A stretch of 64,000 nt of DNA from a virus. The DNA lies in IMG/VR virus record IMGVR_UViG_3300010218_000006, positions 1 through 64,000 of that record; one strand, 5' to 3'. Shown in pieces: positions 1 to 64,000 of this stretch. The first letter of the stretch is position 1. Each line of letters opens with the position of its first letter. The notes beneath the pieces were generated by a model. That model searched no databases, was not told the DNA's origin, and saw nothing but the letters and a program-made list of their open reading frames with translations. The translations under genes were made by a program, and so were the position numbers.

Positions 1-157
1 CCACTTCTAAGCCGTCTGTAGGGGGGTACATAACTTTAGATGGATTAACGGCAGAAAGCTCTGCCATACGTGTTTGCTTAGATTCCTTGGGCGTTGCATG
101 CAGCCAGCCTAATTGCCTTGCATAAAGACAAAGAGACTGAACTACTTCCCCAAAAAA
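1..157 (-). CDS. tail assembly chaperone -1 frameshift extension (gpT-like segment); continues past window start
   Basis: The -1 frame entered at slippery site 151-157 stays open to position 1. It carries an in-frame ATG at 67-65 (MAELSAVNPSKVMYPPTDGLEV...). Confidence 0.55.
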
Positions 158-546
158 GCGGAGGTATCCTCAATGGCAGTTTCGATTTGTTCTTTGATCC
201 AGCTAAACTTAGGATCGCTATAAAGGGAGCGAATTGCAACGTCATTGTCTACGGGGGCTTCATTGTAGGACAGGTTGCTGAAACCTTCTGTGCAGGCAAC
301 GAGGATATCAAGGCCATCTTCGCGCATAGACTCGGCAGTGGAGACTTTACCCTTACCACGTTTGAGTAGCTTATTCTGAAGTGCTGTGATAGCATTACGA
401 TGTTGCTTCGAGCTAGTACCGTAAATCGTTGCTACAATAGGTTGTGTTTTGGCATCATCTGCAAACAGGAGTTCTTCCGTTACAGGATGACGAAGTTGAT
501 ACTCAGTGGACTCGTTCAGGGCGAGAGAATTGAGATTGAAAGACAT
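142..546 (-). CDS. tail assembly chaperone (gpG-like)
   Basis: 134-aa ORF directly downstream of the major tail gene. The slippery heptamer lies 2 codons before its stop and the -1 frame beyond is open, which is the canonical gpG/gpGT arrangement. Confidence 0.6.
   Translation of the reverse strand: MSFNLNSLALNESTEYQLRHPVTEELLFADDAKTQPIVATIYGTSSKQHRNAITALQNKLLKRGKGKVSTAESMREDGLDILVACTEGFSNLSYNEAPVDNDVAIRSLYSDPKFSWIKEQIETAIEDTSAFLGK
151..157 (-). promoter_or_regulatory. candidate -1 programmed ribosomal frameshift site T_TTT_TTG
   Basis: The minus strand reads GCT TTT TTG GGG AAG TAG in the zero frame. The X_XXY_YYZ heptamer is followed by an open -1 frame. Confidence 0.5.
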
Positions 547-647
547 ATTAGTTCCTTTTGATAGAGAATAAAATTTAGTTGTTTTGCATGTCTGTGCATG
601 CTATTATGTTGTTTCGTTCTGCGTCCTCGTTAGAAGCTACAGAAGGA

Positions 648-713
648 AAAGCCCTTCCTTCCACGATAAGAGCCGACTCTGAAGACCGGATATGGGACGA
701 AAGGAAGGGCTTT
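648..713 (-). promoter_or_regulatory. long-stem structure in major tail/chaperone intergenic gap (function unknown)
   Basis: Perfect 13-bp inverted repeat AAAGCCCTTCCTT / AAGGAAGGGCTTT with a 40-nt spacer, inside a 190-nt gap. Confidence 0.5.
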
Positions 714-714
714 G

Positions 715-730
715 TTCTCAATGTTGAGAA
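715..730. repeat. TTCTCA-N4-TGAGAA palindromic motif copy
   Basis: TTCTCAATGTTGAGAA, 6 nt downstream of the major tail gene stop. Confidence 0.9.
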
Positions 731-736
731 ATGTGT

Positions 737-1174
737 TTACACTTCCACTACGTCAGAGTTCAACGACAAGTCAGTAGATGCCATAGTGATGGAGTCAACA
801 CCGCCGAGAGTAACTTTAAACGACATAACTTTTGCAGCGAAGTAGTAAATAGAGCCGTCTTGCAGGACCACCTTAATTGAGTGGTCAGCATCCGAAGACA
901 GTGCAGTTTTCATTGCAGTCTGGCCTGCGTCTCCGCTATCAAGGTTCATCTTGAGAGCCATGCTGCCATTTTCATAGGAGCCTTTGAGCTTCCTTGTGCG
1001 CCTGTTACCTACGCTCGTCGCTTTAATCTCGTTATAGGTCGCAAGGCTGAATTCGCCCATGTCGTTGATTTCACCTACGGCAGTATAAGAAACTGCGCCA
1101 AACCCCGCCGCATCAAGCGTTGCCGGTGCTTCACCGATAGAGAGGGTACTGCCTGCGGTACTTTGAATTGTCAT
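737..1174 (-). CDS. major tail (tube) protein
   Basis: 145-aa ORF placed between tail-terminator-like genes and the chaperone. Its size and beta-rich sequence are typical of small siphovirus tube proteins. Confidence 0.6.
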   Translation of the reverse strand: MTIQSTAGSTLSIGEAPATLDAAGFGAVSYTAVGEINDMGEFSLATYNEIKATSVGNRRTRKLKGSYENGSMALKMNLDSGDAGQTAMKTALSSDADHSIKVVLQDGSIYYFAAKVMSFKVTLGGVDSITMASTDLSLNSDVVEV

Positions 1175-1201
1175 TTGTATTTCCTTTAAATATTTATTGT
1201 G

Positions 1202-1546
1202 TTAGCCGAGCAAGCAAGCATCAACGCCGGTGCCGCCAGTCATGGCGATCGTGCCCTGCAAGTATGCTGAAATCGAATCGAGCCTTACAGCTTTGTACGC
1301 ATTTGCTGGTACAGTGATTGCGATACCTGTCGATACGTCCAGAGTAGTCCCCGTATTAGGCACAGGGACAGTCGTTCCAGAAGCGCCATCAATTGTCACT
1401 GTGACATCAGAGCCGGTGGTATTGTAAAGAACTAGAATCGAATTCGTGCCAGCCGTATAAGCGAACGTGTCACTAGCCCCAAGAGAAAGTTTTGTTGGTG
1501 TAAACGCACCAGCTACGTTAATATTCGTTTTGGCTAGAGTTGCCAT
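1202..1546 (-). CDS. hypothetical virion protein (Gly/Thr-rich, beta-sandwich-like)
   Basis: 114-aa ORF tightly packed in the tail gene array. No recognisable motif. Confidence 0.5.
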   Translation of the reverse strand: MATLAKTNINVAGAFTPTKLSLGASDTFAYTAGTNSILVLYNTTGSDVTVTIDGASGTTVPVPNTGTTLDVSTGIAITVPANAYKAVRLDSISAYLQGTIAMTGGTGVDACLLG

Positions 1547-1555
1547 TTAATGTCC

Positions 1556-1951
1556 TTAATAATTTTCATGTCTGTAATGAATTACAACTGGGAGGACATA
1601 CCATCCTGAAACATCATTGATAGCCCTCTCTATGCTTGGAGGCTTCTCAATCGAGACAGCCCCACTTTTTGGAACTAACGGGAATAATGCTGCAATACTG
1701 TCTGCAATAGCTTGAGCAGGGCCGCTACCCTCTCCGCTAGGAATCCATACATTAATCTGAAAGATTCCCACTTCTCGTGTCTTGTCTCCTTTGGCTGTAC
1801 GTGCTATAGTGGCAGCAGGGAGAAGAAAGCATTCAATATATGTTCCGCTAGAAGGCTTTGTGAAAGGGACATTCTCAAATGAAACAGGAATAGACTGAGA
1901 TGATGCCCACGTATTTAGTGCTGATTCAAAATAGGCTCTTACTGTGCTCAT
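1556..1951 (-). CDS. tail terminator / tail completion-like protein
   Basis: 131-aa ORF immediately upstream of the tube gene region. The call rests on position and size plus a resemblance to DUF4128/gpU-type proteins judged from memory only. Confidence 0.4.
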   Translation of the reverse strand: MSTVRAYFESALNTWASSQSIPVSFENVPFTKPSSGTYIECFLLPAATIARTAKGDKTREVGIFQINVWIPSGEGSGPAQAIADSIAALFPLVPKSGAVSIEKPPSIERAINDVSGWYVLPVVIHYRHENY

Positions 1952-2379
1952 CTAATTATCTCTTTAATTTTTATGAAGCTCCGCTCCACCATTCTGTAAG
2001 GGCCGACATTCCCGCTCCAAGGGGCATCAAGCCAACCTAAACGTTCGGCCAATATGCCATACGGAACATTGTTAGTTAGCGTAACCGCACCATCTTTGCC
2101 GTAGAATATCTTCTGATTGGCTAAGGAGTTAATTCGTGCTAGGCTATCAGAGCCGTAAGGAGACGTTGCAGAGGTCAGTTCAGACGATGGCGAAGTACCT
2201 ATTTGCGTGTACCACTGATTAGCAAACAATCCTTTAGCTGTTTTGCCGGGATTGTCTGGCGAAGGGGATAGGTAGACTATCGAAGAGAATAACTGGCTTG
2301 TTATGGAGTAACTTTTCTTATCAACTGCCTCAAGAATTTTTTGGCAGTTTGCTTTTACTGAGTCTGCGAAACTGCCCAT
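1948..2379 (-). CDS. neck / head-tail joining protein (HK97 gp10-like)
   Basis: 143-aa ORF with a 4-nt overlap to the next gene. C-terminal NVPYGILAERLG...GPYRMVE resembles the gp10-family pattern. Confidence 0.4.
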   Translation of the reverse strand: MGSFADSVKANCQKILEAVDKKSYSITSQLFSSIVYLSPSPDNPGKTAKGLFANQWYTQIGTSPSSELTSATSPYGSDSLARINSLANQKIFYGKDGAVTLTNNVPYGILAERLGWLDAPWSGNVGPYRMVERSFIKIKEIIR

Positions 2380-2401
2380 AATACTTTCTCAATTGAATAA
2401 C

Positions 2402-2430
2402 ATTATACCACAGTAGTTGTGTTTTGTCAA
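2402..2430 (-). promoter_or_regulatory. consensus sigma70-type promoter TTGACA-N17-TATAAT
   Basis: The minus strand reads TTGACAAAACACAACTACTGTGGTATAAT. It is identical to 13345-13373 except at 1 nt. Confidence 0.7.
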
Positions 2431-2450
2431 TAGCTTGACCGGTGGAGAAT

Positions 2451-2762
2451 TTACAAAAGTTTGCAAGAAAGCACGAAATGCCTGCTGAATTTACGGGACG
2501 GGGTATTACTTGTCTCTATGTGGTTTATTAGAGTGTAGACAGTTCCACGGACACCCCCTGTAATAAACACGGACGTTATCGTGCCAGATATTTGCTCACT
2601 AGATAGAGTAATGTCAGCCGTAGATGCTCCAGATAGTGTAGTGACTTCCCATGTGCTTGTAGTGATTGTCTCTCCAGTTGACAATTCTCCTACATAATCC
2701 AGACTGTAATCTAAGGCGGATGCCGGCGAAATGTCTCGTTCAATACTGGTTGGTGTTATCAT
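2451..2762 (-). CDS. hypothetical virion-associated protein
   Basis: 103-aa ORF in the late array; Ser/Thr-rich. Confidence 0.45.
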   Translation of the reverse strand: MITPTSIERDISPASALDYSLDYVGELSTGETITTSTWEVTTLSGASTADITLSSEQISGTITSVFITGGVRGTVYTLINHIETSNTPSRKFSRHFVLSCKLL

Positions 2763-2769
2763 AGTATCC

Positions 2770-3153
2770 TTACTCTGCTTTTATAGTCCTGCTAGTGCTC
2801 TCAACTACTATAGACCTACCACTTGATGCTGTACGCAATAAGCGCCTCAGCGATGGCACATAATCCCCCGCTGTGGCAGTATACGTTAAGGAGAGCGACA
2901 TTCCGTCAGTATGGAAGGTTCTTGATGAACAGGTCAAATATCTATTATAAAAGAGTGAAACAGTGCTTGTTGATTGAGAAAAAGACCCTGTTGACACGTT
3001 CAATGAATAGACCCCAACTGGTGAGTAGCTAAGAGTTACAGGATTTCCTGAAAAAATGAAAGATGCTGCGGAGCAATTTAATACATATCCGGAAGAAGTG
3101 ATGTCACTACTAGAACCGATTGAAATACCCCCAACAGCGGACGATCCTATCAT
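2770..3153 (-). CDS. hypothetical Ser/Thr-rich protein
   Basis: Start moved to Met14, which has an AGAGG RBS and sits just after the upstream stop at 3156. 127 aa. Confidence 0.4.
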   Translation of the reverse strand: MIGSSAVGGISIGSSSDITSSGYVLNCSAASFIFSGNPVTLSYSPVGVYSLNVSTGSFSQSTSTVSLFYNRYLTCSSRTFHTDGMSLSLTYTATAGDYVPSLRRLLRTASSGRSIVVESTSRTIKAE

Positions 3154-3155
3154 AT

Positions 3156-3842
3156 CTACCTCTTTGGAAGATGTCGCAGTGCTGTGGCGCAATACTGCGC
3201 AATCAAGCCATAACCCCAGTTATTGAGGTGCGTTGAATCGTAAACATATGGCCTCATTGATAGGCGCATGAAGTTAGTACCGCTTGCAACAAAAACCCCG
3301 TGCGCACGAACGTCAACAACAGCATGTGCTCCCATCTCTCTATAATTTCTTTTTATATAGTTGTCGTAGTCTAGCAGGGTGTTGTTACCACTTACTAAAT
3401 CGCTTCCATAGACAGAACTGCCATCGACACTGTACCGGGGTAGTGTGGTCAGTAATATGACCTTTAATCCCGGCATGGCGGTAGTTCGTGCTGCAATATA
3501 ATCTGCACATTGCTGCCCTGTTTGAGTCCCGGTAACATCATTAAACCAAATTGTATTGGTTCCTTCCCAAATAAGCAGCACATGAGACTTCCCATCCTCG
3601 TATAACGCATCAACAGATGCCCCACGCGCAGTCATACTGTTGGTGTTGTTAAACGTACTTCCGCTGACTGCGAGGTTTGTCAATGTGGCCCCATTCATCG
3701 GGGGAAGTGCTTGTAGTTGCTGAGGCAGTGTACTTCCTGCAGTTGACCCTATGCCATAAACTAAGGAGTTACCTTCAAAAATCACTTTAGTTTTGGTAGT
3801 ATCATAAGGCATCTTAATACTACTGTCGGAGAATGGCCCCAT
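3156..3842 (-). CDS. SGNH/GDSL-family hydrolase (esterase/deacetylase)
   Basis: All four SGNH blocks are present: FEGNSLVYG (block I Ser), NLAVSGS (II), WEGTN (III), DSTHLN (V, DxxH). Confidence 0.75.
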   Translation of the reverse strand: MGPFSDSSIKMPYDTTKTKVIFEGNSLVYGIGSTAGSTLPQQLQALPPMNGATLTNLAVSGSTFNNTNSMTARGASVDALYEDGKSHVLLIWEGTNTIWFNDVTGTQTGQQCADYIAARTTAMPGLKVILLTTLPRYSVDGSSVYGSDLVSGNNTLLDYDNYIKRNYREMGAHAVVDVRAHGVFVASGTNFMRLSMRPYVYDSTHLNNWGYGLIAQYCATALRHLPKR

Positions 3843-5869
3843 TATACAAGCCCCACAGCATCTAGCAATGTGATCTTTGCATCAGAGCCGACAACCAAGT
3901 TAAAGTATTTATTAACTGCATTCACTGTAGGCCAATGTCCAATTTCCACGAAAGTAGTGGGGGATGCTACTGCGGCTACTTCAGCGTAAACGGCTGTACC
4001 AGAACGCCTAATACGGATGATATCACCTTCTGCTGGTGCTCTATTCGCTGTTACTGTGACAGGGCTTGCTGCCGCGCTTAACGAATAGCTCCCTGCTGTG
4101 ATTCCTAGATAGACCGCCATGTTACCGATTGGCTGATACGTCGGTCCGGTACTCTCCAAGCCGAACGCCATACCATTCCCGGAAACCTGCTCAAAGCGCA
4201 TGGACAGGGAACCGTCAACGCCAGACGCCCCCAAGGTCATGTTTGCACAAGCTTCTTGGTTAGTGAATGTACCTGCATTCGTACCTGTATAAGTGTATGG
4301 ACCTGTACCTGTCTCGGTGAGGCCAGTCTTAGATACAAATCTCGGGTAAGAACTTGCTATTGGCGTGACACTATTTGAAGCTGGCGACGGTGTAGATGTA
4401 CCTATTGCATTGGTTGCGGTTGCTGTAAACGTATAAGCCGACCCATTTGTCAAACCAGAGACAGTAATCGGACTTGTTGTTCCCGTTCCAGTAAAGCCCC
4501 CCGGAGATGAAGTTATTGTGTATCCTGTAATAGCACTACCTCCGTTTGAAGGTGCGGTGAACGCCACACTTGCTGAAGAATCTCCAGCAGTAGCTGTTGG
4601 TGCTGACATTTGAGCTGGAGCCGATGCTGCTGCAAATACATTGTTTGTTACACTTACGGGTCCAAAGGATGCTACTGCGTTTCCTGCGGGGTCTGCCAAC
4701 TTACTTGTTCCGGGTTGTGTATAACTTACAGTAATTGTGTCGCCTTGCGCGTAGGCCGAATTAGCGGTAACTGAAACTATACTTCCGCTAATAGAGACAG
4801 AGCTTGCAGTTTTTCCACCACTTAAAGTAAACGAAGATGCCGCAGGTAAGGTTGCGCCCAGTGCCTCGCTCATCGTAATTTGGACGACAGTTGGGCTGGT
4901 ATTTGCAACCTGAGCACTGACAAATGTTGGAGGCGTTGAATCAACAGCTTGTACATTATCGGTGATTGCTAGAGTAAATCCAGCCATCTCATTGCCAGAC
5001 GGGTCTTTAAGATTGTTTGTCCCATCCGGGGTGTACGTAACGTTGACGGCCTCCCCGTTTACAAAAGCTGTTGAGGTAACAAGTCTGACGGTATTTGTGC
5101 TAATAGTGGTGCTACTTATCGGGTGACCCGGTATAGTGAATGTACTGCTTGGTGGATTAGTTGTTGCATCCAATGTTTCAGACATTGTGACGATAATAAG
5201 CGTAGGCGTTGCGTTCTCTACAGTCGCAGTGGAGGCCGTCGGAGCCACTACGTCGATAGCCACAGCATTCACTGCCTGCGTTATAAAATACCACGTATCG
5301 TAACCATCATTAAAAAACTGGACGATGTTAACAATTCCGTTTCGGTTGTCATAACCAGACGAGCCGCCGTATTCTGTCATGCCTGTAAAGGTTGGGGTAT
5401 GCACTCCGTCTGCTACGAGCCTTACATAAACAGAGGCACCTTTTATTGGGCTTGCAGCTACAGTAAATGACAGCACAGAGCTTACAACCTGCTGCGGCAT
5501 GTAGCGATTTCCGTTGGCAGTAAGCGGTACTGTAGAAGAAAAACTAATATCATCTACTGTAAAAAACTTCGCAATCTGGCATGAAGGCAGCGTTACAAAC
5601 ACGCTTTTTTGCCCAGCAGGGAAAGTCACTGCCAAGCCTGCATTGGAGCTGCTTAATACACTTTGTCTGGACAGTGTAACAGAGTCTGTAAGCGTGTATG
5701 TCCCAATTTCCCAGTTTCCAGCAACATCTGCGACACAAACCGGAATGCTTGAAGTACCAGTTGATAGCGAAGATGCGAATGCCCTTGCGCCTGTAACTGC
5801 ACCAAAGAGCGTTATAGTTGTTGTATTTGTTACACTGCTTGTTTCTTCAACACGGTCTGCATAAATCAT
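3842..5869 (-). CDS. fibre-like protein with tandem Ig-like repeats, an FN3 domain and a C-terminal beta-sandwich
   Basis: 675 aa. It has two repeats of about 95 aa (ATPTLIIVTMSE.../TSPTVVQITMSE...), an FN3-like segment (APTATAGDSSASVAFTAPSNGGSAITGYTI...) and a fibre-type N-terminus. Confidence 0.6.
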   Translation of the reverse strand: MIYADRVEETSSVTNTTTITLFGAVTGARAFASSLSTGTSSIPVCVADVAGNWEIGTYTLTDSVTLSRQSVLSSSNAGLAVTFPAGQKSVFVTLPSCQIAKFFTVDDISFSSTVPLTANGNRYMPQQVVSSVLSFTVAASPIKGASVYVRLVADGVHTPTFTGMTEYGGSSGYDNRNGIVNIVQFFNDGYDTWYFITQAVNAVAIDVVAPTASTATVENATPTLIIVTMSETLDATTNPPSSTFTIPGHPISSTTISTNTVRLVTSTAFVNGEAVNVTYTPDGTNNLKDPSGNEMAGFTLAITDNVQAVDSTPPTFVSAQVANTSPTVVQITMSEALGATLPAASSFTLSGGKTASSVSISGSIVSVTANSAYAQGDTITVSYTQPGTSKLADPAGNAVASFGPVSVTNNVFAAASAPAQMSAPTATAGDSSASVAFTAPSNGGSAITGYTITSSPGGFTGTGTTSPITVSGLTNGSAYTFTATATNAIGTSTPSPASNSVTPIASSYPRFVSKTGLTETGTGPYTYTGTNAGTFTNQEACANMTLGASGVDGSLSMRFEQVSGNGMAFGLESTGPTYQPIGNMAVYLGITAGSYSLSAAASPVTVTANRAPAEGDIIRIRRSGTAVYAEVAAVASPTTFVEIGHWPTVNAVNKYFNLVVGSDAKITLLDAVGLV

Positions 5870-5885
5870 CTAATTACCGCCTCGT

Positions 5886-6308
5886 TTATGCGTCGGTTAA
5901 AACGCCATTTGTTTGGTCAAAGCCCACCGTAAATGTCTCTGATGGGCCGGGGGAGATACTTGCACCATAATCAGAGAAGCCGATCAACTCTTTGTTAGTT
6001 GCAGTGTCATTGTAAAGCACTGCGTAACGGAAGGGGCCGAAGCCCGTAGTAGCGGAGAACACGACATTGCTAATGACCAGCTTATATGTTCCAGAGGTCT
6101 GTGTTGAACTTACTTGGGCCGATACTGTACCTCCTGCCGTGTACCCTCCACCAGTTGCGAGGTCGATCAAATCCGCATAAACTGAGTTAGTTGCTACTGG
6201 TGCCGTATTTGTTAGCATCACCTTAAGCGTGTCGCTCGCTAGATTATGCACCTTCTCATTGACTGCTTTTGTAAAGCTATTAAACTTCTGAAAACTAGCT
6301 GCAGGCAT
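5886..6308 (-). CDS. hypothetical virion protein
   Basis: 140-aa ORF between the connector genes and the fibre gene. Confidence 0.45.
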   Translation of the reverse strand: MPAASFQKFNSFTKAVNEKVHNLASDTLKVMLTNTAPVATNSVYADLIDLATGGGYTAGGTVSAQVSSTQTSGTYKLVISNVVFSATTGFGPFRYAVLYNDTATNKELIGFSDYGASISPGPSETFTVGFDQTNGVLTDA

Positions 6309-6326
6309 GTTTGTCCTTGATAATTG

Positions 6327-6728
6327 TTATCGCCTTATATACAACTCGATCAATATTTGATCTGTTGCGTCAGGGGTAATTTCTTTGAATGTGAGAATGC
6401 GCCACAACACGCCGTTAATCTCCACCTTGTCTGCTGCTGGATTTACCACGAGTGCGACTGCTTCAGTGTCAGATTTGTTTGGAGGGCGAATATACAGTTG
6501 CTTGTCGCCACTTTGAATTAACGTGTTCGGTGCAACTGTCAAACCATTGCTGCGGAGATTCAAGTCCATCTGAATAGCCTTGACAGGAATGCTCAAATAA
6601 TTTACAGTGTTTGTTCCTGTAGACGGATCATATGCAGATGTTCCGTCAGGTTGCAGATAGGTGGCTGTAAAGCCAAACTCTTGCATGAACTCAGAAACAG
6701 CTCCGTCAAAATCTGAAAGGGCTGTCAT
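6327..6728 (-). CDS. head-tail adaptor / head closure protein
   Basis: 133-aa ORF with a 4-nt overlap to the upstream connector gene. Called from position and size. Confidence 0.4.
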   Translation of the reverse strand: MTALSDFDGAVSEFMQEFGFTATYLQPDGTSAYDPSTGTNTVNYLSIPVKAIQMDLNLRSNGLTVAPNTLIQSGDKQLYIRPPNKSDTEAVALVVNPAADKVEINGVLWRILTFKEITPDATDQILIELYIRR

Positions 6729-7201
6729 AGGATATTCTCAAGCAGAGAGTTGCTGTCAAGTCCGTTGCCAAGGATGCCGGTGCGAGAACCATCATTGGGC
6801 GATATGTCAGCATTGAACGCGAGTTGCTGGCTTCCGTTGATAGCGTAATTCTTGTTCCAGTCTTGTTGAAACTGGATGAGAGGGTGTACAGTAGCTCCGG
6901 GGCCAATTGCGATAGGACTAATTTGCATGAAATTAGGGTCGCGTGTGGTTAGGAGGAGGAACTCTTTATATTGCTTGAAAGCATCACTTCCCCATACTTC
7001 CAGTTGCGCGAGCTTCCTGTGCGTTTTGAAGGACAAGAGTCCTAGAATATACATTGCACAGGTTTTTGCGGCTTGTGGGAGATTGCCGCTGGCGTCTGTT
7101 ATCGCTTGGGAATAAACACTATCAGGGAGGAATGCAAGATCACTAATGTCGGCACACCTCAAGCGGACTTTTCCTATATCAGTATTGAAGTCTACTGCCA
7201 T
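6725..7201 (-). CDS. head-tail connector (gp6-like) protein
   Basis: 158-aa ORF, the first gene after the capsid block. Its N-terminal pattern is typical of gp6-like connectors. Confidence 0.45.
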   Translation of the reverse strand: MAVDFNTDIGKVRLRCADISDLAFLPDSVYSQAITDASGNLPQAAKTCAMYILGLLSFKTHRKLAQLEVWGSDAFKQYKEFLLLTTRDPNFMQISPIAIGPGATVHPLIQFQQDWNKNYAINGSQQLAFNADISPNDGSRTGILGNGLDSNSLLENIL

Positions 7202-7251
7202 CTATTTTCTCCATGTTCTTTATAAACCCTCACATGAAGGCTTATGAAGAA

Positions 7252-7269
7252 CAGCCGCGAAAGCGGCTG
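7252..7269 (-). terminator. GNRA-capped hairpin downstream of the HNH cassette
   Basis: CAGCCGC-GAAA-GCGGCTG. The flanking T-tract on the minus strand is only weak. Confidence 0.35.
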
Positions 7270-7275
7270 TGTTTT

Positions 7276-7509
7276 CTATGCTAGAAGCTTGTCCCAAGAG
7301 TCAAGAAGTTTTTCTTCAAGGCTGGCGGGGTCTTCGTGGTCACATACAGGGCAACCGTAACCTAATATGTGATTCAGGGGCGTCATATAAAACTCTCCGT
7401 GCTGCTTGCAGATAATCTTAATTGGCATTAGTGGGTCAATATACTCGGGCATAATTTCCTTTATTGGTTTGAGAATTAGCATTATAACTTGTTTCTTGCT
7501 TTTCCTCAA
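7276..7509 (-). CDS. zinc-ribbon protein (homing-endonuclease-associated CxxH...CPxC motif)
   Basis: CKQHGEFYMTPLNHILGYGCPVC. The ORF overlaps the 3' end of the HNH ORF, so its start is uncertain. Confidence 0.4.
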   Translation of the reverse strand: MRKSKKQVIMLILKPIKEIMPEYIDPLMPIKIICKQHGEFYMTPLNHILGYGCPVCDHEDPASLEEKLLDSWDKLLA

Positions 7510-8188
7510 CTGGCATGTCAGGCCACCAACGGTTGCCTTTAGATGTGTTTTCTATCTTCGGGATAATTCTGAGGTTAGAGGAGCAGTGGAGTCCGCAGAC
7601 TGTTTTTGAATTCAAAGGCACGATATGGTCTACTTCAAATTTTATTCCAGTAGAATTTGAGCGCAGTTTTGATAAATGGTATACTTCCTCAACTAAAAAC
7701 TCTTCCCACTCATCGGACGACCATGACGGTATCGCCCTCTTTTTGATAGCTTCTCGTCTTGCCTGATTCATTGAGAGTTTGTGCCTATTACTTGATCTCC
7801 ACTTATTGACTTGATCTGTTATTCTTTGTCTGTGTAATTCTCTGTGCTTTCTTCTAACAGAATTAATATCTTCAACATCTCTGCTACGACGTTGTTCTTT
7901 AATCCTGTCCACATTCTCTTTGTAATACTGTTTAGCCGACTCTAAGGCTGCAAGAGGATTTTCTTTATATTTTTCTCTTCTCTTTTTATTTACGGTTTCT
8001 TTATTATTTTTACTTGAGGCTTTTCTTTGTTGCCTTACCTTTTCCGCATATGCTGGGTCTTCGAGTCTTTTCTTCTTCTTAATCTCTGAGCACTTCTTAC
8101 AGCAATTAAGAACCCCTTGTGTTCCTTTTATGTTTTTGTAGAACTCCGACAAATCTTTATCTGTTTTACAAATGTTACATATCTTCAT
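7436..8188 (-). CDS. HNH homing endonuclease-like protein
   Basis: HNH core EVDHIVPLNS...CGLHCSSNLRIIPKIENTSKGN and an N-terminal Cys cluster. It is inserted between the capsid and connector genes. Confidence 0.75.
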   Translation of the reverse strand: MKICNICKTDKDLSEFYKNIKGTQGVLNCCKKCSEIKKKKRLEDPAYAEKVRQQRKASSKNNKETVNKKRREKYKENPLAALESAKQYYKENVDRIKEQRRSRDVEDINSVRRKHRELHRQRITDQVNKWRSSNRHKLSMNQARREAIKKRAIPSWSSDEWEEFLVEEVYHLSKLRSNSTGIKFEVDHIVPLNSKTVCGLHCSSNLRIIPKIENTSKGNRWWPDMPVEEKQETSYNANSQTNKGNYARVY

Positions 8189-8196
8189 TTAATTTC

Positions 8197-8238
8197 CTTA
8201 TTAAAACCAACTTCTCATTATACACAAAAAGTTGGTTT
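8197..8238 (-). terminator. rho-independent terminator after major capsid gene
   Basis: 10-bp perfect stem AAACCAACTT/AAGTTGGTTT followed by TTTTAAT on the minus strand. Confidence 0.6.
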
Positions 8239-8280
8239 AGATCAAGAAACTGGTCGGTATTTATCCGACAAAGTTTATTA

Positions 8281-9303
8281 CTACGACTTAGTGAGTTCGA
8301 TAACTAGCTCAGGGCGCATCAAGGCATTCACGAAATTGGACTCGGTTTCGATTTCAATTTTCTCGCCCTTCGGATCGGCGTACTCAAACATATACACCTG
8401 TTCACCGATAGTGTTTGCCAAATCAAACTTGTTAGCGGGGGAGAAGTAGGTGCGAAACACATCGCTACCTTGCGGCAGCATGTAAGCCTTGTCAGCAGTG
8501 ATAAGCTGAGTTCCGTTATACGCATCCCGCATTTCTACGAAACGGACTCCGCTGAAATAAAATTCGCGGTGTCTGACCGTAGCACTACCATTAGCGGATA
8601 GGCGTTGACGCAAAGGTTCTTGTGTAGACGTATAATATTGAAAGGCCGTCTTTACTGTGGCGTGGCTAATCAGTGCAGCAAACCAAGTGGGGGAGCACAA
8701 AGCAACTACGCCAGCCATCTGAGTAGACGAGCCTGCGTTATCTTGGATATAGGCGATAGCCTTTTCTACTTGACCAAGAACGTCTGTGGTAGCTGTCGAA
8801 AATGCGAAGTCAACGGTAGAACGCGATTTACCGAACTCAGTGAACCAATTCTGGCTGACAGTTCCGCTAGGTGCATACACAGTTCCTGCGGTGATGGCTT
8901 GTGCGCGAGCGGCTTCAAGAGTCCAAGCATGGTTCATACGGATACGCTCCATCTTCCGCATACGCACTGCATCGAGTGTGTCGGCGGCGGCAGGGTTGCC
9001 ATAGGCGCGCTTACCTTGCAAGTCTTGTGGAGTGATATAGTCAACATCCGGGAAGTGGGGAACTGCGAAAGTGTGCAGTTTACGCACATAATCTTTACCT
9101 ACATTTCCACGCTCACCGCGAACACGGTCAACAATCAGGGCACCCCCTTTAATAATTTCCTCGAACACAACTGTATGTTCCGCAACACCTTCTTCTTGGA
9201 AAATTCCAAGTTGACCAATGGTTCCCCACGAGTTTGGCACTACAGAAATTTCCTCGGTCCAATCCGCTACTTCAAAGCCATTGGCAAACGATCTGATAAT
9301 CAA
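8281..9303 (-). CDS. major capsid protein (lambda gpE-like family)
   Basis: 340 aa. It follows the protease, scaffold and decoration genes, and its N-terminal region resembles capsid-E family proteins. Confidence 0.7.
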   Translation of the reverse strand: MIIRSFANGFEVADWTEEISVVPNSWGTIGQLGIFQEEGVAEHTVVFEEIIKGGALIVDRVRGERGNVGKDYVRKLHTFAVPHFPDVDYITPQDLQGKRAYGNPAAADTLDAVRMRKMERIRMNHAWTLEAARAQAITAGTVYAPSGTVSQNWFTEFGKSRSTVDFAFSTATTDVLGQVEKAIAYIQDNAGSSTQMAGVVALCSPTWFAALISHATVKTAFQYYTSTQEPLRQRLSANGSATVRHREFYFSGVRFVEMRDAYNGTQLITADKAYMLPQGSDVFRTYFSPANKFDLANTIGEQVYMFEYADPKGEKIEIETESNFVNALMRPELVIELTKS

Positions 9304-9318
9304 AATATACCTCTTATA

Positions 9319-9963
9319 TTAAATTTGTTTAAATTTTGAAACCCACTCTAGCCAATTGCTATCGTTTACCGGATTCCAGTTTTGTTTCTTTATCTTTTTG
9401 CAAATAGCAAAAGACGAGTAAAGCGTGTCTAACTTAAAGTGCTTTGACACCTTCGTGTATCCTTGCTTCGGATTTTCTGTTAAGTATTTATGGATTAAGT
9501 CTGCTATACGCCAAACATTGCTATTTGAAGCTGGGTGTAGCCACTCTGGACCATTGACTTTAGGCGCGATTAAATGCTTACTATTTTCTTTCCTAGTTTC
9601 GTAGCTCACGCTCCTAGACCCATCTAGCATTTTTAATCTGGCGGCTTCAGAATGTTTCCTTCCGAGCATTGGAGGAGACTCACCGCCTATGTTAATATTC
9701 CACCCAATATTTGGAGCTGGCCTTAGAATATTTTCTATTTGCCTGCAGTAATCGGAGTCGGCTACAAGTAATGTGTCAACTTGCAACTTTTCTCCGTACT
9801 TGTTTATTGCATGACTTATTGGATAGTTTTTACCTGCCCTTGCATTGTGCCTGTGCTCCCTGAACCTTTTCTTAATACCTCCTACGGTTATACCCACATA
9901 ACCCTGAGAAAATACGTCATTATGTTCAGGAAGCCTAATCCAGTACACTATGCACTTTACCAA
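9319..9963 (-). CDS. GIY-YIG homing endonuclease-like protein
   Basis: VYWIRL...GYVGIT...RFREHRHNA (GIY-YIG core) plus a NUMOD3-like GRKHSEAARLKM. It is wedged between the decoration and capsid genes. Confidence 0.7.
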   Translation of the reverse strand: MVKCIVYWIRLPEHNDVFSQGYVGITVGGIKKRFREHRHNARAGKNYPISHAINKYGEKLQVDTLLVADSDYCRQIENILRPAPNIGWNINIGGESPPMLGRKHSEAARLKMLDGSRSVSYETRKENSKHLIAPKVNGPEWLHPASNSNVWRIADLIHKYLTENPKQGYTKVSKHFKLDTLYSSFAICKKIKKQNWNPVNDSNWLEWVSKFKQI

Positions 9964-9972
9964 TTTCAGACC

Positions 9973-10389
9973 TTAGATAGTCGTTTCAACGATAATGCCA
10001 AGAGCTTTGAGCGATGCATAGACAGCATTCTTCTCGTTAGTCGTGTCCGTGCCTGCACCCATCACCAAAGCATCTTTCGACACGACAGCAGGGCCGCGAG
10101 TCAGCGCCAGAACATTAGTATCAGTCGTGGCAGGAATTGCCATGTCATACGAATTACCTTGTGCATCAGCAATCACAACAGCCGCTGCAGTTTCGCTGCC
10201 ATCTGCCGAAGAAGCATCTTGCAATTTGTATTTACCAGTGGCAGTGACTTTGCCAAGAACGGTGCCAACTTTGTAGGTTTGAGCAGCGTCGTTAACAACC
10301 ACCACATCACGGCAGTAACGTACTTCGGGGGCCAGTTCGTATTTAACGACAGTCGAGAAGCGATTCGAGCTAGTAGCCAGAACAGTCAT
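9973..10389 (-). CDS. head decoration protein (lambda gpD-like)
   Basis: 138 aa, directly upstream of the capsid block. Sequence pattern is gpD-like. Confidence 0.5.
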   Translation of the reverse strand: MTVLATSSNRFSTVVKYELAPEVRYCRDVVVVNDAAQTYKVGTVLGKVTATGKYKLQDASSADGSETAAAVVIADAQGNSYDMAIPATTDTNVLALTRGPAVVSKDALVMGAGTDTTNEKNAVYASLKALGIIVETTI

Positions 10390-10404
10390 TTGTATTTCCT
10401 TTAA

Positions 10405-10929
10405 TTATTTAGCTTGATATTTATCTTCAAGAGCTTTCATAACTGCGCTCTTTTCAATAGTCTTGGAAGCATCTGCCTTAGCATCAACTCCAACGTCCTT
10501 AAACATTTCCGACTGTGCTTCTTGCTCAATCGATCCTGCCAGAGCAGAAACTACTGCCTCGAATGCTGCGTCTTCCATTCCTTCAGTTGCTGCCAGCAAT
10601 TTAGTAGCCTTGTCGTTTTCACCGATAGCAGCCATCACTTTCTCTTTACGAGCAGCAGCTTGTTTAGCTTTTGCATCGGCCACAAGAGCAGCCTTGGCAG
10701 ACTCAGTCTCTTGCATTGCAGCTTCAGCCTTGGCAACTTTCTCTGCCATTTCTGCCAGAGCACTTTGCAGGGTTTCCATTTCAGCAGTTTTAGAAGCGAG
10801 AGTTTCTTGTGCTTGCTTCAACTGTGCTGCCATTTGTTCATCAACAGCAGGAGTTGCTGCCTGCTTATCCTCTTTCTTCATTTCTTTGCTTCCTTTTTCA
10901 CCACTAAAAAATTTTTTAAACGCTCCCAT
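10405..10929 (-). CDS. scaffolding protein
   Basis: Ala/Glu/Lys-rich coiled-coil protein located after the protease. Start set at Met14, which has an AAGGAG RBS. Confidence 0.55.
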   Translation of the reverse strand: MGAFKKFFSGEKGSKEMKKEDKQAATPAVDEQMAAQLKQAQETLASKTAEMETLQSALAEMAEKVAKAEAAMQETESAKAALVADAKAKQAAARKEKVMAAIGENDKATKLLAATEGMEDAAFEAVVSALAGSIEQEAQSEMFKDVGVDAKADASKTIEKSAVMKALEDKYQAK

Positions 10930-11794
10930 CGGAGGCTCCTTTTGTTTGATCCAAGACGTACTGCACAAACTCTGAACGTGTCATGATCTTATTGATCAGT
11001 CCTAGATCAAGTGCATCTTGTGCCATGAAAGTCTTGGCTTCTGTCCCTTTAATTGTTTCGGGAGTCATTGCTGTGTACTGTGCAACGTGCGATACGAAAT
11101 CTTCGTACAGAGAATCTACTTTTGTCTGCAAATCTTCTAAGAACCCCTCTCTCCACGAGCCGTCTGCGGCGAAAGGTACTTTTGAGTCACCTGCTGTAAT
11201 GAATGTACGGGAGTAGCCTTCTTGCTCAAGGGCTTTGCTATCGTTGAGTAATGCTATCAACACGCCTATGCTGCCCGTTTCTGCGTAAGGATTTGACACT
11301 ACGATATCCGCAACACAGGCAAAAACATAGGCTGCACTTGCGCACAAACCGTCGTTGTAAGCAACTAGCATTACACCGGAGTCGTCACACATTTGGCGCA
11401 GTTCGTTGCTGCACTCAAAGGCTCCATATCCTTGCCCACCGCCTGAATCAATATTCAAAACAATAGTGTCTACACCTGCCTCAATCAGTTCTTCAGCTTG
11501 CTCAAGGATGCTTTCGTAAGAGCATCCAACTTTTCCACACAATCCATAAACAGGCTTGTAAGTAAGAGCGCCAGTAATATCGATAACGCCCACACCCATC
11601 TCTGGATCAAAGTCATCAATGTCGTCTGGTTCTTCGTCACCCTCGTCGTCATCACCAACATCAGGCATAACCATCAGGCCAACTTTGTTACGTTCTTTAA
11701 TAAATGCGGCAGCAAAATCAAAGGTTTTTTGATCCACTAAGTGAGGGGTGTTATAAAGGCTCACTAAGAGCCTATGTAGCGAGTGTGCTTTCAT
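10916..11794 (-). CDS. prohead protease, S49 (SppA/lambda gpC-like) family
   Basis: NIDSGGGQGYG...CASAAYVFAC...ETGSIGV motifs, located immediately after the portal gene. Confidence 0.75.
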   Translation of the reverse strand: MKAHSLHRLLVSLYNTPHLVDQKTFDFAAAFIKERNKVGLMVMPDVGDDDEGDEEPDDIDDFDPEMGVGVIDITGALTYKPVYGLCGKVGCSYESILEQAEELIEAGVDTIVLNIDSGGGQGYGAFECSNELRQMCDDSGVMLVAYNDGLCASAAYVFACVADIVVSNPYAETGSIGVLIALLNDSKALEQEGYSRTFITAGDSKVPFAADGSWREGFLEDLQTKVDSLYEDFVSHVAQYTAMTPETIKGTEAKTFMAQDALDLGLINKIMTRSEFVQYVLDQTKGASDGSV

Positions 11795-11808
11795 TGCACT
11801 CCTTTTAT

Positions 11809-13317
11809 TTATTCTGCATTTTCGGTATTGGCAGCAGAGTTGTCTTGAGGGCTGACACTATTAGCGGTCCCATTCATACCCCCTGAAGGTGTATTCAAGC
11901 TGTCCCCAGATCGGCTTTGGGTATCCGTAAGCGTCATAGCGTCAACGTCCGGCGCTTCATCATCCCCTTTTGCCGGTACTCCCATAGCTTCTCTGACACG
12001 ATTCAAGATTGGCCTATCGACCTCGACTAATCCAACTGCTTTAACTCTCTGCAGGTACTTGCCCAGCTCATCTAGGGACACCTTCTCAATATCAGAGTAG
12101 ACGAATTTAGGCAGTCTCTCAGTGCTCCAGCCGTTCATTTCGTACAGGCTGCGCATCAAGTCCATATTAAGAACTTCAGCGATTTCTTTAAGCCTGTAAT
12201 CGATAGCAAGGGCAAGAATGCTTGTCTTGGCATCTGCGAGAGAGAAACTTCCTGTGCCGTCCGCGCCCATTTTGAGCACATCGACGGAAAGCGCCGAAAG
12301 AATGTCATTCTGAAGCCGCTTAATAACCGCCTCAGTGTCAATCTTCGGAGTGCCCCTATCAGACATCAACTCATACTTAAACAAATTGAGCTTAGACTCA
12401 GGATCAATCATGTTAGGGACTAACAAGCCCCTAGACGTTCCTGCGTTATAATTGTTGATGATTGTCTGGAAAGCGGATACTACAGCCTTGTCCTCTGCAC
12501 TTGCATTCGGGTCAAGATACTTAGGGGGAATCTCAATCTTGAGAATTCCTTGCACATCTTTTGCAATAGAAAGGAGTTCTTGGTCTGCCAGAAGGGACAA
12601 TTGTTTGAAAGCCAAATATATGGGCTTCAAAATTGAATTTCCTTCTGGATTCCCTTTAGTGCCTGAGCACGTAAAAAGTAGAAACTTCTCACGAGGAATC
12701 TCGATCAGTCCCCGTTCATTTGTCCTATTAAGGAACCTAGCGCCGTTTTCAAGGTACTGTAGATTTTGCTCTACACGGATAAGGTCTGCACCATCTTCGG
12801 AGAACACCCAACGGGAAATTGTCTCTTGACTTCTGACTGGCAGCTTCTTGATGCCTACCAACCCATCGTTCCATCTGCTCCCATTGCGCTTCAGACGCCT
12901 ACGGAATACTTTCTCATTTACTGAGAATCCGTATTCAAGGTAGGGTATAATGCTTTCAATGAAATTGCCCCAACTCTGTTCCATGTCGTCCATCATCGTC
13001 TTGACAATGGCTGCTCGTTCTTTTTCTTGCTCTGTGGCATCGGAAGGGGGTTGAACGTCCCATTCGACACGAGAAAGAAGTAAACGATAGATGGTTAGGG
13101 CTGCACCCACTGTGGGGTTGTTCCGCATCTCGTTAATGGTGCGGATAAATTGCGGGTAGCGGAACGCTAGGACAGGTTCTTCCCAAATGAATCCGTTGCG
13201 TGTTTTCAGGCCAAGAAAGCCTTGTTCGCCTAAAGAGATTCGTGGAATAACTGCTGAAGGATCGGGTTGAAGTGCTGCAGGAAGACCGCCATCCGGCGAT
13301 TGATCTGCTGATGGCAT
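11809..13317 (-). CDS. portal protein
   Basis: About 503 aa, between the terminase and protease genes. Start moved to the ATG at 13317, which has an RBS and lies downstream of the promoter at 13345-13373. Confidence 0.7.
   Translation of the reverse strand: MPSADQSPDGGLPAALQPDPSAVIPRISLGEQGFLGLKTRNGFIWEEPVLAFRYPQFIRTINEMRNNPTVGAALTIYRLLLSRVEWDVQPPSDATEQEKERAAIVKTMMDDMEQSWGNFIESIIPYLEYGFSVNEKVFRRRLKRNGSRWNDGLVGIKKLPVRSQETISRWVFSEDGADLIRVEQNLQYLENGARFLNRTNERGLIEIPREKFLLFTCSGTKGNPEGNSILKPIYLAFKQLSLLADQELLSIAKDVQGILKIEIPPKYLDPNASAEDKAVVSAFQTIINNYNAGTSRGLLVPNMIDPESKLNLFKYELMSDRGTPKIDTEAVIKRLQNDILSALSVDVLKMGADGTGSFSLADAKTSILALAIDYRLKEIAEVLNMDLMRSLYEMNGWSTERLPKFVYSDIEKVSLDELGKYLQRVKAVGLVEVDRPILNRVREAMGVPAKGDDEAPDVDAMTLTDTQSRSGDSLNTPSGGMNGTANSVSPQDNSAANTENAE
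12911..12927. repeat. TTCTCA-N5-TGAGAA motif variant inside portal CDS
   Basis: TTCTCATTTACTGAGAA. Confidence 0.7.
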
Positions 13318-13344
13318 ATTTATTTCCTTTTTTAATTGAGTGCT

Positions 13345-13373
13345 ATTATACCACAATAGTTGTGTTTTGTCAA
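13345..13373 (-). promoter_or_regulatory. consensus sigma70-type promoter TTGACA-N17-TATAAT
   Basis: The minus strand reads TTGACAAAACACAACTATTGTGGTATAAT, about 30 nt upstream of the portal ATG. Confidence 0.7.
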
Positions 13374-13434
13374 GAGTTTTGACTAAAAATGTCAAGTTTC
13401 ATATTTTCAATATGCTGTTTGCCACTTTCGTAGC

Positions 13435-15882
13435 CTATATTGACACGATAGGTGATGCTTGGGACATGTCTGGTAGGGAGAATGTTGGGATGGTGATTTG
13501 ACGAGCTAATGTAGAAAATGCGTCAGAAGTCGCATCCACCTGATCGTCCTTTTGAGTACGCAATCCACTAAACTCCTCAAGTTCATTGAAGAATGCCTCG
13601 TTCCAATCCCCTCTTACAATCCTCACAGAGCCGCTTTCCGCTAATGCAGAGAATGGCTTAAATCTTGTCACTTTACCACTATGCCCTGAAATGCTACATG
13701 TTCTTGCAGGAACACCGTGCTCTGCTAATACTCTCAGGTAGAAGGCATTAGCTGTCTTTCCTGCTGCTCCGGGGTCCATAGGAATTGTGACATGACACTC
13801 CTCAATGCCGTCTGCAAGTGCAACGTCCACCACAGTTTTAAGAACCTTGTCAGTTCTTGCTCTGAACCTTACAACATCTTCTATATAGTAGATGCCATAC
13901 TTATCCCGACTCATCTTGACACCAACCGTCCAGTCGGGGTTGGGCAAAGCTGCGCTTACCTCACTGCCTGCAAAGTCCCAAGACCTTACACGAGAGATCG
14001 GGTTGTCAGGAGGAAAATCCACGACAGGTGTCCATTCCCTTTTGAAATAACCCGCACCAGATTCTTTGGCTGTCCAACTCCCATGCAGGTATTTAAGCTG
14101 GTTAACTTTAGGCTGCGCCAACAAGTTTGCCAAGTACGATGTATTTCTTGGAGGCAACAAATACGGATTGTCGAATACTCCAGTAGGAATAAAACGAAAG
14201 GATTTGGGCATGCAAAGACGTAGACGTTCTTCTTTAGTGAAGTTCATCATCTCTTGCTCAGTCATTCCGTGAGCATAAATCATGTTGCGTGGCTTACCGT
14301 ATAACTCAAACACTTCCTCAGGAGAGTTCCCCCAATGTGCCTTGTTATCAATAACGATAAACCATCTAATTCTGTGCTCAGTGCCCTCTACAGGGACTCC
14401 CGTCTCGGGGTCTAGGCAGAACTCAACCCAGTTTTTCAGAAAAGAATTGATGTCTGGATTCGCAGTCAGGATCAGTTGAGGATGAATCTTTGAGTGTGCG
14501 GATCGGATACGAGAGAGTAAAAATAGGATTTGATGTTCTGTCCATTTGTCTGCAGCTTCGTCTACGAGGGCGCGAACTAGCTGTGATCCTTGCCAAGAGC
14601 CTAGGTCGTCGTCGCAGGCAATTGCGGAGAAGCTAATAACAGCCCCAGATTTAAAATCCCACTTGAGAGCCTGTGACTTGAACTCCCCGCCAAAATCTGT
14701 ATATACCTGCTTGCTCTCATCCACTAAACCGCCTTGGCGAGTGAGTTCTGGCCGAGTTCTACGGAAGATAGTACAGCGAAAATTAGGGTCGTGGATGCCG
14801 TCTAAGTTTTTAGTAAGGCACGTAAAACTGTTGTGGGTTACAATAAAATCTGTTGTTACAAACAGTTTCTCGCTACCAGATATGGAAATGCAGGTAGCAA
14901 AGTCTTTTCCAACGGGATGTATGTCGCTAATCCTGTTACCAACACCTTTTGGACGGCAACGGGAAACTTTCCTACTCAAGCGAAACAACCTTGCAGAGTC
15001 TTCTCCGCGTATATAGAGCTTATATACCTTGCTGCAAAATACCCTTTCTCCGTCTTTTTTATAACTTCCGATTTTTGTTGTCTGTGTTACTGTGTAACCT
15101 AAGCTCCTGAGAAGATAAGTGACTCCCATAGCTAGTTCTTCAGATGTTGTATCAAAAAAGGTCTTACCGGCAGAAGACACATACCCGTCTGTGTCCATTA
15201 AACCTTGGACGATACTGAACCTGTCTTCTACAGAAGCTTCAAGATATTGCTTTGGAATAAACTTAGTTTGGGATAGACTCCCATTCAGGCCCAACTCTCT
15301 TAGTTGCGGTGAAATTCCTATTACGGTCCTACTTATGGCCTTGTTTGCTGCTCGATTTTTTATTTGAGGCTTACCCAACTGGTAGCCTGCAGTTTCTATT
15401 GACCTGAATATATCGTCATCCATAGATGTCATCTGGCAGCTTCCGTTTACAGAGATATATCCATCTCCAAGAGCGCAGCCCAGCACATACGGATCGATTG
15501 GTAGGTAACTTTTTTTGCCAAATTCAACCGGCTTTACTACTGGTGTAATAGGTAGGTTTTTCCTTTTCCCTGACTTTTTGGCATTCTCTCTACGTACTTT
15601 ACTAAGCAGTTCTAAAGTAGTTTTTACTTTAGTGGCTGACTTTCCTCTACCGGCTTCGTGGTATTGCCACAAGTGCTCTCCGCAGCAGTCTATGGTTCTA
15701 CCATCTTGGAACGTGACTCTATAAATGTCAACGATTCCTTGAGGCCATACGTTCTCAACTTTTTCAACATTGTTGGAGGGAGTTACAACTAAGTCTCCGA
15801 CCTTAATATCCTCAATGTTAATGAATCCGCTAGGAGTTAATACTTTTTCACCATGCCGTAGCGCCTTACCACCCCCGGCTCC
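13435..15882 (-). CDS. terL: terminase large subunit, exon 2 (contains intein)
   Basis: After intein removal the sequence reads GAGGGK|SFT (Walker A), LVDEAAD (Walker B) and LTANPD, followed by a nuclease domain. The ATG called at 15885 is intron sequence. Confidence 0.85.
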   Translation of the reverse strand, partial: GAGGGKALRHGEKVLTPSGFINIEDIKVGDLVVTPSNNVEKVENVWPQGIVDIYRVTFQDGRTIDCCGEHLWQYHEAGRGKSATKVKTTLELLSKVRRENAKKSGKRKNLPITPVVKPVEFGKKSYLPIDPYVLGCALGDGYISVNGSCQMTSMDDDIFRSIETAGYQLGKPQIKNRAANKAISRTVIGISPQLRELGLNGSLSQTKFIPKQYLEASVEDRFSIVQGLMDTDGYVSSAGKTFFDTTSEELAMGVTYLLRSLGYTVTQTTKIGSYKKDGERVFCSKVYKLYIRGEDSARLFRLSRKVSRCRPKGVGNRISDIHPVGKDFATCISISGSEKLFVTTDFIVTHNSFTCLTKNLDGIHDPNFRCTIFRRTRPELTRQGGLVDESKQVYTDFGGEFKSQALKWDFKSGAVISFSAIACDDDLGSWQGSQLVRALVDEAADKWTEHQILFLLSRIRSAHSKIHPQLILTANPDINSFLKNWVEFCLDPETGVPVEGTEHRIRWFIVIDNKAHWGNSPEEVFELYGKPRNMIYAHGMTEQEMMNFTKEERLRLCMPKSFRFIPTGVFDNPYLLPPRNTSYLANLLAQPKVNQLKYLHGSWTAKESGAGYFKREWTPVVDFPPDNPISRVRSWDFAGSEVSAALPNPDWTVGVKMSRDKYGIYYIEDVVRFRARTDKVLKTVVDVALADGIEECHVTIPMDPGAAGKTANAFYLRVLAEHGVPARTCSISGHSGKVTRFKPFSALAESGSVRIVRGDWNEAFFNELEEFSGLRTQKDDQVDATSDAFSTLARQITIPTFSLPDMSQASPIVSI
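14830..15864 (-). mobile_element. intein (345 aa) with LAGLIDADG homing endonuclease, class 3 signature
   Basis: It starts ALRHGEKVLTPSG after Walker A Lys and ends VTHN|S. Two LAGLIDADG motifs are present (LGCALGDGYI, IVQGLMDTDGYV), as is the Trp(B12)-Cys(F4)-Thr(G5) triad. Confidence 0.85.
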
Positions 15883-16139
15883 CATTATTTTCGAGTAATC
15901 TCGCTACAATTACTCCGCTTTCGCTGCTGCAATTTAGTTTTTATATTTGCAGATAAGACTATATCTTCGCTTCTTGTTTAAGAAGGACTCCCGTTTCCAC
16001 TCGCTTGAGTGTACGGCTCGCGCCTAGTCGTTGAACGTTATTCTCAGGATTGAGAATCTTCGCTGCTGGTTATCTTTCTCAAGACTTTCCAGCAATTAGA
16101 GAGTTGTTTTTTACCCTTGGAGGCAGATTAGTGTTGTTT
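15883..16139 (-). mobile_element. group I intron (ORF-less, IA-like) in terminase large subunit gene
   Basis: The P, Q, R and S core elements, the P1 guide pairing with U.G at the 5' splice site, and a terminal G are all present. Splicing restores an in-frame P-loop. Confidence 0.85.
16041..16056. repeat. TTCTCA-N4-TGAGAA motif copy (forms intron P6)
   Basis: TTCTCAGGATTGAGAA on the plus strand. This is the same duplex 16-mer as at 16496 and 30780, in inverted orientation. Confidence 0.9.
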
Positions 16140-16223
16140 ACCACCAAGCAGGATGACATCTGTTGTGTTATCCGTTAAAAATAGCCGCTGTTTTTCCGAC
16201 GCGGGACCGTAAATCTTACTCAT
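16140..16223 (-). CDS. terL: terminase large subunit, exon 1 (28 codons)
   Basis: AAGGAG RBS followed by the ATG at 16223. The exon encodes MSKIYGPASEKQRLFLTDNTTDVILLGG and ends in the T that pairs with the intron guide G. Confidence 0.8.
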
Positions 16224-16354
16224 AAGCAACTTTCTCCTTGTTTCAAAATAACCTCCTCATAGGTTTGTTAATGATTTTAAAGGAGCACAATCAGGATTAC
16301 TGAGGAGGTTGTCTTGGAGGAGACTCCCGATCATGCTGCTTTAAAACCACTTCA

Positions 16355-16392
16355 AACAAAAAGCCCCGCTCAGACTTAATCCAAACGGGGCT
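16355..16392 (-). terminator. terminator-like hairpin with T-tract
   Basis: The minus strand reads AGCCCCG-N17-CGGGGCT followed by TTTTGTTT. Confidence 0.5.
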
Positions 16393-16495
16393 GTCTGCAA
16401 GGACGTACCTTGCAGGAAATGACGAAATTCTTGCATAGGCGGCACGCTCCCTTCCCCTATGACCCGCCAAAGCATTCTCTTTGGCCTCTCCACTA

Positions 16496-16511
16496 TTCTC
16501 AATCCTGAGAA
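16496..16511. repeat. TTCTCA-N4-TGAGAA motif copy
   Basis: TTCTCAATCCTGAGAA, 3 nt downstream of the stop of 16515..16865. Confidence 0.9.
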
Positions 16512-16514
16512 ATC

Positions 16515-16865
16515 TTAATCCAACGTCCTAACCGTAGTAAAATCAACTATCGGCCTTTTAGACCCTTCGTCAGACTCTACAAGCCTCCCATTACTGCCGC
16601 CCTTAACAAGCTTCAACTCTGCCACCATACGCTGAATCTTATCCGCATTAATCTTCTCTGTAACATCAATATGAAAGTCTAGCAGCTTCGTAGCAGCCGT
16701 CAGACGAATCTTCTCATCCTCGCTGTGCATACACTTAAGCAACACATCTACAGCCTCTATGGACGCCTTATCCAACGCCTTGAGCAGCTTTTTCAGCTTA
16801 ATCTCATCTTGCGTAAAACTGATGTCATCCTTGATTACAAGTAGTTGAGAGCTATTATTGCTCAT
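16515..16865 (-). CDS. terminase small subunit candidate
   Basis: 116-aa helical ORF, the first gene after the late promoter and immediately upstream of terL. Assigned by position only. Confidence 0.35.
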   Translation of the reverse strand: MSNNSSQLLVIKDDISFTQDEIKLKKLLKALDKASIEAVDVLLKCMHSEDEKIRLTAATKLLDFHIDVTEKINADKIQRMVAELKLVKGGSNGRLVESDEGSKRPIVDFTTVRTLD

Positions 16866-16899
16866 GTGTGCTCCCGCTAATTAATTTTCTAATATAAAC

Positions 16900-16928
16900 A
16901 TTGTATCACATAAGTTGCATTTTGTCAA
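16900..16928 (-). promoter_or_regulatory. sigma70-type promoter TTGACA-N17-TACAAT (late operon)
   Basis: The minus strand reads TTGACAAAATGCAACTTATGTGATACAAT. Confidence 0.65.
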
Positions 16929-16976
16929 GCCCCCTTGATGCAGAATTTCTTTAGAGCAACAAACTTGACAGGAACA

Positions 16977-17005
16977 CTTGACAAATTACAACATTTATGG
17001 TACAA
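16977..17005 (+). promoter_or_regulatory. sigma70-type promoter TTGACA-N17-TACAAT (divergent)
   Basis: TTGACAAATTACAACATTTATGGTACAAT. A second TTGACA lies 12 nt upstream. Confidence 0.65.
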
Positions 17006-17036
17006 TTGCGTTATAAATAAATTCTGCGAGACATTC

Positions 17037-17252
17037 ATGACAACAAAAATAGATGACCTCTATAGCATGTCCATCAATCAGATTGCCATACGTTTCTCCC
17101 AAATCTCCCGCCAACGTATCTCACAAATTGTTGCACTCCTCATAAAAGATGATGATGTGGATACGCTTTGGAAAGTGAACCAAGCTAAGGTTGTGCTCAA
17201 AGAGGCTAAGAAGAAACGTAAAAGAGAACTTAGGAAAGCTTCTCAACAATGA
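17037..17252 (+). CDS. small HTH-like protein
   Basis: Start moved downstream of the promoter. Contains SINQIAIRFSQISRQRISQIV (HTH-like) and a basic tail. Confidence 0.45.
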   Translation: MTTKIDDLYSMSINQIAIRFSQISRQRISQIVALLIKDDDVDTLWKVNQAKVVLKEAKKKRKRELRKASQQ

Positions 17253-17341
17253 GAAATTCTTCTTGACAATATGTTTGACGCAGATCAAAATGACTTTCAT
17301 GGCTTCAACGAAGACAAGATCAACACAACATCAGGAGGAAC

Positions 17342-17554
17342 ATGACTTACCCAAAACAATATCCAGAATACGCTACAGGAGACTTCAGTTGCTCCTTCCA
17401 CTGGCGCTCTCCAAATAAGAAATTGCACAGCATCTTCGTATCTGATGCAGAAAATCTACAATCTGCCCAAAAGCTTGTCATGCAGCATTTGCACGAAACA
17501 ATGGAAGTGTATGTACTCCCTGTGCTGGCTCTGATTAAAGGAGGTAAGGCATGA
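17342..17554 (+). CDS. hypothetical protein
   Basis: 70-aa ORF with a GGAGGAACATG RBS. Confidence 0.5.
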   Translation: MTYPKQYPEYATGDFSCSFHWRSPNKKLHSIFVSDAENLQSAQKLVMQHLHETMEVYVLPVLALIKGGKA

Positions 17555-17694
17555 CGGAAAAACGCTTGGCATCTGTTGAAGACAGTTTTGATCTTGAAGA
17601 GTGGGTTATGGAGTATGACTTAGAAGAAACTCGCAACGATCCGCATTACAGTATTTACTACACACCTGAATATGAAGAGGAGCCTTCCAAATGA
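17551..17694 (+). CDS. hypothetical acidic protein (47 aa, below ORF-track cutoff)
   Basis: ATGA overlaps with both neighbouring genes, and a GGAGGTAAGG RBS. Confidence 0.45.
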   Translation: MTEKRLASVEDSFDLEEWVMEYDLEETRNDPHYSIYYTPEYEEEPSK

Positions 17695-17948
17695 AACAAA
17701 CTAAATCAATCGTAAATCCGTCCCTATTCGCTTTCGTAGCAGAAATCGAAGAAGCAATCTTGGAAGGTTGGAACCTAGACCTTGAAGATAATCCTCCTGT
17801 CACTTGGGGAGTTGTGTACGAATGCGGTTTGGTTCGAGATGTAGAGGAAGAAACTCCCGACCCTTCTGCAGCTCCTAAGCCAAAAATGACTCGTGCAGAA
17901 GCCCTTGCAGCAGCTCGTAAAGCTAAGGCTGAGAAGAAATTGGCATGA
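17691..17948 (+). CDS. hypothetical protein
   Basis: 85-aa ORF, translationally coupled. Confidence 0.5.
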   Translation: MKQTKSIVNPSLFAFVAEIEEAILEGWNLDLEDNPPVTWGVVYECGLVRDVEEETPDPSAAPKPKMTRAEALAAARKAKAEKKLA

Positions 17949-18142
17949 AATCTAAAACACTCAAGGAACTGGAAGCCGAGAATGCATTCCTAGCCTCCCT
18001 TCTCAACTCTTTCTGGACAGGGGATGTTCCTGAGAATGCCTCTTTGGATCACCTTGTTCTTGCTAAGGCTGGAAGGCATCGGTTGCAGGAGATGAGTAAG
18101 AAGCCTGTGTTGTTGACAGGTGGTGTAAGTGGTGGCAGTTAA
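17945..18142 (+). CDS. hypothetical protein
   Basis: 65-aa ORF with an ATGA overlap. Confidence 0.45.
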   Translation: MKSKTLKELEAENAFLASLLNSFWTGDVPENASLDHLVLAKAGRHRLQEMSKKPVLLTGGVSGGS

Positions 18143-18167
18143 TTATCAATAAACAATAAGAGGTGTT

Positions 18168-18932
18168 ATGAGTCGAAATGCGTCGCGGATGCGCAAAAAG
18201 GAGCCAATGGTTGCAGACAAGGCTGTAGTTACAAAAGCTAAGTTTGCTGATGCTAACGAGGGTAAGTTAAAAAGTTTCACCCCAACGCCTTCACAAAAAG
18301 AACTGATAAACACAATCCGTGCCAACGTACTTACTTGGGTAGACTCTCCAGCCGGTAGTGGCAAAAGTTCAACAATCCTGTGGCACTTTGCTAAAGAGTA
18401 TTTGGTAGATCATTCAAAACATATTATTGTTGTACGTACTCCTGTTGAATTCTGTGATGACAAGATTGGGTACTTGCCAAACTCCTTGGAAGCTAAACTA
18501 GAAGTGCATTTTGCGTCTTCCAAGAAGATTCTTGAAGATTTTCTCGGGAAAGGGAGAGTTGCTGCTGATATGGACCAGAGAATTCATTTCAAGATTCCGA
18601 ACTACCTGCTCGGCTCTACTTTAGATAACGCTCTCGTTCTTATCGACGAGGCACAACAGCTTTCTCCGCAAATTCTGAAGCTACTACTAGAACGTATCGG
18701 GAAGAACAGCACGGTTGTTGTGGCGGGAGACTCAAATCAATTGTTTGACGCCAAAGGTAAGCGGAATGGCTTGGCTGATGCAATCGAGCGATTCTTTAAA
18801 TTTGAAGATGGTTGGGTTATTCCTAAATATGAGAATATTGGATACCACGAGTTCTCTATCTCTGAAATCATGCGGTCTGAGATTTGTAAGACGGTTGTTA
18901 CTGCATACAGTGGAATGAAAGGTGGTATTTAA
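18168..18932 (+). CDS. phoH: PhoH-like ATPase
   Basis: Walker A SPAGSGKS, Walker B VLIDEAQQ, and a PhoH-type GDSNQ motif. Confidence 0.8.
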   Translation: MSRNASRMRKKEPMVADKAVVTKAKFADANEGKLKSFTPTPSQKELINTIRANVLTWVDSPAGSGKSSTILWHFAKEYLVDHSKHIIVVRTPVEFCDDKIGYLPNSLEAKLEVHFASSKKILEDFLGKGRVAADMDQRIHFKIPNYLLGSTLDNALVLIDEAQQLSPQILKLLLERIGKNSTVVVAGDSNQLFDAKGKRNGLADAIERFFKFEDGWVIPKYENIGYHEFSISEIMRSEICKTVVTAYSGMKGGI

Positions 18933-19702
18933 TGGGGCGGGTGTATATTCGGAAAGACTACTCAGGAGAAAAGTTTGGAAGGCTCCTTATTCTTTATGAC
19001 GAAAAAGATATTATCAAAGACGGAATAAAAATCAGGGTTGTAAAAGTCAGGTGCGAGTGCGGCACAGAATACTCTCCTAGGCTGCACTCGTTAACTAACG
19101 GCTCTATAAAGTCCTGTGGGTGCCTCCATAAAGAGGCTGCAAGTAAGACGTGCATAGACAGAAATACTACTCATAAGGACAGTAAGTCTAAGGAGCACAA
19201 CGCCTGGCAGCAGATGTTATGTAGATGCAGGAACACATCAAGAAAAAACTATGATAAGTACGGAGGAAGGGGCATAAAGGTAGATGCTTCTTGGGAGAAA
19301 TCTTACGAAACTTTTCTAAAAGACATGGGCAGAGCGCCCGACAGCACTAGAAAGTGGTCTGTTGGTAGGAAAGATAATAACGGAGACTACTGCCCAAGCA
19401 ATTGTCGTTGGGAAGCTATTGAGCAACAGGCAAGAAACAGAGGTATGCAGAAGAACAATACAACAGGCTTAGGTGGAGTTTATCCAAAGAGATATAGAGG
19501 TATTTTACATTATGTGGCTGATTGGTACGACTTTGAGATAAAGAGAAGAAAAACGCGCATCTTCTCTACGCGCAAGTATGGGGAAGCAGTTGCTTTAGCG
19601 TTAGCTAAAGAGTGCCGTAAAAATGCGCTAGAAGAAATGAACACAAGGGGTGCTGGATATTCTGAACAGCACGGTAATCCAAGGGAAATTAAGGAGAAAT
19701 GA
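18932..19702 (+). CDS. AP2-domain homing-endonuclease-like protein
   Basis: N-terminal FGRL...CECG...L.NG..KSCGC zinc motif, plus a C-terminal AP2-like NTTGLGGVY...Y.A.W...R. It is inserted between phoH and the ClpP-like gene. Confidence 0.55.
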   Translation: MGRVYIRKDYSGEKFGRLLILYDEKDIIKDGIKIRVVKVRCECGTEYSPRLHSLTNGSIKSCGCLHKEAASKTCIDRNTTHKDSKSKEHNAWQQMLCRCRNTSRKNYDKYGGRGIKVDASWEKSYETFLKDMGRAPDSTRKWSVGRKDNNGDYCPSNCRWEAIEQQARNRGMQKNNTTGLGGVYPKRYRGILHYVADWYDFEIKRRKTRIFSTRKYGEAVALALAKECRKNALEEMNTRGAGYSEQHGNPREIKEK

Positions 19703-20361
19703 TGAATGAGTTTAAGATTGACAAACTAAATGAAAAACGAGCAGGCTATCCTTTCTCCGAGTATGATGAATTCCCTATCACGTATTCGCCGGTTAAGGCA
19801 GGCGTGTATAATATCTACCTTTACGGAACGATTGAATCCCCTCAACAGTTCATTGGAGCGGTCGAAGTGCTTAATGCCGCCACAGAGAATGACATAGTTG
19901 TTATCCATCTTCAGACTAATGGAGGCTCCCTTGACGCAACTGACACGTTACTCCAAGCAATGTCCCACACAGACGGAAGGATTATCGTAAAAGCCTCTGG
20001 AGGTGTTCATTCAAGCGGCACAATTATTCTACTTCACGCTGACGAATTTACCCTATCAGATAATTCTAATTTCCTTATACACAATGGATCGACAGGAACA
20101 GGTGGTAAGTATTCTGATTACAAAGCTGAGACGGCCTACACCTTGAAGCATATGGAAAAAGTGTTACGGCACACATATACAGGATTTCTTTCAGAAGCTG
20201 AGATGGAAGATTTGTTGCGTGGAGTTGACTTGTGGCTTGGGCCTGAAGAGTTCTGTGAACGCTACAACAAACGCAACGAATACTTCCTCGCTAAAGAAGC
20301 CGCTGCAAAGGCTCCTGCCAAGAAATCCCGCAAGAAAAAGGAAGCTCCTCCTGAGCTGTAA
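19699..20361 (+). CDS. ClpP-like serine protease family protein
   Basis: GGVHSSGT (Ser), FLIHNG (His) and Asp in ClpP-like spacing. It lies outside the head module. Confidence 0.55.
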   Translation: MMNEFKIDKLNEKRAGYPFSEYDEFPITYSPVKAGVYNIYLYGTIESPQQFIGAVEVLNAATENDIVVIHLQTNGGSLDATDTLLQAMSHTDGRIIVKASGGVHSSGTIILLHADEFTLSDNSNFLIHNGSTGTGGKYSDYKAETAYTLKHMEKVLRHTYTGFLSEAEMEDLLRGVDLWLGPEEFCERYNKRNEYFLAKEAAAKAPAKKSRKKKEAPPEL

Positions 20362-20365
20362 TCAT

Positions 20366-20399
20366 AAGCCCTCACAGAAATGTGTTGGGCTTTTATTTT
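20366..20399 (+). terminator. rho-independent terminator
   Basis: AAGCCC-N15-GGGCTT followed by TTATTTT. Confidence 0.55.
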
Positions 20400-20457
20400 G
20401 CTTGCGTTTTGTAAAAGGACGTTACAGAATTGTAGTTTTTATATTTAAGGAGAGAAC

Positions 20458-20881
20458 TTGAAATTTCCATTTGAACACTTGACACAAGCTATTGCACCAA
20501 CTGGCTCACGTTATGTTTGTAATCCTGCTCCGACAGATACAGATGAGGATTATGTTATTCTTGTGCATCCAGATAAATTCGATAAGCTGACGTGCGAACT
20601 GTTTCAAAGCGATTATGAACTTGGAGGGTCAGATATTTGTGGAGCAGAGGAATCTGATATCAGTGAGTGGGACGGATTCCAGTCGTGGAAGAAAGGGGGA
20701 GATCAACCTTATCATCACAACAAGCAAAGATTTCTTTGACAAGTTTGTGAAAGCTACAGAGATGGCTAAGGAACAGAATCTTCTTTTGAAGGATGAGAGG
20801 ATTACCTTGTTTCAGAAGATTCTGTACAACAACGATCCTAAGTTTGGCGCTTGGGTTTTGGATGGTAAATGTGCACAGTAA
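20458..20881 (+). pseudogene. nucleotidyltransferase-fold-like gene interrupted by a frameshift in a G5 run
   Basis: ORFs 20458..20739 and 20615..20881 join as ...SWKKGEINLIITTSK... if G5 (20695-20699) is read as G4. The N-terminus carries a GS-x11-DTDED motif. Confidence 0.55.
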
Positions 20882-21057
20882 AACAACTTAAAGACTGGCT
20901 TGAGCAGTTTCCAGATGATACCAAGGTGCAAGTGTTGCAACAAGAGTACGCAATAAATTGGGATACAGAAGTAGAGTATGTTGATCTAAGTTTGTCTGAG
21001 TATAGTGATAATTGGAATTATGATAAAGGTATGAATGTTTTATACTTAGGAAATTGA
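20869..21057 (+). CDS. hypothetical protein
   Basis: 62-aa ORF at the end of the plus-strand array. Confidence 0.45.
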   Translation: MCTVKQLKDWLEQFPDDTKVQVLQQEYAINWDTEVEYVDLSLSEYSDNWNYDKGMNVLYLGN

Positions 21058-21070
21058 CATAGCATAGAAC

Positions 21071-21093
21071 GGCTCTTATGTCCTTTAAGAGCC
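21071..21093. terminator. hairpin between convergent genes
   Basis: 8-bp stem GGCTCTTA/TAAGAGCC. Confidence 0.45.
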
Positions 21094-21096
21094 TAT

Positions 21097-21294
21097 CTAT
21101 AGCATCCCATCAAACATGTACCAAAGTATTCTGATCGAATCTTTATGGTCTAAATCAAAAGCCTCTTTGCACATGACAGAATACTCTGCTATTTTTACAA
21201 TAGGCTCGTCTGCATCGTAGCCTAGAAGCAGACTCAGTTTGGCTAATGCTTTGAGGGCAGATTCTTTGTCCATGTGCGTATTTTCTTTGTGCAT
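21097..21294 (-). CDS. hypothetical protein downstream of recombinase
   Basis: Start set at Met19, which has an AAGGAG RBS. 65 aa. Confidence 0.45.
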   Translation of the reverse strand: MHKENTHMDKESALKALAKLSLLLGYDADEPIVKIAEYSVMCKEAFDLDHKDSIRILWYMFDGML

Positions 21295-21358
21295 GTCGTT
21301 CTCCTTAAAATTAAACTTTACACCCTCCCTATAAAGCCGTATTGACATACGTCAAATG

Positions 21359-22006
21359 TTATGCGGCTTTATTTCCTTTATATTGCTTCTTACGAGCCTC
21401 AAACTCTTCCTCGTAGGCTTCCATGCTATCTTTCCATTTGGAAATATTCCTTGCGATGCTGTTACGTGGCACTTTGTATTTCTTTGCCAGATCATCTAGC
21501 GTAGCTCCGTCCTCTTTCTCTTGGCAAAGCTTGCGCAGAAGCGTAGGGTGAATCTTGAGAGGCTGTCCTAGTTTTGTTCCTTGTGCTTTTGTACGAGCTA
21601 GGCCGGATTTTGTTCGAGTAACAATATTGTCCCTTTCCATCTCAGCCATGCAAGCAAAGATGTGCGTAATCATCTTCCCCGCTGGCCCTGTCAAGTCTGC
21701 CCCAAGCTGCATCACTTCCAAGCTAACACCCATAGCCTTGAAAGCCTCTACAGTGGAGAGGATATCGATAGCATTGCGGCCAAGACGGTCTAGCATTGTC
21801 ACAATAACACTGTCCCCTTGCTGCAACACAGCCATCATTTGCTTGAAGGCAGGGCGCTCAAGAGCCTTAATGGTGCCTGAGACTCCATCATCAGCGTAGA
21901 AATTCCCATCAGCTACAGCATAGCCCTTGTCACGGATTTGCTTCTTTTGGTTCTCTGTGGTTTGTCCTTTATCTGTGGACACGCGTAGGTAGGCGAAGAT
22001 GGTCAT
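21359..22006 (-). CDS. small serine recombinase (resolvase/invertase family)
   Basis: FAYLRVSTDKGQTTENQ (catalytic Ser), VTMLDRLGRN, and a C-terminal HTH LDDLAKKYKVPRNSIARN. 215 aa. Confidence 0.85.
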   Translation of the reverse strand: MTIFAYLRVSTDKGQTTENQKKQIRDKGYAVADGNFYADDGVSGTIKALERPAFKQMMAVLQQGDSVIVTMLDRLGRNAIDILSTVEAFKAMGVSLEVMQLGADLTGPAGKMITHIFACMAEMERDNIVTRTKSGLARTKAQGTKLGQPLKIHPTLLRKLCQEKEDGATLDDLAKKYKVPRNSIARNISKWKDSMEAYEEEFEARKKQYKGNKAA

Positions 22007-22036
22007 GAATTGCTCCTTTGTTTATCTGATGTAGTG

Positions 22037-22065
22037 ATTATAGATAGTTATCCCATTAATGTCAA
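22037..22065 (-). promoter_or_regulatory. consensus promoter TTGACA-N17-TATAAT for recombinase
   Basis: The minus strand reads TTGACATTAATGGGATAACTATCTATAAT. Confidence 0.7.
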
Positions 22066-22199
22066 CAGGTTTGTGGGATTTCCTTTACAGGGTAAGAAAT
22101 AATTATCTCCAGCCTCTTTATACATAAATCTTATAAACAAGCAAAATTTCTGTTAGAATTGTTATATTAAATAATATTTCCATTAAAGCTACGAAGGCT

Positions 22200-22228
22200 T
22201 TGACATTTCTCAATGCATGTGGCAGAAT
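22200..22228 (+). promoter_or_regulatory. promoter TTGACA-N17-CAGAAT
   Basis: TTGACATTTCTCAATGCATGTGGCAGAAT, upstream of gene 22256. Confidence 0.55.
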
Positions 22229-22255
22229 GTCTTACGAATTCTTTAAGGAGAAACA

Positions 22256-22513
22256 ATGAAACTAGACGTAGATGTTGCAGATGGGAAATATACAGTGCAT
22301 ATTAATGATGGGAACATGAAGGCAACTCGTTACGGGATGGCTTGGCGTCACCTTACAGGAGATAATTTGATTTACTGGCTTGCTGTGGAGCTTGCAGAGG
22401 CGAGGGATATTATTCAGGATATGCGGCTTAATAGACAAGTAGATACGAGAAACACATTCAAGGATTCTCCTTACCACTTACCTGATCCAAGCGATAAGGA
22501 GGGGCTTATCTAA
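22256..22513 (+). CDS. hypothetical protein
   Basis: 85-aa ORF with an AAGGAG RBS. Confidence 0.55.
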   Translation: MKLDVDVADGKYTVHINDGNMKATRYGMAWRHLTGDNLIYWLAVELAEARDIIQDMRLNRQVDTRNTFKDSPYHLPDPSDKEGLI

Positions 22514-22623
22514 TGAAAGGCTACGCACACATGAGCAAAGAGAGTGTAATTTCTCTTGCAGAGTGCTCACAAATCTTACTGTGTTTGTGTAACGTGAACA
22601 ATTTACTAAAGGAGACAAAATGA
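22513..22623 (+). CDS. hypothetical 36-aa protein (below ORF-track cutoff)
   Basis: TAATG and ATGA overlaps with the flanking genes. Confidence 0.35.
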   Translation: MKGYAHMSKESVISLAECSQILLCLCNVNNLLKETK

Positions 22624-22838
22624 GCATTAAAGTAGGAGAGGAGCTTGGAAGCAAACTTGTAAAGCTTTTAGGCTTACCAGAATATACAGTATCATTTACG
22701 CTTCGCTGTGCTGTAAATGAAATTGTAACAGTGACTTGCGAATATTACCCTGAAGGTCATCTGGAAGATGCTGGTCAGGAAGACTATGAGACTGTGTTTG
22801 CAGAATATCGGTTGGAGAGGATCGAGAGTGAACTGTGA
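22620..22838 (+). CDS. hypothetical protein
   Basis: 72-aa ORF with an AAGGAGACAAAATG RBS. Confidence 0.55.
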   Translation: MSIKVGEELGSKLVKLLGLPEYTVSFTLRCAVNEIVTVTCEYYPEGHLEDAGQEDYETVFAEYRLERIESEL

Positions 22839-23579
22839 TTTGATGCTAGGAGATTGTCTGGAGAGAATGGATGAGATTGGAGACTGCAGTGTAGATGCAA
22901 TCATAGCTGACCTCCCTTACGGTACAACACAGTGTAAATGGGATAGTGTGATTGACTTAGTTACTTTATGGAAACAATTTAAAAGAGTTTCCAAACCTAC
23001 AACTCCTATTGTCTTATTCGCCCAAACCCCTTTTGACAAAGTATTGGGATGCTCCAATCTTGTATGGCTTAAGTACGAGTGGGTATGGGAGAAGACTAAC
23101 GCTACAGGTCATCTCAATGCTAAGAAAGCCCCAATGAAGGCTCACGAGAATATTCTTGTATTCTATGACAAGCCTCCGACATACAATCCTCAGAAGACTT
23201 CGGGCACACTAGGAAAGTGAGTAAGGCAGAGCATCGTGTAAATTCAATGGACAGCGATTGCTATAATAAAGGATTCGTCAGAAATACTTATGATAGCGAT
23301 GAGCGTTACCCTAGAAGCGTTCAAGTTTTTAAGAGTGATACACAAAAACAGGCTTTACATCCTACACAGAAACCTTTATCTTTGTTGGAATATCTTGTCA
23401 AAACATACACTAATCAAGGTAACACTGTGCTGGATTGCACAATGGGGTCAGGCACAATAGGAGTGGCATGTGTCAACCTTGGAAGAAATTTTATCGGTAT
23501 TGAGAAAGATGAGAATTATTATCAAATAGCTTTTGAGCGGATTGCTAATGCACAAGGGAATTTGAAAGAATCTGTGTAG
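22828..23579 (+). pseudogene. beta-class N6A/N4C DNA methyltransferase split by a -1 frameshift at GGAAAG_TGA
   Basis: The N-terminal part carries IIADLPYGT (DPPY-type motif IV). The C-terminal part carries RYPRSV, HPTQKP and DCTMGSGT (motif I). The frames switch at 23214-23220. Confidence 0.7.
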
Positions 23580-23660
23580 TTATTGTCCAATCATTAGGTC
23601 TGTCCAATAATAATGGACGAACAAGACTACTGGACAATATTTCTTAAAAGCAACACATAT

Positions 23661-23699
23661 ATGGCTTGTCTCTTCATTGAGGCAGGCCATTTTTATTTT
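23661..23699 (+). terminator. rho-independent terminator
   Basis: 12-bp stem ATGGCTTGTCTC/GAGGCAGGCCAT (2 G.U pairs) followed by TTTTTATTTT. Confidence 0.75.
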
Positions 23700-24760
23700 A
23701 AAAATTTTTTGAAGCACACCCTTCTCTGGCAATTTCAATATTGCTGTCTGGAAATATATCTAGACTACTTTAGAAGTCTTTAGAGGCTTTATATTTGTAG
23801 CTGCACCATCACTATTCCATCCCTTTTCTAATCGCTTGTAGGGGCTGTAAAGGCTTCCTATTGGCATTCTATTCTCTATTGTTCACTTTCGAGTTCAATT
23901 GTAGACGGCTTTTGAGGAAATGTCAAGTTTTCTGTTTTGGATTCAGTATTGCCTGTGGTGCTTAACCGGCCTTGGTAGGGTCTAAACAGGCTCTGATCCG
24001 CTGTAAAATATCGTTTTAAGACCGTTTCCAGCCCATCCAATACCTCCCTAGCCTCCATCCTAAACGATCGTTTCTAGCGCCTCTAATCGATTCATACAGT
24101 AGTTTTCGTTTCCCTGCTTGTCCCATTAACGGTCGATAGCGGTATGCCTCCTCGATAGGAGACGTTTAAAGCGATCTGTAGGGGAGATGTATAGCTGATT
24201 GATTTGATGCTGATAGCAGGCTGATTAGCTGCCTTGCCGTGCATGTTGAGTGCTGTCCGCTGGAGCTGGATAGCGTTATGCGTTGACTTGCTGCATTGAT
24301 TTAGTTATTGCTTGTATGCAATTGTTAAATCTTGATATCAGGAATGTCACATATTGGTACTGGAGCGTACCAAGATTGCTGAGTAGCATCAACTAGCATC
24401 ATATTTTAACAAACAGACTAGATTAATAGTTACTCGCAATAGACCTGCCACCACCTTACAAGCCATTGCAAAGCACAATAAGACTAACTTTAAGTCCCTT
24501 GCATAATGCAAGTATGTTACAAACAACATTGATTGCCGCTCATATAGTTATACGTAATAACTCTATGCAGTAGTATAACTATAAAGCATATAACCTACAG
24601 GTTAATTACGACTAGCATTGGATAACCACCCTATACAGCATTCTTAATAGCCAATTGCAAGCCCGTACAGGCCCCATAAGGCCGTCAATAAGCCTGCCCT
24701 ATACCACCCTACATACTCGCACAGAAACGCATTAGAAAGCCTGTAATCAAGCCACAATAG
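23700..24760. other. 1.06-kb ORF-poor, repeat- and palindrome-dense region bounded by convergent terminators
   Basis: The only ORF is a 60-aa one without an RBS. Several perfect palindromes and a recurring CCCTAYAC/CCYTACAG-type motif are present. Confidence 0.6.
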
Positions 24761-24783
24761 AAAAAGCCCGGACTATGCCGGGC
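24761..24783 (-). terminator. rho-independent terminator
   Basis: The minus strand reads GCCCGG-CATAGT-CCGGGC followed by TTTTTCTATT. Confidence 0.7.
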
Positions 24784-24804
24784 CTATGCTGGAGGGTGTG
24801 AGAC

Positions 24805-25041
24805 TTACTTGCCGAGGAACTTTTTAACCTCTTCTTTGAGTCTTTCGGCTTGACGCTTTTTGTTATGTTGCACCACGTATGCTTTTCCTGCTTGAATCCA
24901 TTTACCATCTTTAAGGTATTCGTTGCGGATAATGTTACCTGCGGACTCTACTACCCGCACTTTAGTGCCGTCGCTATATTCTACCTCGTAAGCCATTTCG
25001 CCCTTCATGCTGTAGATTTGTGCGTTTTTGATGGTAATCAT
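24805..25041 (-). CDS. hypothetical protein
   Basis: 78-aa ORF with a GGAGATAACAAATG RBS and its own terminator. Confidence 0.55.
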   Translation of the reverse strand: MITIKNAQIYSMKGEMAYEVEYSDGTKVRVVESAGNIIRNEYLKDGKWIQAGKAYVVQHNKKRQAERLKEEVKKFLGK

Positions 25042-25266
25042 TTGTTATCTCCGTTGGGTTGTTTGCTGCAGTGATGTAATCATCTCATGAATTTCTAACC
25101 TATGTCTACAATTATTTGAAATTATTTTCGTTGTATTTTCACCACAACATATAATTGCCCCAAAGCAACATGCCCGCATGCTTATAAGTTGCTATGCACT
25201 GCCTTCCCACAAAATGTCGCTGTCGCTCTAGGCTTCGCCTTTGCACAATCTCCCATATTCATGGTA

Positions 25267-25295
25267 TTGACAGATTGCAACATATGGTATATAAT
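25267..25295 (+). promoter_or_regulatory. consensus promoter TTGACA-N17-TATAAT
   Basis: TTGACAGATTGCAACATATGGTATATAAT. Confidence 0.7.
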
Positions 25296-25348
25296 AGACT
25301 CTTTATAAGTATATTCTACACACACACACTATAAAGGATGTTGAACGA

Positions 25349-25924
25349 ATGGCAGTAGATAAGCAAAAAGCAATCGATCTACGATTAGCAGGCAAAACAC
25401 ACAAAGAGATTGCACAAACAATAGGTTGCTCTGTTGCATGGTGCAAAGCCAACCTAAAAGGAATGAAGGCACCAAACAATGATGCCCCAGTAGTAGGGGA
25501 GATTGTAAGGCGGGGACTCTCTCAAACAGGAATAACTAACGGGGAGATATACCAGTTAGCAAAACAACATTACAGCCTTTCGCACAAACAACTAGACCTT
25601 AAAGTTGGACAACTAAAAAGACTTGCACTAAAGCAAAACAAAGATGTAGTAATCAGGCCGTACTGGTTAGTACCGTCATTACCTCAAGATAGTGTAAACA
25701 CAATGATGGACTCAGCTCAAGCAATCTATGAACGTATAAACCTTGCTTCGCTTGAATTTAGGGATAAGTATTGCTTAGATGAAACACACCATAAAAGCGT
25801 GTTTTATTCTATGTGTGCTTTAGCTAGTGGTGAGAGTAGCCCGTTGATGCCTCAAGGAATCTTGAGTTATGGAGATTACCTAACTTCCATCATTGATAGG
25901 CTAGAGGATCGGAAAAATAAGTAG
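25349..25924 (+). CDS. HTH DNA-binding protein (regulator or replication-associated)
   Basis: The N-terminal AIDLRLAGKTHKEIAQTIGCS resembles a sigma region 4 / LuxR-type HTH. Confidence 0.45.
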   Translation: MAVDKQKAIDLRLAGKTHKEIAQTIGCSVAWCKANLKGMKAPNNDAPVVGEIVRRGLSQTGITNGEIYQLAKQHYSLSHKQLDLKVGQLKRLALKQNKDVVIRPYWLVPSLPQDSVNTMMDSAQAIYERINLASLEFRDKYCLDETHHKSVFYSMCALASGESSPLMPQGILSYGDYLTSIIDRLEDRKNK

Positions 25925-26043
25925 TCGCCTTATAGACTATATACTATTTATAACTGAAAGTATATTTCAATAAATAGACTTCCGTCACCCTATTGACAAC
26001 AAGTAGATTTATACTTTCTTGAACACAGAAAATAGACCTTAAA

Positions 26044-26238
26044 ATGACCGAAGAAAAGTATGATTTAGTAGCACGATTCATCAATACACCTACACTAGAG
26101 AACATCTCTGATGCTGGCGTAGACGTACTATATGCAAGAATAATGAAACGTTTAAGAACTCGCCTTGCTAGACTGTTGTATTTAGACAACATTGACAGTA
26201 TGCCAGATCATGAAGTTTTGTTAAGACTTCACTTGTAA
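26044..26238 (+). CDS. hypothetical protein
   Basis: 64-aa ORF. Confidence 0.4.
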   Translation: MTEEKYDLVARFINTPTLENISDAGVDVLYARIMKRLRTRLARLLYLDNIDSMPDHEVLLRLHL

Positions 26239-26254
26239 ACATTGAAAGAAACCA

Positions 26255-26686
26255 ATGAATAATCCTTCACCTTCCTACCTCCTGTTTTACTATACCTCCT
26301 GTAATGCAAAAGATATCGGCCTACCCGTCTCTGAGTCTAATATGCTTTCCGCTTTGATAGCTCACTGTGACGAGCAAGCAAAAGGATATGTTGCATCTTT
26401 GTCTTTAGAAGAGATAAGAGCCAAAACTGGAATGTCAATTAGAACAGTCCTATCTTGTCAAAAGAAACTTATAGATAAGAATTATATTAAGGTATTGTCA
26501 GGCCGAGGACTGGGAAACTGTAACAAATACGTTATTAATTCGAGGAAAATTGTTGATGCGTACAACCTATCAAACGATCCTGTAATAATCTCAGATACTG
26601 CACTGGAACAATATGTATATGATAACGCTGTATCCTCTGAGATTGCGACTAGAGACACTACAGGCTTGCGTAAAGGAAAAGCCTAG
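26255..26686 (+). CDS. winged-helix DNA-binding protein (replication-initiator-like N-terminal domain)
   Basis: LSLEEIRAKTGMSIRTVLSCQKKLIDKNYIKV is a wHTH pattern. Confidence 0.4.
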   Translation: MNNPSPSYLLFYYTSCNAKDIGLPVSESNMLSALIAHCDEQAKGYVASLSLEEIRAKTGMSIRTVLSCQKKLIDKNYIKVLSGRGLGNCNKYVINSRKIVDAYNLSNDPVIISDTALEQYVYDNAVSSEIATRDTTGLRKGKA

Positions 26687-26690
26687 CCTA

Positions 26691-26731
26691 GAAACACAAA
26701 AGCCTGTATTGCCTTAATAGGCTTTACAGGC
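26691..26731 (-). terminator. terminator at end of early minus-strand array
   Basis: The minus strand reads GCCTGTA-N16-TACAGGC followed by TTTTGTGTTTC. Confidence 0.55.
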
Positions 26732-26751
26732 GAAGTTGCAGGCAATAAATC

Positions 26752-26856
26752 TTAAGCAACAATCACTTGATACATTACAAGAAGAATCCCACTAACAAAT
26801 ACTAAAGCCATTGCCGCATACATTGCCGTTTCGAGATGCCTTAGAAACTTAGTCAT
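26752..26856 (-). CDS. 34-aa hydrophobic peptide (below ORF-track cutoff)
   Basis: MTKFLRHLETAMYAAMALVFVSGILLVMYQVIVA, with a GCGGAGAAAATC RBS and an upstream TTGCAA-N17-TATTCT promoter. Confidence 0.45.
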   Translation of the reverse strand: MTKFLRHLETAMYAAMALVFVSGILLVMYQVIVA

Positions 26857-27009
26857 GATTTTCTCCGCTTGTTTGTTGGTATGCCTAAAGAATAGGGCAT
26901 CCTGCCCACAATTGCAAGCCTTATTTGCACAAAACAGAAAATAATTTATTTGTTGCTACATTACAACGTTTCCGTAAAATTCCCGCTATTCACAATCCGC
27001 ACGGAAACG

Positions 27010-27273
27010 TCACAAACGAAACATAATGTCTGGCACTCCTTTTGCTTTAGCTTCGTCTTTAGTCAATGGCTTGTCTGATATAACCTTGTATTCTTCATGC
27101 CATAGGGAGTTTATAACAAGTCCTGAACAGCTTGCATACCCTAGAAACCCTTTTGCTGTCCATTCCTCGCCCCTTGCAAGCTTGTCCAATACATCAAAAT
27201 CTGCTTGCTCGGAATGTCCGTCTGCTAATGGCTCCCAAAATAAGCCGCAATGATATGTTATTGTTTTGTCCAT
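27010..27273 (-). CDS. hypothetical early protein
   Basis: 87-aa ORF in the co-oriented array. Confidence 0.5.
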   Translation of the reverse strand: MDKTITYHCGLFWEPLADGHSEQADFDVLDKLARGEEWTAKGFLGYASCSGLVINSLWHEEYKVISDKPLTKDEAKAKGVPDIMFRL

Positions 27274-27275
27274 GT

Positions 27276-27467
27276 TTAGTCTGCCAGAGATACGCCAATG
27301 CCATATTTAGAAACAAGCCGGTCCGCTTCTTTTAAGGCGTCTGTTCTTGTCATGTTTGGAAATTTTGCCGTCAACTCGTTTGCAAGTCTGGCAACATCAT
27401 TGATAATTGCCGTTTCCCTTTGATGTTGCATTCTCTGCCACCTTCGAAGCTGAGTCATATTCATCAT
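27276..27467 (-). CDS. hypothetical early protein
   Basis: 63-aa ORF, tightly coupled. Confidence 0.5.
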   Translation of the reverse strand: MMNMTQLRRWQRMQHQRETAIINDVARLANELTAKFPNMTRTDALKEADRLVSKYGIGVSLAD

Positions 27468-27583
27468 TTCACCTCAACAATAAGCCACGACGCAATAAGC
27501 GCCTCAACAAATTCCTCGAATGTTGCTTCCGTTGCTTGTGTGACGTTTTCCATGTCTGCCTCTGTTTGTTGATCCAATGAATG

Positions 27584-27612
27584 CATTATTGCACAGAGAA
27601 TTCTCAATTGCA
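27584..27612 (-). promoter_or_regulatory. early promoter TTGCAA-N14-TGC-AATAAT (extended -10)
   Basis: The minus strand reads TTGCAATTGAGAATTCTCTGTGCAATAAT. Confidence 0.6.
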
Positions 27613-27616
27613 AGAA

Positions 27617-27826
27617 TTATTTTATCTTCTCTCTGAACTTGTCTACATCATCTTGCGTGATGTCTGATTTGTCAGAAAGCCTAAAGTCTCCTACTTCCAG
27701 CGTAGTAGATAGCCAATCAGTGGCGCACCAATCATTCCCAAAATCTATAACTTTTTCTGTGCCAATAAAGCACATGTAATTGCCCCAACGGTTCTTTTTG
27801 ATTCTTATTGTTCTGTTCATAAGCAC
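27617..27826 (-). CDS. hypothetical early protein
   Basis: 69-aa ORF. Confidence 0.5.
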   Translation of the reverse strand: MLMNRTIRIKKNRWGNYMCFIGTEKVIDFGNDWCATDWLSTTLEVGDFRLSDKSDITQDDVDKFREKIK

Positions 27827-28019
27827 TCCAGTTATTTAGGAACAACATCAAGCAGCCATTCCCCACTACAGGAACAGAACACTAAAGCACAAATGTACAG
27901 CCCTGTACGCTCTAGCTTGTTCCTTGCAATCTCTGCAGCTTCTTTAGACCAGAATGGAATGAATGTATCTTTAGACATTACATCAGACATGACAGCCCCT
28001 GCGATAATTTAATACAACA

Positions 28020-28048
28020 ATTATTGCATATGTCTTGAGGAAATGCAA
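28020..28048 (-). promoter_or_regulatory. early promoter TTGCAT-N14-TGC-AATAAT
   Basis: The minus strand reads TTGCATTTCCTCAAGACATATGCAATAAT. Confidence 0.6.
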
Positions 28049-28236
28049 ACGAAAACGTTCCTATCAAGTTTGATGCCTGATAGGAATTCTCAATTGTGGG
28101 AATAGGGTAGGCTATACACCCCAGTAAAACCCATTACGTTTCTTCGCTTCAAGCCAACGATCAAACGGCACATATTCTCGTGTATATTGCATCTCTGCAA
28201 TGTGAGCATTTACGGCGCTGTCATAGATTGAATACA

Positions 28237-28434
28237 TTACAAAATCTCCAATCGGATTGGGTGGAACAGTCTTTCTTCACCTGTAGCAAGTTTTACGAGT
28301 ACGCAAACCTCTTTGTAGTCGTTCAGCCCTAGGCCCGTAACGTGCCCTACTTCGTCCGGCTTCACCAGATTATCGGCAATCTCTACCACACTACCTAGTT
28401 TAAACTGTCCAATGTCTGATTTGATATAAACCAT
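28237..28434 (-). CDS. hypothetical early protein
   Basis: 65-aa ORF. Confidence 0.5.
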   Translation of the reverse strand: MVYIKSDIGQFKLGSVVEIADNLVKPDEVGHVTGLGLNDYKEVCVLVKLATGEERLFHPIRLEIL

Positions 28435-28442
28435 GATAGCCC

Positions 28443-28655
28443 TTAAATCGATTTAAACGCGTTTTGAGCCGTTTTCTGTGTTTCCCTTGTCCAGACCTTC
28501 CCCTGCTGCTTTAAGGCGCTCTGAGGCCGTTTAAAGGCTTCTGCTTTAGGCTTTGTGCGGACATTCTTTGTGTATGATGTATTTGTTTGCATGTTATGCA
28601 TTCTCAAGAAAATAAAACATTGATTGATAGCTATACAAGCCGCTATACGCTTCAA
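28443..28655 (-). CDS. hypothetical basic protein (start uncertain)
   Basis: 70-aa ORF with internal Met19 and Met22 as alternative starts. Confidence 0.4.
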   Translation of the reverse strand: MKRIAACIAINQCFIFLRMHNMQTNTSYTKNVRTKPKAEAFKRPQSALKQQGKVWTRETQKTAQNAFKSI

Positions 28656-28703
28656 TGCCGTAGGGCAATCCTTTGGACAAGCCTGTAAGGACGTTGTGTG
28701 TCA

Positions 28704-28892
28704 CTATACACTCCGGCCAACGACACGCATTGCTTTCTTCATTGCAATTTTGCGCTGATGTGCATTGCCGCTAATGCCTGACAGCTTTCGTGCATAACGT
28801 TTGCCTTTTGGAGCTTCTACGCCGTGGTCAATGAATTTGCCCAGTGATACGGCATTGCGGGCTTCGGTGCGTGTGCTAAAGAAAATTTGCAT
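28704..28892 (-). CDS. hypothetical basic protein
   Basis: Start moved to Met26, which has an AAGGAG RBS. 62 aa. Confidence 0.5.
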   Translation of the reverse strand: MQIFFSTRTEARNAVSLGKFIDHGVEAPKGKRYARKLSGISGNAHQRKIAMKKAMRVVGRSV

Positions 28893-28915
28893 TGCTATCT
28901 CCTTTTGAGGATTAA

Positions 28916-29113
28916 TTAAGAACCGTTTGAAATCTTGCCGTCGCATGCAAAAGCATGAAACATGCAATAACCTAACTCCTTTGCCGCGTCATCGTAGGGC
29001 AATCCTTTAGTTACCTGAAACCCATATGTAACTGTAAAACTATCAATTCCAGTCTGTTCTACTTTAATAGGGAATGCCATGTCGTTAAATTCCGCAACTA
29101 ATTGTGTTTTCAT
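28916..29113 (-). CDS. hypothetical early protein
   Basis: 65-aa ORF downstream of the promoter at 29172-29200. Confidence 0.5.
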   Translation of the reverse strand: MKTQLVAEFNDMAFPIKVEQTGIDSFTVTYGFQVTKGLPYDDAAKELGYCMFHAFACDGKISNGS

Positions 29114-29171
29114 TTCGCCATCTTTCCGAATAATAACTTTCGTTTAGCTCAGTTCGTTAGTCAATGAACCT

Positions 29172-29200
29172 ATTATTGCACATGATTTCAGGCATTGCAA
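29172..29200 (-). promoter_or_regulatory. early promoter TTGCAA-N14-TGC-AATAAT
   Basis: The minus strand reads TTGCAATGCCTGAAATCATGTGCAATAAT. Confidence 0.6.
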
Positions 29201-29478
29201 GAAGTTTCTTGTTGTTTATTAACAACAAACTTGATTGAAAGCGTTCTGTCAATAACGTGACGGTCGCCGAAATTGAAGTCGTCAACAATCTTGCCGTACA
29301 CAATACGAACAGAATCTCCGTCTCGCACATCATTGATCGACACTAAAGCCATGTCTAAGCCGTCAAGCTTTGTTCGGAAGAATCCACCATCTAGAAATAA
29401 TTCCATCAATTCTTGAGAGGATTTGTCGGAGTCGCCTGTTAGGGGGAAAATCACATGTGATTCCATTGTGTGTAGCAT
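29188..29478 (-). CDS. hypothetical early protein
   Basis: 96-aa ORF. Confidence 0.5.
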   Translation of the reverse strand: MLHTMESHVIFPLTGDSDKSSQELMELFLDGGFFRTKLDGLDMALVSINDVRDGDSVRIVYGKIVDDFNFGDRHVIDRTLSIKFVVNKQQETSCNA

Positions 29479-29527
29479 GTTGGGCCTCGTTGTTTGTTAG
29501 CGTGTAAGGCTATCATTGCAAATAACT

Positions 29528-29758
29528 CTAAATATTTTTCTTTAGATTGTTCTTTTCCAAAAACTCATCAATTGTCTTCTTGCACTCTACAACTGTATCT
29601 TCTGCGATCCATCGTTTCATGCCATTAAGGGGATCATAAATTACATAATAGGCAACATCTTGTTTTCTCGGTTTCCGTGGAATAACAACAGAATTAACAA
29701 CTTTAAAATCTGCTCCGGCATGATATTCAGGCAATATCACAAAACCTTTGTATTTCAT
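29528..29758 (-). CDS. hypothetical early protein
   Basis: 76-aa ORF with an AAGAGGCACAAAATG RBS. Confidence 0.55.
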   Translation of the reverse strand: MKYKGFVILPEYHAGADFKVVNSVVIPRKPRKQDVAYYVIYDPLNGMKRWIAEDTVVECKKTIDEFLEKNNLKKNI

Positions 29759-29791
29759 TTTGTGCCTCTTTGGTTGTTATTGAATGAGTCT

Positions 29792-29821
29792 ATTATTGCA
29801 AATTTCCTGCGAGAATTCTAA
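29792..29821 (-). promoter_or_regulatory. early promoter TTAGAA-N15-TGC-AATAAT
   Basis: The minus strand reads TTAGAATTCTCGCAGGAAATTTGCAATAAT. Confidence 0.5.
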
Positions 29822-29980
29822 TTGATTTTGCCTATTACCTGTTATTGTTTAATAGCATTTGATGCCACCCATTCGGTGCAACGCTTCCGGCTCAGGCTTG
29901 AGAACTGGATTTTTCCCGAATGGGATAAAATCACTTGCCACAATGCACAGTTACGTTTTACGGCATATATGCTGGACATA

Positions 29981-30445
29981 TCATTCCCCAAAATAAAATT
30001 GACGGCAATAGTCAAGCAGGGTTTCTTGTTCTGCATCAAAAAATCGAGTCCACGTAGTGCCCCAATCTTGATATTCGATCCATGCCCGGCAAGGTTCATT
30101 GTGTTCGTCAAGTTCTCCCCGAATCTGCGCGGCAGGGCCACCAGTGCAAAGCAGGATGCGGAATTCGCTTGCCTCCAATGTCTCGCCCAAGCTGTGCCAA
30201 TCGGAGCGCACTTCAACGGATAGCGGATCATTGTTGATAGCTTCGCGGACAGCATCTTCGCTATCATATCCGGATGCCTGCTCTGTCAACTCTTGCAACT
30301 CTTCTTTTTCATCGTCTGACATGTCCCCCTGTTCCATGTCCTGCAATTCTTCCAGCCGGTCGAAATCGCATTGCAAAGCATGCACCAATTCGACGATGCT
30401 GGCGTATTGTGCAGCGGCTTGGGATTGTGCGTTATCTTTTTCCAT
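29981..30445 (-). CDS. highly acidic early protein
   Basis: 154 aa. The N-terminal half is about one third Asp/Glu (DRLEELQDMEQGDMSDDEKEELQELTEQASGYDSED). The two antisense and overlapping ORFs at the same locus were rejected. Confidence 0.55.
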   Translation of the reverse strand: MEKDNAQSQAAAQYASIVELVHALQCDFDRLEELQDMEQGDMSDDEKEELQELTEQASGYDSEDAVREAINNDPLSVEVRSDWHSLGETLEASEFRILLCTGGPAAQIRGELDEHNEPCRAWIEYQDWGTTWTRFFDAEQETLLDYCRQFYFGE

Positions 30446-30511
30446 TTCAGGCTTTCAAAGAGTTATTTAGAACAAGCTTCATTTTACATATAATTTTACG
30501 GAATGCAAGAA

Positions 30512-30763
30512 CTAATTCTTGATAGATTTTTGTTTTATATTTAGCTTGCATTCACCGTATATTTTTTGCAATTCAATGAGTAAAGGTAGGTATTCATCTT
30601 TAGATGCGAGTACCGTTATCGATAACAACCCTTTATAATCCGCTTCGCCGTGCTGTCCGATGTGCTGATAAGACATCATCAGACCGTTGTAAGGGTTCAC
30701 TTGTTGCGGGAAGAACGCAATAATATCTTGCTCCGATTTAAACTTTCTGAATATAACATCCAT
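30512..30763 (-). CDS. hypothetical early protein
   Basis: Start moved to Met28 (GGGGAAAATAATG). The palindromic motif lies in its leader. Confidence 0.5.
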   Translation of the reverse strand: MDVIFRKFKSEQDIIAFFPQQVNPYNGLMMSYQHIGQHGEADYKGLLSITVLASKDEYLPLLIELQKIYGECKLNIKQKSIKN

Positions 30764-30779
30764 TATTTTCCCCGTTAAT

Positions 30780-30795
30780 TTCTCAATCCTGAGAA
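30780..30795. repeat. TTCTCA-N4-TGAGAA motif copy
   Basis: TTCTCAATCCTGAGAA, identical to the 16-mer at 16496-16511. Confidence 0.9.
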
Positions 30796-30840
30796 TTGTT
30801 CCCAATTGATACCTAAGTATTGCACTCCTATTACCGCATG

Positions 30841-31023
30841 TCAAGCACTTTTCGCAGATTCTTTCAATGCCTCGCCAATCCGCCTGTAAGCTTCCTTTGT
30901 CATTCCTTCTTCTAGTATGTAGAGGAGCAATGATTCCAGCTCTTTACAATGCTCTGCAATGATCTTTACAGTGTCCACAGGCGATTCTTTAGGCTCAGAC
31001 GATAGAAGCTTATCGGATGTCAT
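30841..31023 (-). CDS. hypothetical early protein
   Basis: 60-aa ORF, coupled by a 4-nt overlap. Confidence 0.45.
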   Translation of the reverse strand: MTSDKLLSSEPKESPVDTVKIIAEHCKELESLLLYILEEGMTKEAYRRIGEALKESAKSA

Positions 31024-31178
31024 TTAATCGCCCCATAGGCCAGCGTGACGCACCATATAATGATTTGTACGCCATCCTTCCAAGCTGTGCGCTTATATGG
31101 CCTTGTCGGATTCAGGATGCCAGACTTATTAGCAAATTGATCTGCTGCAGCATAGTCGTTAAATTTGATAGTGGTCAT
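31020..31178 (-). CDS. hypothetical 52-aa protein
   Basis: Start moved to Met46 because a TTGACA-N17-TATCGT promoter lies inside the longer ORF. Confidence 0.4.
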   Translation of the reverse strand: MTTIKFNDYAAADQFANKSGILNPTRPYKRTAWKDGVQIIIWCVTLAYGAIK

Positions 31179-31220
31179 GAAGGTTCCCTGTTTGTTATTG
31201 AAAGCATAACAATAGCAGAG

Positions 31221-31249
31221 ACGATAGCAGGTGGTTTGATATTTGTCAA
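31221..31249 (-). promoter_or_regulatory. promoter TTGACA-N17-TATCGT
   Basis: The minus strand reads TTGACAAATATCAAACCACCTGCTATCGT. Confidence 0.55.
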
Positions 31250-31384
31250 ATGTTATTTGATTGGATGCTGGAAATTTATTTGTAGAAAATTCTTGCGTGT
31301 TATGGAATATCATGCAATAATGAATTTATCGGCACTGTTTCAGTGGTCGATTAATCCGAAGCTGGGCGAGTGAATTGTATAGCA

Positions 31385-31413
31385 GATAAAAAGAAAGCCA
31401 GCGCGAAGCTGGC
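31385..31413 (-). terminator. rho-independent terminator
   Basis: The minus strand reads GCCAGC-TTCGC-GCTGGC followed by TTTCTTTTTATCT. Confidence 0.65.
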
Positions 31414-31423
31414 TAGTGTATTG

Positions 31424-31630
31424 TCAGATAAAAAGAATTTTTGGCTCTTGCCTGTTTGCTGCTAGTGCCATTTTACAAGCCTTTTGATAATGCTCTAGAC
31501 AGAGTTGCCTTGCTTCCTGCTCAGTTTTGAATCTTCCAATCTTTTTAGGCTTTTCGTCGCAGTCATTACCATCCGAATACATCTTATGAAGCGATACAAG
31601 ACCATTTGCAATATAATAACAATATATCAT
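31424..31630 (-). CDS. hypothetical early protein
   Basis: 68-aa ORF. Confidence 0.5.
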   Translation of the reverse strand: MIYCYYIANGLVSLHKMYSDGNDCDEKPKKIGRFKTEQEARQLCLEHYQKACKMALAANRQEPKILFI

Positions 31631-31643
31631 GCTATGCCTTAGT

Positions 31644-31901
31644 TTATTGTTTTGCGTGAAATGTTAGGAAATTATTAAGATAACTAATTCCCATTTCCAA
31701 ACCTGCTATGTCTGATCCTATGTCTTTTGCAACTTCGCAGGCTGCAGAGCCGTCAGGTAGGATAAAATCTAATGTAGTGGTGGCATGGCTTTTCTTTGCG
31801 GCCAATACCGTAGAATCTTTGTCAATATATTGTTTTGCTCGCTGGAGATGATACAAAACAGTTCCAATGCTTCGCACTTGCGCGGCTGTTAGTTTTGCCA
31901 T
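31644..31901 (-). CDS. hypothetical early protein
   Basis: 85-aa ORF. Confidence 0.5.
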   Translation of the reverse strand: MAKLTAAQVRSIGTVLYHLQRAKQYIDKDSTVLAAKKSHATTTLDFILPDGSAACEVAKDIGSDIAGLEMGISYLNNFLTFHAKQ

Positions 31902-31909
31902 GATATGCC

Positions 31910-32074
31910 TTATGCGTCTGGATGTTCTGAATTATAGACATCTTTTGCAAGTTCTAGCAGAGTTTTTGCTTGCTCTTCGGTTAGTCCGTTATGCTCTGCA
32001 AATGTTGGAATTGATGCGTAGTTATTCCACCAATCAAGATATAACAGCGTTAGATATTGCCTAGCGTTTTGCAT
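31910..32074 (-). CDS. hypothetical 54-aa protein
   Basis: Start moved to Met35, just after the upstream stop at 32076. Confidence 0.4.
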   Translation of the reverse strand: MQNARQYLTLLYLDWWNNYASIPTFAEHNGLTEEQAKTLLELAKDVYNSEHPDA

Positions 32075-32075
32075 A

Positions 32076-32288
32076 TTATCCTTTATATCCGAATTCTTGA
32101 GCGATGGCAACTTCGCCGGGCGAAAGCTTGCGAATACGTGCCCACTCAATAGCCTTTTCTCTAATCTCTTTACCACCTACGGCCTTGCACATGATTTGTT
32201 CGTGCGCAGTTTGGCACATGGCGAGATTTTCTGTTAGTGCGTCTTTTAATTGCTTGATTGTCCAAGCAGGGATTCTATTGCCGTTCAT
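32076..32288 (-). CDS. hypothetical early protein
   Basis: 70-aa ORF with a 4-nt overlap to the upstream gene. Confidence 0.5.
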   Translation of the reverse strand: MNGNRIPAWTIKQLKDALTENLAMCQTAHEQIMCKAVGGKEIREKAIEWARIRKLSPGEVAIAQEFGYKG

Positions 32289-32536
32289 TGTGTCGCCTTG
32301 TATTGTTTCGCCATAAATTCATTAACACCATAGCCAAAAATAGTATCTGACGCAACATCTAACAGTCTTTCGACAAAGAATGTTTCATCGTCAAAATCTG
32401 TATATGTGTTTCCATCGGAATCAATCTTGTTTTCGCATGTGCTAAATACTGAGTGATTCTTAAAGCCAAGTGCGCGCATCGTGCTTTCGGCATCTTTACG
32501 CGACTTAAACGGGCCGGCAATAGTTTGAGTTTTCAT
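32285..32536 (-). CDS. hypothetical early protein
   Basis: 83-aa ORF downstream of the promoter at 32570-32598. Confidence 0.5.
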   Translation of the reverse strand: MKTQTIAGPFKSRKDAESTMRALGFKNHSVFSTCENKIDSDGNTYTDFDDETFFVERLLDVASDTIFGYGVNEFMAKQYKATQ

Positions 32537-32569
32537 ATGAGCGCCTTCAATGTATTAGCAGGAACCCAC

Positions 32570-32598
32570 AATATAGCAAGCTTTCCGCACACGTGCAA
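32570..32598 (-). promoter_or_regulatory. promoter TTGCAC-N17-TATATT
   Basis: The minus strand reads TTGCACGTGTGCGGAAAGCTTGCTATATT. Confidence 0.55.
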
Positions 32599-33045
32599 GA
32601 AAATTTTATTTTCTCTTATGCATTGACGACTGGGAAATTTAAGCGTAGATTCTGCAAATCGGCGTAAATCGACTGAGGAGAGTGTATTGCCTAAATATTT
32701 GTAATGTAACTTAAAACTATCATTAACGCGTTATCGATTGATTTATCAATCATAAGTAGGGAGACGGAATCGCCGAAGGGCATTAGTTGACATATCAACG
32801 ATTGACAATGCAAGTATTGACATCAAGCAACATCTGCGCCTGCGCGAAAATACACATGCACCATATATTCTCTATATTTCCGCTCGGGCGCGCGCATGAG
32901 AGTCGGTGTAGCAATTTTTCACATTGTGAAATGGCCCCATCAGAATCGACTTTACGATTTTCTGGAACGAGCATTTCTGCCTTACAGCAAAACTGCATAT
33001 ATTTTATATTGTATGCAAACTTAAGTGCATAAGTAGTAAGTAGAA
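32599..33045. other. ORF-poor region with TTGA/TCAA palindrome array, 15-bp-phased TTGACA triplet and AT-rich tract
   Basis: Contains GATTGAT-TT-ATCAATC (32736-32751), TTGACA at 32787, 32802 and 32817, TTTCACA-T-TGTGAAA (32917-32931), a GC block GGGCGCGCGC, and an AT-rich stretch at 32995-33015. Confidence 0.55.
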
Positions 33046-33408
33046 CTACTCATAAGGAAACGGCTCAATCACAGGAGCCTTAGTAAGATACTGAAAGTGT
33101 GTTACATTCCTGCCAAAGTTAATTGGACTACCGCCAACATACCCACGATACCAATAAGCATTACCTTCGTAGTCAATTTCCTTCAGCATTGCAACGCCTA
33201 CACGAATTGCAGGTTTCTTAAACAGCTCGCTCCAATATTTATCTGAAGTATTCAGTTCATCATTCTCCAACAACTGCACCCAAACATCCTTCGGAGGTAG
33301 GTTATTCACATCAAGCACAGGTATCCAGCGATAATCACATGTACGTACTTTCTTGCCTTGATCGAGGTAAACCTTCATCCAATCTTCTTCTGTTTTGATT
33401 GTCCACAT
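33046..33408 (-). CDS. hypothetical early protein
   Basis: 120-aa ORF with an AAGGAGCACCATAATG RBS. Confidence 0.55.
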   Translation of the reverse strand: MWTIKTEEDWMKVYLDQGKKVRTCDYRWIPVLDVNNLPPKDVWVQLLENDELNTSDKYWSELFKKPAIRVGVAMLKEIDYEGNAYWYRGYVGGSPINFGRNVTHFQYLTKAPVIEPFPYE

Positions 33409-33639
33409 TATGGTGCTCCTTATTAAATATTATTGAAGATCAAATTATGCCACACTTTATAGGCAAAGGTAGGGGAATGCTGCGTACATCTGGCCATACA
33501 TTCTGGAAATCGAGGAATCAGTCTCAAAAATTCAGGAATTCATTCCTAAAATCCAAAATAGCCTTCCCAATACCTAGAACATCCCTCAAGCATGCCTCGT
33601 ATGCTTGCGAGAACGGCCATAGAAGCGTTTAAATTGCTC

Positions 33640-33831
33640 TCAAGCTACCACCATAGCCTGAACAGGAATAAAGGGCTGTAAGCCTAGATACTCTGCGCCC
33701 CAGAAGGCCACTTGCGCTTTAAATGCGGATGCGGCGCGAGAACGGTAAGCATAATAGCTCCTGAAGTGCCTACTTCCATATTTCCCCACATACTTCCCCT
33801 CTCGCTTATTTCTGCTTTGTGTAATTTTCAT
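33640..33831 (-). CDS. hypothetical basic protein
   Basis: 63-aa ORF with a GGAGGATTTATG RBS. Confidence 0.5.
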   Translation of the reverse strand: MKITQSRNKREGKYVGKYGSRHFRSYYAYRSRAASAFKAQVAFWGAEYLGLQPFIPVQAMVVA

Positions 33832-33878
33832 AAATCCTCCAAATTATGTCCGAAAAATGTATAAGAATTTCTGACAAA

Positions 33879-34070
33879 TCACTTTCTCTCAATCCTGAAA
33901 GTAATTCCTTGCTCATCAATAACAATCCCTGCAACGTACTCGTCTTCACTAACAAGAAGCTCTCCTGCTTCCTTCATTGTACGGATAATTCTATTAAAGC
34001 TTGCAAAAGATATGACGCCACATTGATCTTCTACAGGAATGTTAGCACGTCCTGATAGTGTTATTTTCAT
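33879..34070 (-). CDS. hypothetical early protein
   Basis: 63-aa ORF, adjacent to the upstream stop. Confidence 0.5.
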   Translation of the reverse strand: MKITLSGRANIPVEDQCGVISFASFNRIIRTMKEAGELLVSEDEYVAGIVIDEQGITFRIERK

Positions 34071-34253
34071 TTATTGCTCCATAAACAGTTTGTTGCAGGA
34101 AGGGCACCCGTACACAGGAACACGATCTGTACTGTAGAAAGCCTTACGCTCAAGTTCAATAGGAAGTTGGTAGAATTCTCCTTCGCTCCCCTCTACAACA
34201 CCCATAACATCTCCGCTCCAGCCGTGCTCGTATTCACAATGTGGGCATTTCAT
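34071..34253 (-). CDS. zinc-ribbon protein (60 aa)
   Basis: Start moved to Met40 (AAGGAGAAAGAGATG). Contains CPHC...CPSC. Confidence 0.5.
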   Translation of the reverse strand: MKCPHCEYEHGWSGDVMGVVEGSEGEFYQLPIELERKAFYSTDRVPVYGCPSCNKLFMEQ

Positions 34254-34321
34254 CTCTTTCTCCTTCAAAATAATATGTGCCAAGAATACACTCCCTAGCA
34301 CATCCTTGTCAAGCTGAAAAT

Positions 34322-34513
34322 TCAGGAATTTGGTTTCAGAAACTGGAAGCGATAAGAGACATGCCCACATTCAGGTTGAAGACACTCCAAACGATTCCAC
34401 AGAAATCCTTTTCCTAGCATTGTGCTGTGGCAATGAGGGCAGAAACTTGAGAAGAACGCCCCCTCGTGGATAATCCTATTGGGAGGTGCTTTTGGAGTGG
34501 AAGGGACTTTCAT
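34322..34513 (-). CDS. zinc-ribbon protein
   Basis: Contains CPHCH...CLQPECGH. Confidence 0.45.
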   Translation of the reverse strand: MKVPSTPKAPPNRIIHEGAFFSSFCPHCHSTMLGKGFLWNRLECLQPECGHVSYRFQFLKPNS

Positions 34514-34531
34514 AGTATTTACTCACTTCTT

Positions 34532-34756
34532 TCAAAAATCTAAACTGACCTGTTGGTTCTTGAAATAATCTGGCTTGAACCTTTCGGAATTGGGGTTTCC
34601 ATTATATTCCCAAACCATTTCATAGCCATTACACTCGTAAAATTCTCGGGCTTGAAAGAAATGGTCCCAGTCATACGATGTTCCGTCAGGTTCACGACTC
34701 TTATACCAGACCTCCATCATATTCCCTGTAACAGAGATTTTCACAATTGGCTTCAT
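34532..34756 (-). CDS. hypothetical early protein
   Basis: 74-aa ORF with an AAGGAGAATATATG RBS. Confidence 0.55.
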   Translation of the reverse strand: MKPIVKISVTGNMMEVWYKSREPDGTSYDWDHFFQAREFYECNGYEMVWEYNGNPNSERFKPDYFKNQQVSLDF

Positions 34757-34765
34757 ATATTCTCC

Positions 34766-35326
34766 TTAATACTTCTTCCCACCAACAGACTGCCGAGCAT
34801 CTTTAGAATGGTCGATTCTTGAGCGATTATATTCCATCTTCTCCGCAATAGCTCCTCCAATATCATACCCATAAGCACCCGATAAGTCCATGATTCGAAT
34901 CACAGCATCGGCAAGCTCCACTTCAGCCATCTTTCGATGCGGCAGCTTATCGTCCACGCAGTCTTTCCTATCACCTTCCATAGCTTCCGCAATCTCTGAT
35001 ACGATTAGCATGAGCTTGTTACTGAATGTTAGAGGATTGTCTTTTGTAGGATTGCCTTCTGCATCATGCCACCACCCTGCATCGTAGGAAGCTGTGTGAC
35101 ACACTTGCTGGAGGAGGTTGGCTGCTGATTCTACCTCTGCTGCAACTGGCGTACAAGCTTCCGCAGGAATATAGTATTCTTTGTGTATTGCATTATATTT
35201 ACCATCTAAGTCTTGATGAATCTCTAGTACAACAAATTCATCCCCAAGAAACTTATCAATTGCCCAAGCATACGCAACTTTTTCATGAACAATCTTCACA
35301 CGTTGCCCGATTTTAAATTCTTTCAT
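34766..35326 (-). CDS. MazG-like nucleotide pyrophosphohydrolase with N-terminal SH3/KOW-like domain
   Basis: LIVSEIAEAMEGDRK...EVELADAVIRIMDL...AIAEKMEYNRSR is the all-alpha NTP-PPase pattern. Confidence 0.6.
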   Translation of the reverse strand: MKEFKIGQRVKIVHEKVAYAWAIDKFLGDEFVVLEIHQDLDGKYNAIHKEYYIPAEACTPVAAEVESAANLLQQVCHTASYDAGWWHDAEGNPTKDNPLTFSNKLMLIVSEIAEAMEGDRKDCVDDKLPHRKMAEVELADAVIRIMDLSGAYGYDIGGAIAEKMEYNRSRIDHSKDARQSVGGKKY

Positions 35327-35338
35327 AATCACTCCCAA

Positions 35339-35713
35339 TTAACTAAAAACAACCCAATACGCACTGTAAACTAATAGTAGGACTCCCCATGTAATTAGGG
35401 GAATTCCTATCCCCCATACGAGTGCACCTGAGGCAATCATACCGAATTCTCTACAGCCGTCCTTGTACTCTCGGTATATTCCAGTAGCAATACCTATAAA
35501 AATAAGTAATATTGTAATCTTTATAGCAATAATCTCAGAAGAAGACAGGGAAGAAGGGTACACAGTATTGACACAAGAAGCGTATTCTTGCATCTGTGAA
35601 ATTGAGGCTTTTGCACTGTCAAATACTTGAATCACACTCTTACAAGCCATTTCTTTAGCTTCTTGTGCTTGTTCTGCAGCAATCACTGCAATAGCTGTAG
35701 CTCCTGTGCTCAT
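35339..35713 (-). CDS. membrane protein
   Basis: 124 aa with at least two hydrophobic helices in the C-terminal half. Confidence 0.5.
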   Translation of the reverse strand: MSTGATAIAVIAAEQAQEAKEMACKSVIQVFDSAKASISQMQEYASCVNTVYPSSLSSSEIIAIKITILLIFIGIATGIYREYKDGCREFGMIASGALVWGIGIPLITWGVLLLVYSAYWVVFS

Positions 35714-35997
35714 TGCATTCCTCCTTTAAAATCATACTCATTCAAACTCTTCTCTCCCGAAAGCTGTGCAATACGTGAATGCAACACATCGTGCTCAGAA
35801 TAATATTGTGCAATTGTCTTGGCTTGATCCTGAGCAACAATCTGGAGAGCCTTAAATTTTTGATTAAGAGCTTCTACAGTGTTCCACATTGCTACCATAC
35901 ACTCGTCGTACAGGTCGAAACTATCCTGCTGCATATTGAGCAGGCTTTCCAGATACATCTGATGGCATTTGATGCCAATGTCGTCATTGTTGTTCAT
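35710..35997 (-). CDS. hypothetical early protein
   Basis: Start at Met8, which has a GAGGAGG RBS. Confidence 0.5.
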   Translation of the reverse strand: MNNNDDIGIKCHQMYLESLLNMQQDSFDLYDECMVAMWNTVEALNQKFKALQIVAQDQAKTIAQYYSEHDVLHSRIAQLSGEKSLNEYDFKGGMQ

Positions 35998-36158
35998 TAT
36001 TCTTCCTCCTCGCACCATTCAAGAATTTCATCAAAGCATTTCTCACACATCCCTGAAATCTGTGTCTCAGCAGCACCTTCTTGCGTGAACACGTTTTCTT
36101 TAGAGAACTCCTCTTTGCAACATACGCAGTTCGTATAATTAAGTACCTTTACAGTCAT
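35997..36158 (-). CDS. Cys-rich small protein
   Basis: Start at Met11 (AGGAGAGGAAGAACAATG). Contains CVCC...CEKC. Confidence 0.45.
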   Translation of the reverse strand: MTVKVLNYTNCVCCKEEFSKENVFTQEGAAETQISGMCEKCFDEILEWCEEEE

Positions 36159-36337
36159 TGTTCTTCCTCTCCTATAAAATAATTGCAATGTAGCCCATCG
36201 TGTTGGAGGCTATGAACAAAGGCTATTTGGCGTATTTGAATATCCTCTGGAAAATCAACATCTGTAAAGCGCAGACACTTCTCTTTGATTGTGCAGCCAT
36301 AGCCTCTGCACCGGCATGTGTCGTATGAGAGCTTCAA
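36155..36337 (-). CDS. Cys-rich small protein, first gene of early array
   Basis: 60-aa ORF downstream of the promoter at 36367-36395. Confidence 0.45.
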   Translation of the reverse strand: MKLSYDTCRCRGYGCTIKEKCLRFTDVDFPEDIQIRQIAFVHSLQHDGLHCNYFIGEEEQ

Positions 36338-36366
36338 GTATTCTCCTTGTGTTTGTTGACATACGT

Positions 36367-36395
36367 AATATATTCTGCGACATTCTTTCTGTCAA
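36367..36395 (-). promoter_or_regulatory. promoter TTGACA-N17-TATATT (early leftward operon)
   Basis: The minus strand reads TTGACAGAAAGAATGTCGCAGAATATATT. Confidence 0.65.
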
Positions 36396-36482
36396 GGAAA
36401 TGTTTGAGATTTGTCAAACAATGATGCCTAGAAACAACAATGTGACGTGGCTACAACAATTTCTCAAGCATGAGAATTTCTA

Positions 36483-36511
36483 TTGACACAGGGTATTTAT
36501 ACCAATAGAAT
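36483..36511 (+). promoter_or_regulatory. promoter TTGACA-N17-TAGAAT (rightward operon)
   Basis: TTGACACAGGGTATTTATACCAATAGAAT. Confidence 0.65.
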
Positions 36512-36538
36512 GAGCAACAATTCAACAAGGGAGGGCTT

Positions 36539-36835
36539 ATGAAAGCTAGCGATGTTTTAAGGAAGGCTGCTGAAGATATCAGTAATCAAATGAATTACGA
36601 CGATGCCAACGGGTGTTGTGATGCTATAGAGCATGCTTTCGGAGGCTGGCACGAGTACCCAGACGCCAAGTATCGTGCTTATGAGGATTTGAGAGATTTG
36701 TTTGAGAATGAGGAGGCGTACTGGTTTGGGCTACCTTGGACAGAAGACAATACAAGAGTAAATACAGAAGCACAAAACCACCGAATCATTGCCCTTCTGT
36801 TGACAGCAGATATGGCAGAAAGCGTGGGAGACTGA
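36539..36835 (+). CDS. hypothetical protein
   Basis: 98-aa ORF with a GGGAGGGCTTATG RBS. Confidence 0.55.
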   Translation: MKASDVLRKAAEDISNQMNYDDANGCCDAIEHAFGGWHEYPDAKYRAYEDLRDLFENEEAYWFGLPWTEDNTRVNTEAQNHRIIALLLTADMAESVGD

Positions 36836-36836
36836 T

Positions 36837-37043
36837 ATGACAGACAAAGAAAAATTGGAAAAGTTGCTGACGGAGTTTGGTGTAAAATTTAGTATTGGGC
36901 AACAAGAGGGCTGGCATGACACCATCACTGTGATAGAAAACTTGTACGACCGCAACTCAAAGGTAGGAGGCTATTGCGGTTTTTACACAACATTCGTCTT
37001 TGATAAAACTGGTAAATTTATTAGCATGGGAGCATGGGAATGA
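36837..37043 (+). CDS. hypothetical protein
   Basis: 68-aa ORF, coupled. Confidence 0.5.
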   Translation: MTDKEKLEKLLTEFGVKFSIGQQEGWHDTITVIENLYDRNSKVGGYCGFYTTFVFDKTGKFISMGAWE

Positions 37044-38077
37044 CTGAGCGAGCACTGGCAACAATTCGTAAGATTGACGAAATTAAGACACATCCTAACG
37101 CGAATGCATTGGACATTGCTGTTATTGACGGATGGCAATGTGTAGTCAAGCGAGACGAATACAAGGCAGGAGATATTGTAGTGTTTTGCGAAATCGACTC
37201 TTGGATTCCCGACAGCATTGCCCCATTTCTCAGTAAAGGTAAGAAGCCACGAGAATATGAAGGTGTTGCAGGAGAACGTCTACGTTCAATTAAGCTTCGT
37301 GGGGAGTTGTCACAGGGTTTGGTACTTCCTTTAACTGGCTTTGACGCTTACTTTAAAGACGCTGGTAAAACATTATTTAATGTCGGAGACGATGTTACAG
37401 TCTTCCTAAACATCAAGAAGTGGGAAAAGCCCATCAACCCGCAGCTTGCGGGGCTTGCAAGAGGAAACTTCCCGTCATTTATCCGCAAGACAGATCAGGA
37501 ACGCATTCAGAATCGATTTAAACGCATCTCTGAAGAACAGAAGCAAGACTTGTATGAAGTGACGTTGAAGATTGATGGAAGCTCTTGTACGTTCTACCAT
37601 AAAGATGGGGAAGTGGGAGTATGCTCTCGTAATCTTGAGCTGAAGACGGATGAGAGTAACGCTAACAATATGTACGTCAAAATGTTCAATGATCTTGGCT
37701 TGCGTGATAAACTGACTAATCTCGGCCTGAATATTGCTATTCAAGGAGAGCTTTGGGGAGCAGGGATCAACGGAAATTGGGAAGGTATTTCGGATGTCCG
37801 CTTTAATGTGTTCGACATTTTTGATATTGACAAACAATCCTATATGAATGCAACAGGTCGTCGCAATATCACAGAAATGCTAGGACTGGACCATGTACCC
37901 GTGATTGAGCATACAACTCTTGAAAAGTTCAACTCTGTTGCAGATTTTCTTGCTTATGCAGATCGTCCGAGCATTTATAATAAGGTTGCTGAAGGCGTGG
38001 TTTTCAAGTCTATTTCAGCCCCGGATTTCAGCTTTAAAGCAATCAATAATAATTTCCTTTTGAACGGAGGAGAGTGA
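37034..38077 (+). CDS. RNA ligase (N-terminal OB-like domain plus adenylyltransferase domain)
   Basis: Motif I KIDGSSC, EGVVFK (motif IV-like), and an N-terminal IKTHPNANALDIAVIDGWQCVV OB-like module as in DraRnl-type ligases. Confidence 0.65.
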   Translation: MGMTERALATIRKIDEIKTHPNANALDIAVIDGWQCVVKRDEYKAGDIVVFCEIDSWIPDSIAPFLSKGKKPREYEGVAGERLRSIKLRGELSQGLVLPLTGFDAYFKDAGKTLFNVGDDVTVFLNIKKWEKPINPQLAGLARGNFPSFIRKTDQERIQNRFKRISEEQKQDLYEVTLKIDGSSCTFYHKDGEVGVCSRNLELKTDESNANNMYVKMFNDLGLRDKLTNLGLNIAIQGELWGAGINGNWEGISDVRFNVFDIFDIDKQSYMNATGRRNITEMLGLDHVPVIEHTTLEKFNSVADFLAYADRPSIYNKVAEGVVFKSISAPDFSFKAINNNFLLNGGE

Positions 38078-38209
38078 ATGCCTACATTGTACGAAATCAT
38101 CAAGTCCTTGCAAACAACGCAAGGCAGTAATGCAAAGCAAGCAATTCTTGACGCGAACAAGAATAATGAGTTGTTGCGGGAGTATATGAAGGCTGTTGCA
38201 TTCTTCTAA
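38078..38209 (+). pseudogene. diverged relic of a DNA ligase 5' end (43 codons)
   Basis: MPTLYEIIKSLQTTQGSNAKQAILDANKNNELLREYMKAV aligns with the ligase N-terminus MELYNIIEQLKNAEGTKEKQRILDNNKDNELLKAYFKAI. About half the positions are identical by eye. Confidence 0.7.
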
Positions 38210-38217
38210 AATAAGTT

Positions 38218-39189
38218 ATGAAATTACCTAGTAATAAGAGGTTCATAAACCTTGAAAGCCGACAAATTGACGACATAACAGTTCTAAAATATATCGGCAA
38301 GAGCAAGAACAAACAATCTTTATACCTTTGTGAATGTGTGTGCGGCACGCGGGTAAGCCGCTCGTATTCGACACTTATAGGTAAAGGTAACCATAATTGC
38401 GGATGCAAAAAGAGGCTAAGATTTACTGCAAAGATGTCAAGAGGGTGGGAGCACCATGCGTACCAGATAGCTAATCTGATACCAAATTATTTTGCTGTCG
38501 ATGTTAAAGATGGGAAATGTACATCTAGCTGGAAATTTTATTGCAACGTTTGTGGAGAGTATTTTGAGCGGTCCCCAAATAGGCTTAAAAGGCATCCAGA
38601 CGTGTACCCATGCTCCTGTAGGTTTCTGATTAACGAAGACATCCAATCTGTTGAAGATGAAATAGGGACTGCCTGCGCAGCCGCAAACATTATTTTTGTC
38701 GGGTGGGTAACGGACAAGTACCTTGGAAGAACTAGCACATTTGTTCACGTAAGCTGCCCTGTACACAAGGACGTAAAGACTGTCTCAGTATCAGAGTTAA
38801 TAAACCACCAAACTGGTTTATTATGCTGTGCTACCAGAGGGTTTAAGACAAACCGTGAAGGCTATTTTTATCTGACTAGATGGAATACAGAAGATGGATG
38901 GTTTTTGAAATTTGGTATAACAAACAATGTCAAAAAGAGATTTAAGACGCAAAAATCTAAAACTTCTGTTGACGGTTGCCTACTACTTTCTGTAAAGTTT
39001 GATGTAGGCACATTGGCAAAACAACTAGAAGACGTGTTTAAGGAAAACTTTAAGGGCGGCTATGTAAGTAAGCAACTATTTCCAGATGGCTATACAGAAA
39101 CATTTGAAAGACTAAGGTTTTTAGAGGCAGTGAGCCTAGTAACAAACTTCATTGAAAAGGCGGGACATGGAACTCTACAATATTATTGA
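38218..39189 (+). CDS. homing-endonuclease-like protein (Cys-rich N-terminal domain plus T5orf172/GIY-YIG-superfamily C-terminal domain)
   Basis: CECVCG...GNHNCGC motif shared with 18932..19702. The C-terminus reads GYFYLTRW...FLKFGITNNVKKRF. Confidence 0.55.
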   Translation: MKLPSNKRFINLESRQIDDITVLKYIGKSKNKQSLYLCECVCGTRVSRSYSTLIGKGNHNCGCKKRLRFTAKMSRGWEHHAYQIANLIPNYFAVDVKDGKCTSSWKFYCNVCGEYFERSPNRLKRHPDVYPCSCRFLINEDIQSVEDEIGTACAAANIIFVGWVTDKYLGRTSTFVHVSCPVHKDVKTVSVSELINHQTGLLCCATRGFKTNREGYFYLTRWNTEDGWFLKFGITNNVKKRFKTQKSKTSVDGCLLLSVKFDVGTLAKQLEDVFKENFKGGYVSKQLFPDGYTETFERLRFLEAVSLVTNFIEKAGHGTLQYY

Positions 39190-40546
39190 GCAACTAAAAA
39201 ACGCAGAGGGTACAAAAGAGAAGCAACGCATACTCGACAACAACAAAGATAATGAATTGCTTAAAGCATACTTTAAGGCAATCCTTGATCCATCCGTGTC
39301 CTATTACCAAACAACTCTACCTAAGTTTGCAAACGCACCAGAATCTTGCCGGCTGCCTTTCAGATTTAGCACGCTTGATCTACTCAAATCTCTTTCTGAA
39401 AGACGTGTTACGGGAAATACTGCTAAAGAGTATCTTGCGCGTGGAGTGTTATCAATATCTGACGACGAAGCTCAAGAACTTATTGAGCACATCATCAAGC
39501 GCAAGATTGCAGGAGCAAATGTTGGAGAAACTGCGGTGCTGAAGACATGGCCCGGATTGTTCTTTGTTCCCGGATACATGCGCTGTAGTTTGATGACGGA
39601 CAAGATTCGCAAGCACTTTGAAGGGCTAGATGCAATTATCTGTCAAGTAAAGGCTGACGGATCGTTTCTGTACTTGATGAAGCGCCCGAATGAATACCCT
39701 AAGGCGTTCACCCGTAATGGTAACGCATACCCTCGATGGCTGGCTATACTGCTAGGAGATGGCTTGCCAGAAGGTGTGAATGTCGTCCTTGCAGGGGAGC
39801 TATTGGTATATCCAGCGGGGCAGTGTCAAGCGTTTCCGCTATCCCGTAAAGAGGGTAACGGAGTGCTGAATTCTGTCCTTCAGGGCGAGGACATTGAATC
39901 GTTTGATGAGTACAACTTCTGCATGCAAGCGTGGGATGCACTTCCTGTTAGGGATTTTGAAGAAGGCTTGTGCGAGATTGAGTACACTCATCGCTTCGAT
40001 AAGCTCTTAAAGTTCGCAGATGAGTGTCCTAACATCGAAGCGATTGAATCACACGTTGTCAACAATCTTGAGGAAGCCTACAAAATTTATTCCAAATACA
40101 CAGCAGCAGGCTTTGAGGGAGCTGTCATCAAAGACCCTTCGGCTCCTTGGAAGGATCACACAAGTCCTTTCAATGTCAAGCTGAAAATTGAGTTTGAATG
40201 TGAGATGAAAATCACAGGCTATTACGAAGGCGAAGGAAAAGCCAAAGGAATGCTGGGAGGCTACACAATGGCATCTTCTGATGACAAAATCGTGACGAAT
40301 GTCGGCTCAGGATTTTCTGACAAGCAACGTAAAGATGCGTGGGAAGCAATTTGCAACGGAGACTCGCCTACAGGATACATTGCCACAATCAAAGCGAATG
40401 ACATCATCTCGAAAGAGGGAAGCAATGTTGAGAGTCTGTTCCTGCCAATCTTTATTGAGCATCGCTATGACAAGAATGAAGCGGACAGTAGCGAACGCAT
40501 TCATGCACAATTGGAAGCCGTGAAGAATGGAGGGGTGAAATGCTAA
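39167..40546 (+). CDS. ATP-dependent DNA ligase
   Basis: Motif I QVKADGSF, GELLV (III), FEGAVIK (IV), NVKLK (V). Start set at Met6. Confidence 0.8.
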   Translation: MELYNIIEQLKNAEGTKEKQRILDNNKDNELLKAYFKAILDPSVSYYQTTLPKFANAPESCRLPFRFSTLDLLKSLSERRVTGNTAKEYLARGVLSISDDEAQELIEHIIKRKIAGANVGETAVLKTWPGLFFVPGYMRCSLMTDKIRKHFEGLDAIICQVKADGSFLYLMKRPNEYPKAFTRNGNAYPRWLAILLGDGLPEGVNVVLAGELLVYPAGQCQAFPLSRKEGNGVLNSVLQGEDIESFDEYNFCMQAWDALPVRDFEEGLCEIEYTHRFDKLLKFADECPNIEAIESHVVNNLEEAYKIYSKYTAAGFEGAVIKDPSAPWKDHTSPFNVKLKIEFECEMKITGYYEGEGKAKGMLGGYTMASSDDKIVTNVGSGFSDKQRKDAWEAICNGDSPTGYIATIKANDIISKEGSNVESLFLPIFIEHRYDKNEADSSERIHAQLEAVKNGGVKC

Positions 40547-40842
40547 ATTGCTACGGACTCGATGCACACTACTTCAAAGAGAAGCTGTCGTTAATTGTGA
40601 GAGACATCAATAGTTACACTCCCGAAGAACTGAAGCGAGAGCTTGAGAAGCTTGTTAATGTGTTGGACAGAGGGGAAGTGAATAAACATACTGAAGATGA
40701 ATTACCGACACGATATTCAACAGTAGCTTATATGGATGTTTTGGCCTTCAGTGATTTAGAGCACGAAATGTATTGCAATAAAATAGAAAACGTGTTAGGT
40801 GGTCTTTCCTTTGTTAATAGTGTTGAGTGTGGTGAGGTGTGA
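40540..40842 (+). CDS. hypothetical protein
   Basis: 100-aa ORF overlapping the ligase stop. Confidence 0.5.
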   Translation: MLNCYGLDAHYFKEKLSLIVRDINSYTPEELKRELEKLVNVLDRGEVNKHTEDELPTRYSTVAYMDVLAFSDLEHEMYCNKIENVLGGLSFVNSVECGEV

Positions 40843-40965
40843 ATAACCTTTGATTTTTGTCAACATCGGAACTTTTCTAACGGGTACAGTGTCTACATGG
40901 ACAGCGAAACAAAGAAACGCTTCCAGAAACAACTTACTTGACACAACCCCTTAAAGGAGAATCAC

Positions 40966-41841
40966 ATGAACGCAACGAAAGCACAAGCTGCAACGCATAC
41001 CACAGCATCTTTCCAAAAATCTGAAAAGGAACGCGCAGCAATCCTTTCCAATGGCAATATTGCAGAAGCTTCACAGCCTGCCAAAGCAGCATACAAGCCT
41101 GTGACAATGAAAGCAATGATTGATGCCATCTCTGATGCAGGCGCTTGGAGCAAGCAAGCCCTTGAAATTGAGCTTGCAACGGGCTTGGCATTGTTTGTTG
41201 AGAATGACGGAGTGAGCCTTGCCTCGAAGAAGCTGCTGCAAGACATTTACGGCCAAGCAGGTTATAAGGTGGATAGTATTTCTGCCGCTGACTATAAGAC
41301 ATGCAGACGCCGGATCGATGCAAGCTCAGAACTCTATCAGCACATCGGACACGACGAAATCGTTTCTTGGATTGGCCGCGCAAAAGACCGCAATGCCATT
41401 CAGAAGATTGTTACCAATCTGGAACAATACAATCTGACAGGCATTCAGAGCGTGTTTACTCTTGTTGGCAAGAAGCAGGCTGCGAAGGATAAGGCAACAT
41501 CTCAGCCATTAGCAGCCCCTTCGCAGAAGCCTTCAGAGGCCCCACAAGGCGCTGAACAGCCCTCGGCAATAGCAGCACAAGGGGGAGCTGAGAAAACGTC
41601 TCCTGAAGGCTCTCAGCAGTCTTTAAATGACACGGCCAAACTAATAGGAGCTGCTGTTGCGGAAGGACGGGCTGCACGAGGACGTAGAGCAAGTGATGTT
41701 GAAGGAGCTGTGACAATCAAGACAGCACACCTTGCAATTACTGTTGCTCCTGATGTGCCTAAGGAAGAATTGATGGAGATGAGCATGAAGCTACTGGAAT
41801 ACATCAACACAATGCAGGCACAGGAAGCAGCAATACATTGA
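40966..41841 (+). CDS. hypothetical protein with low-complexity Ala/Gln/Pro linker
   Basis: 291-aa ORF with an AAGGAGAATCACATG RBS. Confidence 0.55.
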   Translation: MNATKAQAATHTTASFQKSEKERAAILSNGNIAEASQPAKAAYKPVTMKAMIDAISDAGAWSKQALEIELATGLALFVENDGVSLASKKLLQDIYGQAGYKVDSISAADYKTCRRRIDASSELYQHIGHDEIVSWIGRAKDRNAIQKIVTNLEQYNLTGIQSVFTLVGKKQAAKDKATSQPLAAPSQKPSEAPQGAEQPSAIAAQGGAEKTSPEGSQQSLNDTAKLIGAAVAEGRAARGRRASDVEGAVTIKTAHLAITVAPDVPKEELMEMSMKLLEYINTMQAQEAAIH

Positions 41842-41883
41842 AGCTCAATGTATTGAGGAATTTTCTAAATATTGAGAATTCTC

Positions 41884-41912
41884 TTGACAAGCCCTAATCA
41901 TAGAGATATGAT
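41884..41912 (+). promoter_or_regulatory. promoter TTGACA-N17-TATGAT
   Basis: TTGACAAGCCCTAATCATAGAGATATGAT. Confidence 0.6.
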
Positions 41913-41919
41913 TAGGGCT
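41890..41919. repeat. perfect 12-bp inverted repeat overlapping promoter spacer, -10 element and start site (operator candidate)
   Basis: AGCCCTAATCAT-AGAGAT-ATGATTAGGGCT. Confidence 0.85.
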
Positions 41920-41940
41920 AATTCATTTGAGGAGAAGACC

Positions 41941-42201
41941 GTGAGTTATCAAACAGACGAATACGCAGTGACAGTTAAAGTGGTTGACAAAGGATACTTT
42001 AAGAGTGTGGTTGGTTGTGTAGGAGGGCGAGAGTATATATCATTCTCAAATCAAGTATCTAATAAGTGGGGAGTCTCTGGTAGTACATGCTTATCTACGC
42101 AGGATTATAAACTCGCTACGGCCACTATTGAGTGCTACGCAAAGAGTCTTGAAATGGTGGAGCATATTAAAGCAGCAACTTGTAGTCATTGTGGAAAATA
42201 A
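41941..42201 (+). CDS. hypothetical protein
   Basis: GTG start with a GAGGAG RBS, downstream of the promoter. 86 aa. Confidence 0.5.
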   Translation: MSYQTDEYAVTVKVVDKGYFKSVVGCVGGREYISFSNQVSNKWGVSGSTCLSTQDYKLATATIECYAKSLEMVEHIKAATCSHCGK

Positions 42202-42327
42202 ATGACACCAGCACTGTACATTCTTAGCTTCGTAGACGACTTCGGCAATCAGATTATTTCTTGCGACATGGAGTATGATTGCTACACGCAGCGTTATAAT
42301 TGGTTTTGTGAGGGGGCGCATGTCTAA
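42202..42327 (+). CDS. hypothetical 41-aa protein (below ORF-track cutoff)
   Basis: Fills the gap and overlaps the next start. Confidence 0.35.
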   Translation: MTPALYILSFVDDFGNQIISCDMEYDCYTQRYNWFCEGAHV

Positions 42328-42526
42328 AATTAAAATTTCTGGAAATAAGATAGAGTTGGATGGGCAAAGGTCTGTTTCTATGGGGGAGCACGGCGGACAC
42401 TACTACATCAATTACGTTAATAACGGAACCAGCACACAGATAAAACTTACACCAGAAGCTCTTTGGGCTACACTGGTACTGGGAGAAGAATCTTTACGGG
42501 AGGATAAGCCTAATGTTAACAATTGA
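42320..42526 (+). CDS. hypothetical protein
   Basis: Start at Met16. 68 aa. Confidence 0.45.
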   Translation: MSKIKISGNKIELDGQRSVSMGEHGGHYYINYVNNGTSTQIKLTPEALWATLVLGEESLREDKPNVNN

Positions 42527-42683
42527 TCCTGTTCTGCTAGACCTCACAGATGTTCCTGCCGAATTATTGTTTGCTCTTTCTGCAAAAGCAGATTATAATA
42601 TGACATATGAGGCGGGAGGTGAAAGTGACTACCCGCATTGGGCTGATGATGTTATCAGGAAATATAAAGAGAAGGAGGAATGA
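42513..42683 (+). CDS. hypothetical 56-aa acidic protein (below ORF-track cutoff)
   Basis: ATG at 42513. Its stop lies 1 nt before the next ATG. Confidence 0.4.
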   Translation: MLTIDPVLLDLTDVPAELLFALSAKADYNMTYEAGGESDYPHWADDVIRKYKEKEE

Positions 42684-42684
42684 A

Positions 42685-43464
42685 ATGACTTTTACGGGCG
42701 AAACCTATCATGGCAGTTCACGAGAGGTGTTTGAGGCAGTCCACTTAGGAGGAAATAAACAAGCAGCGCGCAGAAATGAGCACGGAGATTATGTTTTACC
42801 GTCTGTTCAGGATGCTTATGCAGGGTGGAGTTCGTGCATGGATCACTTCTTCGCCAACCAAGCAGCACAAAGCGCACAAGTGCCGGAAAAGCAGTTGCTT
42901 GGTTGGGCTATTAAGACTACCTCACACCAAGCGCGGCCCTCACCATCTGGCGCAGGGGATGAACTGCCGCCACTGCCCATCTCTACCCACTGCCCGCCTT
43001 ACCCCGGATCAGACGACGCTGCATTTACTGCCGACCAAATGCGTGAGTATGCCCGTCTCGCACTCTCCCGCGCCAAGCAAGCAGCACAGTCGTCGCCAGC
43101 GGTGAGCGATGAAAACGGAAATCTTCCCTGCCCGTTCTGCGGAGGCGTATGTGATCCGAACGGATGGTACGGGGAGAATACCGACGGAACGGAAAAGCAC
43201 GGCCCTGAATGCGAAACATGCGGTGCATGCGCGGAAACTATTGCGCAATGGAATACTCGCACCCTTCTCTCTCAGCCAGCAGAACAAGTGCCAGTGGAGG
43301 CTATTGGACGATTGCTTGAGGCTGCAATGAATGACGCTATTAAGAATGGCGCAAACAGCATTTCGATGCCGGACGAGTACGTTGAAATTGCCGTATGGCT
43401 TGCCGCTATAGCCCCGCAACCAAATTATTTTTCTTCGAAAAATGCTCAAGGAGGCGACAAGTGA
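42685..43464 (+). CDS. protein with Lar-family restriction-alleviation-type zinc ribbon
   Basis: LPCPFCGGVCDP...GPECETCGACAETIAQWNTR matches the Lar-type CPFCG...C..CG...WN.R pattern. Start at Met27 with a GAAGGAGG RBS. Confidence 0.5.
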   Translation: MTFTGETYHGSSREVFEAVHLGGNKQAARRNEHGDYVLPSVQDAYAGWSSCMDHFFANQAAQSAQVPEKQLLGWAIKTTSHQARPSPSGAGDELPPLPISTHCPPYPGSDDAAFTADQMREYARLALSRAKQAAQSSPAVSDENGNLPCPFCGGVCDPNGWYGENTDGTEKHGPECETCGACAETIAQWNTRTLLSQPAEQVPVEAIGRLLEAAMNDAIKNGANSISMPDEYVEIAVWLAAIAPQPNYFSSKNAQGGDK

Positions 43465-43811
43465 TAAAGCCTGTCATGAGTATGTTTGCAACGCGGCTTG
43501 AATGCTTGGAGGCGCGGGACAAGTACCACATTGACCGCATCGCTGAACTTGAGGCTGCTCTTGAGCAGGCGAAAGAAGCCAAAGGCAATCTGGAACGGCA
43601 GAACGCGGAGCTGCGGAATACAGCGCAAACAGCCATAAAAGCCGCTTACTACGAAGGTTTCTTCGCTATGGAAACCTACAACGATACACAGCTAAATGAT
43701 GTGGGCGAAGCATTCAATAAATCCGATGCAGCGAAAGCTATTGGCGACATCGCAGCCGATCAGAAAGGCAAAGCATCTATTGCGCAAGCTGGGAAGGAGC
43801 AAGGGAAATGA
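43461..43811 (+). CDS. coiled-coil protein
   Basis: GTG start after an AAGGAGG RBS, with a GTGA overlap to the upstream stop. Confidence 0.45.
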   Translation: MIKPVMSMFATRLECLEARDKYHIDRIAELEAALEQAKEAKGNLERQNAELRNTAQTAIKAAYYEGFFAMETYNDTQLNDVGEAFNKSDAAKAIGDIAADQKGKASIAQAGKEQGK

Positions 43812-43975
43812 AATACCAACTGTCCAACATGATCCTAGCATTCCTGTCGGGATGCCTTCTTGTGCTTACTGTCGTTCTCTGGCTGCTTGGGCACGATCCC
43901 ATCCCGTACTGCTCGATGACTTTCATAGCGTTCATTCTTGGGTTTTGGGAGCATCAAGATACTGAGGACAAATAA
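43808..43975 (+). CDS. 55-aa two-helix membrane protein (holin-like; below ORF-track cutoff)
   Basis: MKYQLSNMILAFLSGCLLVLTVVLWLLG...MTFIAFILGFW, with ATGA and TAATG coupling. Confidence 0.4.
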   Translation: MKYQLSNMILAFLSGCLLVLTVVLWLLGHDPIPYCSMTFIAFILGFWEHQDTEDK

Positions 43976-44166
43976 TGTACGCCTGTTACAACAAACCTCC
44001 TGCGAAAGACTTCCTCACAGTGTTTGATGGCTATGAGGACGAGAGTCGTTCAAAAGTGAAGACGAAAGAGATTCCTAATAGAATGACGAGAGATTGTCAA
44101 TACAGCAAAGATACTGTAGATGTTGGATGTGCAGGGTGTATTCATAATATGGGAGAGAGCGTATGA
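43975..44166 (+). CDS. hypothetical protein
   Basis: 63-aa ORF. Confidence 0.45.
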   Translation: MYACYNKPPAKDFLTVFDGYEDESRSKVKTKEIPNRMTRDCQYSKDTVDVGCAGCIHNMGESV

Positions 44167-44345
44167 ACTTAGAAGAATTTATATGTTTCAGAGACGCTTA
44201 TGTAGCACTTCTTAGGCTTCCTTATGGAACATTTAGAGCAGAGAATCAATATCTGCTGATTAGTCTACGAGATACGATAGCAAATGCATTTGGCGTGAGT
44301 GGAGAAGAAGTACAAAGCTACTATGAGGAACGGGAGAATGACTAA
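44163..44345 (+). CDS. hypothetical protein
   Basis: 60-aa ORF with an ATGA overlap. Confidence 0.45.
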   Translation: MNLEEFICFRDAYVALLRLPYGTFRAENQYLLISLRDTIANAFGVSGEEVQSYYEEREND

Positions 44346-44502
44346 ATCGGAACAACTTGCTTATGAGTTAGGAGTTGAGCTTGCTGTAACAATATGCTCA
44401 GAGCTTTGGAATGAAGGACGCTCTGTACAAGACGTTACACAACACATTAAGGAAACTTGTCTCTGCGAGGCTGAGGAAACTTTGGAGGCTTCCCGATGTT
44501 AA
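44338..44502 (+). CDS. hypothetical 54-aa protein
   Basis: Start at Met14 of ORF 44299..44502. Confidence 0.4.
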   Translation: MTKSEQLAYELGVELAVTICSELWNEGRSVQDVTQHIKETCLCEAEETLEASRC

Positions 44503-44915
44503 AATCTCTCTTCACAATAGCCCTAGCCATTCTCCCCATTAAATCCTGCTTGGCACATTCTGAGCAGGCTTGCCTTGCGTCTGCTGTATATTATGAGGCA
44601 AGGGGTGAGTCTGTCGTAGGGCAGCGAGCCGTAATGGACACTATCCTTAATCGTGTGAAGCATTCTGGCAGAAGCATTTGTGGCGTTGTGCTGCGTAAGG
44701 GTCAGTTTGAGTGGACTAGTACAAAGCCTATATTGCCATTCAATCAGGAGATGAAAAATCTCTTGCAAAGGGCTAGAGCTTCTGGTAGAGTGCTGCTGTC
44801 AGATACATATTTGTTCTTCTTTCACAAGAGGCTTAATCCTTCTTGGGCGAAGAAATTGAAATGTGTTGTCATTGAGAATGTTAAATTTTGTAGGGAGGAG
44901 CCTAAAAGTGAATGA
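44496..44915 (+). CDS. SleB/CwlJ-type cell wall hydrolase with signal peptide (endolysin candidate)
   Basis: Signal-like MLKSLFTIALAILPIKSCLA, then AVYYEARGESVVGQRAVMDTILNRV...GQFEW. Confidence 0.6.
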   Translation: MLKSLFTIALAILPIKSCLAHSEQACLASAVYYEARGESVVGQRAVMDTILNRVKHSGRSICGVVLRKGQFEWTSTKPILPFNQEMKNLLQRARASGRVLLSDTYLFFFHKRLNPSWAKKLKCVVIENVKFCREEPKSE

Positions 44916-45324
44916 GCCTAAATTTAAAGTGGGACAGAAAGTAAAAGTTGTTAAAGGTGGTTGGGGTATTCATCCCTCAGATATTGGACAAGTAGTCGTA
45001 ATTGCTTCTCAGCCACGTAAATGTACAGATGCATGTTCTTGGGAATATACTGTATTAGGTAAATTGCCTAATACAGATGGTTGCTATAATGATTATAAAG
45101 TGGGTGAAGGAAATAGGGGCGTTTGTGAGGAAAGCTTTGAAGCAATTGAAGAGATTCCTCAAGAGAATGCCGAAGCCGATATCCAATTCAACATTACTCG
45201 TGACGAAGATGGCTACATTGACATGACAATTTTTGGAAATCTATCTACATACCAAATCAAGGTTCTCATGGATGTTGCTCTTGGTCCTAAAGAGGAAGAT
45301 AAGATAAAAATTGTTTGGCGATAA
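44908..45324 (+). CDS. hypothetical protein
   Basis: GTG start after a GGGAGGAG RBS. 138 aa. Confidence 0.5.
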   Translation: MNEPKFKVGQKVKVVKGGWGIHPSDIGQVVVIASQPRKCTDACSWEYTVLGKLPNTDGCYNDYKVGEGNRGVCEESFEAIEEIPQENAEADIQFNITRDEDGYIDMTIFGNLSTYQIKVLMDVALGPKEEDKIKIVWR

Positions 45325-45340
45325 ATCTCAATATTGAGAA
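45325..45340. repeat. degenerate TTCTCA-N4-TGAGAA motif copy
   Basis: ATCTCAATATTGAGAA, immediately after the stop at 45322-45324. Confidence 0.7.
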
Positions 45341-45451
45341 ATCATCTCAGTGAGCAAAAAGATTAAGTGGCACGAAATGGCATTCCCGCCTATTAATTTG
45401 TGGAATTCATTTTTAATGCGTGTTCATGTTACGGAAAATAAGGAGAAGATT

Positions 45452-45790
45452 ATGGGAGTAAGTTACAGGCCAGTATTGGCAATCGGTGCAGAGTTTGAAG
45501 ATGCAAGTGAGTGTGTAGATTTGCTTAGGCATCTTCTAAGCGCAGATGATCTACTCACCATCGGAGATGAGGGAGATAGCTTTATTTCTGAATTAACTAT
45601 CAACATGATGTACCGGCCTGCTGTAAAGTGCTTGAATTTGTACAGCGGGTATGGCTGGTATGTCGGCTTTGATCTAAGTGTTCGGGATGTAGAGAAATTT
45701 AGTGAGAATGTTGCAGACGCTATTCAGAAATGGAATGAGATGTTTCCTGATGTGCCTGCACAGATTATTCACACTGTTAGGGTTTCTTGA
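45452..45790 (+). CDS. hypothetical protein
   Basis: Start at Met35 with an AAGGAGAAG RBS. Confidence 0.5.
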   Translation: MGVSYRPVLAIGAEFEDASECVDLLRHLLSADDLLTIGDEGDSFISELTINMMYRPAVKCLNLYSGYGWYVGFDLSVRDVEKFSENVADAIQKWNEMFPDVPAQIIHTVRVS

Positions 45791-45800
45791 GGAGAAGAAT

Positions 45801-45956
45801 ATGAACGAAGAAATGGTTACGATTAGTAAGAGCGAGTACGAAAGTTTGCTAGAGGATTCTCTATGGCTGTCTGCACTAGAGGCTGCAGGCGTTGACAATT
45901 GGCAAGGATATGATTCTGCCAGAGAGATTTACGAAGAAATGCAGGAAGAAGAATGA
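45801..45956 (+). CDS. hypothetical acidic 51-aa protein
   Basis: Start at Met34 with a GAGGAGAAG RBS. Confidence 0.45.
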   Translation: MNEEMVTISKSEYESLLEDSLWLSALEAAGVDNWQGYDSAREIYEEMQEEE

Positions 45957-46156
45957 ACCAATTGATTCCAGCATCTATTTTAGACAAGGGCATAGCGTCA
46001 GAATACGAGTTAGCCTTTGCTATGCGTCTTGGCGAGAAGCACGTCGAAGTTTCTTCTGATGAAGACATTACATGCGAAATCGTTTGCTATTTCTGGCAAG
46101 GGAAGATGTATATTACAGATGTTAAATATAAGGGGCAACAAAATGCGAATGACTAA
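45953..46156 (+). CDS. hypothetical protein
   Basis: 67-aa ORF with an ATGA overlap. Confidence 0.5.
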   Translation: MNQLIPASILDKGIASEYELAFAMRLGEKHVEVSSDEDITCEIVCYFWQGKMYITDVKYKGQQNAND

Positions 46157-46259
46157 AATTAAAGACACAAACGATTTGGGCGTATTCAAGGATATTGTAA
46201 CGCTGCAAATTGCACCGCAAGACGGTGCTGTTGAGTATGCTGAAGGGACGAAGATTTGA
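46143..46259 (+). CDS. hypothetical 38-aa protein
   Basis: Internal Met43 of ORF 46017..46259. Weak support. Confidence 0.3.
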   Translation: MRMTKIKDTNDLGVFKDIVTLQIAPQDGAVEYAEGTKI

Positions 46260-46492
46260 TGGTAATATACAACAAACTAACTATTGAAAATTTGGAAGCA
46301 ATTCGTAACAGGGCCAAGACCAAGGAGAATGGCGTCTATAGGTTTCGAGGAATTCACTACCGTGTTCGAAAGAACGCTGTGACACACTACGCATGTGGTG
46401 GAGAGGTACTAGAGAATTACGGTAACTTCCATGTATGCGTCGGAACATACGACACGAGAGAAGATGCAGTACAAATGTTGAAAGGTATTTGA
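46256..46492 (+). CDS. hypothetical protein
   Basis: 78-aa ORF. Confidence 0.5.
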   Translation: MMVIYNKLTIENLEAIRNRAKTKENGVYRFRGIHYRVRKNAVTHYACGGEVLENYGNFHVCVGTYDTREDAVQMLKGI

Positions 46493-46785
46493 TGATTACA
46501 TCATTTTACGACGAATGGCGAAAGAAAGCCCAAGAATACAAGCCTGCCAAAGAAATTGCACAGAATGTACTGTGGCTGAAGCAAATGGGCATCATGTCAG
46601 AGCACTTCAAGAAGATTGATGTTGGCAACAAAATTATTACAGAAGCCTTTCTCAACCACATGATGCAGCTTGCTTACGATATGGGCTGTAAAGCCATTGA
46701 AGAGCGTTCTTATGAAGCGGGGCGTGAGAGTATGTGGAAGGAAGTGCTGGAGAAGTTGGGTGTGGATTATGAGAGGGGTTATTGA
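46492..46785 (+). CDS. hypothetical protein
   Basis: Start at Met20 with a TGATG overlap. Confidence 0.5.
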   Translation: MITSFYDEWRKKAQEYKPAKEIAQNVLWLKQMGIMSEHFKKIDVGNKIITEAFLNHMMQLAYDMGCKAIEERSYEAGRESMWKEVLEKLGVDYERGY

Positions 46786-47432
46786 TGTTTGATGCAAAAC
46801 TTATCGCAGTAACGCAGCCAGTAGTAGATGGCATCGAAGATGTAAAAGAACTTATTGCCTATTGTGCAAGAGTGAGTAACCCTGCCAATCAACACAATAT
46901 GGACACAGCAGAAAAGCTTCTTGCTTACTTGAAGAAGTACAAGCATTGGAGTCCTTTCGAGATGGCGAATGCTGTAGTGGAAGTGAATTGCCCTCGTGAC
47001 ATTGCTCGCCAATTGCTGCGCCATCGCAGCTTCAGCTTTCAAGAATTCAGTCAGCGTTACGCAGATGTATCGCAGCTTGAAAGCGCATTCTGCATTCGTG
47101 ACCTTCGTATGCAAGATACAAAGAATCGCCAAAACAGTATTGACACAGATGATGAGATTCTTAAGCGTTTGTGGGCAGATATGCAAAATGAAGTGCTTAG
47201 TCTTGTGAAGGAACGCTATAGTCAAGCTTTGGAGTTTGGTATTGCAAAAGAAGTTGCTCGTGTTATACTTCCCGAAGGGTTGACGATGAGTCGTCTATAT
47301 GTCAATGGAACACTTCGTTCATGGATGCATTACTTAGACGTTCGTATGGAACGGGGAGTAACGCAAGAGGAACATGTAGTGCTGTCTACATTGATTGCAG
47401 AGCAAGTTAATAAAGCATTTCCGATTGTCTGA
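46782..47432 (+). CDS. thyX: FAD-dependent thymidylate synthase ThyX
   Basis: ThyX signature RHRSFSFQEFSQRY (RHRxxSxxxxSxRY), and a size of 216 aa. Confidence 0.9.
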   Translation: MMFDAKLIAVTQPVVDGIEDVKELIAYCARVSNPANQHNMDTAEKLLAYLKKYKHWSPFEMANAVVEVNCPRDIARQLLRHRSFSFQEFSQRYADVSQLESAFCIRDLRMQDTKNRQNSIDTDDEILKRLWADMQNEVLSLVKERYSQALEFGIAKEVARVILPEGLTMSRLYVNGTLRSWMHYLDVRMERGVTQEEHVVLSTLIAEQVNKAFPIV

Positions 47433-47457
47433 TGGCGAGAATTACACTGGAAATCAA

Positions 47458-47667
47458 ATGACATTACCACACTTCGTAGGCACCATTATGCTTGTCTTCC
47501 TCGTGCTGTCCTTGGCAGGAACATTCTTAGCTATTTATAAGCCTGTCTTGGCACAAGCAATCAAATTTTGGTCTAGTGTAGCTTCTTGTATAGTCGCCCT
47601 CGTAGCCTACATTGCCCTGTGCATTTGGCTTATCGTACATTGGCATGAAACAATAAAGGCTCTATAA
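47458..47667 (+). CDS. membrane protein (69 aa)
   Basis: Two hydrophobic helices. Start at Met22. Confidence 0.45.
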   Translation: MTLPHFVGTIMLVFLVLSLAGTFLAIYKPVLAQAIKFWSSVASCIVALVAYIALCIWLIVHWHETIKAL

Positions 47668-47684
47668 TGGGCCTTTCTTTATTT
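47655..47684 (+). terminator. terminator-like hairpin
   Basis: AAAGGC-N10-GCCTTT followed by CTTTATTT. Confidence 0.4.
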
Positions 47685-47694
47685 GGAGCAGGGA

Positions 47695-48021
47695 ATGAAA
47701 GTGAAGATTGTTAAGGCAAGGCTAAAAACGTTTTGGTACGCTGATCGTATTGGCGAGGTGTTTGATGCGGAGAACGCAAGTAGTATAGATTGGAAACTGG
47801 TTGAAGACCCTAGCAGTTATGTTGAGAAAGAAGATTGTGAAATAATTCCTTCACAGTTCCGCATCATGCGTCAGAAGGCTCCCGGAAAGAAATACAAGAC
47901 ACGAGGAACAATCCTGCACGGCATTGACGAAGCCAAGAATCTTCTGAGGCAGTTGCGAGAGAATTTTCCTCAATACAAATACATTCTTGTTGAAGTGGTG
48001 GAAGGAGATATGGATGTGTAA
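47695..48021 (+). CDS. hypothetical protein
   Basis: GGAGCAGGGAATG RBS. 108 aa. Confidence 0.5.
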   Translation: MKVKIVKARLKTFWYADRIGEVFDAENASSIDWKLVEDPSSYVEKEDCEIIPSQFRIMRQKAPGKKYKTRGTILHGIDEAKNLLRQLRENFPQYKYILVEVVEGDMDV

Positions 48022-48247
48022 TTATTCTGTGGGGAGTGTTCAATCAAGGCTGCAGAGCCGTATTTCTATTCGGTCTTCTGTTATAACAGAGTTGCTAGAG
48101 GATATTAAGTCACTTAAGGGAGGTGAACGCGCTCCGCTTGTTGGCAGCTATCTTGTAGGGCTTAAAGCTACTCTGCGGAGGGTTGAAGCAGATCAGAAAT
48201 TGGATAAACAACTCATGTCTCTTGCGTATTGGGGAGTGTCATGGTAG
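48014..48247 (+). CDS. hypothetical protein
   Basis: Start at Met10. Coupled. Confidence 0.45.
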   Translation: MCNYSVGSVQSRLQSRISIRSSVITELLEDIKSLKGGERAPLVGSYLVGLKATLRRVEADQKLDKQLMSLAYWGVSW

Positions 48248-48447
48248 TTACACGCTACGATCCGATTACTGTAGAAGATTCTTACGGAAGTTTCGCAACT
48301 ATGGGAGAAACATCTTCAGGAGATTATGTAGAATATGGTGCGTATAGAAACCTTATATACACATTGAAGGTTGTACTAGATTGCGGAGTTCCCGCAGAGT
48401 TTAGAAGTTTAAAGTGCATGATTGATAACATATTCAAGGAGCTTTGA
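48241..48447 (+). CDS. hypothetical protein
   Basis: Start at Met5 with a GGGGAGTG RBS. Confidence 0.45.
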   Translation: MVVTRYDPITVEDSYGSFATMGETSSGDYVEYGAYRNLIYTLKVVLDCGVPAEFRSLKCMIDNIFKEL

Positions 48448-48448
48448 T

Positions 48449-48643
48449 ATGGATTCTGTAAACCGTTATGATCCAGTAATTATTTCTGTAGGAGACGATC
48501 TTAGCCCTGTAATGGAAGAATCCTACACAGGAGATTACGTAAAATACGAAGATTGGGAGGAGTTGGCCGATAAGCTCTTGGATTTACGATGTGAATTAGA
48601 GACTCTCAAAAGCAAAATTACAGACCTTTGGAGGGAGATTTAA
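48449..48643 (+). CDS. hypothetical protein
   Basis: Start at Met10 with an AAGGAG RBS. The N-terminus VNRYDPVII resembles the previous gene's TRYDPITV, so the two may be paralogues. Confidence 0.45.
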   Translation: MDSVNRYDPVIISVGDDLSPVMEESYTGDYVKYEDWEELADKLLDLRCELETLKSKITDLWREI

Positions 48644-48644
48644 C

Positions 48645-48860
48645 ATGGGATGGTCAAGAGGTAGTGAGATTATGGAGAAGATTATTCCCATTATTGAGAA
48701 TGTCTATATCGGGGCTATAGGCGAGACTGAGGCTTTCAAACAGTTGATTGCCCTCTTCGAGAGGCATGATTGTGATACGCTAGACGATTGCGATGGACTT
48801 AGTACAGCATTTGACGAGGCTTTGAGAGAAGCCCACCCTGAATGGGACGAGGAGGAATGA
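48645..48860 (+). CDS. hypothetical acidic protein
   Basis: 71-aa ORF. Confidence 0.5.
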   Translation: MGWSRGSEIMEKIIPIIENVYIGAIGETEAFKQLIALFERHDCDTLDDCDGLSTAFDEALREAHPEWDEEE

Positions 48861-49033
48861 TGAAAATTCTTAAAATCATCTTTGGTTTCCTTCTTGCAAT
48901 GTCTTCGTTGTGGGTTGGAGCTTGGCATTTGGGGCAGGTGGAGTATAACCATTGGAGTGCGTTTCCTGCGGTTATGACTACGGCGATTTTTATAATGATT
49001 GGTGGAGCTTTGGTGGCTGGTGGGGTTGTGTAG
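48857..49033 (+). CDS. membrane protein (58 aa)
   Basis: GAGGAGGAATG RBS and two hydrophobic helices. Confidence 0.45.
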   Translation: MMKILKIIFGFLLAMSSLWVGAWHLGQVEYNHWSAFPAVMTTAIFIMIGGALVAGGVV

Positions 49034-50758
49034 ATGAGTCAATCAGGATATGAGAAAGGTGGGAGGATTTTGGCAGCGAAAAAATTTAGTGGAACAAAAG
49101 AGGAACTTGAGACTGTAGATGATGTAAGTAAATACCCCGTAATGGCAATCCCGGAGCGTGGTATCTCAAAAGCTGCTGCGGAGCACTTCGGAGTTAGAAC
49201 AGCACTTAGTCAGACGGACGGCAAGACACCTATTGCCCATTACTTTCCATACACATACGAGGGGGATATTGTTGGGTACAAAAAGCGCGATCTAACTGTT
49301 CCAAAAATGGCAGAGCGGCACTTCACAACCATTGGATTTCAGAGTGTGAAGTGTGATTTGTTTGGTATGTCTGTGGGAAATAAGACGGGGGGAAAGAAGG
49401 TTTGGGTAACTGAGGGGGAATATGACGCCATAGCAACATGGGATGTCATTAAAGCTAAATATCCAAGCTCCAATCCTACAGTGCTAAGTATCAGCAACGG
49501 AACTGCCAATGCCGTTCAAAACATTGGACAGAAGCACAATCAAACGTACCTTCGGAAATTCTCTGAATGCATCCTCGCATTCGATGCGGATAAGGCAACA
49601 CAAGAGGAACGTGAAAAGCAAAAGATAATGAAAGGGCGTGATGCTGTAGCTGCGGTGTACAGTCTCATGCCTGATATTCTTGTTGCCGACTTCCCTGACG
49701 ACTACGATCCATGTGACATGGTGCGTGAGGGTATGGCAGAGCAGCTCTACTGGTGCTGTATGAAGCCTAAGAGTTACACGCCGGATGGTTTTATCAAATA
49801 CGAAACTATTCAAGATAAGGCGTCAGAACTGCCCCAACTAGGCAAGCCTTGGCCGTGGCCCTCAATGACTAAGTTAAGTCTTGGCAGGCGCTTAGGTGAG
49901 GGGCATTACATTGGCGCTGGCGTAAAAATTGGTAAGAGTGAGTTTGTCAATCAACTATCTGAACACATCATCAAAACTGAGGGAGGACGAATTGCCTTAT
50001 TCAAGTTTGAAGAGGAGCCTGAAGTAACTTGCAAGAAAGTTGCCGGAAAGATGTTCGGCAAGGACTTCACTAATCCTGAGAAAGTAATTTTTGTAGATGA
50101 AGACGGAGTTTTTAAGGATATCTACGGGAAAGAGATTTTCAACATTGAACACGGGTTTTTCGATCAAGATACTCTGAAGAAGGCTGTAGATGCTGTAGGG
50201 GATAATGTAATCTACTATAACAATTACGGCGCTTGCTCGTGGGACGTTGTTAAAGGGGCTATCCGACATGCTGTGCTAGTAGAAGGAGTCACTGATATTG
50301 TACTTGACCCTATTAGCCGGATGGTGCAAGGACTTACGGCTTCAGAGGCGAATACAGCACTAGAGAAGTTTGCAGACGAACTGAGCAAGATGGCTAAAGA
50401 CCTTGGGTTCATTTACTATTGCTTTTGCCACTTGAAGTCTCCAGACTCAGGCCCACCACATGAACGGGGAGGCAAAGTGTTGAGCCATCAATTCACAGGT
50501 AGTCGTGCAATGATGCGTAGTACCTATTACATGTGGGGAATTGAGCGCAACAAAGACCCTGACTTGTCACAGAAGGAAAGAAATACGTCTACAATTGTGC
50601 TGCTAGAAGATCGTAAATACGGGCGTAGCGGATACTTCAAGGTGTACTACGATCAAGACACAGGAGAGTACATGGAACCGCCAGAAGGCTTTTTGGAGAG
50701 TGAGGTCGAAAGATTGAGTGATTATGTTCCACCAAAACCGGGAAGTAGTCCGTTCTAA
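49034..50758 (+). CDS. bifunctional primase-helicase (T7 gp4-like)
   Basis: Toprim VWVTEGEYDA and AFDADKA, then helicase Walker A GAGVKIGKSEF and DnaB-like motifs. Confidence 0.8.
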   Translation: MSQSGYEKGGRILAAKKFSGTKEELETVDDVSKYPVMAIPERGISKAAAEHFGVRTALSQTDGKTPIAHYFPYTYEGDIVGYKKRDLTVPKMAERHFTTIGFQSVKCDLFGMSVGNKTGGKKVWVTEGEYDAIATWDVIKAKYPSSNPTVLSISNGTANAVQNIGQKHNQTYLRKFSECILAFDADKATQEEREKQKIMKGRDAVAAVYSLMPDILVADFPDDYDPCDMVREGMAEQLYWCCMKPKSYTPDGFIKYETIQDKASELPQLGKPWPWPSMTKLSLGRRLGEGHYIGAGVKIGKSEFVNQLSEHIIKTEGGRIALFKFEEEPEVTCKKVAGKMFGKDFTNPEKVIFVDEDGVFKDIYGKEIFNIEHGFFDQDTLKKAVDAVGDNVIYYNNYGACSWDVVKGAIRHAVLVEGVTDIVLDPISRMVQGLTASEANTALEKFADELSKMAKDLGFIYYCFCHLKSPDSGPPHERGGKVLSHQFTGSRAMMRSTYYMWGIERNKDPDLSQKERNTSTIVLLEDRKYGRSGYFKVYYDQDTGEYMEPPEGFLESEVERLSDYVPPKPGSSPF

Positions 50759-50765
50759 ATAGCCC

Positions 50766-50794
50766 TTGACAACCAACAACGCGTAGCGTACACT
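50766..50794 (+). promoter_or_regulatory. promoter TTGACA-N17-TACACT
   Basis: TTGACAACCAACAACGCGTAGCGTACACT. Confidence 0.6.
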
Positions 50795-50826
50795 CTGTTC
50801 ATTCCAAATTAATTAAGGAGAACAAA

Positions 50827-50991
50827 ATGACTCAACAATCAATCATCCAAGCAATCATTGCCATCTGGTTCGTATTTTTCTTTGCAACTATGGATGCCAG
50901 CAAGGGCAGCTTTCTGCATAAAGTGCTGTACAAAATGCTTCCAGCTATGTTTGCATTCTTGCTTGGCCTGATCGTTTTTAAAGTGATTTGA
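50827..50991 (+). CDS. 54-aa membrane protein (below ORF-track cutoff)
   Basis: AAGGAGAACAAAATG RBS. The product reads MTQQSIIQAIIAIWFVFFFA...AMFAFLLGLIVF. Confidence 0.5.
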   Translation: MTQQSIIQAIIAIWFVFFFATMDASKGSFLHKVLYKMLPAMFAFLLGLIVFKVI

Positions 50992-50997
50992 GGCTGC

Positions 50998-51192
50998 ATG
51001 ATTACAGAAGATCAACTTATCATCGGCAAACAATACGTTGTACGAAATCAAGGGACGTGCATTACACCTGATACGGTTAATGTAACGGTGCGCTGGATTG
51101 GTGCCGGAACTGTCCACTACACAATGGAAGATAGCCAGAAGATACGGGAAACTTCTGTTGACAGGTTTCTATCTATCTTGAATGAGGAGTGA
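50998..51192 (+). CDS. hypothetical protein
   Basis: 64-aa ORF. Confidence 0.45.
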   Translation: MITEDQLIIGKQYVVRNQGTCITPDTVNVTVRWIGAGTVHYTMEDSQKIRETSVDRFLSILNEE

Positions 51193-51301
51193 TTGCCGTG
51201 CAACGAATCGTATGTGCAGCCATCACACACATACACAGAATAATATCGTGAATGTGTGAAGATGTGCATGCAATTGTGATACTATGCTGTGCAACTATCA
51301 T

Positions 51302-51326
51302 TAAGGGAGAAAACAAATGCAAAAAG
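51302..51326 (+). repeat. 25-nt direct repeat copy 1 (RBS + start region)
   Basis: TAAGGGAGAAAACAAATGCAAAAAG, identical to 51626-51650. Confidence 0.95.
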
Positions 51327-51628
51327 TTATTCGAGATGGCAAAGTCGCTGTACTATATTCTCCGGGGTATGGTGCTGGTTGGAGTTCATGGGGCGCTCCT
51401 TTAGAGGCTATTTTCCATCCAAAGCTCGTAGAGCTTGTGGAGTCTGGAAATCAAAAACTTATCACACGTGAGTTGTGCCAAGAACTCTTTAAGGATGAGT
51501 GGTATCTTGGTGGCGCTGAAGACTTGAGTATTGAGTGGCTTTCAGAAGGCACTGCGTTCGAGATTGATGAGTACGATGGTTCGGAAAGCGTCAGGGTTAT
51601 GATGGATGCTGAATTTATTATCGCATAA
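51317..51628 (+). CDS. hypothetical protein
   Basis: 103-aa ORF bracketed by the 25-nt repeats. Confidence 0.55.
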   Translation: MQKVIRDGKVAVLYSPGYGAGWSSWGAPLEAIFHPKLVELVESGNQKLITRELCQELFKDEWYLGGAEDLSIEWLSEGTAFEIDEYDGSESVRVMMDAEFIIA

Positions 51629-51650
51629 GGGAGAAAACAAATGCAAAAAG
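51626..51650 (+). repeat. 25-nt direct repeat copy 2
   Basis: TAAGGGAGAAAACAAATGCAAAAAG. Confidence 0.95.
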
Positions 51651-51859
51651 ATCAATTCGCCATTATCTATAACCCAAATCGTTACTTAACGAAGCACGAG
51701 GTTTGGTGCAAGGGTGTTGTTACAAGCCACGACAATTTTGGCAATATGCACACTTGCACACGTTCCCGTTGCATCAACGCATACAAATCTGAAGAGAAAG
51801 CATCTCTCGCAAAGAAGTATTACGAGAGCATTCAGGAATTTAAGGGAGAAGCGGCATGA
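51641..51859 (+). CDS. hypothetical protein
   Basis: 72-aa ORF. Confidence 0.5.
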   Translation: MQKDQFAIIYNPNRYLTKHEVWCKGVVTSHDNFGNMHTCTRSRCINAYKSEEKASLAKKYYESIQEFKGEAA

Positions 51860-52110
51860 AGAGAATCATCAAAACAAGTGGAGTAGAGATGCACATCCCC
51901 GTAAAGCTGGATTTTGAGATTTTGGCAGGGAGCTTGACGGAAAGTGAGGCTTTTGAACTTATAAAAATTCTTGAGAAAAAGCAGGAAAATTGGGGCCTCT
52001 GCTATGACGTAACTAAGCACTTTGTATCAGAAATGCAAAAGCTTGCACAAGAAGATATTGAGCAGTCTTACACAGGGTGGATCAAAGATGTAGTTGTTCC
52101 AGAGGATTAA
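51856..52110 (+). CDS. hypothetical protein
   Basis: 84-aa ORF with an ATGA overlap. Confidence 0.5.
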   Translation: MKRIIKTSGVEMHIPVKLDFEILAGSLTESEAFELIKILEKKQENWGLCYDVTKHFVSEMQKLAQEDIEQSYTGWIKDVVVPED

Positions 52111-52112
52111 CT

Positions 52113-52277
52113 ATGAATAAACAAGAATGGATTGCAGAATTTGCCAAAGAGTTCCAAGCACAGACGCAGATGAGATATGGAGCTTGCTTTGATGTGGCTG
52201 ACTCTGTGTATGAATACTATTTCGACGTGTCCCCTGATGAGGCTGTGCAGGAAGAACTGAGTCATTGGGGCGATTGA
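52113..52277 (+). CDS. hypothetical 54-aa protein
   Basis: Start at Met13. Confidence 0.4.
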   Translation: MNKQEWIAEFAKEFQAQTQMRYGACFDVADSVYEYYFDVSPDEAVQEELSHWGD

Positions 52278-52280
52278 CAT

Positions 52281-52886
52281 ATGAACATTCTTTCTGCTGA
52301 AGATTTTGAGCGACTGAAAGCTACAGGCTTGCTCTACGTTGTATTAGACGAATGCGACGGGTCTTTCGAGAGCTATTTGAAAATTTATGGAGAGGAGCCT
52401 ACAGTGGCTGAGAAGAAATATGATTTAGGGAATATCAAGATTCGTGTTAAGGATGCTGAGCATTGTCGAAAAATTCAAGAGCACTTGTTCAAGTTGGGAT
52501 GTAGATGGGAATCTGCTACTGGTATGGCGGGAGTAGTTAAACATTTGGAGGATGCTAGTTACCTGTACGTCTACGCAGATGGATTAATTCTGTACTCAGA
52601 TAGCTACACCGACGAAGATTATTTTAAAAAGCATCAAAACACTGAGCATACTTTCTCCGACGAAGAAATCGGATACAAGCCTCTTCTGCCAGAAGTAGAC
52701 ATGTCAAAGTGTCCCCCAATGCCGTCTGTGAAGCCTCCTCTCGGCCTTCGTCCAAAGTATATCGTTGACAAGGAGCGTATGCAGGAGATTCTTGAGGCTA
52801 TGGAGAGGTATGTTGCAGAAGAGAAGAAGATTCCTACGGATTGGTTTAATGAGTTGGAAGATTTGAATGAGAGTTCTCATTGTTGA
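52281..52886 (+). CDS. hypothetical protein
   Basis: 201-aa ORF. Confidence 0.55.
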   Translation: MNILSAEDFERLKATGLLYVVLDECDGSFESYLKIYGEEPTVAEKKYDLGNIKIRVKDAEHCRKIQEHLFKLGCRWESATGMAGVVKHLEDASYLYVYADGLILYSDSYTDEDYFKKHQNTEHTFSDEEIGYKPLLPEVDMSKCPPMPSVKPPLGLRPKYIVDKERMQEILEAMERYVAEEKKIPTDWFNELEDLNESSHC

Positions 52887-52889
52887 GAA
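52874..52889. repeat. TTCTCA-N4-TGAGAA motif copy
   Basis: TTCTCATTGTTGAGAA, overlapping the stop codon at 52884-52886. Confidence 0.9.
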
Positions 52890-52912
52890 ATAATAGGGAG
52901 GGATGGCAGTTA

Positions 52913-53230
52913 ATGAGCAAAGTTTATTATTTTGTATTCACTCAAGGCCAGTACGAAGAATATGACATACAAGAGATTTGTGTATGCGATCATGAAGTGA
53001 CTCCAAGGGAATATGCAGTCTATATGGAAAAATATGAGAGCACGTTGGAAGAGGTGTTTGGAAGAATTCCGAAAATTGATCTGGGAACTTGTTACAAGCC
53101 TTCGGATTACAACTCAAAAGAGCATGCGGAATATTGTAAATGGATTGAAGATAATGACCCTGTAAAGGCATTTAAAGAACTGCATGGGATGAAACCTTTG
53201 GAGTGTGTAGAATTGTATTGGAGGGGCTGA
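52913..53230 (+). CDS. hypothetical protein
   Basis: Start at Met12 with a GGGAGGGATGG RBS region. Confidence 0.5.
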   Translation: MSKVYYFVFTQGQYEEYDIQEICVCDHEVTPREYAVYMEKYESTLEEVFGRIPKIDLGTCYKPSDYNSKEHAEYCKWIEDNDPVKAFKELHGMKPLECVELYWRG

Positions 53231-53276
53231 TTTTTGGAACGTGAAGAAGCTGTGAAGGCTGCTTAAGGGAGGGTTG

Positions 53277-55400
53277 ATGAGTTCGGTTCAGGGATGGTGT
53301 TTCGACTGGGAGGGGGATGACCTCTACTTGCTCGCAACAAAAGCATGGTATGGGAGATTCACATCCTTAGATAAAACTAGGACGATGTGTATCTACCCAT
53401 TCCGTGAAGGTATTGAAGAAACGTACAATAAAATTTACGAATGGGTTCACAGCTTCCCTGACGGGGCATTGGTGGTTGGGCATAATATTCTCGGGTACGA
53501 TCTATTCTTGCAATGGAAGCTGTTTGGAGTAAAGCCACGATTTGGAAAGAAAGGTAGTGACTGGCTTCTTGACAAGCCTGTGCAATTTGTGGACACACTT
53601 TATTTGTCAATGTTCATATCGCCCGATCTTCCTTTTCATTCACTAGAATACCTGTCAAAAGGTACGACAGACGAAAAGATAAACTATCGACAGAAACTGA
53701 TTGATGAAGGTGCGCTGCCGGCGGATGCCCCGAAAGGTGCTGAATTTAAATTCTATCATCCGTTCATGGACACCTATTGCGACGCTGACGTTCTTGCAAA
53801 TATTGGTATCTTCTGGACTTGGTGGAATCGTGCTAAAGAGTTGTACGGCGATGACTGGCTTCACAGCTCTTATAAATGTGGGCAAAAAAGTTTCGCACTC
53901 ATGAAGGCGCAGGAATTTACCGGCGTCGTATTTGACCGCGAGCTTGGTAAAGAACTTGTAGTGAGACTCAAAAACGACCTTGAAGAAATCTCAGCAAATG
54001 TTCTTCCGCAACTTCCTCCGCGCCCATTGAAGAAAGGTGAAGAGTCCGATTATTCAATGCCAGCGAAGCCCTATAAAAAGGATGGCAGCTACAGTAGCCA
54101 CATGCTCAACTTCATTTCAAAGCATAGCGGTATCGACAAGGGGGACGGTGTTGTAGAGTTTTATGGTGAGGATTATAAAGTCGAGCCAAAGAAGTTGCTC
54201 AATGTAAAACTTCCTATGGAGATGAAAGACCAATCTGCCTTCAAAGACTGGCTTCTTGAACAGGGTTGGAGGCCATCATTCTGGAATATCAAACGTGGAA
54301 CGGATGGAAAGCCTCTCCGTGATCCGAAGACAAAGAAAGTAATTGAGACTTCACCTAAATTGCAAGAAGCTGGCAGGTTGTGCCCATCTCTTGAAGAACT
54401 GGATGGCCCATTGGTGAAGGAAGTTGTACGTTACCTTAGCTTGAAAAATCGTCTTGGTGTATTAGAGGGGTGGCTGAACAACTGGAGGCTTGACTGGGAT
54501 GGGTGTATCGCTCAACAAACCACAGGGATTACACCCACACATAGGCAATGCCACGCAGTTTTGGTGAATGTCCCGAAGGCGCAAGACGGTGTGCATTACG
54601 GTAAAGAGTTTAGAAGCTTGTTTGGGGTTGACAAAGGAGAGGTACAAGTAGGTATTGACTGTGCTGCTGGAGAAGCTAGGTGCGAAGGCCATTACACGTT
54701 CAAATATGATGGTGGGGCATATGCCGCAGAGCTTCTGAAAGGTGACATTCATTCCAAGAATGCTAAAACATTCTACCCTGTTGAAACAAAGGATATTGAC
54801 ATCTTCGCTTCTGACTTTGATAAGGATAGTAAGGTTTTTAAGCCGTTCCGTTCTAAGAGCAAGAACGGGAAATATGCCCTGACATTTGGATGCAGTTATC
54901 CGAAGCTTGCAAAGACTCTTGGAAAACCTGAACATGAGGGCAAGCCGTTGTATGAGCAGTTCTGGCTGGATAACGAAGCTCTTGGTAAGTTAAAGGAGGC
55001 TGTTGAGAAATACTATGAGACAACAGGGATGAAAAAGCAGGTTCCAGCGATTGATGGGCGATTCTTGATGGTGAGGTCAAAGCACTCGTTGATTAATCTG
55101 CTGTTCCAAAGCTGCCTTGGTATCCTGATGGAATACGTTTGCTGTTTGTTCGATCAAGCAATGGGAGAGATGGAGATTGATGAACGTGGACGACCATACT
55201 ACCTTTACAAAGGGGGGTATATTGTGAAACGTAGAACATTTAGTCACGACGAACTTCAGGTTAGCTGTCCTCCTGAGATTGCTGATGAGATTGGACAACT
55301 CGTAGCAAATGCTATTACGAAGGCTGGAAAACTGTTGAAGATTGCTGTGACAATGGAAGGGGAGTACAAAATTGGAAGAAACTGGTGTGAAACACATTAA
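53277..55400 (+). CDS. family A DNA polymerase with 3'-5' exonuclease domain
   Basis: Exo I FDWEGD, motif A DCAAGEAR, motif B KNGKYALTFG, motif C SHDEL, and the C-terminal GRNWCETH typical of Pol I-type enzymes. Confidence 0.85.
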   Translation: MSSVQGWCFDWEGDDLYLLATKAWYGRFTSLDKTRTMCIYPFREGIEETYNKIYEWVHSFPDGALVVGHNILGYDLFLQWKLFGVKPRFGKKGSDWLLDKPVQFVDTLYLSMFISPDLPFHSLEYLSKGTTDEKINYRQKLIDEGALPADAPKGAEFKFYHPFMDTYCDADVLANIGIFWTWWNRAKELYGDDWLHSSYKCGQKSFALMKAQEFTGVVFDRELGKELVVRLKNDLEEISANVLPQLPPRPLKKGEESDYSMPAKPYKKDGSYSSHMLNFISKHSGIDKGDGVVEFYGEDYKVEPKKLLNVKLPMEMKDQSAFKDWLLEQGWRPSFWNIKRGTDGKPLRDPKTKKVIETSPKLQEAGRLCPSLEELDGPLVKEVVRYLSLKNRLGVLEGWLNNWRLDWDGCIAQQTTGITPTHRQCHAVLVNVPKAQDGVHYGKEFRSLFGVDKGEVQVGIDCAAGEARCEGHYTFKYDGGAYAAELLKGDIHSKNAKTFYPVETKDIDIFASDFDKDSKVFKPFRSKSKNGKYALTFGCSYPKLAKTLGKPEHEGKPLYEQFWLDNEALGKLKEAVEKYYETTGMKKQVPAIDGRFLMVRSKHSLINLLFQSCLGILMEYVCCLFDQAMGEMEIDERGRPYYLYKGGYIVKRRTFSHDELQVSCPPEIADEIGQLVANAITKAGKLLKIAVTMEGEYKIGRNWCETH

Positions 55401-55962
55401 CTGGCACGACTGGTTCTATTACGACGAGACAAGCAAGAGTTGCCTGAGGTGGAAGGTTGATAGAGCGAGCGGAAGAAACTTGCAGACATTTAAAATAAGG
55501 GCCGGGGACGAGGCTGGCACACTTGATACAAACAAACACTGGCAAGTCAAGCTGCACAAGAAACTTTACCACATTCACGTTATTATATGGGAGATGCACT
55601 ACGGAAAACTAGAGGAGGATTTAGTTATAGACCATTTCGACCGAGACTCGACTAACAACAAAGTGGCTAATTACAGGGCTGTACCTCAGATTGTTAATAC
55701 AAGAAATAGGAAAGCAAACAGAAACAACACATCAGGAGTGCACGGTGTAAACTTTTACACAAATAATCAAGGCTATTCTTATTGGACAGCACAGTGGAGA
55801 ACTCTAAATAATAAGAACGCGGCAAAGTCGTTTTCCGTAATGAAACACGGCTACGAACAAGCCTTCATCCTAGCCTGCGCCTACCGCGAAAAGATGATCG
55901 CAGAACTAAATGCTCAAGGTGCAGGCTACACAGAAGACCACGGAAAGCGTCTTGCAGCATGA
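55372..55962 (+). CDS. HNH + AP2-domain homing endonuclease-like protein (start uncertain)
   Basis: VIDHFDRDSTNNKVANYR (HNH_3-like) plus an AP2-like SGVHGVNFY...YWTAQW. It overlaps the last 29 nt of the polymerase gene. Confidence 0.65.
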   Translation: MEETGVKHINWHDWFYYDETSKSCLRWKVDRASGRNLQTFKIRAGDEAGTLDTNKHWQVKLHKKLYHIHVIIWEMHYGKLEEDLVIDHFDRDSTNNKVANYRAVPQIVNTRNRKANRNNTSGVHGVNFYTNNQGYSYWTAQWRTLNNKNAAKSFSVMKHGYEQAFILACAYREKMIAELNAQGAGYTEDHGKRLAA

Positions 55963-56369
55963 CCCGCCTAGACGCTCCCAACAGAAAATACTACACACCC
56001 CCTTCCAAAACCCACTACACGCGCATCAGAGACGCTTGTATAGAATCCTTGGCAGGATATGTAGGAACGCACAAAGACCGCCTACGCATCGAATTAAAGC
56101 TTCCTGCGTATGTGCGTCTTCCAAAGAGCTTTCCTAAGCCTACACATGCAAAGAATCTGGAAGGAGGCTTTTCATACAATGTGCAGGAAGTGTTGGATTG
56201 GCTATGTGGGAAAGGCTTCTCTGATGTGTCCTCAAAGGATATTGCAACAGCTAGGTATTCTTTTGCACAGATTACACGCAGACTAGAAGAAACATTCCTT
56301 GACATTGCGCAAGATGTGGAGGATAATTCTGATATTGATGATTTTGAGGAGGAAGGGAGAAATGGATAA
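55959..56369 (+). CDS. hypothetical protein
   Basis: 136-aa ORF with an ATGA overlap. Confidence 0.5.
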   Translation: MTRLDAPNRKYYTPPSKTHYTRIRDACIESLAGYVGTHKDRLRIELKLPAYVRLPKSFPKPTHAKNLEGGFSYNVQEVLDWLCGKGFSDVSSKDIATARYSFAQITRRLEETFLDIAQDVEDNSDIDDFEEEGRNG

Positions 56370-56553
56370 CATTTCGACATATCAAGCACACGGCTTCCGT
56401 AGCCGAGAAGACTATTTAGAAAGCTTGTCAGAACTCTATCACGCCCCTCAAGGCACTGTGGAGCTTCTTGCAAAGCTTTATGGCCCTGAAGAAGATTTCA
56501 AGGGATTGGTGCTGGCATTGGAAGAATACGATGAAATATTGGGGAGGATTTGA
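56362..56553 (+). CDS. hypothetical protein
   Basis: Start at Met22 with a GGAAGGGAG RBS. Confidence 0.45.
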   Translation: MDNISTYQAHGFRSREDYLESLSELYHAPQGTVELLAKLYGPEEDFKGLVLALEEYDEILGRI

Positions 56554-56555
56554 GA

Positions 56556-57128
56556 ATGAGTGAATGGATTAAGTGGGAGGGTGGAGAGTGTCCTGTAGTA
56601 GACGGGACAATTGTAGAAATAAAGATTGATGGAAGAGTAGAGGAAGAGCAATGCGCAGCCGAAGAATGGCGCTGGTGCCACAATGGATCGTCAGATATTA
56701 CGGAGTTTCGTGTTGTTGTTGAAGAAGCTAAAGATATAGTGCCCGATAAAAAAGGCCCACTGAAAGACTCGGGAGAACGCAGAGAAACTGGAACTGGCGC
56801 TGTACGAGATAGAGCGCAAGGAAAGGGAAGATTTGATCTTATACCAATGCAGGGTATGTTGCTGTGTGCTATGCAGATGGAGGCAGGTGCTGCTAAGTAT
56901 TCAGAAAGGAATTGGGAAAAGGGCATGCCTCTGTCGTGGTTTGCTGACAGTGCTCAACGGCATCTAGGAAAGTTTATTGCGGGGTATGACGACGAGCCAC
57001 ATCTTAGCGCCGCCATTTGGAATCTCATGTGTCTGGCAGAAGGTCAAGAGCGAATCAAACAGAATATGTGGCCGCAGGAGTTTGATGACCTACCCCACAC
57101 CTATGCCGGAAAACAACCAAGTTTTTAA
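56556..57128 (+). CDS. dATP/dGTP pyrophosphohydrolase-domain (DUF5664-like) protein
   Basis: KDSGERRETGTGAVRD...GRFDLIP...AAKYSERNWEKG...DEPHLSAAIWNLM pattern, recalled from memory. Confidence 0.45.
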   Translation: MSEWIKWEGGECPVVDGTIVEIKIDGRVEEEQCAAEEWRWCHNGSSDITEFRVVVEEAKDIVPDKKGPLKDSGERRETGTGAVRDRAQGKGRFDLIPMQGMLLCAMQMEAGAAKYSERNWEKGMPLSWFADSAQRHLGKFIAGYDDEPHLSAAIWNLMCLAEGQERIKQNMWPQEFDDLPHTYAGKQPSF

Positions 57129-57136
57129 GGGTAGCT

Positions 57137-57346
57137 ATGGCTCAATCTAAACAGCGAAGCTTTGTTGAAGCTTGGATTAACATTGCAATTGGTTTCGGGA
57201 TTAATTTCGTAGCTAACATGGTTGTGTTTCCTTCGATGGGGTATAAGCTTACTGTGCATGACGGATTGGTTGTAGGAGTTATATTCACACTCATCAGCCT
57301 TGTGCGGCAGTACATCATTCGTCGCTGGATGAATAAAAAGGACTAA
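57137..57346 (+). CDS. membrane protein
   Basis: 69 aa with two hydrophobic helices. Confidence 0.5.
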   Translation: MAQSKQRSFVEAWINIAIGFGINFVANMVVFPSMGYKLTVHDGLVVGVIFTLISLVRQYIIRRWMNKKD

Positions 57347-57347
57347 A

Positions 57348-57488
57348 ATGTTTTCACTGATTAATTTGTTTTTCGCATTTCTGATGTTCTACATACTATT
57401 GGAAAGTGAGATGGATAAGGCAGGAACCGTAATTAACGTCGTTGGAATTACTTTGAATATTCTTGTCGTGATTGCACACTTAAAATGA
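57348..57488 (+). CDS. 46-aa membrane peptide (below ORF-track cutoff)
   Basis: MFSLINLFFAFLMFYILL...VVGITLNILVVIAHL. Confidence 0.35.
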   Translation: MFSLINLFFAFLMFYILLESEMDKAGTVINVVGITLNILVVIAHLK

Positions 57489-57566
57489 GCTTCCTAGCAC
57501 AATGGCTACTCTACCAAGAGCTTGTAAAGAAATATTGGGATCGTGTGATGAAGGATTGGATTAAGG

Positions 57567-57818
57567 ATGAATAGCATCTACCACACAGACTTTCCTCTCA
57601 CAATCCGTAATGAAGAAACAGGAGAAGATACTGAAGTAGAGTGCTCATTCCATTTCTTTGAAGCATGGCAAGGAAGTTATTTCGATCCTCCTGAACCATC
57701 TTCTATAGAGATTGTTGATATTACATACAAAGGAAAGAGCATTATTAACAGCCTCTCCTCATGGGAGTATGAAGCAATTCAAGATGAACTGTTGAGTTGT
57801 ATGTTGAAAATTTATTAA
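57567..57818 (+). CDS. hypothetical protein
   Basis: 83-aa ORF. Confidence 0.5.
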   Translation: MNSIYHTDFPLTIRNEETGEDTEVECSFHFFEAWQGSYFDPPEPSSIEIVDITYKGKSIINSLSSWEYEAIQDELLSCMLKIY

Positions 57819-57828
57819 AGGAGACTCC

Positions 57829-58464
57829 GTGAAGGTAAAACATTTCACAGAAAATAATAAGGGAGTGGATTACGTTGTAGGGGATATTCATGGCTGCTTT
57901 AGAAAGCTGCAAGTGGTGCTTGACGAAATTGGATTCGACTATGACAACGATAGGCTGTTCTCTGTAGGTGATTTGGTTGATCGTGGCCCTGATTCTGAGT
58001 TAGCTGATGAATGGCTTGCAAAGCCTTGGTTCCATGCTGTAAGGGGAAATCACGAGCTGATGGCTATTGATTATCTCGAAGGTGTTGTAGAGAGATACAT
58101 TTACTCATACAATGGAGGAGACTGGTTTCTAGAGCTAACAAAAGACGAACAGCTTCAGTTTGTTGCTAAGTTCTCAAAGCTTCCTGTGGCAATTGATATC
58201 CGAGTAGGCGGCAAACTCTACGGAATTATCCATGCAGAGTGCCCTGTGGCGAATTGGAGTGACTTAGAGGAAGCTTTGAATGGACCTAACGGAGAGGGGT
58301 ATGAGAACGCAGCGTTGTGGAATCGTGATCGTTACAATTACAAAGATACAAGTGTTGTGCAGGCAGTAGATAAGATTTTTGTTGGACATACCCCGCTGAA
58401 ACAAGTGTTGGAACTCGGCAACACAATTTACATCGACACCGGCGCGCTTTCCAAGGCCAAATGA
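57829..58464 (+). CDS. Ser/Thr protein phosphatase-type metallophosphoesterase (lambda PP-like)
   Basis: GDIHGC, GDLVDRGP and GNHE motifs. GTG start after AAGGAG. Confidence 0.8.
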   Translation: MKVKHFTENNKGVDYVVGDIHGCFRKLQVVLDEIGFDYDNDRLFSVGDLVDRGPDSELADEWLAKPWFHAVRGNHELMAIDYLEGVVERYIYSYNGGDWFLELTKDEQLQFVAKFSKLPVAIDIRVGGKLYGIIHAECPVANWSDLEEALNGPNGEGYENAALWNRDRYNYKDTSVVQAVDKIFVGHTPLKQVLELGNTIYIDTGALSKAK

Positions 58465-58494
58465 CAGTAATGAGAATTTATTAAAGGAGGTGAT

Positions 58495-58749
58495 GTGGAG
58501 GATATCTTTGCTCAAATGGAATTTGGTAAGCTGGCTTTAATTAAAATTAAACCTACTGACCCTAACTTTAGACTATACAAGGCAGGTTGGCTTGGAAAGA
58601 ACAACGAAAGAGACGTAATGGAAGTCACAGGAGCAGTTTTTAGGACTGCCCTCAAGGGGAGACGCAAAGGAGAGCTTTGCATAATTGTTCCCGGAACTGA
58701 GCGCACAGCATATATTACAGCAGCAGAGATTGACCAATTTAAGGAATAA
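58495..58749 (+). CDS. hypothetical protein
   Basis: GTG start after AAGGAGG. 84 aa. Confidence 0.5.
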   Translation: MEDIFAQMEFGKLALIKIKPTDPNFRLYKAGWLGKNNERDVMEVTGAVFRTALKGRRKGELCIIVPGTERTAYITAAEIDQFKE

Positions 58750-58750
58750 T

Positions 58751-58966
58751 ATGAAACATAAATTGCCAGAAAGCTTCACACCTAGCCGCACATTTCTTTC
58801 TCCTGAGCGTCTTGAAGAGGAGTCTTTTGAGGACTACAAGCGTCGCCGTAAGGCTGGCAATGCTTATGTGAATCAAACACGGACGAAGATGTTTTGGGAT
58901 AGCTATAATCAGGGCACGTATGCATGTCGTCCAAATGCCGTGCAACATGGGCAAGGGATTTGTTGA
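58751..58966 (+). CDS. hypothetical basic protein
   Basis: Start at Met23. 71 aa. Confidence 0.45.
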   Translation: MKHKLPESFTPSRTFLSPERLEEESFEDYKRRRKAGNAYVNQTRTKMFWDSYNQGTYACRPNAVQHGQGIC

Positions 58967-59145
58967 TGACATTTCTAATTCTGCTGGCTACATTTCTTGG
59001 CTTAATGTTTTGGTCAAAGAAACTGAGTGATAAAGACAACTACTCATGCTACCTCACTGCATCTGCGGGAGGACTTGTTGCAATCGCGCTAATTTGTGAC
59101 GGAATCTACGAGATTTATAAGCATGTCAGTGTGGCATTTAGTTGA
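58966..59145 (+). CDS. membrane protein (59 aa)
   Basis: Start at Met15. Two hydrophobic helices. Confidence 0.4.
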   Translation: MTFLILLATFLGLMFWSKKLSDKDNYSCYLTASAGGLVAIALICDGIYEIYKHVSVAFS

Positions 59146-59170
59146 CATGAGGAATTAGTTAGTATATAAT
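59142..59170 (+). promoter_or_regulatory. consensus promoter TTGACA-N17-TATAAT immediately upstream of tRNA
   Basis: TTGACATGAGGAATTAGTTAGTATATAAT. The -10 element ends 11 nt before tRNA position 1. Confidence 0.7.
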
Positions 59171-59181
59171 GACGTTTCACT

Positions 59182-59256
59182 CTCTCGTTAGCTCAGCGGA
59201 ATTAGAGCAACGGGTTTCTACTCCGTAGGTCGTAAGTTCGAATCTTACACGAGAGG
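59182..59256 (+). tRNA. tRNA-Arg (anticodon UCU); CCA encoded at 59257-59259
   Basis: Hand-folded cloverleaf: acceptor CTCTCGT/ACGAGAG, D stem GCTC/GAGC, anticodon stem ACGGG/TCCGT with loop TTTCTAC, and T arm GTAAG-TTCGAAT-CTTAC. Confidence 0.9.
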
Positions 59257-59276
59257 CCAAATTTTAAAGGGGCTAA

Positions 59277-59561
59277 ATGCTTAAATTTATCGGAAGCTTC
59301 GCTCTAAGCGTTGCAGAATATTTCCTAGACGCTTATGTGCTTACAGTGCTGTGGAGTTGGTTTATTGTCACAACATTTCATCTGCCTGAGTTGACAATCT
59401 ATGCAGCTATGGGTGTGGCGTTGGTTGTGAATTACCTCACTAAGCAATCTGATCTTGCACCAAAAGAAATTGAAGATAAAGTCTTCAAAGAGCATGTATT
59501 TGGTTTTATAAAGCCATTGCTAGGCTTGCTGATCGGCTGGAGTATCAAGATTTGTATGTAG
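59277..59561 (+). CDS. membrane protein
   Basis: 94 aa with three hydrophobic segments. Confidence 0.5.
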   Translation: MLKFIGSFALSVAEYFLDAYVLTVLWSWFIVTTFHLPELTIYAAMGVALVVNYLTKQSDLAPKEIEDKVFKEHVFGFIKPLLGLLIGWSIKICM

Positions 59562-59564
59562 GAA

Positions 59565-59580
59565 TTCTCATTCTTGAGAA
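59565..59580. repeat. TTCTCA-N4-TGAGAA motif copy
   Basis: TTCTCATTCTTGAGAA, 3 nt after the stop at 59559-59561. Confidence 0.9.
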
Positions 59581-59645
59581 TAGGCTTGTACAAAAGCCTC
59601 TTTAAGCAAGTGCATTGTACAATTTTAACGAAAAGGAAATACCAA

Positions 59646-60278
59646 GTGGTAGATAAGAAACAAGTGTATGGCGTTCTGGAAGGCACTCTTGCCTATGCAA
59701 AAATTGCTCAAGCAGACACGAAGTATCAGTCCAAAGATACTGAATACTCAATTCAAGTAATTGTTGACGAAGATGCCGCAGATGCTTGGGACGAGCAATT
59801 CAAGAAGCAGCCTGCAAAGAAAATCAAGGCAACAGAGTTTGAGGGGAAATACAAATTCCCTTGCCCAATCAAGGGAGCAAAGAATGTCTTTGCAATCACT
59901 CTGAAGCGTGATGCTACAAAAGACGGTGAACCATTCTACCCTGAGAATCGTCCGAAGGTTTTTCTCGACACAGAAGAAGGTCGTCTCGATATCACAGAGT
60001 CACGACTGATTGCAAACGGCTCTGTCGGAAAAGTATCTTACCGCATCAACGAGAATGATTTTGGGCGATTCGCCAAGCTTGCAAATGTGCTGCTGAATGA
60101 AGACGGCTTCGTTGAGTATGTGAGCACAGGCGGTGGCAAGGCTGGCTCTGAGTTTGGAGATGATAAGCCTGTTGTCAAAGAAGCCCCTCGCGAAGAAGCT
60201 ACTAAGGCTCGTAAGCCAAAAGCTGAAAAGCCTGTTCAAGAGACTTCTGAAGATGGTGAGGATTCACCGCCGTTTTAA
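59646..60278 (+). CDS. ssDNA-binding protein (T7 gp2.5-like / DUF2815-like)
   Basis: GTG start. Acidic C-terminal tail ...SEDGEDSPPF typical of SSB tails. Located in the replisome gene neighbourhood. Confidence 0.5.
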   Translation: MVDKKQVYGVLEGTLAYAKIAQADTKYQSKDTEYSIQVIVDEDAADAWDEQFKKQPAKKIKATEFEGKYKFPCPIKGAKNVFAITLKRDATKDGEPFYPENRPKVFLDTEEGRLDITESRLIANGSVGKVSYRINENDFGRFAKLANVLLNEDGFVEYVSTGGGKAGSEFGDDKPVVKEAPREEATKARKPKAEKPVQETSEDGEDSPPF

Positions 60279-60289
60279 TCTGTATCGAT

Positions 60290-60326
60290 GCCTGCAAGCT
60301 CAAAAGGCTTTGCAGGCTTTTTGTTT
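60290..60326 (+). terminator. rho-independent terminator
   Basis: GCCTGCAA-N12-TTGCAGGC followed by TTTTTGTTT. Confidence 0.7.
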
Positions 60327-60336
60327 AGGAGAGTTA

Positions 60337-61125
60337 ATGACGCAACATAGTAAAGAATTAGAAGCAATCAAGAACGCTGCATACCACTTCCTGCCATCTG
60401 GCGCATTTATTGCCGGAGGCTCTTTGACAAGTGTATTTACAAACAGCCCGATCAATGATGTCGATATCTACTTTAAAACGCAGAAAGATTTTATCCTTGC
60501 TGTGGGACAAGCATATGATGAAGGTTTGTGGTGCGTATCCGCATCTGATCGTGCTGTCACTTTCGTCAAGGATAGCTCTGTTATCCAGCTTATGCATTTT
60601 GATTTCTTTGCATCTGCTCAAGACATATTCGATGCCTTTGACTTCACTGTAGCAATGGCTGCATACGACATTGATAAAGAGGAATTTGTATTCCACGAGG
60701 ACTTCCTCAAACATGCCTCACAACGATTCTTACGCTTCCATAGCGGAACCCGTTACCCGTATGGCTCTTTGCTGCGTGTTCTCAAATACCAACAACGCGG
60801 ATACACGATTGGCAAAGGCGATTTGCTGCGCATTGGTTTGAGTCTTCAGAAAGTGACATTGAATACTTGGGAAGATTTGGCAACGGCTATTGGCGGGCAG
60901 TATGGAGAGAAAGCTTTGATTGAGACAGACAAGCAATTCTCTATTGACGCTGCTGTTGATTTGTTCAAAGAGTCTGAGTTTGTTGTGGCAAAGCAATCTG
61001 AAGCAATGCCGGGGAACGCTTATGACTTGTTGGAGAAGATTGGTGTGAGCGTTGACGGATTTGATGAAGTTGATATTGAATTCCTGAAGGGTTGGAAGTA
61101 TAGCAGCTTCCTCAAATTCAAATGA
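60337..61125 (+). CDS. nucleotidyltransferase-fold-like protein
   Basis: Start at Met69 (AGGAGAGTTAATG). Contains AGGSLTSVFTNSPINDVDIYF, a GS-x11-DxD pattern. Confidence 0.4.
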   Translation: MTQHSKELEAIKNAAYHFLPSGAFIAGGSLTSVFTNSPINDVDIYFKTQKDFILAVGQAYDEGLWCVSASDRAVTFVKDSSVIQLMHFDFFASAQDIFDAFDFTVAMAAYDIDKEEFVFHEDFLKHASQRFLRFHSGTRYPYGSLLRVLKYQQRGYTIGKGDLLRIGLSLQKVTLNTWEDLATAIGGQYGEKALIETDKQFSIDAAVDLFKESEFVVAKQSEAMPGNAYDLLEKIGVSVDGFDEVDIEFLKGWKYSSFLKFK

Positions 61126-62144
61126 CGACACTGTTATTTGACTATGACCCAATCTTGTACGCAGCAGGCAGTATTGGAGAAAAAAGAAGCATCAAAGTAG
61201 TGCATAATCAATCTGGGGATGAATACGAGTTTGATACACGAACTAAATTCTGGGGTCACTGGAAGACAAAATCTGGAGGTTGGTTAGCGGAGTACAATCT
61301 TGGAAAAGAAAGTCCACGCACTACAGATGAATTTACAATCACAGACGTACAAACTCCGGAGCCTATAGAGAACTGTTTGCATGTGATTAAGCGAATGATT
61401 GCTTCAACAGTGGAAGCCTTGGGCACTAGCACATATTACGGATATAGCGGTAAAGGTAAAGTGTTTCGAGAAGATGTCTCTACCATCTTAAAATACAAAG
61501 GCAACAGAGACGGCATGCTTAGGCCAATACATCTTGACGATCTGAAAGAGTATTTGTGTAAGTGGCATGCATGTGAAATTATTCAGAACATTGAGGCTGA
61601 CGACCAGTGTTCCATAGACAGCACAGCGGCTTGGAAGAAATGGAATAGGACAAAGAGCGATAAAGATAAATTGTATCTTGCCTTTGTAGATAAAGATTAT
61701 CTCCAGACAGCGGGTCACTTGTTCAATACAAACACACTTGCTCCCGTGTGCTCTTATGATGGTTTTGGTTGGCTGAAGATTAACGACAAAGGGGAGGTTA
61801 AAGGCAGAGGAAGGCTTTGGCTTTATCATCAAGTTATGAGCCAAGATGATTCTGATAATTATGCCGCAAATAGTGCATCGACAATGAAATGGGGAGAGAA
61901 ATCAAGCTATAAGTTGTTGAAGGATTGCAAGACCGATGTAGAGGCATTTCAAGCGATGCTTGAGGGCTACAAGAAACTCTACCCTGCTAAGAAGGTAATT
62001 ACTGGCTGGCGCGGTAATGAGATTGAGATTGATTGGTTGTACGTTCTCCAAGAAAACTTCAACCTTGCCAAGATGATGCGAACTCCTGATGAAAAACTAA
62101 CAGATATTCGACAAGTGCTAACAACCCTCAAAATCCCACATTGA
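61122..62144 (+). CDS. 5'-3' exonuclease (T7 gp6-like)
   Basis: LLFDYDPILYAAG, IEADDQCS and FVDKDY acidic clusters in gp6-like order. Located in the replisome neighbourhood. Confidence 0.5.
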   Translation: MTTLLFDYDPILYAAGSIGEKRSIKVVHNQSGDEYEFDTRTKFWGHWKTKSGGWLAEYNLGKESPRTTDEFTITDVQTPEPIENCLHVIKRMIASTVEALGTSTYYGYSGKGKVFREDVSTILKYKGNRDGMLRPIHLDDLKEYLCKWHACEIIQNIEADDQCSIDSTAAWKKWNRTKSDKDKLYLAFVDKDYLQTAGHLFNTNTLAPVCSYDGFGWLKINDKGEVKGRGRLWLYHQVMSQDDSDNYAANSASTMKWGEKSSYKLLKDCKTDVEAFQAMLEGYKKLYPAKKVITGWRGNEIEIDWLYVLQENFNLAKMMRTPDEKLTDIRQVLTTLKIPH

Positions 62145-62154
62145 AAGGAACAAA

Positions 62155-62529
62155 ATGAATTTGCCAGAGAAGTTTACAGTTAAAAATACCTGCAATAAGC
62201 AAGTGTTTGAGGTAATACGTAACGAGGGGGCATATGCAGTGTTTCCAGTTGACAACTTGGGCAATTGGGGAGGGTTCTGCAGAGAGTCTGTAGAAAGCTT
62301 CATCGAACGCGGCTTGTGGGAAATTACTGAGGAAACTAAGCCATCTCTCCTTGAAAAACTCAAGCAACTAACCATTGACACTTCAACAAACGTCTTCATC
62401 GTCAACGGACAATATGAAGTGTATTTTGACGAGTTCAGCAACCCTGCTAAAGCATCTTCTGAAGAAGAACTTGAGAAAATTATTGATGCTATTCTTTTGT
62501 TGAATAAGGCTGTGAATGGGGAAGAATAA
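62155..62529 (+). CDS. hypothetical protein
   Basis: 124-aa ORF. Confidence 0.5.
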   Translation: MNLPEKFTVKNTCNKQVFEVIRNEGAYAVFPVDNLGNWGGFCRESVESFIERGLWEITEETKPSLLEKLKQLTIDTSTNVFIVNGQYEVYFDEFSNPAKASSEEELEKIIDAILLLNKAVNGEE

Positions 62530-63064
62530 GGAGCCTTGGGAAGCTTATCCTTCCATCTGGAAAAACAAAACAGCATTCTTTACATACTTACGAGGTCATT
62601 TAAGACTCTTATGGAGCCGTTATCCAGCGAAACTTCAGTGGAAAGCCAAGCAACTTATTACACCCCCAAAAGATTACACAGGCAGGGCGAAGAAGCTAGG
62701 TAAATGCCATTATTGCGGAGAATGGTTTGCGGCGAGCCACTTGGAGGTAGATCACGTAGAGCAGGCGGGTCAATGTAATTCTTGGGAAACTGCACATAAG
62801 TTCTTGGAGAACCTTTTAGACTGTAACAGTAATTGGGTGTTGGCAGATAAGGCTTGTCATAAAATAAAGAGTTACGCGGAAGCTCATGACATTTCCTTTG
62901 AAGAAGCTAGAGCAGAGAAGATGGCAATAGCATTCCTGAAAGAAAATAGTGTGAAAGAACAACTTGCTTATCTTCAAGAAAAGGGCTATAATTCTGTTAC
63001 AGTGTCAAATGCAGGAAAAAGGCGAGCAGCGTTGAAAGAAATCTTTCTTAAGGAGAAAATGTGA
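62516..63064 (+). CDS. HNH nuclease-like protein
   Basis: CHYCGEWFAASHLEVDHVEQ...ADKACHKIK (the C..C...H..DH...H arrangement). Confidence 0.5.
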   Translation: MGKNKEPWEAYPSIWKNKTAFFTYLRGHLRLLWSRYPAKLQWKAKQLITPPKDYTGRAKKLGKCHYCGEWFAASHLEVDHVEQAGQCNSWETAHKFLENLLDCNSNWVLADKACHKIKSYAEAHDISFEEARAEKMAIAFLKENSVKEQLAYLQEKGYNSVTVSNAGKRRAALKEIFLKEKM

Positions 63065-63966
63065 ATAGCGAAGAAATTAATGTTGGGGATTTTGTTGAGG
63101 TTGTTAATGAGGGTCGTAACTATGACTACTACAAGGATTGGGCAACAAAGTACCAGTTGAAAAGCTTCTTAAAAGGTAATCCTGCGCATATCGGCACGAA
63201 ATGTAAAGTTGTCGTAAAAGCCCCTCACGGGACATATAGTGACACTCTTCTCGGTATCGAAGACACATCTGGAAAACAATTCATCATTGGAATTGAAGGA
63301 GTGAAGAAAATTAATAAGCCTTTCACGCTACCTGAGAAGTTTATTATGAAATCTGAAGATACGTCTTGGCTAACTACACTTGTTGGTGATGCATATTACT
63401 GTGAAGCCACCATAAGTAAGTTCCATTCTGGTCCTTATACGGAAGAGCGTCTGACCAAAATTATTAAGGAGTGTGGCTACACAATCGAACCTATCGAAGA
63501 AGCTAACGGCGTAGACGGCGAAGGGAAGCCTTTCAATTTTACAAAGGAAATGCTTCGGCCCTTCATGCGTGTGAAGACGAAGAACGGGAGTATGTGGGCT
63601 GTTATTCCTAATGTGCAAGACAACGTGGACGACACTCTTGTACTATCTAGCGGCAACGGTTGGGAATGCTTTGGAACGGATTTTGAAGAAGACTATGAAA
63701 AACCCTATGAGGCTATAGAAGTGTACGAGTGCCCGACAAGTAACTACGAGATGGTTGATATCTCCAAAGTGGGAGAGCTTATTTGGAAAGCATATGCAAC
63801 GGGTGGAGTCATCTCTGAAGGCTTTGCAGAAGAAATTCCCAATGTTGAGAATAATGTTCTGCAAGAGAGTAATTTCGAGCAACGGCTGAAGCATATTGAG
63901 GATACGCTGGCTGCGGTTAATTCCAAGATTGCTAATCTTCAGCGGAATAATACACTCTTCCGTTGA
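63061..63966 (+). CDS. hypothetical protein
   Basis: 301-aa ORF with a GTG start overlapping the upstream stop. Confidence 0.5.
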   Translation: MNSEEINVGDFVEVVNEGRNYDYYKDWATKYQLKSFLKGNPAHIGTKCKVVVKAPHGTYSDTLLGIEDTSGKQFIIGIEGVKKINKPFTLPEKFIMKSEDTSWLTTLVGDAYYCEATISKFHSGPYTEERLTKIIKECGYTIEPIEEANGVDGEGKPFNFTKEMLRPFMRVKTKNGSMWAVIPNVQDNVDDTLVLSSGNGWECFGTDFEEDYEKPYEAIEVYECPTSNYEMVDISKVGELIWKAYATGGVISEGFAEEIPNVENNVLQESNFEQRLKHIEDTLAAVNSKIANLQRNNTLFR

Positions 63967-64000
63967 ATACAAGGAGCTATATTGAATAACGAAAAAGAAT

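Follow-up and report, generated by a model that had tools for sequence, protein, structure and literature searches.

Two DNA ligase heads on either side of a homing-endonuclease-like gene in an uncultured phage point to a past, probably one-sided invasion

Why would a phage genome carry the beginning of its DNA ligase gene twice, once on either side of a gene that resembles a homing endonuclease? The question is raised by a 64,000-nt stretch of an uncultured phage of 82 kb (positions 1 to 64,000 of IMG/VR record IMGVR_UViG_3300010218_000006), to which we refer as the window. At this locus, the TGA of an RNA ligase gene is directly followed by a 43-codon ORF (positions 38078 to 38209, with the ATG at 38078 and a TAA at 38207 to 38209). 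An ORF of 323 aa comes next (38218 to 39189), and its final 23 nt overlap the intact DNA ligase gene, the ATG of which lies at 39167. The first-pass annotation had described a short ORF directly behind the RNA ligase stop and an endonuclease-like gene between two ligase heads, and its coordinates proved exact. In comparison with related loci, the region divides into the following features, given with the evidence used for each:

37034 to 38077, plus strand: RNA ligase gene, 347 aa, left flank, resident (Pfam, PHROG, identity to the closest relative)
38078 to 38197, plus strand: relic, codons 1 to 40 of the resident DNA ligase (identity to endonuclease-less relatives, PHROG 114)
38198 to 38217, plus strand: left junction filler, 20 nt (homology to both relatives ends at 38193 to 38196; direct sequence reading)
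38218 to 39189, plus strand: free-standing homing-endonuclease-like gene, 323 aa (Pfam, PHROG, homologue alignment, predicted structure)
39167 to 39484, plus strand: foreign DNA ligase head, codons 1 to ~106 (low identity to relatives, GC3)
39485 to 40546, plus strand: resident DNA ligase body, codons ~107 to 459, with the adenylation and OB domains (80% amino acid identity to relatives, Pfam)

The RNA ligase matches the Pfam families PHA02142 OB-fold (1.1e-27) and RNA_ligase (1.8e-23) as well as PHROG 968 (4.5e-93), and it is 80% identical in amino acids to its counterpart in the closest relative. On the other side of the locus, the target gene is predicted to encode a T4 gp30-like ATP-dependent DNA ligase. 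Its product matches Pfam DNA_ligase_A_M (3.1e-13), DNA_ligase_OB_2 (5.6e-7), and PHROG 114 (7.8e-100 over residues 1 to 453), harbors the KxDG motif as KADG in QVKADGSF, and is 31 to 34% identical to annotated ligases of phages, the Vi01 Gp30 ligase among them, over 97 to 98% of its length. It is colinear with the ligases of the relatives and has no intein-sized insert. No RNA family, group I and group II introns included, was found in positions 36400 to 41000 by an Rfam scan at E ≤ 1, and a promoter and terminator scan of the same region revealed no excess over shuffled sequences and nothing at the junctions, which fits cotranscription of the genes.

The product of the 43-codon ORF had been described as colinear with the N terminus of the intact ligase, with about half of the residues identical by eye. 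Indeed, BLASTP aligned the two proteins without gaps and with colinear N termini, 20 of 37 residues being identical (54%) and 27 positive (E = 6e-12). The Smith-Waterman score was 105, compared to 26 ± 4 (maximum, 48) for shuffled sequences, none of which reached the real score in 5,000 trials, and the objection that the similarity might lack significance thus fails. As an internal control, we compared 568 ORFs of 30 to 80 aa with 44 ORFs of at least 150 aa from the window; the stub and the ligase were the sole pair below an E value of 0.008. Moreover, the 43-aa peptide alone matches the start of PHROG 114, "ATP-dependent DNA ligase" (profile positions 88 to 124, E = 7.6e-6), and the intact ligase enters this profile at position 89.

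The arrangement lacking the endonuclease gene, which the first-pass annotation had proposed to seek in relatives, was found in two lineages, and in both an intact ligase has the stub-type start (the endonuclease-less ligase alleles are those of IMGVR_UViG_3300045391_001467 and Ga0395900_0009950). The first of these, the closest relative, is circular, with a 69-nt end overlap, and a metagenome contig, Ga0310811_10000222, is 100% identical to it. Here, on one contig, the TGA of the RNA ligase gene overlaps the ATG of an intact 457-aa ligase, which starts MSTLYEIIKSLQTTQGNNAKQAILDANKDNELLREYMKAV and takes the position of the stub. The stub matches this ligase start in 37 of 40 residues (92.5%) and in 101 of 120 nt (84%), with 13 synonymous and 3 nonsynonymous codon differences, and it shows 84.6% nucleotide identity to an independent third lineage, L077. 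A blastn block of 75% identity to the closest relative (37028 to 38196) runs uninterrupted from the RNA ligase gene into the stub. The sequence of the 43-aa ORF, which could have been an independent conserved gene in relatives without the endonuclease gene, is therefore the start of the intact ligase in those genomes. Among the related loci examined, neither a separate gene of this kind nor a second copy was found, and only the window has two ligase heads. Taken together, these comparisons show that the stub is the 5′ end of the resident ligase gene and that the ancestor of this phage had the arrangement of the closest relative, with the RNA ligase stop directly followed by the start of a T4 gp30-like ligase.

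By the same criteria, the head of the working ligase is foreign and its body resident, which makes the enzyme a mosaic. Its codons 1 to 40 are 54 to 60% and its codons 41 to 105 only 32 to 33% identical in amino acids to those of the two relatives, without any blastn alignment, while a comparison between the relatives gives 93% and 51% for these two segments. From codon ~106 on, identity to both relatives rises to 80% in amino acids and 74 to 76% in nucleotides, like that of the flanking genes. The ligase tree is discordant as well, the head being no closer to the relatives than to phages whose ligase body is merely 43 to 58% identical. Similarly, GC3 is 0.34 in the foreign head and 0.34 to 0.38 in the cassette (the endonuclease gene and this head) versus 0.50 to 0.55 in the resident ligase parts. 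The first-pass annotation had proposed that the ligase was replaced by an incoming allele, which holds for the first ~105 codons, whereas the rest is resident. Its "diverged relic" is indeed a relic of the resident ligase, but the outlier is the functional head (54% and 33%) and not the relic, which remains close to the relative.

Two tandem and colinear copies around an endonuclease gene could also have arisen in place, if the first 40 ligase codons had been doubled around the inserted gene and one copy had then diverged. This would require that the nonfunctional upstream copy remained conservative (92.5% amino acid identity to the relative) while the functional one diverged (54%), and the GC3 values of the copies differ (0.55 versus 0.34). 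Furthermore, codons 41 to 105, which are not duplicated, have also been replaced by nonhomologous sequence, neither relative showing nucleotide homology to it. Since a doubling of 40 codons cannot account for this replacement, we regard this origin as very improbable, and the second history offered by the first-pass annotation, duplication of a cleavage-resistant target, found no support.

We then searched for the donor of the ligase head. A word-index protein search and a metagenome scan with head peptides gave no match, and the best match of an exhaustive phmmer search in 1.84 billion representative proteins was 45 to 47% identical; since this library was clustered at 50% identity, a donor with a ligase body like that of a sampled ligase could be hidden in it. 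The donor of the head would be a distant, unsampled lineage. Likewise, a near-identity DNA search with positions 37000 to 40600 against 50,697 phage records gave no match, the phage being without a cultured close relative.

The breakpoints of the exchange were delimited by alignment to the relatives. The closest relative aligns to window positions 37028 to 38196 and 39485 to 40542, and L077 aligns to positions 38090 to 38193 and 39475 to 40693, while the two are contiguous with each other through the entire ligase. Homology to both thus stops at 38193 to 38196 and resumes at 39475 to 39485. The intervening 1,287-nt segment (38198 to 39484) is composed of 20 junction nucleotides, the endonuclease gene, and ligase codons 1 to ~106, and it stands in place of resident codons 41 to 105 (196 nt in the relative). 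At the left join (sequence around ...AAGGCTGT/TGCATTC...), the filler provides three new codons (Ala-Phe-Phe) and the TAA, followed by an 8-nt spacer to the endonuclease ATG, and these 20 nt are the only incoming sequence 5′ of the endonuclease gene. At the right, ligase codons 1 to ~106 form a foreign-type co-conversion tract beside the endonuclease gene, which switches to the resident type at 39475 to 39485 and abuts the most conserved stretch, EHIIKRKIAGxNVGETxVLKTWPGLFF (87% nucleotide identity).

The endonuclease gene is present in the window and in a 98%-identical strain and absent from the two related lineages that have an otherwise homologous ligase. We considered and rejected a loss of the gene in the relatives in place of a gain here: a deletion could not recreate resident-type codons 41 to 105, and neither the gene nor a relic occurs at any other related locus. 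The source being assembled from a metagenome, and its left junction being covered base by base by the window sequence only, one could also ask whether the junction between relic and endonuclease gene is an assembly artifact. However, the window is 100% identical to an 82,048-nt JGI contig, and three contigs of 50 to 200 kb carry the same proteins in the same neighborhood. The 98%-identical strain, which comes from another sample, covers the junction between endonuclease and ligase genes, and both junctions leave sensible in-frame ORFs, the right one being a clean homologous transition within a gene. An artifact is hence extremely improbable.

We next turned to the endonuclease-like gene itself. 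It is an ORF of its own, with its own ATG and stop, in a frame different from that of the relic (140 nt separate the two starts). The 323-aa protein is composed of N-terminal zinc-ribbon repeats of the CapR/DUF723 type and a C-terminal domain resembling T5orf172 (GIY-YIG superfamily). Pfam CapR passes its cutoff in two stretches (33.1 bits versus 24.2), while T5orf172 (16.2 bits; cutoff, 20) and MUG113 (16.5 to 16.9 bits; cutoff, 22.3) both remain under threshold. Pfam alone would therefore be insufficient for the label "T5orf172-type endonuclease-like" given in the first-pass annotation. The label is nevertheless reasonable, since the protein matches PHROG 681, "endonuclease" (9e-38), and its predicted structure (BFVD) matches CapR-homology, T5 Orf172, and homing endonuclease phage proteins with E values down to 3e-21. 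A PDB structure search with the full-length model (multidomain, pTM of 0.44) gave no match at E ≤ 0.001; to our knowledge, no T5orf172 structure has been solved.

All invariant positions of 17 homologues are kept in the protein (Y218, K231, G233, I234, T235, R241, E271, and G291 to T295), the motif invariant among these homologues being FYL...KFGIT...R...E...GYTET, and conserved cysteines recur in pairs (C109, C132, C180, C201, and C204). Homologues carry PF05265, PF21817, and PF14311. The C-terminal domain is modeled with a pLDDT above 93, and the gene differs from that of the 98%-identical strain by 10 synonymous and 4 nonsynonymous changes. Given the invariant residues, the confident C-terminal fold, and this ratio, the gene looks intact, maintained, and, as a prediction, active.

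Apart from the sister strain, homologues recovered by protein search are 26 to 43% identical over 29 to 96% of the query (at most 43% in local alignments and 26% over the full length), and a scan of viral contigs for relatives of the gene found none. The best full-length homologue, P0002, adjoins a terminase gene and not a ligase gene. No such gene lies beside the ligase in Aeromonas phage 4L372XY or Stenotrophomonas phage DLP_6, which gave the best structural match to the endonuclease and the best ligase match, respectively. Homologues with less than 30% identity are present in 355 phage records; one of these, Vibrio phage MW824372, served as an example in a study of such genes (Barth et al. 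2023, PMC10448857). According to that study, genes combining CapR/DUF723 and T5orf172 are phage homing endonuclease genes found at the boundaries of recombination tracts, and T5orf172-family members with CapR/DUF723/DUF4397 zinc-finger DNA-binding repeats occur in ICP1 and other phages. Our gene shares with them the zinc-ribbon repeats, which in our case precede a putative T5orf172/MUG113-like C-terminal domain, as well as the position at the boundary of an exchanged tract. It is a very distant member, being 20 to 26% identical to all homologues but that of the sister strain and below the Pfam T5orf172 cutoff. The text of Barth et al. describes duplication only within endonuclease genes and no duplicated end of a target gene (PMC10448857).

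The relatives and the breakpoints support the first of the two histories proposed initially, a past invasion in which the endonuclease gene and a foreign ligase allele came in together and the previous 5′ end stayed in the genome. We consider intronless homing the probable mechanism, the right end having been joined by homologous crossing over within the conserved core of the ligase and the left end illegitimately. In a mixed infection, the endonuclease would have cut a ligase allele that had no such gene beside it, somewhere from codon ~40 to codon ~105. The cut would probably lie in or close to the conserved YMKAV-D-x-x-INYYQ motif, at which the stub breaks off. To the right of the break, resection would have reached the highly conserved ligase core, where homologous strand invasion could take place, and the donor would then have been copied leftwards, first the ligase head and then the endonuclease gene. 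Since relatives (L062 and L065 among them) differ in what precedes their ligase, the donor presumably offered no homology ahead of its endonuclease gene on the left. The break would for this reason have been closed there by illegitimate joining at a point 20 nt before the endonuclease ATG, resulting in "one-sided" homing. The foreign head presumably has no cleavage site, which would render the invaded genome immune.

The same mosaic could result from recombination that does not involve the endonuclease, because the 5′ region of the ligase is mosaic in relatives without the gene. The endonuclease gene would in that case be a passenger beside the donor ligase, carried along by an illegitimate or short-homology exchange between coinfecting phages. 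Indeed, the ligase 5′ end and the region upstream are prone to recombination in this phage group even without an endonuclease gene nearby: L065 and L064 lost two small genes compared to L062 and differ from it in the first 18 ligase codons, L077 has small ORFs upstream of its ligase in place of the RNA ligase, and the relative and P0170 are 93% identical in codons 1 to 40 but only 51% in codons 41 to 107. On the other hand, the endonuclease gene lies exactly between the breakpoints with 20 nt extra on the left, which is the signature expected of a break-initiated copy with one co-converted flank. Its family has been reported at recombination-tract boundaries (PMC10448857), and the gene is intact and under purifying selection. 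We thus consider an exchange without participation of the endonuclease unlikely and retain one-sided homing as the preferred explanation.

How would the genes of the invaded locus be expressed? The stub retains its ATG, no internal stop interrupts it, and the native strong ribosome-binding site GGAGGAG lies 5 nt upstream, so that it is probably translated. Its stop codon lies 8 nt before the endonuclease ATG, and inspection of the spacer by eye revealed no Shine-Dalgarno-like motif. Judging from this spacing, translational coupling probably yields a low level of the endonuclease, whose gene lacks its own ribosome-binding site. An RNA hairpin that would sequester the endonuclease start was not apparent, the local fold being no better than that of shuffled sequences (z = 0.31). 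Translation of the ligase would start within the 3′-terminal part of the endonuclease gene, at a site that would have arrived with the cassette.

These same features, namely, the intact reading frame, the ribosome-binding site, and the coupled stop codon, could mean that the 43-codon ORF is kept for a function, as a leader ORF needed for coupled expression of the endonuclease or as a microprotein, and is not a decaying relic. The 13 synonymous versus 3 nonsynonymous differences from the relative would be in line with this. However, a synonymous excess is expected anyway if the invasion was recent, since most of the divergence would have accrued while both sequences belonged to working ligases. 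Forty codons are moreover too short for a selection test, and the ORF is not a separate gene in any relative. We consequently give a maintained function only a small chance. Such a function would concern the present use of the ORF and is compatible with the same origin.

We conclude that the locus is a natural snapshot of a known process and not a new kind of system. In T4-like phages, the free-standing endonucleases SegB, SegF, SegG, and MobE perform intronless homing (PMC2988022), and our locus shares with these cases a free-standing endonuclease gene beside a conserved DNA metabolism gene, its presence or absence between related genomes, and a co-converted mosaic neighbor. One-sided homing with illegitimate double-strand-break repair was demonstrated experimentally in T4 (Parker, Belisle and Belfort 1999, as summarized in PMC2988022); these crosses produced what we propose for our locus, a homologous crossover on one side and a nonhomologous join on the other. 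In the characterized T4 cases, the insertion lies between genes, homology is two-sided, and there is no duplicated fragment, whereas here the join lies inside the target gene and a 40-codon duplicate is left. In Aeromonas phage Aeh1, nrdA is split by mobE (Friedrich et al. 2007, cited in PMC2988022). As described there, this case likewise has a free-standing endonuclease gene inside an essential DNA metabolism gene of which the function is kept, but both halves of the gene are used and reassemble as protein. In our phage, the cassette supplied a complete replacement head, which makes the upstream piece redundant.

The closest analogue appears to be the mobile ORF (mORF) of fungal mitochondria. 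These elements create hybrid genes in Glomus sp. (atp6, atp9, cox2, and nad3; PMC3630166), and one was described in atp6 of Allomyces macrogynus (Paquin et al. 1994, as cited in PMC3630166). As at our locus, they combine an endonuclease ORF with a target-gene terminus of foreign origin that is in frame with the resident core, the native terminus being left adjacent. In Glomus atp6, the native relic is 91% identical in nucleotides to close relatives versus 63.5% for the inserted copy (PMC3630166); here, too, the relic is nearer to the relatives, with 84% nucleotide identity versus no detectable nucleotide alignment of the foreign head. The arrangement is a mirror image, since our phage has a replaced 5′ end with the relic upstream of it, whereas fungal mORFs replace the 3′ end and leave the relic downstream. 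Additionally, the fungal elements are mitochondrial and encode LAGLIDADG or canonical GIY-YIG enzymes, unlike the CapR/T5orf172 endonuclease of this bacteriophage, and in contrast to fungal relics, ours keeps its start codon and ribosome-binding site and is probably translated. The likeness is one of architecture only, and we claim no homology of the elements. In the open-access full-text literature that we searched, we found no report of a phage endonuclease cassette leaving a duplicated gene head.

A bolder reading, which we put forward tentatively and consider rather unlikely, would be that the endonuclease gene and the replacement head form a self-sufficient cassette for intragenic invasion, a phage counterpart of the fungal mORFs, for which homology on one side is enough. 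The stranded head would have been co-opted in this reading, the strong ribosome-binding site and short ORF that it retains serving for coupled low-level translation of the endonuclease. If this were true, such a cassette could land inside an essential gene without an intron or intein, since it carries the part that it displaces, and it could jump between phages of differing gene order because homology is needed on one side only. If it were recurrent, it would represent a general route by which homing endonucleases create mosaic 5′ ends in this ligase family.

The locus provides a before-and-after pair for a probable homing event in uncultured phages, with an invaded genome, two uninvaded relatives, and breakpoints known within ~10 bases. 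It thereby becomes possible to test where a highly diverged CapR/T5orf172 endonuclease cuts (predicted within ligase codons ~40 to 105), whether the co-converted allele is immune, and whether one-sided illegitimate repair, demonstrated to date only in engineered T4 crosses, occurs naturally. The data also illustrate that what is annotated as one gene for a phage enzyme can be a chimera formed recently from two lineages, which bears on ligase phylogenies. As to annotation, standard pipelines call the 43-codon ORF a gene.

The RNA ligase-DNA ligase locus of the window comprises four head-to-tail ORFs, all on the + strand:

37034-38077, +, RNA ligase (Pfam PHA02142 OB-fold and RNA_ligase)
38078-38209, +, 43-codon ORF, with its ATG immediately after the RNA ligase TGA and GGAGGAG 5 nt upstream
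38218-39189, +, endonuclease-like ORF, 323 aa
39167-40546, +, T4 gp30-like ATP-dependent DNA ligase (Pfam DNA_ligase_A_M and OB_2; PHROG 114 at 7.8e-100)

The ligase ATG at 39167 lies 23 nt inside the 3' end of the 323-aa ORF; an alternative TTG is present upstream at 39152, and ATG 39167 matches the start position in relatives. Scanning 36400-41000 revealed no Rfam family, no promoter excess and no terminator-like site at the junctions. Most simply, the four genes form one transcription unit. The top sigma-70-like site of the region (36483-36511, +; TTGACA, 17-nt spacer, TAGAAT, 11/12 matches) lies just 5' of an ORF at 36539 and could be a candidate promoter for this operon.

The first-pass annotation had observed that the 43-codon ORF resembles the N-terminus of the downstream ligase, and this similarity proved significant. 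BLASTP gave a gapless alignment with 20/37 identical residues (E 6e-12), and the Smith-Waterman score was 105, compared to 26 ± 4 for the shuffled peptide, with 0 of 5000 shuffles scoring as high. When 568 short ORFs of the window were compared with its 44 long ORFs, this was the only pair with E < 0.008. The 43-aa peptide by itself aligns to the beginning of the PHROG profile for ligase (E 7.6e-6).

As the annotation had suggested, we looked for the endonuclease-less arrangement in relatives and saw it in two lineages. In the closest relative (IMGVR_UViG_3300045391_001467, a viral contig of 81.8 kb), the TGA of the RNA ligase overlaps with the start codon (ATG) of a complete ligase of 457 aa with the N-terminus MSTLYEIIKSLQTTQGNNAKQAILDANKDNELLREYMKAV. 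This contig (81,754 nt) begins and ends with the same 69 nt and is therefore a circularly closed genome, probably a complete one; in the protein database its ligase looks cut short, at 361 aa, because the arbitrary contig break falls within the gene. Over the RNA ligase-ligase junction, it is matched at 100% identity by a second, independent contig from a metagenome (Ga0310811_10000222). Codons 1 to 40 of the 43-codon ORF (38078-38197, here the stub) match the start of this ligase at 37/40 residues and 101/120 nt, the codon differences being 13 synonymous and 3 non-synonymous. Nucleotide homology to the closest relative extends across the RNA ligase and the stub as far as 38196 (75% identity), is absent beyond, and returns at 39485 to reach the ligase end at 74%. 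A third lineage, from another sample (L077/P0170), also lacks the endonuclease gene and is contiguous with the closest relative along the entire ligase; its breakpoints with the window, 38193 and 39475, agree with those above. A search with 12 ligase N-termini against the loci examined found no second ligase head outside the window.

The window ligase itself is a mosaic of a head (codons 1 to ~106) and a body.

Identity of DNA ligase segments (window versus two relatives; relatives versus each other)
Codons 1-40: 54-60%; 93%
Codons 41-105: 32-33%; 51%
Codon ~106 to end: 80-81%; 84%

The head resembles the two relatives no more closely than it resembles phages with only 43 to 58% identity in the ligase body. 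GC3 is 0.34 in the head, 0.38 in the endonuclease gene, 0.50 in the ligase body and 0.55 in the stub. Given the relatives' breakpoints and this discordance between head and body, the stub is very probably the resident ligase 5' end and the sequence between the breakpoints foreign. Thus, 38198-39484 (1,287 nt) came from elsewhere and displaced 196 nt (codons 41 to 105) of the resident ligase. The annotation's replacement of the resident ligase by an incoming allele holds for the head but not for the whole gene, and its reading of the stub as the diverged copy is reversed, as it is the working head that has diverged. The footprint of an invasion stands in this refined form, with only the head replaced and the stub as the conservative copy.

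The right junction adjoins the gene's most conserved stretch, EHIIKRKIAGxNVGETxVLKTWPGLFF (87% nt identity), where a homologous crossover would naturally fall. Just to its right, 39485-39590 (codons ~108 to 140) shows 82 to 87% nt and 75% third-codon-position identity to the relative, compared to 57 to 87% and 20 to 70% in the remaining body; this unusual conservation could mean that the stretch anchors recombination or serves as a recognition site.

In the 323-aa protein, a CapR-type zinc-finger region passes its Pfam cut-off and a C-terminal domain falls slightly below the cut-offs for T5orf172 and MUG113; the protein matches PHROG 681 "endonuclease" at 9e-38. All positions invariant in 17 homologues are kept (FYL...KFGIT...R241...E271...GYTET). 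The C-terminal domain of its AlphaFold model has a pLDDT > 93; the model matched 194 viral proteins at E <= 0.001 (best 3e-21), under names including CapR homology, T5 Orf172 and homing endonuclease, and no solved structure. Homologues of < 30% identity occur in 355 cultured-phage genomes, one being the Vibrio phage used as family example by Barth et al. 2023 (PMC10448857), who describe CapR/T5orf172-type genes as homing endonuclease genes located at the edges of exchanged tracts. Compared to a 98% identical strain, the gene carries 10 synonymous and 4 non-synonymous changes, the latter conservative, which suggests that it is maintained. The public gene call starts at Met73 (251 aa) and so leaves out 38218-38433, although the reading frame extends back to 38218 and alignments to homologues begin in the N-terminal zinc-ribbon region.

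The native ribosome-binding site is still present ahead of the stub, whose ORF stops 8 nt short of the endonuclease ATG. No separate ribosome-binding site serves that ATG; coupled translation would be a reasonable guess, and local RNA folding near this start is unremarkable.

The mosaic ligase, both breakpoints and the presence/absence polymorphism of the endonuclease gene are seen directly. We propose that the endonuclease would have cut an endonuclease-less allele between codons ~40 and ~105, after which the right end would have invaded the donor at the conserved ligase core. Because the region 5' of the ligase varies among relatives (in L077, small ORFs of other kinds take the place of the RNA ligase, and the comparison loci L062 and L065 differ too), the left end would have had no homologous partner, and the break would therefore have been sealed illegitimately, 20 nt 5' of the endonuclease ATG. 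For T4, engineered crosses have shown one-sided homing with illegitimate repair (Parker et al. 1999, summarised in PMC2988022). We lean toward a transfer started by the endonuclease and repaired one-sidedly. The endonuclease could instead have been a mere passenger in the exchange, and the ligase 5' region is indeed mosaic even in phages without an endonuclease gene there, but we consider this unlikely. Protein, metagenome and viral-contig searches with the ligase head and the endonuclease did not find the donor lineage.

An endonuclease-initiated transfer fits the intronless homing and co-conversion of the T4 Seg and Mob endonucleases, except that here the left join falls within the target gene. 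The architecture also resembles, in mirror image, the fungal mitochondrial mobile ORF elements (Allomyces atp6; Glomus atp6, atp9, cox2 and nad3), in which an endonuclease ORF brings along a foreign C-terminal gene segment that becomes fused to the resident gene, and the native C-terminus remains downstream as a relic resembling close relatives (PMC3630166). Unlike these, our case concerns a 5' end, a phage and another endonuclease family. A full-text literature search turned up no report of a duplicated gene head of this kind from phages, a weak negative. The locus adds a well-resolved example of a process already known, and its by-product is unusual and instructive.

Other phages also vary here. 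L065:5680-5733 and L062:5036-5733 (also L064) come from related ~90-kb phages with ~76% nt identity on either side; two small genes are absent from L065 and the first 18 ligase codons are of different type. This second joint of a mosaic ligase 5' end has no endonuclease gene close to it. In L077:56-1082 (JGI 3300037418, Ga0395900_0009950), the RNA ligase (window 36782-38077) is replaced by 3 to 4 small ORFs, with short blocks homologous to window 36782-36884 just upstream. The RNA ligase, present in the closest relative and the window but not in L077, itself varies by insertion/deletion among the phages of this group. Finally, GIY-YIG-like ORFs starting MIYLY(I/V)KTH..TGLKYFGKT lie immediately beside the RNA ligase gene in two other phages (L003:2918-3595, +; L008:3623-4306, -). 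The former, with a sub-threshold NUMOD3 match, is flanked by the RNA ligase on one side and, on the other, by a different ATP-dependent ligase that is short (311 aa). This neighbourhood seems to draw endonuclease genes of more than one family.
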